Origin: Hypanus sabinus
Lineage: Eukaryota
Length of the DNA: 64,000 nt
Assembly: GCF_030144855.1 (NCBI RefSeq)
Contig: NC_082727.1
Coordinates: forward strand, 36,208,001 to 36,272,000
Direction of reading: 5' to 3'
The notes beneath the pieces were generated by a model. The model was not told the origin of the DNA and ran no database searches. It saw only the letters and a list, made by a program, of their open reading frames with translations. How positions within the stretch are numbered: the first letter of the stretch is position 1; the number at the start of each line of letters is the position of its first letter. This document shows positions 1-64,000 of this stretch, one piece after another. The position numbers and the translations under genes are program-made.

Positions 1-1178
1 CGTTTTCAAGACCCTTTCACGACGCCGTCTCCGATGGAGAGAAGCAGTGAAGCCCGTCAACAAGTACCTTGAGGAGATACTTCAAGTTCTCCAGGACATG
101 ATAGACAACCAAAACGAGAAAAGCAAAACAAGAAGTGACACAAGACAGTTGTACAACCACATGTTGAGTTACGGTTTTCTGATTTTGCTAGGAGTTTAGA
201 ACAAAGTACTGATTCAGACTGACCATACTCAAAAGAGGCTGCAGAATCCTAGCGTGAACTTCCACGACGCTGCCCTGGATTTGAAAGCCCTCTGAGATCA
301 TTTTTATGATGAAAGAGAAGTGTTGGTCAGTGAGTCACTCAAAGAAGGAGTCGGTCTCTGTCAAGAATGGAATATTGAAGTTGAAAGACGTCAGAGATGA
401 AAGAAATGAATGGCTGATGAGAATTCGAGAGATGCTGGGTTAACAGCTAAGGAGGAAATGGAAAGAGTCATGAAGGGAACACTCGACTGTCTTCACAGAG
501 AAATGAATGAAAGGTTCACTCATTTGCATGACACTGACGCCAAGTTTGGGTTCCTTCTCGATGTCAAGAGACTGTGTTACGGTGCCGACAGTAATGACCC
601 AAAGAAGAAGTGCGAAAGTTTGAGCGAATTGTACAGCTCTGATGTTGATGGACAGCAGCTAAGTGAAGAAATTTTGGATTGCAGAATGCTGCTATCAAGG
701 CAGGTCATCTTGAAAATATCAAGACCTGAAGAGCTTCCTGAATTTATTGTTCAGTATGGAGATGAGAGCGTCTTCCCCAATCTTCACATTGCTATTCAGA
801 TAATGCTAACCATCGCAGTTTCCATCGCCAGCTGTGAGAGATCATTCAGCAAGTTAAAACTAATACTTTTGTATTTGAGAGCCTCCATGGGTCAAGGCAG
901 ACTCTGTGATCTTGCTCTGCTGAGTGTAGAAAGAGAAGAAACTGAAAACGCTGACTTTGATCACATCATAGACCAATTTGCATCAGTGAAAGCAAGGAAG
1001 GTGCAATTATAATTTTCATGTAGTGCCATAATTTGTTAATTAAAAGATTAACGAGCTTGACTTGTACTTTTGAGCTGATATTATGGTAAAGTTATCTAAA
1101 AGATGGTTGTTAGATGTTTGGACAGGGGCGCAATTTCAGTGCTTGCCATAGACGCTATTTTCCGTAGACACGCCCCTG
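1..1178 (+). mobile_element. hAT DNA transposon, 3' part (degenerate transposase with hATC dimerisation domain) and right TIR
   Basis: ORF 410-1012 carries the hAT C-terminal motif FPNL..A..I.LTIAVSIASCERSFSKLKLI..YLRASM.Q.RL.DLALLSVE. The upstream frame has stops. The element ends ...AGACACGCCCCTG at 1178 (reverse complement CAGGGGCGTG, a hAT-type terminus). Confidence 0.85.
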
Positions 1179-1559
1179 GGAGCACACCTTTAGGTACACA
1201 ATCACAGGAAGCATCATATGTCTTATTGTGGCTGGTTGGGATTCTGGGGCAAAGCCCATATCAGCCTTGAATACTGAATATAATATATCTGACAATTCAG
1301 CTTCCAGAGCAATCTGGAAAAGGAAATCCCAAAACTTCCGCCGTATCTCTATTTTAATCAAAAACGCACTTTTCCAAGAACACATTTCCTTGTTACAGAA
1401 TTCTCACAAGGAGAACCTTTTTCGCAATATTTTCACAACTCATCCTATCCAAAGTTGAATTCACATTCCTCCAATGTCCCCTCGAGTTTTCCTAAACTGA
1501 TAGCAGTTGCCTTGGGATGTCTTGAATAATTGTTGCATAATTTATATATAATTACTGTT

Positions 1560-2347
1560 TTCCATTGTGTCTGTTGTATATCTTTGTGTATGCTTTTGCC
1601 TTGATGTTGACCTTGTCCTCTCCTCAGTTGTAAGTATGTTTTCCATATTCACTTAAAATTCATAGTCTCTGTTTTCAAATGGTTGACAATTTGCCCAACA
1701 AGCTTTCTTTCCCTTAGATAATTGCTAAAGCAGTCTCTATTAATTTTGATAAGAATTGCAATTTTTTTTTCGTTTCCTGATAATCTTGGCTTCTGCTTTG
1801 CCATTGTTGTGTTGGTCTCCCAGGCTATTTATTGTTTGACCTTTTCCCATAATACCGCTTTCATTTGACGTTGTGCTTTGCCTCTTTAGTGGTCAACACA
1901 TGGGTGTTTCATCCTTGCTGATAGAAATCAGTTCTGCATGATGTTCTTTGCACATTCCCACCAAACACCGATAGTAAACATCAAATACATTCAGTTTATT
2001 ATGTCAGCAGCCTGTTCCAGTACATAGACAGTCAGCTTTATATAAATCTAACACTTTTACAGTGGTTTTGGTAACTCCTTCCAAATGGGCAACATTATCA
2101 GAGATCCCGCACACACCACAGACATTCTTTCTTTCCTTCACCCAGAGCCCCCTATTGGGCAGAAGATGCAAAAATCCGAAAGCATGTGCTTCCAGGCTCA
2201 AGGAGAAGTTCTATTTATTTATTTAGTTATTTATTGAGATGCAGCGTGCAATAGGCTTTTCCAGCCTTTGAGGCACACCGTCCAAAACATCCCGTGATTT
2301 AATCCAAGCTTAAGCATGGGAAATGTTCCAATGAGCTATTAACCCAC
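1560..2347 (+). repeat. Segmental-duplication copy of the IFIT upstream flank
   Basis: Aligns with ~9530-10716 (with an internal ~400-bp deletion) and in part with ~32760-33480. Confidence 0.8.
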
Positions 2348-3652
2348 TGTTACGTAGCCCGTAACTGGGTTAACAAACCAGCATAAAAGGAATACACGTT
2401 GCAGTTTGAAATTACTAGTAGCTAATAAAGATTATCAGCAAACTAAGTAATACAGTACAAAAATAAAATGCAAATATATATATACAGAAGTGAGAAGTGT
2501 GGTAAAAGGAATCAAAAACCAAGCTCTTCCAAAGTCTAGGGATAAATGAGTAGTCTTAGGAAATGATGAAAGTTCAGATCAGTTCAGTTTAGCTTAGGTT
2601 GAAGTANNNNNNNNNNNNNNNNNNNNNNNNNNNNNNNNNNNNNNNNNNNNNNNNNNNNNNNNNNNNNNNNNNNNNNNNNNNNNNNNNNNNNNNNNNNNNN
2701 NNNNNNNNNNNNNNNNNNNNNNNNNNNNNNNNNNNNNNNNNNNNNNNNNNNNNNNNNNNNNNNNNNNNNNNNNNNNNNNNNNNNNNNNNNNNNNNNNNNN
2801 NNNNNNNNNNNNNNNNNNNNNNNNNNNNNNNNNNNNNNNNNNNNNNNNNNNNNNNNNNNNNNNNNNNNNNNNNNNNNNNNNNNNNNNNNNNNNNNNNNNN
2901 NNNNNNNNNNNNNNNNNNNNNNNNNNNNNNNNNNNNNNNNNNNNNNNNNNNNNNNNNNNNNNNNNNNNNNNNNNNNNNNNNNNNNNNNNNNNNNNNNNNN
3001 NNNNNNNNNNNNNNNNNNNNNNNNNGAGAGAGAGAGGGTGAGCAGCTCTGCCAACAGGCAAACCTTCCATGGTCTTCTTGTTCCGTTGTACTGATGTGGT
3101 CATTCGGATATGACCCCTCTGTTCTCGGCTAGACCGTTCTTCCATGGTGGACTCGGCCCTCTGGCATGAGTGGACACACACACACGCCCCCCCGGTCCTG
3201 CCATCACACTGTGAGCTTTGTGACCGATCTCCGATTCAGTCCTCCAAGCCCCCAGCCTTCCTGTGGGTGCACAACACTCTCACAGTATCTCGTGGCGTGT
3301 CTGCCGGTGTCTCAGCAGACCTGTCTTTAACTCCCCTGACGGGGTATCAGCCATCCATCAACTGATCATGTCCATGTCCATCAAACTGGCCACTCCCTCC
3401 TGTCGCAGCAGGCACCTGGCATCACTGCTGTGTCAGCAGGGATCCTCCAAACAGGCCAAATGTCCTTGCGTTAAAGTCAACAATTAGTGAAGAAGCCATC
3501 ATCCTTTTAATCCTTGTCTCTCTCTCTCTCTCTCTCCCATCTGCAGCAGGATGCCTCCCCCCTCATTATCTCTCTCTCTCGTTAGCAGCATAGTTCACAG
3601 GGTGGTCAACTCTGGACCCCATCTCCAACTGGTTTTCTCATCACACATAACA
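2348..3652 (-). repeat. 3' LTR of the Gmr1-like element (contains N gap 2607-3025)
   Basis: TGTTA...TAACA termini, adjacent PPT, homologous to 7198-8604. Confidence 0.85.
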
Positions 3653-6600
3653 CCTCCACCCTTAAAATAATTTTTACCGGGGGGGGGGGAAATTCAATAG
3701 TAATTCACTTTACAGAGTCTAATATAATACAGTAGTATTTATAACTAACAGAGTAACACAGATATACTTTCAAATCTAAACCTAGATAAACAATCAACAA
3801 TTACATTGTCAGTCCCCTTTACATGTTGTATTTTAATATCAGATTCTTTGTAACAACAGACTCCAACTTAATAACCGTCTGTTTTTATTCTTCATATTAG
3901 TCATAAATACCAATGGGTTGTGATCAGTATAAACTATCAATGGCTTCTGTGCTGGACAAATGTAAACCTCAAAATGCTGTAATGCCAGGAATAGTGATAG
4001 TAATTCTTTTTTCTACAGTGGAATAATTTTCTGAATAATTTAACTTCCTAGAGAAATAAGCCACTGGATGTTCAATTTCGTCCTCAGCTTTCTGCAGTAG
4101 GACTGCCCCTGCAGCCTGGTCACTAGCATCTGTTGCTAGGGAGAAGGGTTTTGAAAAGTCAGGTACTTTTAACACAAGGTGGTGACACAGTATAGTTTTC
4201 AGACTCTCGAAGGCTTGTTGACAAGTGTCACTCCACACAAATTCCTTACTCTTTTGCAAGAGCTTAGTAAGAGGGAAGGTATATCTGCAAAGTTTCTTAC
4301 AAAACTTCTGATAGTGCCCCCACCATTCCAGAAACCTTCTCAGAACCCTCTTATCAGTCAGGACGGGAACTTCAGAAATAGCTTGTACCAGAGCCAGATG
4401 CCCCAGACCTACCACATACCCCAGACATGTGACCGTAACGTGGCTGAACTCACTTTTGGTGAGGTTCACTGTGAGATTGTCCTCAGGCAGCCACTTAAAC
4501 AGTTTTTCTACCAGCTTGCTTTCCTCGAATAGCCTGGCCTGAATTTACGATGATATCATGCATTGCACGCGTGCACAGTCTTAGAATATCAGGGAATAAA
4601 CCTTTATACTTGTCATTTAAGCTCTTCAGTTGTTTTTGCTGCTTTGACTGCAAATGTTGAATTTTTCCATCAACTTTTTCCAAAACATCAGACTTTCTGA
4701 GTCTTGTGAAAACTACAGGGTGTTCAGTAAAATGAATGGGTACTCCAGTACTAGACATGACAATCTCCTCCGTTGTCCATAACAATACTCACTGGTGCAG
4801 GGTAGGAATCATAATAACCCTTAATCACATTTTGATTGTGGACTGACCATTGCTCTCTCAGCAAGGTCAAAGGTGATACAATATGCTTAGCTCTCAACTC
4901 TTTAACTATCCCCTGGAATGTTCTCGATGTAAAGTTACTACCCTGGACAGATTGGATTCCTTTAGGTAGATCTACCAGTGTAGAAAATTTTATAAGTGCT
5001 TTTATCACGGTCTGTCTTGGCTTTAATGTTCCAGAGGGGCACCATTCCATGGAACCTAGACACAGCACACATGATGGTTAACAGATACTCGTAGCCAGCT
5101 GCAGTCTTTGGCAATGGGCCCACACAATCCAGTATGACCCTGGAAGATGGTTCACCAAGAACAGGTATCGGCCTAAATGTTACTGCTAGGATCAACTGAT
5201 TAGGTTTTCCTGCACCCTGACAGGTATGACAAGTCCTGCGCAAGTTCACAACATCCTTCTTTAATTAGGCCAGTAGAATTCCTTCTCACTTCCATTTACT
5301 GTCTTTTCCACTTCAAAGTATCCACCTAAGGACATATTATAAGCCATGTTTAAAATTTCAGCCCTGTAAACTTTCAGGACCAACCTCATCTGCAACCTCA
5401 GTAGGTGGTCTCCTCCTCCTCATCAATATCTCATTTTTCAGGTAATATCCTGCTGACCCTCTCCAGACCTCCTCTTTTGTGAGAGCTATCTCCTTTAACG
5501 CAGTAATTTCAGCTTCTCTACTTTGCTCCGCTGGTAAATTCATCCTTTGACAAAGACAAGCCCTTCTTCTCCTCCTTACACTCCAAATCCTGCTGTAACA
5601 TGAAAGGTAGAAAAGTCTCTGACAAACTTCATAAATTAAACTCCTGTCTCTGTTAACTGCGCCAGTATCTGTGTGTGGGTTGCCAGCCGCAAGCTTGCTC
5701 GTTAGCTGTTCCGCTGACTTAATTTCACCCTGGATAGGTGCCAGTTTAAAGTTTACCAAACTTAGCACTATCATTAAGCTTAGAAAGACCATATTTACAT
5801 TCTGAAAGTTCCCAAACAATCCATCAATTCCGCTTCTCCGACCTTTACTTCAATTCGTCCCCATAGTAACCCCGACATGTGGGCTCCTCAAAACCAAAAC
5901 AATCCTCTTTCTCTACATTGTCATCTTGAACAACAGTTCTCCGACCTTGGAGTGGTTTACTTTCAACTTCTAAAACAGAGTTTAACAAGCTGACACATTC
6001 TTCAACAGACCATTGTTCTGCAAGCAGGGTCAAAGGTCGTGAAACCAGTCCAAGCTTCTCCAGTTCTTCATTTAAAAATCCAGATTCAGCTCCTTTCTCA
6101 CATCTATTGTCCATTAAATTCACTTCGCCAGCTTTCATCTCATCACTAACCTTTAGAACACCGTCTAACACAAGTGACTGAGAATCCTCACTTTCCACTG
6201 GTGCCAGAGTTAACCCCTTACTCACAGAACCAAGTCCACCTGACCCAAAAGGATTGCATTCCTTTTTAACCAAATCAGGACACCCTCAGACCTTAACTGA
6301 GTTTCACCACAAGGTTCAGTACCCTGTGCATTCACAGGTACCTCAACAACCTGAACACAGGCAAATGGGACATCTGCCTCTTCTAGGCTTTCAATACCAG
6401 TCCCAATTTCAAAATTCATGTTCCCCTGATCCTCCCAGTTACTCTCTGGGAAACTCCTATCCGAAGTAAACTCAACCTTGCGGGTTAAAACAACCTCGTC
6501 TGCTAACCCAGCAGACTCCCTCAAGGTAGCGGCGTCCTTTTCATCATCGGGAACACACTTCTTAAATTCATCAATTACAGCTAACTCTTTCAAGCTATAT

Positions 6601-7197
6601 ACATCATCAATGTCAAACACTGGAGCTCCCAGCTGCAATATTCTTATCTTTTCTAGCTCAAACTGCCTTTTTTCTCTTTCCTTCTCTGCCTCCAGCTTCC
6701 TTATTTGGAGCTCATGCTCCCTTTTCCTTTCCTCCCACTCTCTTTCCTTTTCCTCTTTCTGTCTCTCTGCTTCTTCCCTCCGTCTTCCTATTTCCAACTG
6801 TTTTATTCGGAACTCATGTTCGTACTTCATTATATCTGCCTGAAGCCGAACCTCAGCCTCAGAAAGTGTTTCACCCTCAACAAACAACTCCAATGCCTCC
6901 TCCTCGAATTTCCCCTCGGCTACGTAATGATGTGCTATTAACAACTGTACCTGAGTCTTCCTCATGCAAGTGGTCACCTTAATCTTTAAATTCTGAGCAA
7001 TTCCCAGCAGTACATCCCTTTTAGCCCCTTCCAGTCCCTTAGGGGTTGGATCCGCCACAAACTTATTAACCTCAAACTCCATTTTTGCTGTCCCGCCTCT
7101 TTGTTTCCTACACAACCAAAGCAGATAAGGGAATGTACACCAATCAACTCACCGCCCCCCCAATTTGGTAATCAATTCCTGAGACAAGGCCCCAATT

Positions 7198-8604
7198 TGT
7201 TACATTCCCCGTTACTGGGTTAACAAACCAGCAGAGATGGAATACACATTGGAGTCTGTAATTACCAGTAACTAATAAAGTTTATTAGCAAGACTAAGTA
7301 ATACAGTACAAAATAAAATGTATATATATACAGAAGTGTGGTAAAAGGCATCAAACATCAAGCTCTTCCGAAGTCTGTGAGTAAATGTATAGTCTTAGGA
7401 AATTATAACAGTTCAGGTCAGTTCAGTTTAGCTTAGGTCAAAGTAGTTGCNNNNNNNNNNNNNNNNNNNNNNNNNNNNNNNNNNNNNNNNNNNNNNNNNN
7501 NNNNNNNNNNNNNNNNNNNNNNNNNNNNNNNNNNNNNNNNNNNNNNNNNNNNNNNNNNNNNNNNNNNNNNNNNNNNNNNNNNNNNNNNNNNNNNNNNNNN
7601 NNNNNNNNNNNNNNNNNNNNNNNNNNNNNNNNNNNNNNNNNNNNNNNNNNNNNNNNNNNNNNNNNNNNNNNNNNNNNNNNNNNNNNNNNNNNNNNNNNNN
7701 NNNNNNNNNNNNNNNNNNNNNNNNNNNNNNNNNNNNNNNNNNNNNNNNNNNNNNNNNNNNNNNNNNNNNNNNNNNNNNNNNNNNNNNNNNNNNNNNNNNN
7801 NNNNNNNNNNNNNNNNNNNNNNNNNNNNNNNNNNNNNNNNNNNNNNNNNNNNNNNNNNNNNNNNNNNNNNNNNNNNNNNNNNNNNNNNNNNNNNNNNNNN
7901 NNNNNNNNNNNNNNNNNNNNNNNNNNNNNNNNNNNNNNNNNNNNNNNNNNNNNNNNNNNNNNNNNNNNNNNNNNNNNNNNNNNNNNNNNNNNNNNNNGCG
8001 AGGGTGAGCAGCTGCAACAGGCAAACCTTCCATGGTCTTCTTGTTCCGTTGTACTGATGTGGTCATTCGGATATGACCCCTCTGTTCTCGGCTAGACCGT
8101 TCTTCCATGGTGGACTCGGCCCATCTGGCATGAGTGGACACACACACACGCCCCCCACCGGTCCTGCCATCACACTGTGAGCTTTGTGACCGATCTCCCG
8201 ATTCAGTCCTCCAAGCCCCCACCTTCCTGTGGGTGCACAACACTCTCACAGTATCTCGTGTGTGTCTGCCGGTGTCTCAGCAGACCCGTCTTTAACTGCC
8301 CTGACGGGGTATCAGCCATCCATTAACTGATCATGTCCATGTCCATCAAACTGGCCACTCCCTCCTGTTTCAGCAGGCACCTGGCATCACTGCTGTGTCA
8401 GCAGGGATCCACACAAACAGGCCAAATGTCCTTGGCGTTAAGTCAACAATTAGCGAAGAAGCCATCACACTAAATCATCCATTTAATCCTTGACTCTCTC
8501 TCTCTCCCATCTGCAACAGGATGCATCCCCCCTCTTCATCTCTCTCTCTCGTTAGCAGCATAGTTCACAGGGCGGTCAACTCTGGACCCCATCTCCATTG
8601 GTTT
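7198..8604 (-). repeat. 5' LTR of the Gmr1-like element, missing its outer ~20 bp (contains N gap 7451-7997)
   Basis: Starts TGTTAC after the PBS and matches the other LTR up to ...ATCTCCA..GGTTT, then switches to IFIT-intron sequence. Confidence 0.85.
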
Positions 8605-9447
8605 CAAGGAATCTGTATTGGGGGAAGGATTTTCATCAGCAAGAGCATTCAGTAATAGTGCACTATATATTGAAGTTTATAGATGTCACTAAGTGATGCA
8701 GTGAGCAGAGCAGATAGGGATTAAAATCTATAAAGTATCATGATAGTTAATGCAGGTGAGAGAACTGCAGAATCTGGAGTTCAGGGTGGGGAAATGTGGA
8801 CAAGTTCGGAATTGTGTAGAGGAGCAGTGAAACAGAAGGAAATCAGTAAAGCTGGTGACCGATAATCAAAGTGAATGCCAGGAAGTGAGTCTTTAATTGT
8901 AACGAGAGCTGGAATCAATACTGGAGCTTTGTACATCCTTGGCTACAGTACCTGATCAGCAACCTCAGTAATGATCTGTGCCAGAGGGCATGGACAAGGA
9001 TACTTTTGACTGCGGATTGTCAGCATTAAATTCTGGTGCCTCATTATGCAACCAGACTGATATTTGCTTGAATGCAGGACATTTGGAAAGACATTCCCAA
9101 GTTTAAGATGCTAAATAACATGGGAAATGTAGAACAACAGGCCACAATCTTAAATTTATGTCTCAACCAATCAAGGACGATGTCAGCCAACAGAATTGCA
9201 TTGAGGGTGTGGGGAAACTTCACAATTAGAGTCTTGCCCGGCAATCTCATGACCTCAATTTCTCTCCACCAACTTCTGATCTGCCAGTAACATGATCCAT
9301 CTGTTGTGTGCACCCCCTAAATGGAGAAAATCCTCTTAGTCCTCATCCAATCCCTCCTCCAATCAATTGCCCAGTATCCCTTCCTGTCCATGGACTGACC
9401 CACATATCATTTCCCAACTTAATATTCCTTCCCAACCCCGCCCCCAA
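8602..9447 (+). pseudogene. Orphan copy of IFIT intron sequence (remnant of a deleted IFIT unit)
   Basis: Colinear with IFIT-A intron ~14316-15172 and IFIT-B intron from ~43381 (e.g. TTTCAAGGAATCTGTATTGGGG, GATGCAGTGAGCAGAGCAGATAGGGATTAA). No exon on either side. Confidence 0.8.
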
Positions 9448-10589
9448 CCTCCTTGCCTGACTTCCTTCACCAAACCCACTCTTCCCTCCCAAGACTTATT
9501 CCTTGTTCCATTGCTTCCAATACATAATGTTTTTCTTTGCGTATGTTGTATATTTTTGTGTATGCTTTTGCTTTGATGTTGACCCTGTCTTCTCCTCTGG
9601 TGTATGTTTTTCAGATTCACTTAAAATTCGCAGTCTCTGTTTTTAAATGTTTGGCAATTCACCCACCAACCTCTTGTATGTTAAGATAATTCCTAAAAAC
9701 AGTCTATGTTGATTTTGATGATATTTTAAGTTTTTTTTTTCATTTTCCAAACCCTGGTGATCTTGGTTTCTGTTTTGCCACTGTTGTATTTGGTCTCATA
9801 GGCTATTTTTGTTTGACGTAATTCCCATAGTTACCATAATTTCCCATGATTCCTTTTTCATTTGATGTTATGCTTTGCCTCTTTAGTAATCAACAAATGG
9901 ATGTTTCATCCTTGCTGATGGAAATCAGTTCTGCATGTTTTTTTTTCAAATTTCCCCAAAACACCAATAGTAAACATTCAATCTATTCAGTTTATTATGT
10001 CAGCAGCCTGAACCACTGCATAAACAGTCAGCTTTCTATAAATCTAGCACTTTCACAACAGTTTCGGTTTCACCTTCCAAACACCCAGGTTGCATTCAAT
10101 CGTAGTCCCAGAAGTTTGTAGATGATATCACCAGAGTGTGTTGTATCTCAAATAGCAATAATTACATTAGTCATGATAACAAACTTTCATTCAATGTCAA
10201 AAACATAAAAGATCTGGTTATTGACTTCAGGATGGTTGGCAGTTCACATCCTCCTGTCTATATCATTGATACTGAGGTCGAGAGAGTTGAGACTTCAAAT
10301 TCCTAGTAGTGAACATCACCAATGGTTCGTCCTGGTCCAATAAAGAGACGCAGTGCCAAAGAAATCTCACCAGTGACTCTACTTTTGAGAATTGTAGACA
10401 TAGCTCAGCACCTGACTGAAATCCAGCCTTCTATCCAGTGACTCAGTCAACACTTCTCAGTAAAGAGATTAGCATAATCAAAGACCCCACATGCACCGCA
10501 GACATTTTTTCTTCCCCCCCCCCACCTTTTGGGCAGAAGATGCAAAAGCACAAAACATGTGCTACCAGGCTCAAGGAGAAGTTCTAAGG

Positions 10590-11100
10590 TTTAGTTATTG
10601 AGATACAGCATGCAGTAAGCAATTCAGGGCTTGCGAGCCATGCCACCCAGCAAACAATCCCATAATTTAACCTGAACCCACTCATGGGAACATTTTACAA
10701 TGAGCGATGAACCTACTAACTGGTACAACCTTGGACAGTGGGAGGAAACTGGAGAACCCGGAGAAAACCCATATGGTCTTAGGGAGACTGTACCAACTTC
10801 TTACAGACAGTGGCAGGAATTGAAACCAGGTCACCTGTAGCAGACGCAAGCACGAGGAAATCCACAGATGCTGGAAATTCAAGCAACACACACTAAATGC
10901 TGGTGGAATGCAGCAGGCCAGGCAGCATCTATAGGAAGAAGTACAGTCGACATTTCAGGCCGAGACCCTTAGTCCTGAGGTAGGGTCTCGGCCCGAAATG
11001 TCGACTTTACTTCTTCCTATAGATGCTGCCTGGCCTTCTGAGTTCTACCAGCATTTTGTGTGTGTCACCTGTAGGAGAAGCTTTTTCCTAACCACAACGA
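10590..11100 (-). mobile_element. V-SINE/HE1-like SINE (paralogous copies ~2215-2347 and ~33345-33625), interrupted by a hairpin element
   Basis: V-domain-like GTGGGAGGAAACTGGAGAACCCGGAGAAAACCCA, tRNA B-box-like GGAATTGAAACCAGGTC, (TTTA)n-type tail. Confidence 0.6.
10841..11063 (+). mobile_element. Palindromic Penelope-derived element with a degenerate hammerhead ribozyme core
   Basis: Inverted arms of ~80 bp (~10886-10969 and 10982-11065). 11-bp TSD GTCACCTGTAG at 10830-10840 and 11064-11074. Core CTGAGGTAGGGTCTCGGCCCGAAATGTC at 10975-11002. Confidence 0.7.
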
Positions 11101-11431
11101 GACTGTACAGCTATAAGATGATTAAATGGTTTCCTAGTGTGATAATATGGACTCTTGATCTCACAGTCTTACATCCTTGCACTTTATTGTTTTCCAGCAC
11201 TGCACGTGTCCCACCAGAAACTTTACTTCTAGCAGTGAACATCAGCAGTTCCCTGTCTTGGTCTCACCACAGACGCAAATAGAGACTGGCAAACAACTGA
11301 ATCCATCGAAAGATTCAGTTCATTGAGCTCCTCACAGCTGAGCACTGTGGTCATCGGGAAGACCTTGCAAGGTAGCCTCACTTGCTTGGTGTCCGGTCCT
11401 TCCCCTCCCCCTCTTCTTTCTTCTCAATAAA

Positions 11432-12682
11432 CCTGTTGGAGTTCCTTGAGGTGATTACAAGTTGGATAGATAAAGGGGATGCAGTGGATGTTGTTTATTT
11501 GGATTTTCAGAAGGCCTTTGACAAGGTGCCAGGCATGAGGCTGCTTACCGAGTTAAGAGCTCATGGTATTACAGGGAAGTTACTGGCATGGTTAGAGCAT
11601 TGGCTGATTGGTAGGAGACAGTGAGTGGGTATAAAAGGATCCTTGTCTGGTTGGCTGCCAGTGACTAGTTCTTCTGCAGGGGTCTGCGTTGGGACTGCTT
11701 CTTTATATGCTATTTATTAATGATTTAGATCTGGGAATAGCTGGCTTTGTTGCCAAATTTACAAATGATACAAAGATTGGTGGATGAGCAGGTAGTTTTG
11801 AGGAACCAGGTAGGCTCCAGAAGGATTTAGACAGATTAGGAGAGTGAGCAAAAAGTGGCTGTTGGAATACAATGCTGGAAAATGCACTTTGGAAGAAGAA
11901 GCAAATCTGCAGACTATTTTTGTAATGGGGAGAATATCCAAAAATCTGAGATGCAAGGGGACTTGTGAGTCTTTGTGCAGAACACCTTAAAGGTTAACTT
12001 GTAGATAGAGTTGGTGGTGACTAAGGCAAATGCAATGTTAACATTCATTTCCAGAGGTCTAGAATACAAGAGCAGGGAAGTGATGCTGAGGCTTTATAAG
12101 GCACTGCTCAGGCCTCACCTTGAGTATTGTGAGCAATTCAGTGCTCCTCATCTAAGAAAAGATGTGTTGGCATTGGAGAGCGATCAGAGGAGGTCCTCGA
12201 GGATGATTTCAGGAAAGAAAGGGTTATCATATGAGGAATGTTTGATGGTTCTCTGTCTGTACTTGCTGGAATTGAGAAGGATGAGGGCAGATCTCATTGA
12301 AACCATCCAAATGTTGAAAGACTTAGACAGAGTAGATGTGGGAAGGATTTTCCCCATGGGGGGGGGGAGGCGATGTTTAGAATAAGAAGGCACAGCCTCA
12401 GGATAGAGGGACGTCCATTTAAAACAGATATGCAGAGACATTTCTTCAGCCAGAAGGTGGTGAAATTGTGGAATTTATTGCCACAGGCAGCTGTGGGGGC
12501 CAGGTTGTTGGGTGTATTTAAAGTGGAGCTTGTTCAATGGACACGACATCAAAGGTTTTGAGGAGAAGGCTGGGGGGTGGGGCTGAGGAGGGGAAATAAA
12601 TGTCAGCCATGATTGAATGCTGGACCAGATTCCATGGGCCAAATGGTTTAATTCTACTCCTATGTCTTATAGTTTTATGGTC
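11432..12682 (+). mobile_element. CR1 LINE, 5'-truncated (RT and 3' tail)
   Basis: NLLEFLE...VDVVYLDFQKAFDKV and LYKALLRPHLEYC motifs, plus a CR1-type tail. The paralogous empty site reads CTCAATAAAATCTTTAAT at ~33961. Confidence 0.9.
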
Positions 12683-13877
12683 TAAAATCTTTAATAACTG
12701 CCTTGGAAAGGCCATTATCCAAGTTTCCACTCTCTGGGAAGTTGCTGCTGTGCCTGAGTGGGTAGTGGAAAGCTTCACTGGCAAATCTGTGAGTTAAAAA
12801 CATGGCCGATAATATGTGAGAAAAGCCCTGAGGAAACTAATCCTCTGAAGTCTCAAGTGAGCTTTTCTGGCCACCTTGCAGACTCGCAGTCCCCATCTTA
12901 TGAAATGATCAAATCACATCCAATTAAGTGGCATGGGAATATGTCTAATGTAAGATATAGGCCTCTTTCAACATGATTCCATACATTAAAAAATAAAATA
13001 TAGCTTTTTCCACAGGATTTCCCAATGCTGCAATTCTTTAACTAAATTGGGGATTTCCTTCAGCTACTTCTTTTACGATATCTGAAAGTTAAGAAGTGCA
13101 GCACAATGTTGGCGCACAAGTTTTGTCCCACGGTATCATTCAACAGTTTATTGGTTGTTGTTCCCAGCTCTCTCAGAAATACTAGATCCATCACTCATCA
13201 TATTCACTCCCTGGGCTCTCTCTTCCACTGGGAATCAGGTCATAGTTCACAGGCCCATTGGAATCCAGAATTTCCCCTGCAGTTTCCATTCTTTCTTTCT
13301 GATTCCCCATTAATTTCCCTTACACCTCATTCTCCTCTCTTCCTGCAGCAAAACTCCATCACAGACGTTTCACAACCTCCTTTTCCTCATTCATTCATTC
13401 CTTTCTCCTCAGTCAGCCCAGTCCTGATTTCACAGATGTCTCATGGGAAAGATTCCATTCTGATTTCAGAGGTGAGCTCAGTGTCGGAGGCTCTCTGTTC
13501 CTGAATCTCCACATGTTCTTCAGCAGACTCCCTGTGTCACCTGCCTGCTACCTCAATGCCCATGATGTCTATAAGTCACATCCCCACTGAGCAGAACTAA
13601 TGAAAGCTATAACATAGGGAGGAGATCGTTACAGAGTGAGAGCAATGATGGATAACAGTGGGTTAAAGTCTGAACTCTTCTGGATTGCTTGGGGGAGATA
13701 TTAAATAATTCCTGTAAACCATCAAAGATTGTTGGAATATTATTGAAAAGTCTAACTAGTTGTCAGGATTAGCATGTAAAGGGTTTAATCTGGGTGATGT
13801 TGGTGTTAAGATTTCCTGCTTTAAAGATAGTAGATTATTGTGACCAATTCAATTCTCAATGAAGGAGCAGATTTGCC

Positions 13878-13903
13878 AGTTTCAGTTTCCAGTTTCACTT
13901 TCC
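13878..13903 (+). promoter_or_regulatory. Tandem ISREs of IFIT-A
   Basis: AGTTTCAGTTTCC followed by AGTTTCACTTTCC; both match AGTTTCNNTTTCC and lie ~70 bp upstream of the TATA box. Confidence 0.9.
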
Positions 13904-13970
13904 TTTCCACAGTCAATAAATCATAAACTCGGACCAGCCCCCGTCACACAACTGGGACCAGCCCCCAGAT

Positions 13971-13977
13971 TATAAAA
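13971..13977 (+). promoter_or_regulatory. TATA box of IFIT-A
   Basis: TATAAAA between the ISREs and exon 1; conserved in paralog B. Confidence 0.8.
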
Positions 13978-14053
13978 GTTACCAGAAACCCACAAATTGA
14001 ACAGCCACATAGCTTTTCAACTCGTCTGAAGTGTATCTGCAATCCCAATCTGC

Positions 14054-14061
14054 ATGATGAG
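14054..14061 (+). CDS. IFIT: IFIT-A coding exon 1 (ATG ATG AG)
   Basis: ATGATGAG|GTGAGT is a consensus phase-2 donor. It joins C at 16587 to give Ser, the typical IFIT micro-exon. Confidence 0.85.
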
Positions 14062-15179
14062 GTGAGTAAACCCTTCCCTTACCACGATGTTATTAGAAGT
14101 CTCAGAAAATGCCATTAGTGTCAGCACTTTACTTGATCCTGGGAACTCGGACTACTGGGAGTTAGTGGGGGAGGTGAAGAACATGAGAGTACTCATGTTC
14201 ATGAGTACTTATTTTTTTCTTCCCAGGAAATGATGATTTGAGGCAAGGTTTGTAGTCCAGTCCCTGAAATGGACAGAATTCATGAGGAGAGTGAATAAGT
14301 AAACATGTTCTCCATTTCAAGGAATCTGTATTGGGGAAATGACTTTTCATCAGCAAGAGCATTCAGTAATAGTACACTATATATTGAAGTTTATAGATGT
14401 CACTAAGTGATGCAGTGAGCAGAGCAGATAGGGATTAAGAACTACAAAGTATCAATGATGGTTAATGCAGGTGAAGCAACTGCAGAATCTGGAGTTCAGG
14501 ATAGGGAAATGTGGACAAGTTTGGAATTGTAGAGGAGCAGTGAAACAGAAGGAAATTATTAAACCCAGTGAATGAAAATCGAAGTTAATGGGGGTAAGTG
14601 AGTCTTTAATTAGAAGAAGAGCTGGAGATCTAAACTGGAGCTTTGGTTAAATTATCTTTGGGGTTAGTTTTGATCGCCATATCTCAGTAATGATGTGTGC
14701 CAGTAGGCACAGTGACACATCCTATAGTATACGGGATTGGCAGCATTAAAATAGGCTGTCAGGTTTTGCAGCTGGACTGATATTTGCTTGACCGAAGGAC
14801 ATTTAGAAAGACCATACCGTTTAGCAGGCTAAATAATTTGATGAGTTTGACAAGGGAAGGACATTGCAATAGGTCATAATCTTAATTTTAGCGTTCATCC
14901 ATTCAAGGACAATGTCAGTTAACAGAATTGCATCGAGGGGAGAGGGGAAACTTCACAATCAGAGTTTTGCCCAGCAATCTCCTGACCTCAGTTTTTGACC
15001 ACCAACTACTGATCTGCCAGTAACATGATCCATCTGTTGTGTGCAGCCCTAAAAGGACCTCATAGTCTTCATCCTATCCCTCCTCCAATCGATTGCCCAG
15101 TATCCCTTCTTGTCCATGGACTGACCAATTATCATTTCCCAAACTAATATTCTTTCACAACCCTGGCCACCAATCAGTT

Positions 15180-15672
15180 TATAATGTGGCAGCACCTCAA
15201 TGCATAAAAGTTTGCAGAAATGGTCAAAAGTTTTAGGTATTGTTCAGATCAAACTTCAGAATGGGGAAGGGATATGATCTAAGTGACTTTGACTGTGCAA
15301 TGATTGTTGGTGCCAGATGGAATGGTTTATGATTCCCAGAAACTGCTCATCTCCTGGGATTTGCAAGTAAAACAGTCTCCAGTGTTTACAGACAATGGTG
15401 CAAGCAATGAGAAACATAGAATGAGCAGAGGTTCTGTGGGTGAAAGCACCATGTTATTGAGAGAGGTCTGCTGAGGAGAAAGGCAATAGGTGTTCAAACT
15501 GACAGGAAAATGACCATTACATGTAACAAGAATAGTGTGCAGAAGATCATCTCTGAATGCATAACATCTCAAAACTTGAAGTGCTTTGACAACAGAGGCA
15601 GAGGACCTCAAACATACACTCAGTAGCCATTTATTATGTACAGGAGGTATCGAATAAAGTTGCCACTGAGTG
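15180..15672. mobile_element. Tc1-derived non-autonomous element in the IFIT-A intron (left end lost)
   Basis: TIR-like AATAAAGTTGCCACTGAGTG followed by TA. The orthologous full copy is at 45182-45695 in the IFIT-B intron. Confidence 0.65.
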
Positions 15673-16586
15673 TATATGCTCAGCTGAAATGAAAAAGTTA
15701 CTTGCAGCATGACAAACAAACACATAGCATCATATAAGAAGCATTCACACGAGAAACATAAATCTAAATTACAATTCTCACAAGAAGAACAAAAACAAAC
15801 TAAGCACTCAGTGTTGTTAAACAAGAGTGATGAAAGTTATGTTGATTGATTCAAGAACTGAATGGTTGAAGGGAAGTAGCTGTTCTTGAACATGATGGTG
15901 CAGGATTCCAGACTTCTGTACCTTCTGTCTGATGGTAGTTGAGACCATGGCGTGTCCCAGATGATGGATGTTGTCTTCTTCATTTAAACTGCATACTGAT
16001 CATATTTTCATAGCATCAGCAGTAGCTTTAGGCTCTTCCTTGAGACTTTTGGTCACAGTTTCACTATTGGCGTTTTTGTCTGATGATGGGTTTCATCTGT
16101 TGGAGACATTGGCTGATCAGCCTTGCTACCAATTGCTTCTGAAATTTACCAGCCATGTACTCAGATAGAGAGACAAATGACTGAGATGGTGTCACAAAGA
16201 TGCTCTTTACTTTCATTTTCCCAGCTACTGAGTTAATAATCTGCTGGACTGGCCCAAATTAGAATGTAAATATATTCTGCTCTATTGCATGATTTAAAAC
16301 ACATTCCTTCAACATCATCTGAACATAACAATTATTTTTATCTGGCTGTCTTGGCTTATTGGTTGGTATTTCCAGAAGCCAGAGGATTTCCACTGGCCTA
16401 ATCAGCATCTGGTAGAATCTGGTCTGACCAGGTAGAGATTGAACTGTTCTGCACACATCGGTCTCTGACTATGCCCCAGCTCAGGAACTCAGAATTTGCT
16501 AATTTTGTCAAACTAAGTATATAGCAGTTAGGATGGAGAATTGATTTCACATCAATAATTTTCAATTACTTTGTGCTTTCATATAG

Positions 16587-18039
16587 CAACACTCTGAAGG
16601 AATCCCTGTTTGAGAAACTCTGCCAGCTTCAGTGTCACTTCACATGGGTTCCACAGAAGGACAACATTGACTTCAGAGATTTGAAGCTTAGATTACAAGA
16701 TTCTATAAAACTTGATGTAAAATATCAAGCCTCATCCTACAACCATCTTGCTTTTGTGAACTGTCAGCAAGGTGACTATGAAGAAGCAATTCAAAATTTA
16801 AAGGAAGCTGAAAAGATTTGGAGAGAGAACCACGAAGATGAATTTGAAAGAAGAAGCATCATCACCTATGGAAACTTTGCCTGGGTGCATTACCACATGG
16901 GACAACTGACTGAGGCCCAATCCTACCTCGACAAGCTGGAGATGATCTGTAAACCGCTCAGTGACGGCCCTCACTATACAGCAATGATACCCCAGGTGTA
17001 CGGGGAGAAGGGATGGTCACTGTTAACTTTTGGTAATATTGTTTACTATGAGGAGGCAAAGGAATGTTTTGAGAAGGCTTTGGAGGAGGATTCCAATAAT
17101 GTGGAGTGGAATATGGGCTTTGTGACTGCTGTTTATCGTCTGGAAACAATTTCAGGTGTTTCAGAGAATCAGGAGCAGAATCAATGTGTGAAGTATCTGC
17201 AACGGGTGCTGGAGCTTGACCCAGATGACACGGTGGCCATGGTTATGTTGGCCCTAAAACTGCAAGAGTTCAATGAAGCAGAGAAAGCAAATGAATTAGT
17301 TGAAGAAGCATTGAGGAAGTCCCCAGATTTGCCATATGTGCTTCGCTATACAGCAAAATTTTATAGAATAGCACGAGCTTTCGATATCGCAATAGGCCTG
17401 TTGAAGAGAGCTTTAGAGCTTACTCCATGCTCTGCCTTCTTACACCACCAAGTTGGTATGTGTTACAGAGGAAAACTGTTCACTCTGAAAAAGAAAGCAG
17501 ACTACAACTATCCTGGCAGAGCTGTATTTCAACAGAAAGCTGAGTTGATCAGGATGTGCAAATATCATTTAGAAAAGGCATTTCAACTGAAATCATCATT
17601 TATTTTTGCAAAACTGGATTTTGCAGGAATCTGCTTAGAAAATGGAGAACTAGACCGAGCAGAGGAGATCTACAACAGTCTGCTGAGCTTGAAGGATCTT
17701 GCTCCAGATAATAAGCAAGCACTAGTTTTACAAGTTGGATTATTTGAACTGTACCACAAAAGATCTGAATCAAACGCCATCACCTATTTACTGGACGGAC
17801 TTAAAATCCATCCTGGAAGTAAAAATTGGAAGTTCTGTGACAGTAACTTGAGAAAGATTTTAAGAAGCCAAATTAAGAGAAATCCAAGAAACAGCAAAGC
17901 CTTTGGTGTTCTTGGATTAGTGCACCAGCTGGCTGGGGAGAAGGCTGAGGCTATTAAATGCTTTGAAATGGCCTTAGAATTTGATCCCGGCACTGAAGAA
18001 CATCTCACAGCTCTTAGTGAATTATGTCTTTCTACATAG
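16587..18039 (+). CDS. IFIT: IFIT-A exon 2: interferon-induced protein with tetratricopeptide repeats (IFIT5/IFIT1-like), ~485 aa spliced
   Basis: Acceptor TTTCATATAG|C. IFIT signatures QLQCHFTW, TYGNFAWVHYHMG, EKGWSLL, AKECFEKAL, PYVLRYTAKFYR, FLHHQVGMCYR. Uninterrupted ORF to TAG. AATAAA at 18342 is conserved in B (48505). Confidence 0.95.
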
Positions 18040-19633
18040 TCTCTAGATATCCAACTGGATCCAGGGGCACTGTGATCGTTGAAAGGTCTCTCCTCAATGC
18101 ATTTGTTTCTCCCTTCTATTCTCCAATTTCCACCTGAATTGTAGTGAGATTATTTCAGATGCATCTGATGTTCTGGCTATATCAGTAACACTAGCATGTA
18201 AATCGCTTTAATTTCCCTGGTTATTACTGAATGGGTCCAGTTTCTGCTGGAGTTGATTGCTAGCCCAGCAAATTCTGGGTAAAACTGATTTTTGCGTGAC
18301 GGCACCAAATAAGAAGTGCCATCTCATTCAGTTTCTATGTTAATAAAGCTTGGTCTGAAAGAAAATGAAATGATTTATAAAATACCCCGATAACAAAGGA
18401 GAATACTGTACTTCGTTTTTCCCAAATAAGCCATAACCAATTATGACCCAGTTATGCAGCATGTTCTATATTCCAGTTTACAGTTGAGATCGATTACAAT
18501 AAACTTTTCATACTCTCTTACACTATTTGCTTTTAATAATTCTATTCTAAGCAATTTTAATTTGCTTGTCAAAATATTCCAGATGAAATCTTTGAAACTT
18601 GTAGTAGAGTCTATGAACAGTGTTGGATTACTTGCCGCATCAATGAGTTAAATCTTTATGCAATTTACGGTGAAAAAGCACTAAAGTTGACTCAAGATGT
18701 TAAAAATATTAAAATATTATGCTATAAACGCAGAAATTTCTGGTAACTTTTAGCAGATCGTTAAGTATCCATGGAAGAGAAAACAGATTATTTTTCAGAT
18801 TGAAGAAAGAGATGCCGCCTGACCTGCTGTACATTTTTTCAGAATTTTTAGTTAAGGATTCTGATTTACAATGTTTGTAGTTTTTAAATTAAATTTTAAT
18901 TAAAAAGCTTATTGCTATTAATGTATATGTCTTTCAATATTGTTAAGTATGCTGCAATATCAGAAACCGTGTATTAAAGTAACCCATAAAGTGTTATGAT
19001 TTAACTCTGCACACCAGTAGTGAAGTGTGAGTGATTTTCTTGCTGCACACTATGGCGAACAGTATCAGTTCAAGGAACATTTAAGGAATTTTCACTCCAG
19101 CCTTTAATGCCAATAATAAAGTTAACAATTCCAATTCAGTTAGCAGAGCTGATTGTTCCTGATGTGGTCTTCCCTCATTAAGAAATCTTTTCCAGATGTG
19201 ATGCCCGTCTTGCAGTGCACCTCACTCAGTTCAGCTCATTCAGTCTTGCACTTGTTGTTGCCGACCACTTGAATACTTCATCCCACTCTAACCTGTTCAC
19301 TGTTCTAGCAAAGTTCAATATAAGCTTGAGGAACAACACCTCACCATCTCGATGGCCACATTACAACCTTCAAGAGTCAGGAGGAAAGTTAGATATTATA
19401 GATCAAGCTATTCAAACTTGCATCTGATATTACCACCATACAGCTTTTACCCCCTCTTCTCTGGTAGTGCAGATTGCATTTGTGTTTTCCTATTGCACCT
19501 CCTACAGACTCAACAACAAATTTATCACTGCAGTTTACTAAGTTTCCATGTGATCCCTTCTCGTTCTTATGAGTGCTGGACGATGCAATCTCTGGGGTGA
19601 ACTTAGTTAATGCTTGTTTCACTCCCTTTATGG

Positions 19634-19713
19634 CAGGGGCTCCCAATCTGCGGTCCACAGACCCCTTGCTTACTGGCAGGACTCCATGACACAAAAAAGG
19701 TTAGGAACCCCTG
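19634..19713. mobile_element. 80-bp hAT-type MITE
   Basis: TIRs CAGGGGCTCCCAA / TTAGGAACCCCTG with an imperfect 8-bp TSD (CTTTATGG / CATTATTG). Confidence 0.6.
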
Positions 19714-19967
19714 CATTATTGCAAGTGCATCCAGTCTTTGGTCTGGAGACCAAAACAATACTTCAGACAAAGTCTCACCAACACTATCAGTCTGTAATCA
19801 TTGGCAGAGATTCCAATGGCAGAACAGACCTTGTGTGTAGAGCTGTGGCTATGCATTGATCAGTTGTGTCAATAGGCGAACTTTAAGGGTCCAGTTTGGG
19901 TGGGAGTATGCTGCAGATGTAGTCTTTGACCAGTCTCTCAAAGCATTTGCTTAATATTGAGGTGAGC

Positions 19968-22900
19968 TTTGCAAGCCACGATATCCAGCGTCGAGACCTT
20001 TACTTGTGAAAATCTAAAGCATCCACATGTAAAACATGTCAAATTATCGATATTCCCGAGTCGCCAACAAGCATAAATGAATTCACATGGATATTGTAAA
20101 TTAATGCTCACCTTTCCTCACCCAGCCCAGTAGCTCTGGGGGAACTTGATCCCAAAGCCCCACCAGCGCCTGCAGCAGGAAGCAAAATGATCTTCCTGCT
20201 ATCTCGCGCTATCCCGGTGTAATGATGTCACCATCACCACTTAAAGGCACAGACAACTATTCTAGCATTACCCGGATGAATGCCTGAGTACACTTTTTAA
20301 CAATAATGAATAGCATTCAATGGTCGCCCGGTTACATTCTCCCCTGCATTCAAGTAATCATCCTCGATTACTCTCAAACTACAAGGGTACTTTTATTCTC
20401 CTTGACTGCTTCTCTAAAGAGAACTGAACTAAGACTAGCCGGTATCTCAGACACTGCTGCCGGACTTATAGAGGCCTCAGCAAGGACTGACCTTGGTTCG
20501 TGATGAGGGTGAGGGTGCTGTCCAGCATTTACTCATTTACTCCTGTGGGGTGCTGCCCCAGGAGGGCTACCGACCTCTGCCCCTGCGTTAGTCGTCATCA
20601 GCTCTCCAGTCTCAGTCCCAGGACGTGTCATATTTTTGGAAGATATACTTTCTGGGCTAGGGTCAAGGCTTTGTACACACTGTTCTGACGTATCTTCTAC
20701 CACTATCACACCATTTTCTGAATCCTCAGAATCTGAGTCCTGCCCCAGGGGTGAGTGGGCCTGAGTTACTTGAGTTTGTAATCTCCTTTGGGGAGCTGGA
20801 GTGGGTTGGTTCTCACAGAGCCTGATGTCTACCTGAAGCCTGTACACCCTCTTGCTAGGCCCACCCTCCCAAGGTTCCACAGTGTATGTGTTGCCCAGTA
20901 CCTATACCACCCTGCAGACGGTTGGGTTCCAAGCATCCTGGATCTTATTACGGCCTGATGGTCTGTTCCTCAAGTAAACCAGCACATTCGCATCAACTCT
21001 GGGCAATAAACTTTGTCTTCCTGCCAGGCAATGCGTTCTGCTGCCTTCTGTTGAGAATATTCTTTTGCTCTGGCATGTGCATCCCTCAGTCGGCTCTGGT
21101 GTACAGGTAGCCAGTCATGTTTCCAGTCCACAGTCTGTTCTTGCCCCAGCAGAGCATCCACGGGCAAGTGGGGATCCACCCCAAATAACAGACAATAAGT
21201 TGAATACCCGGTTTGTGGCGTGAGGTGTCGCATTATATGCATACACCAACTCAGGTAGATGTTCTGGCCATCTGTGCTTCTTTCCTGGAGGCAGCTTAGG
21301 CAGCAAATCATGCATCGTCCTGTTGAAATGCTCACACTGAGCGTTGCCAGTAGGATGATGAGGTGTGGTATGGTTCTTCTTTACTCTGTATAGTTTGCAA
21401 AGCTCAACTATGATCTGACTTTCGAAGTTACGGCCCAGGTCAGAATACAATCTCTCAGGAACACCATACTTCATGAACCATTCCTTCAAGAGCAACCTTG
21501 CTGGGTATCTGCCTTTTGATCCCAAGTCAGAAATGTTTGAGTGAATTTAGTGAAAACGTCCGTGACCAATAAGACATTCTCACACCCGTCAGTTGCCGGA
21601 TCCAACACAGTGAAATCTACAGCTACAACTTCAAGCGGCCTGGAAGCCAGAAATGACTTCATGGGGGGATGGATCCTAGGCTGCAGCATCTTAGTTAGCA
21701 CACAACGTGGACAAATTTTGATCCACTGTGCCACATCCTTGTGTATGCCCACCCAAAAACATAGGCTTCTCAACAACAGCAGAGTGCGTTCTATGCCTTA
21801 ATGGCCCATGGAGTGATGTACGTACTCTAAAACTTTGCTCCTCAAGCTGATAGGTACCAGAACTGGTAACATTCCCCAAGCTTCTCATCCTCAACTACCC
21901 TATACAGTAACCCTTTACGCACCCTGATACTGTCCCAGTGCTTTAACAGAGACAAGACAGGTTTAGGCAGAGTTTTACGCTCCTGGCCACTTGGCTTTTT
22001 TTTTCTGATCCTATAAGTCTCTTAGGACACTGAACACAGGGTCTTGTTGCTGAAAAGTATGCAACTCCCCATTAGAATAACCTGGGAGGGTTGGAGCGTT
22101 CCCTTGGATTGGACCACTTACATCACTAGTACCAGCTTCCCAGGCTCAAATCTGCTTAACCCTACAACTGCTAAGATCAGCGGTAACCAGTGCCAGATCA
22201 AGCGCAATGCCGCGATTGATCAAACTACAGATCGCCACAGACACATCAAACTCCGCACCTTCTGAGACAGTCTCAGGCTCCCCAGCAAATGGCTGCTTAG
22301 AGAGTGCATCAGCCATGATATTGCTCTGACCCGGACGATCCTGGACATCAAAATCAAACGCTGACAGCTGTGACATCTATCTCTGCTCCACCACTCCCAC
22401 TTGGCAGTTTTCAAGTGGGATAAGGGGTTATTGTCAGTGATTACAGTGAATTAGGAACCCAACAAGTATCCACAACTCCAATTTCATGCTGCTATAATTC
22501 CCATCATTCTTTTCAGCATTCCTTAATCGCCAGCTTGCAGATGCAATAGCCCTCTTTGCCTCTCCCTGCTGTTGGTATAACACAGCTCCTAGCTCATGAT
22601 TGCTACCATCGGTCTCCACTATAAACAGCTGGGAGAAATCGGCGAAACAAATGATCGGGTAACTGGTCAGTTTCTCTTTGAGCAAGTCAGAGGCAGTTTG
22701 ACAGTCTTCCGTCCAAGACTGTTGTAACAGCCGGTTTGTTTTACTTGGACTCCCTACATTAGTACACAAATTCATTACATCATGCAGTGGACCTGCAATC
22801 TTTGAGAATCCCTGAATGAATCGTCGATAACAACTGCAAAAGCCAAGAAACGATCTTAAGTCATTGACTGTAGATGGTACTGGCCACTGCTGGACAGCTG

Positions 22901-25900
22901 AGACCTCCTCAGGATCTGTGCCTATCCCCTGGGCTGATATCTGGTGTCCTAAGAACCTGACCTCTGACTGCAGAAAATGACACTTCTCCAATTTTACCTA
23001 TAGATCAGTCTCCTTGAGGCGCTTAAGCTAGTGTCGAGCCTCTCCAAATGTTCCTGGAAACTCTGTGAATACACCAGAATATTATTCAAGTACACAAGCA
23101 TGATTTGGAAAACTAAGTCATTCACGGTTTCCTGCATGAGCCTTTGAAAAGTCGCCAGTCCATTACAGACCCCAAATGGCATACAAATTTATTCATACAG
23201 ACCAAACGGGGCTGAAAAAGCAGTCTTATGCCTATTATACTCCTCTCTTGCCATTTGGTGGAACCACTCGCGAGGTCTATTATCGAGAAAAATTGCAGCT
23301 CCCCGCAGGGCATCAAAACTCTCATCAATACGCGGGAGCGGGAACGTGTCCTTTCTGGTCTTAAGATTCAGTCTCCGATAATCTGATGCTACCATCAGCC
23401 TTCCGGACCAACACCACCGGTGAGGCATATGCACTGTTGCTCTCCTGAATCACACCCTTATTCATCAACTTCGAGATGTGCTCTTTCACTTCATTGTATT
23501 GATTCAACGGAATGCAACGGTATGGCTGTGAAATAGGCTTGTTATCAATTAACTGAATTTCATGCTTGACTCTGTCAGTGTACCCAAGGTCTTCCTCTTC
23601 ATCTGCAAAGATATCCAGGTACTTAACCAGTAAAGCTGTTAGCTGAGCTTGTTGTCCTTCACTACCTCCAATTTCAAGCTTGTCTAGAATTGACTCTAAC
23701 TTGTGATTACTACACTCCTCCTTTATACCCACTGACACATGATCAATGCCAGCTGAGATCCGCTGAAACCTTACGCACATTGTGGATCACTATCCACGCA
23801 CTCCAGCTTTGACAGGATACCCAGCTGGGTCCCAGGTGCAAGCCATAAATCCTCCCTTTTTAAAATTTTTTATTTATTTATTAAATTTGAAAGAGAATTG
23901 CATAAAACTAATAGAATATTAGAATAGTGAAAAATTAATATTGGCGCTTCCCCCTCCCCTTAACCCGCCCCCCCTTAGATCCCTATCTGAAAAAAAAAGA
24001 AAAAAAAAAGAAAAAGGAAAGAATGAAAAAAGATAGAAAGATTGCCTGGATATCGGAGGATCCCCACATGCTCCATGGAGTTCAAAATAACTTTAGTTTT
24101 TATTTTCCCCAAATAACTTATAACTTTATCTTCAAAGGACCTCTATATTTAATTCTATCTTTTGTAGATAGGGGTGCCAAATTTTCAAAAATATATCATA
24201 TTCATTTCTTAAATTATAGGTAATTTTTTCAAGTGGAATGCAGCTATATATTTCATTATTCCAATGATCCATAGTTAAATATGAATCTGATTTCCAAGTA
24301 ACTGCAATAGCTTTTTTGGCTACTGCCAATGTAATTTTTATAAATTTCTTCTGATATTTATTCAATTTAGGTTTTGGTATTATCCCTTCAATATCACCTA
24401 ATAAAAATAATATTGGGCTATGTGAGAGTTGTATTCCAATAATTTGTTCTAGTAAAAGTCTTAAATTTATCCAAAAAGGTTGAATTTTAAAACAAGACCA
24501 AGTAGAATGTAAAAAGGTACCAATTTCTTGATTACATCAAAAACACTGGTCAGATAAATTTGAATTTAATCTATTTATTTTCTGTGGTGTTATATATAAT
24601 TGATGTAAAAAATTATATTGCACTAATCTAAGTGGGACATTTATTGTATTTATCATACTATCAAGATATAGTCTTGACCAATTTTTTTCATCAATTTTAA
24701 TATTCAAATCAGTTTCCCATATTTGTCTTGATTTATGAATTCCTGGTTTAATTGTCTGTTTTTGAATCAAATTACACATACAAAATGTAATTTTTAAAAC
24801 TTTTCCTTTTTGAATTGAGATTTCTATTTCATTAGGTTTTGGCATTAACATTGTTTGACCCAGTTTATCTCGTAAATAGGCCTTTAATTGAAAATAACAG
24901 AATAGAGTGTTATTTGATATTTTATATTTATTTTTAATTGATCAAACAACATCAATATACCTCCTTCAAAACAGTCACCTATATATCTGATCCCATTTTG
25001 AAACCAGTTATGTAAAATTTGTTTATCCATTGTGAAAGGAATAAGCCTATTTTGAATTAAGGTTCTTTTTGCTAATAAGGATTTCTTTATTTCATCATCC
25101 ATATTTACCTTATTCCATGAATCAATCAAATGTCTTAATATAAGAGATTCTTTCTTTTCCCATATTCATTTGGATTCCCATTTATATATAAAATCTTCTG
25201 GTATATTTTCTCCTATCTTATCTAGTTCTATTCTAATCCATGCCGGTTTTTCTTCATCAAAAAAAGTTGCAATAAATATAAGTTGATTTGCTTTGTAATA
25301 ATTCTTAAAATTTGGAAGTTGTAACCCTCCTAAATCAAATTTACATGTCAATTTTTCCAACGATATTCTTGACATCTTTCCTTTCCAAAGAAACTTCCTC
25401 ACACATTTATTCAATTCTTGAAAAAACTTCTGAGGCAGTTGTATTGGTAATGTTTGGAATAAATATTGTAATCTAGAAAATATATTCATTTTTACAGCAT
25501 TAACTCTACCTATTAATGTTATTGGTAACATCATCCATTTATCAAGATCTTTTATTTTTTTTCAATAATGGCAAATAATTTAGTTTATATAAATTCTTTA
25601 TATCATTATCGACTCTTATACCTAAATACTTTATACCATTTGTTGGCCATCTAAATTGAGTTACTCGTCAACATTGACTATAATCTCCTTTGGTAAGGGG
25701 TAAAATTTCACTTTTATCCCAGTTTACTTTATACCCTGATATTTTCCTATATTCTTCCAATCTAAAAGATAATTTTTGCAATGATTGCAATGGGTTTTTT
25801 AAATAAATCAGAACATCAAATCAAATAATATATCCTCTCTGGAGAGGTTTAAAATCTGTACTGGCACTATCAGATCACCAGAGTCAATGAGTGTCAGAAT

Positions 25901-26640
25901 GACTACAATACCTCCTGGTAAAGGGGTGTTAAGGGGCTCGAGTAACATTTTATGGTCACTACCGGCATCTCCAGTGGCCTTGCTAGCCACAATGGTGACT
26001 ACAGATCCAGCAGGTATGTGCTCAATATCTTTTCCCGATACTTGGACGACTGCTTTACTTTTAGTAGCGTGCATCTGCACTTTCCGGAAAGCATCTCTCC
26101 AATCAGAATCCAGCTTCCCTTCTAGGGCAGTGTCAATCTCTGCGTAGACAAGTTGCCTACACTGGCTGATAATGTTCATGCCTACAATACATGGGATAGG
26201 TGGTGCAGTGCCAACAGGATCCCTGACTACTAGAAAGCCACAATTTGGTATTTTCATGCCTATTGCTTGAACCTCTAGATCTAGATACCCAAGGTAAGTA
26301 ATATCAAGACAGTTTGCAGCTGTTAGCCTAAGCCAGCCAGCAGTGGACAACATATCCTCGACCCCTCTATTCGAGTGTTCTCGAAAGAGCTGTTCGGTCA
26401 GGGTGCTTACTTGACTACCTGTGTCCAACAGACAACGGACAGCGACACCTGATATTTCAAGCTCCTATCATGTTCCTATCATGCATTGCAGCAACTGGTC
26501 ACGGGGTAGTGGTACATCCTCCATATCTATGAGGTTCCGCCAAATTGCCTGACTCGTAACCTCTTGAGAGCAGGAGGAGGCAGACTCCACTTCCCTAGCT
26601 GCAGTGTAGGCTTAGTTTCCCATTTAAGAGTTTTAGTTCA
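19968..26640 (-). mobile_element. Ty3/Gypsy LTR retrotransposon (PR-RT-RH-INT), degenerate, 5' part missing, interrupted by an L1
   Basis: Protease LLDTGSQVS (~26430). RT YASPVVLVRKADGS, DYRRLN, MPFG..N..ATFQRLM. RNase H VETDGS, YSSMKLE. Integrase VAVDFT, LYSDLGRNFES, GNAQCEHFNRT. PPT GCAGGGGAGAA next to the LTR edge at 20336. Outer boundaries are approximate. Confidence 0.9.
23858..25827 (-). mobile_element. L1 LINE, 5'-truncated, inserted in Gypsy pol
   Basis: ORF2 C-terminal motifs GRVNAVKMNIFSRLQYLFQ and GGLQLPNF. A-rich tail at the left end. TSD ATAAATCCTCCCT (23845-57) / ATATATCCTCTCT (25828-40). Confidence 0.9.
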
Positions 26641-26779
26641 CAGCCCTGTTTGGCCTGTTTATTGTTTTATTTTCCCTTCAACACTGTTCACATTAAAGTT
26701 TTGAGAACTATCGACCTGCTTCAGTGGCTCTCACTCTGTACTTGGGCCATATCCGAACCTGGTGACACAAACTGAGAAC

Positions 26780-26905
26780 AGCGTGATCATGGAAGTAGTA
26801 GAGGGCTTGAACCAACGTGCCAAAACAGAAGCTGGGATTGGAATTAAAATATTTGGCCACCAGGAAATCCTTTTCGTTGTGGATGGAGCGAAGGGTGCTT
26901 GACAA
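26780..26905 (-). mobile_element. Penelope-like element fragment (GIY-YIG endonuclease C-terminal region)
   Basis: Translation LRSIHNEKDFLVAKYFNS resembles the PLE motif EHLRSI...FPVA.HFNS. Confidence 0.5.
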
Positions 26906-27315
26906 AGGCAAAAATCAAGGAAAAGATATACTTTAAAAGTTAAAGTTCTAGTTGAATTTAATGGAAGTGCAGTTGACTGCTCTTGCCCAAATATCAAGAG
27001 CTAACCCTTTGTCTTCAGGATCTAGTGCTTTCCAGACATGTATGATGCATAGACCTTTGTCATGTATCCAGTCCATTTCATGTGTTGATTTTAACCAACG
27101 TTTCGATGACAAATCCTCCCATCGTCATCTTCATTGACATCTTGACTCGGTGGAAGCCCGAGAGGAGTTTATATGTTATTTGTCTTCAGTTTGTCATGGT
27201 TTATTGTGTTCCATTTATTTCTTATCTTGTTAAAGTTGTATGACTTAGAAGTTAAAACCAAGGTTTGTGAAACTGCCCCCTGCATCTCAAAGCAATCTTA
27301 AAATACCATTATATT

Positions 27316-29289
27316 ATAGACAATAGATGCAGAAGTAGACCATTCAGCCCTTCGAGCCTGCACCGCCATTTTGAGATCATGGCTGATCATCTACCATCAA
27401 TAGCCGGTTCCTGCCTTGTCCCCATATCCCTTGATTCCCCTATCCATAAAATACCTATCTAGCTCCTTCTTGAAAGCATCCAGAGAATTGGCTTCCACTG
27501 CCTTCCGAGGCAGTGCATTCCAGACCCCCACAACTCTCTGGGAGAAGAAGTTTTTCCTTAACTCTGTCCTAAATGACCAACCCCTTATTCTCAAAACATG
27601 CCCTCTGGTATTGGACTCTCCCAGCATCTGGAACACATTTCCTGCCTCCATCTTGTCCAATCCCTTAATAATGTTAATAATGTTGCAATCAGATGCCCTC
27701 TCAATCTCCTTAATTCCAGCATGTACAAGCCCAGTCTCTCTAACCTTTCTGCGTAAGACAGTCTGGACATCCCAGGAATTAACCTCGTGAATCTACGCTG
27801 CACTTCCTCTACAGCCAGGATGTCCTTCCTTAACCCTGGAGACCAAAACTGTACACAATACTCCAGGTGTGGTCTCACCAGGGCCCTATACAAATGCAAA
27901 AGGATTTCCTTGCTCTTGTACTCAATTCCCTTTGTAATAAAGGCCAACATTCCATTAGCTTTCTTTACTGCCTGCTGCACTTGCTCATTCACCTTCAGTA
28001 ACTGATGAACAAGGATTCCTAGATCTCTTTGTATTTCTCCCTTACTTAACTCTACACCATTCAGATAATAATCTGCCTTCCTGTTCTTACTCCCAAAGTG
28101 GATAACCTTACACTTATTCACATTAAACGTCATCTGCCCACTCACCCAGCCTATCCAAGTCACCCTGAATTCTCCTAACATCCTCATCACATGTCACACT
28201 GCCACCCAGCTTAGTATCATCAGCAAACTTGCTGATGTTATTCTCAATGCATTCATCTAAATCATTGATGTAAATCATAAACAGCTGTGGTCCCAATACC
28301 AAGCCATGTGGCACCACACTAGTCACCACCTGCCATTCCGAGAAACACCCATTCACTGTTACCCTTTGCTTTCTATCTGCCAAACAGTTTTCTATCCATG
28401 TCAATATCTTCCCCCCAATGCCATGAGTGATTTTACCCACCAATCTCCTATGTGGGGCCTTATCAAATGCCTTCTGAAAATCGAGGTACACTACATCCAC
28501 TGGATCTCTCTTGTCTAACTTCCTGGTTACATCCTCAAAAAACTCCAATAGATTAGTCAAGCATGATTTGCCCTTGGTAAATCCATGCTGGCTTGGCCCA
28601 ATCCTATCACTGCAATCTAGATATGCCAATATTTCATCTTTAATAATGGAGTCTAGCATCTTCCCCACTACTGATGTTAGGCTGACAGGACGATAGTTCT
28701 CTGTTTTCTCCCTCCCTCCCTCCTTTCTTAAAAAGTGGGATAACATTAGCCATTCTCCAATCCTCAGGAACTGATCCTGAATCTAAGGAACATTGGAAAA
28801 TGATTACCAATGCATCCGCAATTTCCAGGGCCACCTCCTTTAGTACCCTAGGATGTAGACCATCTGGACCTGGGGATTTGTCAGCCTTCAGTCCCATCAA
28901 TCTACTCATCACCGTTTCCTTCCTAATGTCAATCTGTTTCATTTCCTCTGTTACCCTATGTCCTTGGCCCATCCATACATCTGGGAGATTGCTTGTGTCT
29001 TCCCTAGTGAAGACAGATCTAAAGTACTTATTAAATTCTTCTGCCATTTCTCTGTTTCCCATAACAATTTCACCCAATTCATTCTTCAAGGGCCCAACAT
29101 TGTTCTTAACTATCTTCTTTCTCTTCACATACCTAAAAAAACTTTTGCTATCCTCCTTTATATTCCTGGCTAGCTTGCGCTCGTACCTCATTTTTTTCTC
29201 CCCGTATTGCCTTTTTAGTTAAGTTCTGTTGTTCCTTAAAAATTTCCCAATCATCTGTCCTCCCACTCACCTTAGCTCTGTCATATTTC
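27316..29289 (-). mobile_element. CR1 LINE, 5'-truncated, relatively young
   Basis: KSPGPDGLHPRVLKE, NYRPVSLTS, YLDFQKAFDK, KFADDTKLGG, RPHLEYCVQFW in long frameshifted ORFs; 3' tail at the left end. Confidence 0.92.
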
Positions 29290-29462
29290 CACTATTTTGC
29301 AAATTATGACCACTATTTGCATACGTTTCTTTCCTCCAGATTATTAACTAATTCAATATTCGGAACCAACTCTTTGGTTTGTTGCCTCACAGATTCCAAA
29401 ATAGTTCATGTAAGTTCATGGAACTTACAGCAAATTTTGGAATGATATCAAAATCAACTGTA

Positions 29463-29993
29463 GGTGGGGTGATTGATAAGTTCGTGGCCTAAGATAAACA
29501 GAATCACTTTTAGAAAACCTAGCATTTATTTTTCAACATAGTGCGTTCCTACATTTACACAGTTAGTCCAGTGGTTGTGGAGCATACGGATCCCTTCTTT
29601 GTTGAAGTCGGCGTCTTGGACCTCCAGAGGTGGTCCACAGCAGGCGTGATTGATGAGTTCGTGGCCTTGGGTAGAAGGAGATGAGTTATACGGCTCTGAT
29701 TATATGCACGTGGAGTTCAACTCTTTGAGAAATTATGTAGCAAGTTTGAAGTTAATAACTTTTGTGGTATTTCTGTTTCAGATAATTGAAAATTGCAAGT
29801 AAGCACTGTCTGAGAAAATGGACAACATTGGCCTTCATGCAGTCATCTGCTACCTCTGTCTCAAGGGCTTATCTCCCAAGGAGGTCCATGAGGACATGGT
29901 GGCAACACTAGGGGAGGGTGAAAAATGTATGTACTAGGTTTTCTAAAATTGACTCCTTCTACCTTAGGCTACGAATGTATCACTCACCCCTCA
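29463..29993 (+). mobile_element. Internally deleted mariner element
   Basis: TA-flanked TIRs (GGGGTGATTGATAAGTTCGTGGCCTAAG / CTTAGGCTACGAATGTATCACTCACCCC). Transposase N-terminus MDNIGLHAVICYLCLKGLSPKEVHEDMVATLGEG from 29818. Extra internal TIR copy at ~29645. Confidence 0.8.
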
Positions 29994-30009
29994 TACATTA
30001 TTTTGTTTC

Positions 30010-32660
30010 TTCTGATATTCCTGCAAAGATTTGGGAAATACAGGGACTCCATGGTCTCCCTACATTTGTGGAAAGTGCTCCCAGCTGACAAACCAGGTCG
30101 AGGATCAGGAGGTGCAGTTGGATATGCTCAGGATCATCTGGGAAGCTGAGGATATAGATGAGAGTTTTAGTGAGTGGCCAAACCCAAGGGTGACCATGAG
30201 GAGGAGTAATGGGAGTAGGCAGGCATTGCAGGGTACCCTTGTGGTGGTTACCTATAGAAATGGGTATACCTCTTGGAATGCAACTGGGGGAAGGGTAATA
30301 AACTTTGAGAAGACAGCAATAACCTTTCAGCAGACAGTGGCAGAGACAGTGATACTGTGCCTAGCTCTGAGAAAAAGCAGAGTAGGAGGAAGTCATAGAA
30401 TGATAATGATGGGTGACTTGATAGTAAGGAATGCAGATAGGCACTTATGTGGCCACAATTGGGACGCAAGTGGATTTGCTGCCTCTCTGTCGCCAGGGTC
30501 AAAGATGTCTTACAGCAGGTACAGGACGTTCTGAGTGGGGAGGGAGAGCAGCCAGAAGTTGTGGCCCACATTGGTCCCTAACACATAGCCAGGATCAAGG
30601 ATGAGGCCCTGCAAAGGGATTTTCAGGAGGTAGGTAGAATGCGAAAAAGCTGGATGTCCAGGAATATAATCTCAGGATTATGGCTTGTGTTAGTGAGGTA
30701 TGAAATAGATACATGCCTCAGTTCAATTTGTGGCTTACAGGCTGTTGTAGGAGGGAAACGTTCAGATTTATGGATCATTGGGTTCCCTTTCAAGCCGGGG
30801 AGACCTTCACAAACAAGACAATTTGCATCGGAATTGGAGGGGAACTAATACTGTTGGTGGGAAGTTTGCCAGTGCAGTTTAGGACGATTAAACTAGACTC
30901 AGGCCACATGGAATTACAATGATATTGCCATTACAGAGACATGATTGCACATGGGACAGGACTGGCTGCCTAACTTACTCGGGTTTCATTGTTTCAGATG
31001 TCCGGGGGGGGGGGGGAGGGTGTAAAGGATGTAGAGGGGTTGCATTACTGGTAGGGGAGAATGTCACAGCATTACAGAGAGAGGGAGAGGGAGCGAGATG
31101 GAGGGGAAAGGGAGGGGGAGGGCAGAGGGGGAAGGACGGTAGGGGTTGGGAGGGCATTAAGAGGGATGGAGTTAGAGAGAGATAAACTGTACTGATCTAG
31201 ATCAGCCTGTGTAAGACATCTCCATGCCAGTCATGTGGGAATTGTTTGAAGACCAGCTGATCTGAGTTCAGGGTTTGCATGTGCTATAAGAAGTGAACAC
31301 AAGGATGGTAAGTTAAGGGTCAAGGAATGTCCTTGGTGAACAGGATTGAGGAACCCAAGGCGTGTTCAGCTCTTATGAAGAAAAAGGGCATAACAAAAGA
31401 AGGTATGAAGGATAGATATATAAAGAGGGTATATAAGGTTAAAGGAAGAAACTTATGAGATGTATCAGAGAAGTGGCTGAGGTACTAAATAAGTACTTTG
31501 TACTGATCTTTATAGAGAAGAAGAATTCTGAGGATAATAAAGCCAGAGTGGAACATACAAATGTGCTGGGACACTCTACGGTTAAGGGGGTAGTGCTAGA
31601 TTCTTCTTCTATAAAGCATTAAAGTGGATAAGTTTGAGGAGCTTGATGGCTGTATATTGAAAGAAGCAACTGAGGAGATTGCTGGGGTTTTGACAAAGAC
31701 TTTTGTATCCTCATGAGCAACGGACAAGGTCCAAATAACCGGAAAGTAACAAATATTGTGCTTTATTCAAGAAAGTTAGTCAGGATAACTCAGGACGGGA
31801 TTAATCAGGAGAGGCCACACAGCCTCACGTTGGTGGTAGGGCAGATGTTGGAGAGGACGCTGAGTAAAAGGAGTTATACACATTTGCAATGGCCTGTTCT
31901 CCTCAGAGAGAGTCCGAATGGCTTTCTGCAGGGTAGGTCATGACTTAAAAACTTGAATGAGATTTTTGAGGTGGTGACAAAGGAACACATTGAAGGTAAG
32001 TCAATGGACATTATCTGCAAGGTTTTCAGTATGACATTTGATCAGGACCCTCATGGTAAGCTGAATCTCATGTTATGTTAATTCACAAGTTGAAAATGCA
32101 TGCAATCCAGGGTGAATTGTATGTATGGGTTCAGAACTGGCTTACCTGTGGAAGACCAAGAGTCGGGGTGGAAGTCGGCTGTTCCTGCTGGAGATTCATG
32201 ACCAGTGGTGTTCCCAGGGATTAGTGCTGGCATTTGTACTGTTTGTGACTATATATCAATGATTTTGATGAAAATATTGACAGATGGATTTGCAAGTTTG
32301 TGGAGGTCACAAGATTGGTGGAATTGTGCAGAGTGTGGAGGACTATCAATTAATATATTGTGATATAGATCAGTTAACAATATGGGCAGAAAAGTTCAGA
32401 AGAAGATTAATTTAGACAAGTGTGAGTTGTATTCAGGGATGTCAAATGAAAGGACAATGTATGTAGCTAATGGTCATCCCCCAAACAGCGTTGAGGTTTG
32501 GAGGGATCTTGGGGTCCTGATAGTTCACTGAAAGTAGCAGTGCAAGTGGCTAAGGTTGTAAAGAAGGCATAAGGCATGCTTACCTTCATTGCTGGGATAT
32601 TGTGTATATGAGTAGGGAAGTCATGCTGTAGCTGTATTAAACTTTAGTCAGATCTCATTT
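30010..32660 (+). mobile_element. Old degenerate CR1 (ORF1 esterase-like region plus ORF2 remnants)
   Basis: ICGKCSQL, MGDLIVR, EQPEVVAHIG (ORF1); GVALLV (EN); RT remnants to ~32660. Confidence 0.75.
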
Positions 32661-34020
32661 GGAAAGAAATACCTGCAGTCCTTCATTCGTCTGTTCTTAA
32701 TCTAAATTAGCACAATGCATTCAGCCTTTATCTGGGAACTGAAATGGTAATAAATGTTTCACCACATAGACAGTCAGCTTTGAATAAATCTAGCACTTTT
32801 AGTGGTTTTGGTTTCTTCTTCCAAACACCCGTGTTGTGTCCAATCTTAGTGTAAACATCAGAAGTTTGTAGCTGATACCACCATAGTGGGTCGTATCTCA
32901 AATAGCAATAATGGCATGGGGTCATGATAACAACCTTTCATTCAATGTCAATAAAATAAAAGAGCTGATTATAGATTTTAGGAAGTGGGGTTGTCACACA
33001 CTCCTGTTTATATTAATGATACTGAGGTTGAGAGAGTTGAGACTTCAACTTCCCAGCAGTGAACATCTCCAGTGGTTTGTCCTGGTCCAACACAGAGATG
33101 CCATGGCTAAGGAAGCTCACCAGTGTCTCTACTGTTGAGGATTGTGGACACAACTCAGCACCGGACTGAAAACCAGCTGTCTATCCGGTGACTCTGTCGA
33201 CACTGCCCACTGCCTCAGTAAAGCTGACAGCATAATCAAAGACCCCACATACACCACAGACATTCTTTCTTTCCCCCAACCTCCACATTGGGCAGAAGAT
33301 GCAAAAGCCCCAAAGCATGTGCTACCAGACTCAAGGACAAGTTCTATTATTTATTTATTTATTGAGCGGCATCGTGCTGTAGGGCCATTCTGGCTCTTCG
33401 AGCCATGCTGCCCAGCAACCCCCCATTTTATCCGAGCCTGACCATGGGACAGTTTTACAATGGGCAATTAACCCACCAACTGGTACATCGTTGGACTATG
33501 GGAGGAAACCAGCTCTCCCGATGAAATCCCACAAGGTCACAGTAAGAAGATACCTATCCTTACTGGTAGTGGCATGAATTGAACCCGGGTCATCCGTACT
33601 GTAATTCATGGTGCTAACCACTGCTATTAGATGATTAAATGGTTTCCTAGTATAATAATATGGACTCTTGTCCTCACAATCTACCTTGTATGTCTTTGCA
33701 CTTTATTGTTTGCCTGCACTGAACTTTTCATGCTTGAAACTTTATTTCTAGCAGTGAACATCAGCAATAGCCTGTCTTGGTCTCACCACCTACACAAATA
33801 TATACGGACATGTAATTGAATCCATCAAAAGAATCACAGGTGATTCTCACAGATCATCCTCACAGATGAGTACAATAGTCATTAGAAAGTGACCTGCAAG
33901 CTAGCTTCACTTGCTGAGTGTCCTGAGCTCCTCCTCCTCCTCCTCCTCCTCATATTTCCCCTCAATAAAATCTTTAATAACTGAGCTCTCCCTTGGAAAG
34001 ACCAATATCCAAGTTTCCAC

Positions 34021-34715
34021 ACTCTGGGAGTGTGCCTGAATGAGTACTGGAAAGCCTGGTTGGCAAATCTGTGAGCTGAAATCATGGACAATAATGTGTG
34101 AGAAAACCCCTGAGGAAACTGATCCTTTGAGGCCTGAAGTAAACACTTCGCGTCCTCCGTGTCACCTAGCAGTCTCGATCTTCTGAAATGATCAAATCAT
34201 GTCCAGCTTAATGACATGGGAATTCGTCCAATGGGAGATTTAGGCCTCAGTCAACATACTTCCATACATTAAAAAAAATATAGCATTTTCCACAGGATCT
34301 CTCAATGCAGACAATTCTTTAGCTAAATTTGGGATTTTCTTCAGCTACTTCTTTTATGATTTCTGCTCTCTGGGAAGTTGTTGCTTTGTCTGAATGAGTT
34401 CTGGGAAGATTCATCAGAAAATCTGTGAGTTGAAAACATGGACAGTACCACGCAAGAAGACCCCTGAGGAAGCCCATCCTCTAAACCCTCAAGTGAGAAT
34501 TTCTGGTCCTCCGTGTTACCAAGCAGTCCCGATCTTCTGAAATGATCAAATCTTGTCCTGCTTTATGACATAGGAATTTGTCAAATGGGAGATTTAGGCA
34601 TCAGTCAACAAACTTCCATACATTAAATACATAGTATTTTCCACAGGATTTCCCAATTCATCGAATTCTTTAGCTACTTTGGGGATTTTCTTCAGCTACT
34701 TATTTTATGACGTCT
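34021..34715 (+). repeat. Tandem duplication of a ~345-bp unit in the IFIT-B upstream flank
   Basis: Two diverged copies (~34021-34365 and ~34366-34715). Only one copy is present in the A flank (~12730-13090). Confidence 0.75.
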
Positions 34716-34960
34716 GAAAGTTTAGAAGTGCAACTCAATGTTAACGCATAGGTTTTGTCCCATGGTATCATTCAACAGTTTATTGGTTGTTGCTGTCAAC
34801 TTTCTTAGAAATACTTGGTTTATCACTCATCATATTCACTCCCTGGGCTCTCTCTCTGAATGGGCATCAGATCGTTGATCTGATTGGAATCCAGAATTTC
34901 CCCTTGCATTTTCCATTCTCTCTCTTTCTGATTCCCCATTATTCTTCCTTAAAACTCTTT

Positions 34961-37900
34961 ATGTCTTGAGCTGATGGAGCAAGTTTATTATCATGCTCGG
35001 TTTGAGCGAAGACTGACTGACCCAGCGTCTTGTCGGTTACTTTACGTTTGTTAAAGCCTTGTCGTGCTTCCTTGATACACATGAAACTTGTGCAGGGTTG
35101 AAAAATTGAATGGCAGCCACTCTCTAGCACATTGGTCTTGAGTGTGCTAACCGTTGGTTTGTGTACCTTGCCAAGGCACACCTCTCCTATCACCACCCAT
35201 CCTAGATCCAGGCGTTGCGCAAAGTGGGCGTCGTGTGGTCCATTGACCTGCTGTCTAACCTTGTGCACCCAAAGAACATCTCTTCCTAATAGCAGGAGTA
35301 TTTCTGCTGTTGGATCCAGTTCTGGGATGTGTTTGGCGATGTGGTGGAGATGTGGCTGGTGTAGCACTGCGCTTGGCATCGGGATCTCAGTGCGGTTATT
35401 CAAAATTTCATTGCACTCTAAGAGTGGAGGGAGACAGATGATGACTTTACCATCCAGGGACGAGCTGGAAGACTTCTGCCTTCCTTCCATGAGTTTCTAC
35501 ATTGCCTGAGCAAGTTCTAAGGTAGTATGGAAACTGATCACTCTCAATGTGGAACAATTTAAAGAACTCTGGACTGACTAGTGAGCGATTGCCCTGATCG
35601 TCCAGAATTACATAGGCTTTGATGGCCTTGTCTTTGGCTCCTTTAGGGTACACCTTAGTGAGGCAGATCTTTGAACAAGAACGGCTTGACTGAGCTTGAC
35701 CGCAAACTTCTGTACAGCTCGAGCTGACAACAGTTGTCCTGGAGTGAGCCTCTCCCTCCCCACTGTCCTGTTGTGGGGGTGAAGGAGCGTTGTCGGTTTG
35801 CGGTAACGGGCCGGGATGCATGGCCCGATCGTGATTAGTGCTATCACATTCCGGACACTTCACGGCGATCGTACACTCTCTAGCAAAGTGAGAGGTCGAG
35901 GAACAGCATTTAAAACATATTCATTTCTCCTTGAAAGGGCCATCCTCTCTTCAAGGGGTTTTTCCCTAAATGTTCTGCATGTTCTGAGAGGGTGGGGTTT
36001 GTTATGCAATGGTCATTCCTTGCTAGGGTCGTGGTTAGTTGTAAAGACTTCAGTCTTAAGCACTGAGACGGGTTTATTAATGTCGAAATTATTCGAAGAG
36101 GATTTATCTGGCTCGGTGTAAACTGTACTGCTTCCTTGACCCATGAGGCTAGAGTCGTTTTGCTTCTTCGCCTCCCTGCACACAAAACTAGTGAAATACT
36201 CAAAGGGAGGAAATCGACCATTGTGGTCTTCTTTGTACTCTGAGGCAACAGACACCCACCTGTCCTGCAGCCAAATGGAAGTTTGTCCACGATTTGTCTA
36301 ATCCCGGATGGAGTATCTAGGTATACTAGACCAGCTGAGTAGCCATCTTCTTTGGCGCCTTGAATCTCCATGAGTAAATCTCCGAGCTCCCTTAACTTGA
36401 TGTGATCTTTGGCTGACACCTTAAGAAAGTTTTCCAGACGTCGGTATAGCGCCGCTTCAATAATTTCAGGGGCCGCATAGCCCTCCCGAAGTCTCTCCCA
36501 TGCTTTGCTTAAGGCTAGCTCGGGTTTGTTGATGTACACTGAACGTATGCATCTCACCTGTTCGCATGATTCTTTCCCCAGCCATTTCGCCATAAGATCC
36601 AACTCTTGGGTTGCTCTGAGCTGGAGTCCGTCGATAGCGTTGGTGAATGTGAAGTACCATGCATGGTAATTTTCAGGTTTGTCGTCGAACTGGTATAGTC
36701 CTGAAGTGACGAGATCTCGTCGTACTAAATACTGTGCCAGGGGTTCAATTGCAAGTGGCATGCGGCCTGGGGAAGTATGTCGGCAGGTATATGACTGAGG
36801 GCGTACGTCTGTTATGGAATTTGCTGTTCTGAATTCTGCCTTTGCCTCTCTTCTCACCAAATCTTGTAAGTTTGGTGTCGAGAAGTATTTGTCATCAGCC
36901 CTTTCATTCTTGACTACATCGCGGAGTTGCGAGGGTAAATTGTCTCCCTCAGATGGATGTGGTGCAATTGGGTCTCTCTGAGACTCCTCATGATGTGGGG
37001 TGTTATCAAATAAGTATGGAGTGGAAGAACGAATCTTCCAATCCGTTTGAGATTGGACATAGTCGCTTGTGCGTTCCAATCTGGTCTTTGCTGAAGTAGA
37101 TTTTACGTTAACCAGATCTTGCATTTCTTCAGCATCTTCTATGAACTCTGCTTCCATCCTGGCAGCAGCTTCTTCTCGTTCCAGAGTCAGCACTTCTAAC
37201 TCTGCCGCTTTCCTTGTCCTTTCCAGCTGGTTTTCGGCTTCTCTGGCAGCCGCTTCCATTTTCAATTTTGCTTCTCGTTTAGCGTAGCGCAGTCACACCT
37301 TGGCGGCTTCTGCCTTAGCTCTTGCATGGGCGGCCTTACTTGATGATGTCCTACTGCCCCCCTCGCTGGGTGACAACGACTTGACGCTGGATCGAGTTGT
37401 CATTGCAGTACTTGAAACACCTGATAATGCCGCTTTTTCACTGTAGTGTTCTCGCTCAGTGTGTAAGATAATGCTGAACTAAACACTGAGATAAACCGCA
37501 GTCAATATAAACAAGGTCGCAGTAAGATTAACCATTTACTGTTCATTCTTCCTCATTAATGTATGGCGAAAACTGTTGAATAAACAATACAAGATGTGTA
37601 CAGCAGTTGTTTCCTTCTTAATATTACATTTACATCATAAATACTTGCAAAGGTAAAACTACAACAACTACAGTACATTAAAGTGCAGCATATAGTCAGA
37701 ATCTACCTACACCATTGACTGCTTTAAATACACTTCAACGCAAACTATCCGCAACTCTTTAACTAACGAAAACATAAATCCTTTCAACCATCATTACTTT
37801 TAACAGGATCAGCGTTAACATTTTAATTCAACATATTGATTATCTCATGACTTACAGCATTGCCTTTACTATGTTTCTGGTGCGTAGAGAGAAAACTTTG

Positions 37901-38123
37901 CTGCTGCTTGCGCTCGCACATGTCTCGACGCTCACCTGCCTGTTTCTCCAAACCAGCATTTTCCCACAGGACGCAGTGAAACCGGATGTGACGTCATCGC
38001 ATGCCGCGATATCTCACAGACAATGAATTTATGTTAAACAATCCTAACTTTAACTAGAATGCTAACAAATGAATTACTAAGCAAAAATATTATAAATTAA
38101 ATAACTGCCATAAAGGCAACACA
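34961..38123 (-). mobile_element. BEL/Pao LTR retrotransposon, 5' half (LTR, gag, protease), truncated before RT
   Basis: LTR 37442-38123 (TG...CA). Gag from ATG at 37403 (one stop), containing FDDKPENY..W and KLRELGDLL. Cys/His knuckles. BEL protease YVILDDQGNRSL. LLLGRD and LDLGWVVIG motifs. Confidence 0.88.
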
Positions 38124-38375
38124 AAAATATTGTAAAAAGAAAGACATAAAGCACAGATGCTCACGGGCACAGGCCAGCTAGAATGCAGTTCTGGGGGAGG
38201 AGGTTGGCTGCTTGGGGCATGCGCTGCATTTTATCATGCACTTCTTTTTATCATGCGCTGCCTTTTTTCGTAACAGTAGAAACACCTTCTGTTAGTGAAA
38301 ACAGGTAGTTAATGTAGGTGTTTCATAACAGTGAAGTGTCGTAAAGCGAACACTTGAAAAACGTGGGGACACATG
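38124..38375. mobile_element. Tigger/pogo-like DNA transposon end
   Basis: Ends GTCGTAAAGCGAACACTTGAAAAACGTGGGGACACATG followed by TA, which is TIR-like. Confidence 0.55.
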
Positions 38376-38377
38376 TA

Positions 38378-41300
38378 ATAAATAAATGGTTTTTGCTAAT
38401 TTGTTTGTGCTGAATATAGATGACCCAGGGCTTTTTTGAACTTTTTTTTTGCTTTTACCAGACTTAAGTTTATATTCCTTGGTTTTAGGAGTAGACTTTA
38501 AATGCTGTTTAGATCCTATCTTAGATTGGTTTTCTTCTAAACGATTGACTTGTAGTAGATCTGCCTCTTTTATCCAAACTTTTCTAATGAAATGTGATAT
38601 TGTTGATATTTGGCATTTTTGTATCTGACAGCTAAAGCATACTCATTTTTTTCTCATGTTCATCAATCGTATTCCAGTATTGATTTTTTTTATTGATAGC
38701 CAATTGATTCCACTCTTTCAATCCTATGAATATAAAGATCACACTCCTGTATTTTTATCTTTAAATCTTCTGGGTGTCTCCCAAATAAACAGATTATGGC
38801 ATTTTAATCCAATTTTGTTATCAGATAAAGATTCTTTAAAATTTCTGGAAAGGCAAATTATTCTTTTTTTTGAAGAGAATATGCTAGAAGAGACTTCTTG
38901 TCTTATTTTCTGGGATGCACTTAAGGCTTATATTAGAGGTCAAATTATTTCCTTTACCAGAAGTGTTAAGAAAAAAGCTAATAAGGAGAGAATTGAATTA
39001 GCCAATCAGTTGAAACAATTAGACCAAAACTATGCTTTGGCTCCTGATCCTGTTTTATATAAAAGAAGTGTTGAAATTAAAACTAAATACGATCTGCTTC
39101 TAACTTATCCAATGGAAATGCAAATTTTAAAAGATAAAAGTCAGTTTTATGTTCATGGAGAAAAAAAATGGGTAAACTATTAGCTAACCAATTAAGGACC
39201 TTTATAGGTAAACATCAAATTAAAGAAATTTGTCAAGCTAATGGTGATAAACCATCTGATCATTTAGAAATAAACGATACTTTCAGAGAATTTTACTCTA
39301 AACTTTATAGTCCTGATCCTCCTAAAGCTAATACTCTAATGAATAATTGTTTTTAGATCGATTAAACATTCCTACACTTTCTGATGCTATTCAAATATTG
39401 TTGGATCAACTATTTCTTATGAGGAAATTGCTGAGGTTGTTCACTCTTTGCACTTGGGGAAGGCTCCGGGTCCTGGTGGATTTTCTGGAGAGTTTTATGA
39501 GATTTTTTCCTCTTTGCTTATACCTCATTTATATTCAGTCCTTTCTGACTCTTTTAAATTAGGTAAGTTGCCACAATCTATTTATGAAACCTCTATTTTG
39601 CTTATTCTAAAAAAGCATAAGGACCCGGTTGAATGCTCTTCTTATAGACCTATTTGCTTACTTATGTTGATTCTAAAATTTTATCTAAACTGTTGGTTCA
39701 TAGGATTGAAAATATTTTGCCATCTATTATCTCTGATGATCAGACTGGATTTATCAAAAATCGATACTCCCACTTTAATATTTGTCATTTACTGAATGTT
39801 ACTTATTCTCCTTCTAAAGAGATTTCAGAAAGTGTGATACCTTTAGATGCTGAGAAAGCCTTTGATCAGGTTGAATGGAATTCTCTATTAAAAACTTCAG
39901 AAAAGTTTAACTTTGGGGGCTTTATTTTATTCAATATATGAAATTACTTTATCTATCTCCCTCTGCTTAGATTCTTACTAACTCTCAGTTCTCTAAACCA
40001 TTTAAACTTCATCGTGGAACTAGATAAGGTTGTCCTTTGAGTCCTTTACTTTTTGATTTGGTTTTAGAACCTTTAGCTATTGATTTCTGAGAATCTAATG
40101 ATATCACTGATATATTAAGGAAGAATATTACCCACAAAGTTTTGCTGTCTGCTAATGACCTTTCACTCTACATTTCTAATGTGGAGTCGTCTTTACCTTC
40201 TTACTTTCTTTACTCTTCAGCTTTTCAGGATATAATCTTAACTTTCATAAGAGTGAACTGTTTTCTTTAAATAATTTGGTATTAGTTAATAGTAACCTTC
40301 TTTTTAAAATTGTAAAAAATCATTTTACTTATTTGGGCATAACAATCACTAGGAATTATAAATTCCTTTTTAAAAGAAATTATTTTTACACTTCTGAATT
40401 ATACTAAGAAGGTACTATTAAATTGGTCACCCCCTGTCTTTATCGTTGATTGGCCGAATCAATTCTATTAAAATGAATATTTTGCCTAAATTTTTATATT
40501 TATTTCAGGCCACACTTGTTTTTATTCCTAAATCCTTTTTTGATTCTTTGGATTCTATTATATCTTCTTATATATGGAATAATAAAAATTTTCGATTAAA
40601 CAAAATTCATCTTCAAAAAGCTAAAAAGAATGGAGGTTTAGCCTTACCCACTTTTAGGTTTTATTACTGGGCAGTCAATACACGGAATCTTACGTTTTGG
40701 TTACATTAATTGAGAGGACTGTCCGGGCTAGGTTTCTTTAGAAGGTAACTCTGTTAATAAATTTTCTACCATTTCTCTTCCTGGATCCTCAGTTCCTTTA
40801 TCTTTAAGTAATTTAACTGATAATTTTGTAGTTAAACACACTTTGAGGATTTGGGTACAATTTGGAAAATATCTTGATTTATTGAGTTTTTCACTTTCCA
40901 GTCCCATTTTTCTAACTATTTTTTAAACCTTCTATGTCTGATGTAGTTTTTAAAGAGTGGAATAGATTGGGTGTTAAATGTTTTCATGATTTGTTTGTTG
41001 GAGATAGTCCCTCTTCATTTGAACAACTATCAGTTAAGTATAGTCTACCGAGAACTCACTTTTTTTGATATTTACAAATTAGAGATTTCTTGCATTCTCA
41101 AGTACATACATTTCCTAAAAGTCCATATAAAAATTTACTTGTAATAATTTTTCATTTGTAACTCTTCTATAATGCATCTATATCTAATACTTAAGGTATG
41201 TTGTTGGGAATGAGAAATATTCCTTTAGATAAAATTAAGAATCTTTGGGAACAAGATTTATGGATTTCAATTTCTGAGGACACTAGGAATGGAATTTTTA

Positions 41301-42096
41301 AATTGGTTAATATCTCATTGTTATGTGCCTATCATTCCCACCTACACCTTAAAATGGTTCATAGAGCACATATGTCTAAAGATAAGCTGTCTCATTTTTA
41401 TTTAGAGATATCCCCCTATTGTGATAGATGTAATAATGGAGAAGCTTCACTAATCCATATGTTTTGGACTTGTCCGAGGTATGAAAAACATTGGAAGGAA
41501 GTATTTCAAATTTTTTTGGTGCTTTTTAAAGTAAATTTTAAACCTAATCCTTTGACTGCTTTATTTGGTATTGTTGGAGGAAATGATAATATTGTGGAGA
41601 CACACGATTTGCATATTTTGGCCTTTATTTCTCTTATATCTAGGAGGGCATTGCTGCTTAAGTGGAAAGATGCCACTCTTCCTACTCATATTCATCAGTT
41701 ACATAATGTTATGTCTTGCTTAAATTTAGAGAAGATTCACTGTTCAATTTCTGAACCTAGACAAGATTTTTTAACATTGTGGGGACCTTTTTTGAATTAC
41801 TTTCAAAATCTTTGATTTGCTGTTAAGCACAGATGTTGGCTAATAATATGTTTTACTATATGTTAAGGAGTTTTTCCTTTTTTTTTTAACCAGACAGCTG
41901 TTTTTTTCTGGTAGTGGGTTTAGATTTTTTGTATAATAAATTTATTTCTTTTCAATTATATACTTGAATTGAATCTATATGGATATGGGGTAATTACACC
42001 TCATCTGTGATTTCAATATATTGTAATCAATATATATTATATATCTTACTTTACCCTGTATTCTTTTATGTAAGAAAGTAATAAAAATATTGAAAA
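38378..42096 (+). mobile_element. L1 LINE ORF2 (mid-EN to 3' end), degenerate
   Basis: WDALKAYIRGQII, KAPGPGGFSGEFY, DAEKAFDQVEW, GRINSIKMNILPKFLYLFQ, CDRC..GEASLIHMFWTC. AATAAA at 42080, followed by an A tail. Confidence 0.92.
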
Positions 42097-42261
42097 AAAA
42101 CTCTTTCTCCTCCATCCCTGCAGCAAAATTCCACAGCAAAACCTTTACAAGCTCCTTTTCCTCTTTCATTCATTCCTTTCTCCTCAGTCAGCCTAGTCCT
42201 GATTTCAGACATGCCTCATTGAAAAGATTCCATTCTGATTTCAAAGGTGAGCTCAATATGT

Positions 42262-42442
42262 AGCAGCCTCTCCGGACTCTGGATTTGGGGATTGCCAAAC
42301 ATTATGTGGATTTTCTGGTATAGTCTGTTTGTTGAGTGCTTTTGTGATATCATTCTGGAGGAATGTTGTTTCATTTTTTAACTGCATTGCAGTTGTGGTT
42401 TCTAAATGACAATAAACCGAAATTCAATTCAATTCAATTCAA
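42262..42442 (+). mobile_element. Short LINE/SINE 3' tail with (AATTC)n
   Basis: Ends CAATAAA...(AATTC)4. Absent from the paralogous A flank (~13480). Confidence 0.55.
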
Positions 42443-42842
42443 TGTTGTAGACTGTCTGTTCCTGAATTTTCCTATACGCTTTACTTGATCCTTTGTGCCA
42501 CTTGCTTTTACGTTAATGCCCGTGATGTCTCCAAGTCACATCTCCACTGAGCAGAACTGGTGAACGCAAGGACACAGGGAGGAGGTAGTTACAGAGTGAG
42601 AGCAAAGGTGTTGTAATAGTGGGTTAAAGTCTGAACTCTTCTGAATTGCTTGAGGCAGTGTTTGAGGAAGATAGCAAATAATTCTGAGAATCTGTGGTCC
42701 TTCAAGGTCTGTTGGAATATTATCCTAAAATCTATTAGCATGTAAAAGGATTAAAATGGATGTGTTTGAATTAACATTACTTTTTTTAAAGGTAATTGGT
42801 TATCACGACAAATCCAGTTCTCAAGGAAAAAGCAGGTTTGTC

Positions 42843-42868
42843 AGTTTTAGTTTCCAGTTTCATTTTCC
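42843..42868 (+). promoter_or_regulatory. Tandem ISREs of IFIT-B
   Basis: AGTTTTAGTTTCC (one mismatch) followed by AGTTTCATTTTCC. Confidence 0.85.
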
Positions 42869-42916
42869 ATTCCACTCTCAGTAATCAAATTTTACAACTC
42901 AGCCCAGCCCACAGAT

Positions 42917-42923
42917 TATAAAA
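42917..42923 (+). promoter_or_regulatory. TATA box of IFIT-B
   Basis: TATAAAA in the same CAGATTATAAAAG context as in A. Confidence 0.8.
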
Positions 42924-42990
42924 GCTTTCTGAGATTCTCATGTTGTACAGTCGCATAGTTTTCCTGGTCCTCTGAATCCCAAACAGCACC

Positions 42991-42995
42991 ATGAG
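42991..42995 (+). CDS. IFIT: IFIT-B coding exon 1 (ATG AG)
   Basis: GCACCATGAG|GTAAGT gives a good Kozak context and a consensus phase-2 donor. Confidence 0.9.
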
Positions 42996-44320
42996 GTAAG
43001 TGAGCCTTCTTGTTTCCATGATGTTATCAGAAGTCAGGGCATTCTCAGAAAAAGTCAGAAGTGTTGGCATGGATGACCAGATCAGTGAAATTTAATGTAA
43101 TCCGTGTCTGGATCTGCCGACATCTGGGAAAGGAGTTTGTGATCACTTAGGGTGTAGGGTCAGGGATCTGAACCCTGGTTTGTGATCTGGGAAATTTACT
43201 TGATCGTGGGAACTCAGACTACTGGGAAATAGTGGGGGAGGTCAAGAATAAGAGATCACTCACTTTATTCATCCCAGGAAATGATGATTTGAGGTAAGGT
43301 TTGTAGTCCAGGTCTTTGAAATGGAAAGAATTCAGGAGGAGAGAGAGCCCAAGAGTCAAATATATGAACATATCCTCCATTTCACGGAATCTGCATTGGA
43401 GGAAAGGCTTTTCATCATCGAGAGCATTCAGTAATAGAGAATTACATACTGAAGTTTATAGATGTCTCTAAGTGATGCAGTGAACAGAGCAGATAGGGAT
43501 TAAAAACCACAAAGTATCAATGATGGTTAATGCAAATGAGGCAACTGCAGAATCTGGAGTTCAGAGTGGGGAAATGTGGACAAGTTCAGAATGTGTAGAG
43601 GAACAGTGAAGCAGAAATAAATCATTAAACCCAGTGAATGAAAATCAAAGTGAATGGTGGGAAATGAGTCTTTAATTACAAGAAGACCTGGAAATCAAAA
43701 CTGGAGCTTTGCACTTCTTTGGTTTAATTATCTTTGGGGTTAGTTCTGATCTCCATACCTCAGTAATGATGTCTGCCAGTGGGCACGATGACAGATTGTA
43801 TAGAATATGGGATTAGCAACATTAAAATATGGTGTCAGGTTTTGCAACTGGACTGATAATTGCTTGAGTGCAAGGCATTTTGAAAAATTTTACAAAGTTT
43901 AAATAGCTTGATGAGATTGACATGGAAAGTGCATTACAACAGGCATAATCTTAACTTTAGGGCTCAACAATTTGAGGATGATGTCAGTTCACAGAATTGC
44001 AAGGAGGATATGGGGAAACTTGTTCCATTGCTTCCAACGTTTGTAGCTTCAGGCTTTGACATGAACGGTCAGTTTCTCCCCACACTCATGATCATCTCTG
44101 TCTGCATTTGGTTGGATCAGTTGCCAGCGCTATGTTCTGCAGAATTATTACATTCACCTTCGTTGCCTCCATTTCCAACAACTGAATCTGTCTTACTGAT
44201 CCACTCATGCTCTTTCTCAGTTTATGATTCTCTGCACACACATTGGGTTCAGATCCCCTTTGTAATGTTCCTATTATCACCTACTAGTCCTGGTCTCACC
44301 ACTTCCTCTGACTACTATAT

Positions 44321-44775
44321 TGTAGTGGCGCGCAAGGCGCTACAAAAGGAACACACAGAGGCAGAGAGAGCTGTGGTGAACTACATATACCTGTCTGGAC
44401 AGGCCCCTCTGCTGACTGCTCCTGTGGCTCCTCCCACTTCTCCCTGTATAAAGGCGGTTGGAGGCACTGCTCCCCCCTCAATGTCCAGGATGTTGTGTGG
44501 TGGTCTTTTGCTACTAATCGTGGTTTCTTGCAGCTAATAAAAGCCTATCGTTCGCCTCCCATCTCTGAGAGTTATTGATGGTGCATCAAGAGCTGAACTC
44601 GGAATGGTTTTACTGAATCAAACTCGCGCGCTTAAAACCTCCTTCCCATAGGCCCCTGCGAACAGCGGGGCAGACGTGACGTCAGACCGTCCCCGGAAGG
44701 TCCGCCCCGAGTGGGTCATGCGTCTGCTCGCAGCTTCCGATGGCATTTCGAGCCCCGTGTGTGTGCACTGCCACA
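44321..44775 (-). mobile_element. Solo LTR in the IFIT-B intron (hosts a second solo LTR)
   Basis: TGTAGTGG...CTGCCACA termini, CpG-rich, possible 4-bp TSD ATAT/GTAT. Confidence 0.6.
44372..44588 (+). mobile_element. 217-bp solo LTR nested in the previous one
   Basis: TG...CA termini, perfect 5-bp TSD AGAGC (44367-71 / 44589-93), internal TATAAA and AATAAA. Confidence 0.8.
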
Positions 44776-45181
44776 GTATACAGTTTACCTTCCCTCTACC
44801 CCTTAGATCTGATAATGACCATTCCTTTAACTCCACAGCACTTGACCTGTGGATTTTCTTCAGCAGATCTTTTTTTTTGCTCCAGATTTAATCATCTGCA
44901 GTCTCGTAAACATCTATCGTCTTTACCCTATTTTTCACAATTCCCTACACTGAGGAGGAATTATCCTAGATCTCCCAGTCTTGTCCTACCGCTAGTTATT
45001 GCATTGGACTCTCCTGAGCCAGAAGTCTTTTCACGGACTTGTCTATGACAGTACCAAGCATTAAATACTGTTGTTTTCATTTTACTCTTAACACTTTTAC
45101 AATTGTTTGTCCAATTTGCTGTGTTGTCGGCATTGCAGAAACAGTTTAAAGTCTAAGCTGAGTTCATTGCAGAAGAGCAAA

Positions 45182-45695
45182 CACTGAGCGGCCACTTTAT
45201 TTAATACAACTGCTCTTTAATGTTAGTATATAATCATCCAATAATGTGGCAGCAACTAAATGCATAAAAACATGCAGACATGTTCAAGAGGTTCAGGTAT
45301 TGCTCAGACCTATGATCAGAATGTGATCTAAGTGACTTAGTGCAATGATTGTTGGTGCCAGACAGAATGGTTTGTGATTCTCAGAAACTGCTGACCTCCT
45401 GGGATTTTCAAGCACAGCAGTCTTGAGAATTTACAGAGAACAGTGCAAAAAATGAAAAAAAAATCCAATCAGCAGAAGTTGAATGGGTGAAAAAACCTTG
45501 TTAATGCGAGAGATCAGAGGAGAATGGCCAGCGAGCATTGAGCTGACAGGAAGGTGACTGTAACACAGATAAACCCATGTTGCAAAAGTGGTGTGATTTT
45601 GAAGTGCATTGGCAACAAAGACAGAAGACCACAAACAATCACTCAGTGGCTACTTTATTATGTACAGGCGGTATCGAGTAAAGTTGCACTGAGTG
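45182..45695. mobile_element. Tc1-derived non-autonomous element in the IFIT-B intron
   Basis: TIRs CACTGAGCGGCCACTTTAT / TAAAGTTGCACTGAGTG; shared with the A intron. Confidence 0.7.
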
Positions 45696-46647
45696 AATAT
45701 GCTCAGGTGAAATGAAGAAGTTACTTGCAGCAGCGTCACAGTCACATAGCATCACATAAGGAGCATTCACAGAGAGAAACATAAATCTAAACTATACACA
45801 ATTCTTACAAGACAGAAGATAATTATAACACAAATAAACTAAACCCATTTTAGTGCAAAGCACTCAGAATTTTAAACAAGAGTGATGAAAGTTATGCTGA
45901 CTGGTCCAAGAACTGAATGGTTAAAGGGAAATAGCTGTTCTTGAATGTGATGATGCGGTATTCCAGGCTTCTATACCTTCTAACTGATGGTAGTTGTGAC
46001 AACATGGCATGTCCCAGATGATGGATCTTCTTGACTTAAACTGGTTACCCATGGTGTTTTCATAGCATCAGCAGCAGCTTTAGGCTCTTCTTTGAGACTT
46101 CTGTTCACAGATTTTTCATTAGTTTTTTTGTCTGATGATGGGTTTCATCATCTCTGGCTAATCAGCCTTGCTACTAATTGCTTCTGAAATTTGCCAGCCA
46201 TGTATTCAGGTAGAGAACTAACTGACTGACATGGTGCCACAAAGTTGTTTTTTTCCATTCCTTTTCCCAGCTACTGTGTTAATGATCTGCTGGACTGGCC
46301 CAATCCTTAAATGACAAATTGGAATGTAAATATATCCTGCTCTCTTTCTTAATTTAAAACACATTCAGCTAGCATAGTCAGAACACAGTAATTATTTTAA
46401 TCTGGCTATCTCGGTTTATTGTTTGGTATTTCTAGAACCAAGACTGTTTCCCACTGGGCTAATCACCATCTGGTAGATACTGATTTGATCAGGAAGGGAT
46501 TGATCTGTTCTGCACCCATTGCTCTCTGACTATGCTGCACCTCAGGAATTCAGAATTTACTAATATTGTCAATCCAAGCATTTAGCAGTTAGGATGGAGA
46601 ATCAATATCACATCAATAATCTTTGATTACTTTGTGCTTGAATGCAG

Positions 46648-48097
46648 CAACACTCTGAAGGAATCCTTGTTTGAGAAACTCCGACAGTTTCAATGTCACT
46701 TCACATGGGTTCCAGAGAATGACAACACTGACTTCAGTGACTTGAAGCTGAGATTACAAGATTCTATAAAACTTGGTGTAAAATATCAAGCCACATCCTA
46801 CAACCATCTTGCTTTTGTAAACTGTCAGCAAGGTGACTATGAAGAAGCAATTCAAAATTTAAAGGAAGCTGAAAAGATATGGAGAGAGAACCACAAAGAT
46901 GACTTTGAAAGAAGAAGCATCATCACCTATGGAAACTTTGCCTGGGTGCATTACCACATGGGAGAACTGACTGAGGCCCAGTCCTATCTCGACAAGCTGG
47001 AGATGATCTGTAAACCGCTCAGTGATGGCCTTCGCTATACAGCAATGATACCCCAGGTGTACGGGGAGAAGGGATGGTCATTGTTGAGTTCTGCTGCTGA
47101 ATACTATGAGGAGGCAAAGGAATGTTTTGAGAAGGCTCTGCAGGACGATTCTGATAACGTGGAGTGGACTATGGGCTATGCAACTGCTTTGCTTCGTCTG
47201 GAAGGTATTTCTGGTGTTCCAAAGAATCAGGAGCGAAGTCAGCCAGTGAAGTATCTGCGACGGGTGCTGGAGCTTGACCCAGATGACACGGTGGCCATGG
47301 TTATGTTGGCCCTAAAACTGCAAGAGTTCAAGGAAACAGAGAAAGCAAATGAATTAATTGAAAAAGCATTGAGGAAGACCCCAGGTCTGCCATATGTGCT
47401 TCGTTATGCAGCAAAGTTTTACAGAATAGGAGGAGATCTTGATAGAGCAATAGGCCTGTTGAAGGCAGCTTTAGAATTTACTCCATGCTCATCCTTCTTA
47501 CACCACCAAGTCGGTATGTGTTACAGAGAAAAACTGTTCAGACTGAAAAAGAAAGCAGACTGCAACCATCCTGACAGATCTGCATTTCAACAGAAAGCTA
47601 AGTTGATCAGTAAGTGTAAATATCACTTTGAAAAGGCATTTGATCTCAAACCATCATTTACTTTTGCAAAATTGGATTTTGCAGGAATCTGCTTGGAAAA
47701 TGGAGAAGTAGACCGAGCAGAGGAGATCTACAACAGTCTGCTGAGCTTGACGGATCTTGCTTCAGATCATAAGCAGGCAGTAGCTTTACAAGTTGGATTG
47801 TTTGAACTGCACCACAAAAGATCTGAATCAAATGCCATCGTCTATTTCCTGGACGGACTTAAAATCCATCATGGAAGTAAACAATGGAAGCTCTGTGACA
47901 GTAACTTGAGGAAGATCTTTAAAAAACAAATTAAGAGGAATCCAAGAAACAGCAAAGCCTTTGGTGTTCTTGGAATGGTGCACCAGCTGGCTGGGGAGAA
48001 GGATGAGGCTGTTAAATGCTTTGAAAAGGCCTTGGAATTTGATCCTGGAAATGAAGAATATCTCAATGCTCTGTGTGAATTACACCCTTCTAATTAG
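46648..48097 (+). CDS. IFIT: IFIT-B exon 2: interferon-induced protein with tetratricopeptide repeats (IFIT5/IFIT1-like), 484 aa spliced
   Basis: Acceptor GAATGCAG|C. QFQCHFTW, TYGNFAWVHYHMG, PYVLRYAAKFYR, FLHHQVGMCYR. Intact ORF to TAA. Confidence 0.95.
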
Positions 48098-50987
48098 GCT
48101 CTAGTTACCCAAACTGATCCGGGGGTACACTGACTGTGGAAAGTCTTTCCTCAACCATTTTTAGCTGCTAGAGTTGTCTGATATTATGTGCAGTACATTA
48201 ATAGAAACACATTTAATTCATGTTTCATTTGTGATCTTCTGTAGGCTTTCTGCTGAATATTGTGACCATACAATCTACATTGTATACCATACAGTCCCAT
48301 CAGTTCTCCAATTTCTATTTGAGATGAAGTGACACTATTTCAGGTACATCTGATGCTATGGCTAGATCAGTAGCACTAGCATGTAAACAGATCTGTAATT
48401 TCCCAGTCCATGGGTCCAATTTAATCTGGTGTTGATTGCGAGTTCACAAAATTCTAGGTAAACTGAGATTTGTGTGACAGCACCAAACAAGAAGTTTCCT
48501 TGTTAATAAAGCTTGCTCTGAAAGATAATGAAATGATTTGTAAAATTCACAAATGAGAAAGGAGAGCACTTAACACCATTGTTTCCCCAATTGAGCCATA
48601 AACAATTATAACCCAAACCCGTGGAATGTTCTGTATTCTAGTTTACACTTGTGATTGATTACTATAAACTTTCCTTAGTTTTACATTTTTTCTTTTAATA
48701 ATTGCATTCCGAGCAATTTTAATTTGCATACAAAAATATTCCAGATGAAATCTTTGCAATTTGTAGTAGTGTCTAAATGCTACATTAGAATTTGTTTACC
48801 TACCACACTAATGAGTTAAAGCTTCATGCAATTTCCAGTGAAAAGCACCAAAGCAGACTCAAAATGTTAAAAATATTAAAATATTATGCTATTAAAGCAG
48901 AAAATTCTGATAACATTTAGCAAACTGAATTTTTCAGACTGAAGATTAGGATGCTGCCTGACTTGTGTGTTTTTTTCAGAACTTGTACAGTTTTCCAATG
49001 TTTGGAGTTTTAGTCGAACATTAATTTGAAATCTTATATTCATTTATTTCTATTTCCTTTTTAATATTGTTAAATGAGCTGTAATATCAGAAACTGAATG
49101 TAAAAGTAACCAATAAAATGTTATGATTTAATTCTCCACACCTGTAGTGAAGTGTTAATGATTTTCTTGATGCATACGATTGCGAACAGTATCAGTTCAA
49201 GGAACACTTAAGGAGCTTTTACTCCAGCCTTTAGTGCTGGTAATAAAGTTAACAATTCCAATTCAGTAAGTAGAGCTGATTGTTCCCAATGTGGTTCTCC
49301 CTTCATTAAGATGCCATGCCTATCATGTAGCACATCTCATTCGGTTCATGAATATGGTCTTGCACTCGTTGTTTCCTGCCATTTGAATCCTTCTTCCCAC
49401 TCTGACCTGTTCACTGTTTCAGCAAAGCTCAATGTAAGCTTAAGGAACAACACCTCATCTTCTGGATGGCCAGATTACAACCTTCAAATCAACCAGAAGA
49501 GGGCATGTGGTGACGGGCCTTAATGGTAGATGCCACCTTCTTGAGTCACAGTCTTAGTCTTTTGTAAATATCCTCAAATGGTTGGGAGACACATGCTCAT
49601 GCTGAAGCTGACTGAATCACACACACTGTCCTCTCCACACCAGATGGTGATGCAGTCAGTAAGAATATTGTCCGCAGTATATCTGTAAAAATTTGCTTTA
49701 GTCTTTGGTGATATACCATATTTCCTCAAACTCCCAATGAAATATTGCCACTGGAGTACCTTCTTTGTAATTGCAACAACATTTTGGGCCTAGGATTGAT
49801 GTTTGGAGATGCCGACCTTCAGGAACTTGAAGCTGCTCGCCCTTTCCACTGCTTACCCCTCAGAACCTCCTTTTTGCCTGACTAGAAATGTACTCAGCAG
49901 ACGATTGAAGAGGGAGATAATTGCAAGGGAGGGGGGTTACAATAAATGTTCCTGCAATGATCCCAGTCAGGTGGCTCTTGGATTCTTGGATTCAGGGCAC
50001 TGAGTGGCTTCATGCAGGAGGAAGTGTGAAACTGTATGTGTGCCAACCAGGAAATCTCCAGATGAGTAAAGATAATTTATGTAGTAAACACGAAAGCAAA
50101 AAAAAACAGATGCTGGAAATCTGAAATAAAAATAGAAAACACTAGACAGCAGTTGTAGAAGGAGAAAAAAAGGGTTAAACTTTTTAGGGTTGAGAACAGA
50201 TGCTTTATCAGTTCTAGACCTGAAACTCTGCTTATCGTTCCGCAGTTCTGGCTCGCTGAGTTTTTCCAGCGTTTTCTGTTTTGCCTTATTCTCATTCTGC
50301 TTCTAGTTTATCAGGGGTTGTCAGCAGGAAGTGGAGTGAGATTACATAAATTTAACAGCATTTTAAGAAAGAACATGAACAGGAAAATTGCGAGTTTTCA
50401 GAAGCAGGGAAGAAAATACCAGAATTTTGAGCAGCTAGGCAAAGACACGCCTCTGCATTATGACAGTTTCTCCAATGATCCGGTAAGGGCTATGAGTTGT
50501 GGGATAAGATTCTCTTCCTTTGTTGTGGGAGGAAGGTTGCAGAAAGAATAAAGAAGGCCTGGTTGTGGAAATCAACAGCAAAGACTGATAGAGTGATAAT
50601 GACCATCAACAAGACCTTTGGATCACCACACCAATTCTGATCATCAGGTTTTGATCATAGCCCTCTGTATCCGAACTCCATCATTCTGCATGATATTAAC
50701 GTTTCCTAAAAATGTTAGTAAAATGATTATTGCTACAGTAAGTTTCATCATTTCTTCAAATGGCCATGCTGAGATGATGACTGGTTCTGGAGCTGTAGAA
50801 CCAATTTCTTCCCCTTCCATAGGTGGTGTCTGTGGTGTTTTATTTCCACTTTTTATTTCAGATTCCCAGAAAATGCATATTTTTTTATTTTAACAGTAAT
50901 GATGTGGCTGAGTTCAGATTGCACTGTAGGACCCTCTCCTTTATCAAGATCACCCATGTCCCATTACGTGGCAATTATTAAGCTAAG

Positions 50988-51157
50988 GGAGACACAACAG
51001 ATTGCAGATGCTGGAATCTGGAGCAACATAGAAAAACCTTGAGGATTTCAGCAGGTTTTCTGATAGCCCAGATGAAGGGTCTTGACCTGCAATGTAACCT
51101 GTCCATTTCCTTCCATAGATGCTGCCTGATCTGCTGAGGTCCTCCAGCTTGTGTGTT
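50988..51157 (+). mobile_element. Older Penelope-derived hairpin element
   Basis: GCAGATGCTGGAATC head, degenerate core CAGATGAAGGGTCTTGACCTGCAATGT, and ATAGATGCTGCCTGA arm; same family as 10841-11063. Confidence 0.55.

Positions 51158-64000: not shown

Follow-up and report, generated by a model that had tools for sequence, protein, structure and literature searches.

How did a 7.1-kb mosaic built from an LTR retroelement, a DNA transposon and an L1 come to lie between two copies of one ten-base sequence, a short distance upstream of the antiviral gene IFIT-B? The window, i.e., the whole stretch of 64,000 nucleotides of Hypanus sabinus DNA that was analyzed, contains the insert, its flanks and a paralogous site that the insert never entered. 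On the sequence, we favor a single event in which L1-type target-primed reverse transcription copied the pre-formed mosaic to the site upstream of IFIT-B, a reading to which we assign a probability of about 0.7. The features on which the argument draws are as follows.

13322-13331, no strand: IFIT-A flank, empty site paralogous to the insertion point, where ACACCTCATT occurs once as the counterpart of the duplicated 10-mer
34951-34960, no strand: left target-site duplication, AAAACTCTTT, with CCTT immediately before it and a bottom-strand nick TTTT/AA
34961-34963, no strand: filler at the 5' junction, 2-3 bases (AT, perhaps G) unlike both the target and the BEL family
34964-37458, minus strand: BEL/Pao-like internal part, antisense to the L1, with two frameshifts
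37459-38123, minus strand: single BEL LTR (the 5' LTR), with TGTG at its outer end, 38123; the inner end is placed only approximately, near 37459, from sequence and depth
38124-38375, no strand: one end of a high-copy, non-autonomous pogo/Tigger-like DNA transposon, 252 bp, its left part missing and interrupted by the BEL LTR
38376-38377, no strand: TA beside the Tigger-like terminus, the expected pogo/Tigger target dinucleotide
38378-41815, plus strand: decayed L1 ORF2, beginning mid-endonuclease at about codon 109 and running through the reverse transcriptase (RT) to the C-terminal zinc domain, with at least nine frameshifts, plus stops
41816-42096, plus strand: L1 3' UTR, carrying AATAAA (42080-42085) and, after it, a short A tail at 42093-42096, or up to 42100
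42097-42106, no strand: right target-site duplication, AAAACTCTTT, adjoining the L1 A tail
42857-42867, minus strand: ISRE-like site in the IFIT-B promoter, separated from the right duplication by 751 bp

The outer boundaries of the insert can be read both from the duplication and from the paralogue. The two copies of the 10-mer are identical at 10 of 10 positions and enclose the whole insert, and their length falls within the L1-type range of approximately 7-20 bp. On the bottom strand, the left boundary reads 5'-AAAGAGTTTT/AAGG-3', matching the L1 endonuclease consensus TTTT/AA, while the right copy is preceded by the polyadenylation signal, seven further bases and an A run at 42093-42100, four of whose residues may be the duplication's own. 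The inserted cDNA therefore extends from 34961 to 42096 (7,136 bp). When 34961-42106 is taken out, the IFIT-B flanks align without a gap over the join to the IFIT-A flank, a paralogous rather than an orthologous empty site, and BLAST returns one continuous alignment of 779 columns at 79% identity, in which 12724-13495 pairs with sequence running from 34360 over the join as far as 42272. Because the ten-base repeat sits exactly at boundaries that the paralogue fixes independently, a chance match (about 1e-6 per placement) is ruled out. The sequence-only reading had described the repeated 10-mer behind the L1 signal and tail, a TT/AAAA L1-endonuclease site after CCTT, and colinearity with the IFIT-A flank on excision; the repeat can be read directly in the sequence, the bottom strand agrees with the nick, and both alignments agree with the colinearity. 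Among the matches listed, no contig bridges the outer junction at 34960/34961 or extends to the right-hand one, and the flank contigs of runs X18 and X4 end near 34856-34862.

Immediately inside the left duplication lies a BEL/Pao-like copy in which the leader and predicted gag occupy 35913-37404, the zinc knuckles and the start of the predicted protease 35450-35920, and the end of the protease 34963-35496. RT, RNase H, integrase and the 3' LTR are missing, removed by a truncation at 34963/4, past which contigs from three runs, representing other copies, extend with shared sequence; these family copies read ...AAGAAAATGGC[A] before 34963/34964. The remaining LTR begins with TGTG, as expected of an LTR with TG...CA termini, and adjoins the leader and gag. 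Contig depth over the LTR region reaches 49,000 in run X18, a figure that is not a copy number because the comparison uses assembled contigs rather than raw reads, and contigs running past the outer terminus at 38123 carry unlike sequences (agreement 0.62). Direct Pfam scans of the BEL pieces were blank even at E = 5, and the Pfam endonuclease model found no match to the L1 endonuclease pieces at the same threshold; for both, identification relies on matches to PDB sequences, on homologues and on Atlas leads. Relatives of the gag/protease ORFs are Hypanus and Hemitrygon retroelement proteins, PF03564 (gag, DUF1759) is present in two homologues of the gag piece, and PF05585 clusters (score 0.90) occur among the Atlas look-alikes of the protease piece, which we treat as a lead only.

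The Tigger-like piece ends at 38375 in a terminus resembling a terminal inverted repeat (reverse complement CATGTGTCCCCACG...), to which the window holds no second match within three mismatches. Contig depth falls approximately 45-fold here, from 4,212 over 38161-38360 to 93 in the next bin. The pogo/Tigger-like name is putative, given by sequence features without repeat-library comparison to an element of which one end is present. Beyond it, the L1 remnant is colinear with human ORF2p (residues 227-328, 8e-9; residues 536-627, 1e-11), matches the RVT_1 profile on the plus strand (4e-11) and, at 8.5e-5 and 23.6 bits, the zf-RVT profile below its 27.5-bit cut-off, and has visible GDFN-like and SDH-like endonuclease motifs. 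Since the copy begins near ORF2 codon 109, it has neither ORF1 nor a 5' UTR. When the insert was compared by BLAST with the remainder of the window, no further copy of any part was recovered, and a second LTR, the other Tigger half and the 5' part of the L1 were found neither in the insert nor elsewhere in the window. The composition proposed from the letters alone, namely an antisense BEL cut off before RT at the left duplication, a single LTR, one Tigger end and a decayed L1 beginning mid-endonuclease, has consequently held up, with the Tigger family assignment staying putative.

The components differ in apparent age. Per 100 bp, the L1 retains 0.5 CpG and the flanks 0.8-1.3, compared with 2.7-3.7 across the BEL, LTR and Tigger parts. 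This contrast, combined with the perfect duplication, is consistent with a block that arrived recently, its L1 component being old by then. A 423-nt contig from run X18, which derives from another organism, covers 38186-38608, bridging the Tigger/L1 junction, and shows 24 mismatches (94% identity) at a depth of 10.6, about single-copy for that run. As run X18 lacks most of the letters private to the L1 copy in the window, the junction must also exist in sequence other than this copy. The contig may represent an orthologue of the insertion, its donor or a sibling copy, all of which fit equally. Run X1 matches only parts of the L1 at 100% (39280-39450 and 39984-40475). In searches whose scope lay outside the stingray genome itself, the L1 ORF beside the junction, used in a protein word search, gave only two matches (52-53%), the 116-codon open frame spanning the junction, used likewise, gave none, and the exact 22-mer of the junction was absent from the metagenome contigs searched.

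These observations enabled us to propose a model for the origin of the insert. Because both inner junctions resemble ordinary integration junctions, the mosaic would have existed as DNA before it was copied. At a presumed donor locus, an old L1 would have been interrupted in its endonuclease region, at about ORF2 codon 109, by a pogo/Tigger-like element, itself interrupted in turn by a BEL/Pao element in the opposite direction, although the reverse order at the first step, a truncated L1 landing in a Tigger copy, is also conceivable. A polyadenylated transcript of this locus, ending at the L1's own AATAAA, would have served as the template. The enzymes of an active L1, probably acting in trans, would have cut the bottom strand at TTTT/AAGG, used the A tail for priming and copied the 3' part of the L1, the Tigger end, the BEL 5' LTR and finally the antisense gag-protease region. 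Copying would have come to an end within the BEL, whether through 5' truncation or at the start of the RNA itself, and joining would have added the filler bases and the 10-bp duplication. Retrotransposition of a nested cargo was the central proposal of the sequence-only reading; one insertion of L1 type, bringing in a ready-made mosaic, is indeed the most economical account of a truncated BEL abutting the duplication, whereas the donor in that proposal stays an inferred one. Several points count against this model. The A tail is very short, at 4-8 residues. The plus strand of the insert holds eight earlier AATAAA and nine ATTAAA motifs, so that a 7-kb read-through RNA would need leaky polyadenylation. 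Furthermore, L1 proteins favor their own RNA, and copying the transcript of a dead L1 is rare. The X18 contig, too, may be no more than the counterpart by descent of this insertion in a related ray.

Nested insertions and partial deletions are far commoner in genomes than retrotransposition of a mosaic, and it is possible to envisage the same structure arising in place: an L1 inserts with its duplication, a Tigger-like element enters its endonuclease region, a BEL enters the Tigger, and a deletion of several kilobases then takes the 5' part of the L1, the left Tigger half and the BEL from RT to 3' LTR. This history agrees equally well with the nesting order and with the relative ages of the parts, from the L1 as the oldest to the BEL as the youngest, and the filler bases could be an end-joining scar. 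We nevertheless regard it as unlikely. Its left breakpoint must hit within about three bases of the inner edge of the duplication while losing no flank base, as the gapless paralogue alignment demands, which is roughly a 1-in-1000 coincidence if breakpoints were free over several kilobases, and an L1 old enough to have gathered its frameshifts is less likely to retain a perfect duplication. Slightly less likely again is a 5' transduction variant, which shares the mechanism of our model and differs in nesting order: the donor would be a 5'-truncated L1 that landed in a Tigger copy already holding the BEL, and a transcript started upstream, e.g., antisense within the BEL, would be copied full length with no 5' truncation. 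The depth drop at approximately 38361-38378 would look identical if the Tigger family continued beyond this point in other copies, the terminus being read from the copy in the window alone. However, position 38375 reads as a pogo/Tigger inverted-repeat terminus followed by TA, as expected for a Tigger inserted into an L1, and truncation of the L1 exactly there would be a coincidence.

The same terminus bears on template switching, in which the L1 reverse transcriptase would have jumped during insertion from L1 RNA to an RNA carrying the Tigger end and the antisense BEL. Mammalian U6/L1-type chimeric retrocopies are template-switch products, and such a jump would likewise place one duplication round a chimeric insert without requiring a nested donor L1. 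The switch would have to coincide exactly with the transposon terminus and TA at 38375-38377, however, and the 94% contig points to an inherited junction, unless that contig is an orthologue of the insertion; we find this explanation decidedly improbable. A slim chance, below that of the transduction variant and a little above that of template switching, goes to the mosaic being one member of a propagating, SVA/LAVA-like composite non-autonomous stingray family (BEL, Tigger and L1) repeatedly copied by L1. If this were true, the junction-bridging contig from another ray would be a second member. The least probable account, and in our view a very remote one, is a mis-join or collapse within the abundant BEL family that created a false truncated structure. 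The thousands-fold depth of that family, the unbridged left junction among the contigs listed and the restriction of 100% matches in the independent run X1 to parts of the L1 all leave some room for it. Conversely, collapses link repeat to repeat, whereas here unique flank meets mid-BEL at a duplicated 10-mer whose partner follows the L1 tail 7 kb away, an arrangement that an assembler has no reason to create. Twin priming was considered separately and rejected: orientation switches only at the canonical LTR terminus, and the insert has no internal inversion junction.

Whatever its route, the insertion lies close to putative regulatory sequence. The proposed landing about 740 bp upstream of the IFIT-B ISREs agrees well with the ISRE-like site that we located beyond the right duplication, and the main exon of IFIT-B follows at 46634-48097. 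Thus, 7.1 kb of CpG-rich foreign DNA is now found approximately 750 bp upstream of the predicted interferon-response element of an antiviral gene.

Single-event copying of a mosaic by L1 machinery has parallels in several known systems. Human L1 5' transductions and read-through chimeric L1 transcripts carry sequence from upstream of an L1 inside one duplication. The stingray insert resembles them in that sequence preceding the L1 portion of the RNA would have traveled within one duplication, but differs in that its cargo lies within a broken L1 ORF2 instead of upstream of a full-length L1, and consists of other transposons. In primate retro-DNAs, the L1 machinery copies DNA-transposon sequence from a parent locus (Tang and Liang, PMC11195612). 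As in those copies, the stingray insert combines putative DNA-transposon sequence lacking a full inverted-repeat pair with a long duplication, a TT/AAAA site and an A tail, and 5' truncation is frequent among them (PMC11195612). Here, in contrast, the DNA-transposon piece makes up only 252 bp of the 7.1 kb, the mosaic itself ends 3' in an L1, the host is a cartilaginous fish and the parent site would be a deduced one. HERV-W processed pseudogenes, as cited in PMC11195612, are LTR-element transcripts mobilized by L1. To the extent of that citation, the stingray insert would share with them LTR-retroelement sequence moved by LINE machinery rather than by its own integrase, with L1-type hallmarks; the RNA behind HERV-W copies is a sense proviral transcript bearing its own poly(A), whereas the BEL would have traveled as an antisense passenger in a read-through RNA dependent on an L1 poly(A) signal. 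Finally, SVA and LAVA are composite non-LTR retrotransposons, mobilized by L1 in trans, that form many-copy families (PMC5174737). The stingray mosaic shares with them its assembly from several repeat classes, including LTR-element and L1 pieces, but is a single insertion of about 7 kb with no evidence of further spread.

The novelty claimed in the sequence-only reading was therefore overstated, because work on primates has already described L1 machinery moving DNA-transposon sequence and LTR-element sequence (PMC11195612). The mechanism is known from retro-DNAs, HERV-W and SVA/LAVA, and the stingray case is a further example. Its value lies in being a clean, datable, non-mammalian instance in which LINE machinery would have copied a transcript with both LTR-element and DNA-transposon pieces, and in a paralogous empty site that gives unusually clear insert boundaries. 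Set beside the primate systems, it is one more indication that genomic sequence of many kinds is moved by L1-type enzymes.

Excising 34961-42106 brings the flanks of the insert (34961-42096) into register with the paralogous IFIT-A flank across the join with zero gaps, and BLAST returns a single unbroken alignment of 779 columns at 79% identity, which begins at 34360, crosses the join, ends at 42272 and pairs with 12724-13495. In the window sequence the 10-mer AAAACTCTTT is found twice, at 34951-34960 and 42097-42106; the IFIT-A counterpart of the duplicated bases is one ACACCTCATT (13322-13331). Since an independent sequence sets the edges of the insert and the duplication falls exactly on them, the target-site duplication proposed in the sequence-only reading stands, and is evidently not a product of chance. 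CCTT lies directly 5′ of the left copy, and the bottom strand therefore presents 5'-AAAGAGTTTT/AAGG-3', an L1 endonuclease site, the classical form of which is TTTT/AA. Ahead of the right copy come AATAAA (42080-42085), then seven bases, then eight consecutive A. The insert and its surroundings comprise the following features.

34964-38123, minus strand: BEL part
About 665 bp with its TGTG start at 38123, minus strand: BEL LTR
38124-38375: one end of a Tigger-like repeat, by contig depth and a TIR-like terminus
38378-42096, plus strand: L1 part
42857-42867: ISRE-like site on the IFIT-B side, 751 bp past the insert
16573-18039: IFIT-A main exon
46634-48097: IFIT-B main exon
55056-56504: IFIT-C main exon

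Inward of the LTR lie a leader, a 460-codon gag frame, zinc knuckles and a protease, the leader-to-protease coding occupying three frames with two frameshifts. Pfam scans of the BEL pieces gave no domain match; PF03564 is present in two homologues of the gag piece, homologues of which are annotated as Hypanus sabinus and Hemitrygon akajei proteins, and among the Atlas look-alikes of the protease piece are clusters with DUF1758, a lead only. Public runs were matched as assembled contigs only, and in all four the BEL interior and LTR reach thousands-fold coverage. In three, contigs matching rightwards from 34963/34964 share a different left sequence (...AAGAAAATGGC[A]), and the BEL family thus continues where the window's copy ends, 2-3 bases away from the left duplication. 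A second BEL LTR was not found; the earlier description of an antisense, single-LTR BEL cut at the left duplication holds. Contigs passing 38123 diverge among themselves (agreement 0.62), as expected of a true LTR end, and back the LTR/Tigger junction as a real element terminus. Within the BEL, family contigs of runs X18, X1 and X3 match as far as 35461 and then share a different sequence (TCGAGCTGGAAGCC...), and a long contig of run X4 likewise ends there; a rearrangement or deletion thus separates the window's BEL from the main family form, precisely at a shift of its reading frame. In all four runs the majority of family contigs step back about 31-33 bases at 37227-37260, indicating that the gag start of the common form is tandemly duplicated over a short stretch, a duplication that the window's copy lacks or has lost.

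The adjoining 38124-38375 reads like a pogo/Tigger-like element, the family name being a putative label. Its 38375 end, in reverse complement, resembles a pogo/Tigger inverted-repeat terminus with a TA alongside, and its depth in X18 is about 4,200, against roughly 6-12 for the flank and 93 in the next bin. No second Tigger-like copy lies elsewhere in the 64-kb window.

One piece of the L1 part matches RVT_1 (4e-11) and another a C-terminal zf-RVT zinc domain (8.5e-5, below the model's cut-off) in Pfam. Pieces 38629-39180 and 39648-39938 resemble residues 227-328 (8e-9) and 536-627 (about 1e-11) of human L1 ORF2p, and GDFN-like and SDH-like motifs are readable in pieces ahead of these. The two ORF2p matches are spaced colinearly, so that the L1 sequence starts at about ORF2 codon 109, within the endonuclease, where the decayed element had been said to start. 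With at least nine frame changes, plus stops, this L1 is by its reading frame evidently old and dead. Contigs of run X1 match 39280-39450 and 39984-40475 at 100% identity, and X1 therefore represents the same species or the source sample. In the L1 bin 40161-40360, depth reaches 11,522 in X1 but 27-1,428 elsewhere, so some short sequence there must be exceptionally abundant in X1 alone.

Run X18 is from another organism. Most of the letters found only in the window's L1 copy are missing from it, yet one of its contigs, 423 nt long and of about single-copy depth, crosses the Tigger/L1 junction (38186-38608) without a gap and with 24 mismatches. It is very unlikely that a Tigger independently entered another L1 copy at the same TA and in the same orientation. 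The junction is thus present by descent in sequence other than the window's copy, and that sequence may equally be the insertion's orthologue, its donor or a sibling. Read from the window sequence, this junction has the expected TA and TIR-like end. Both inner junctions therefore look like element ends, which suggests that the mosaic arose through ordinary nested insertions and was once present as DNA. Twin priming was rejected, as it would leave an internal inversion junction.

We propose, at a probability of roughly 0.7, that L1, Tigger-like and BEL elements nested in this way at a donor locus, and that a transcript of the nest would have been copied by L1 enzymes into the site upstream of IFIT-B, copying ending inside the BEL. 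This predicts exactly the observed structure, including the small amount of filler at the 5′ junction, a common feature of L1 insertions (extra nucleotides at such junctions are treated in PMC2912911). Against it stand the short A tail, 17 poly(A)-signal hexamers that lie earlier on the plus strand of the insert, the preference of L1 proteins for their own RNA, and a donor that is still only postulated. A variant of this route that changes nothing but the order of nesting, with a truncated L1 landing in a Tigger already carrying the BEL, has a further slim chance. Were the nest instead built at the IFIT-B site, a later deletion must have taken everything between the left duplication's inner edge and mid-BEL, its breakpoint within about 3 bases of the duplication edge and the flank untouched, a coincidence estimated at roughly 1 in 1000 that leaves this history unlikely.

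Template switching at the moment of insertion could also give a chimeric insert within one duplication, but the prior existence of the mosaic as DNA argues against it and makes it highly improbable. Both outer junctions were read from the window assembly; that the structure is an assembly artefact is scarcely credible. The perfect duplication and retained CpG fit a recent arrival with an already decayed L1, although alone they do not discriminate between L1 copying and nesting in place. Per 100 bp, the BEL, LTR and Tigger parts have 2.7-3.7 CpG and the L1 has 0.5, a sharp contrast within a single insert (34964-38375 against 38378-42092); the flanks have 0.8-1.3. The CpG-rich portion, about 3.4 kb, is now situated some 4.5-8 kb upstream of the IFIT-B promoter.

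The sequence-only reading had put the insertion about 740 bp upstream of the IFIT-B ISREs; the distance holds, but the plural does not, as only one strict match is left in IFIT-B, against a tandem pair in IFIT-A. Across the window, ISRE-like GAAANNGAAAC sites are over-represented, with 11 matches where 2.3 would be expected, at positions including 10061-10071, 13879-13902, 42857-42867 and 51172-51182. About 105 bp past the insertion site, both paralogous flanks carry an exon-like stretch (13436-13480 and 42211-42255) of ATG, about 12 codons and GTGAGC, open in A (ATGTCTCATGGG...) and with an in-frame TGA at codon four in B. It may represent an upstream leader exon, whether of the IFIT genes or of some other gene; the insert would then sit in its promoter or 5′ UTR region. 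The window contains N runs at 2607-3025 and 7451-7997.

Carriage of upstream sequence, or 5′ transduction, is known for human L1. L1 mobilisation of DNA-transposon and LTR-element sequence is already published: primate retro-DNAs (748 events in ten primates, with TT/AAAA sites, 5′ truncation and parent sites) are L1-copied DNA-transposon sequence, and LTR-element transcripts (HERV-W) are copied by L1 machinery (PMC11195612). Mosaics of several repeat classes that L1 mobilises are likewise described, namely SVA and LAVA (PMC5174737). The insert described here is of the same kind and adds a case from a cartilaginous fish, unusual only in that a single, very clearly bounded 7-kb insert unites three classes.
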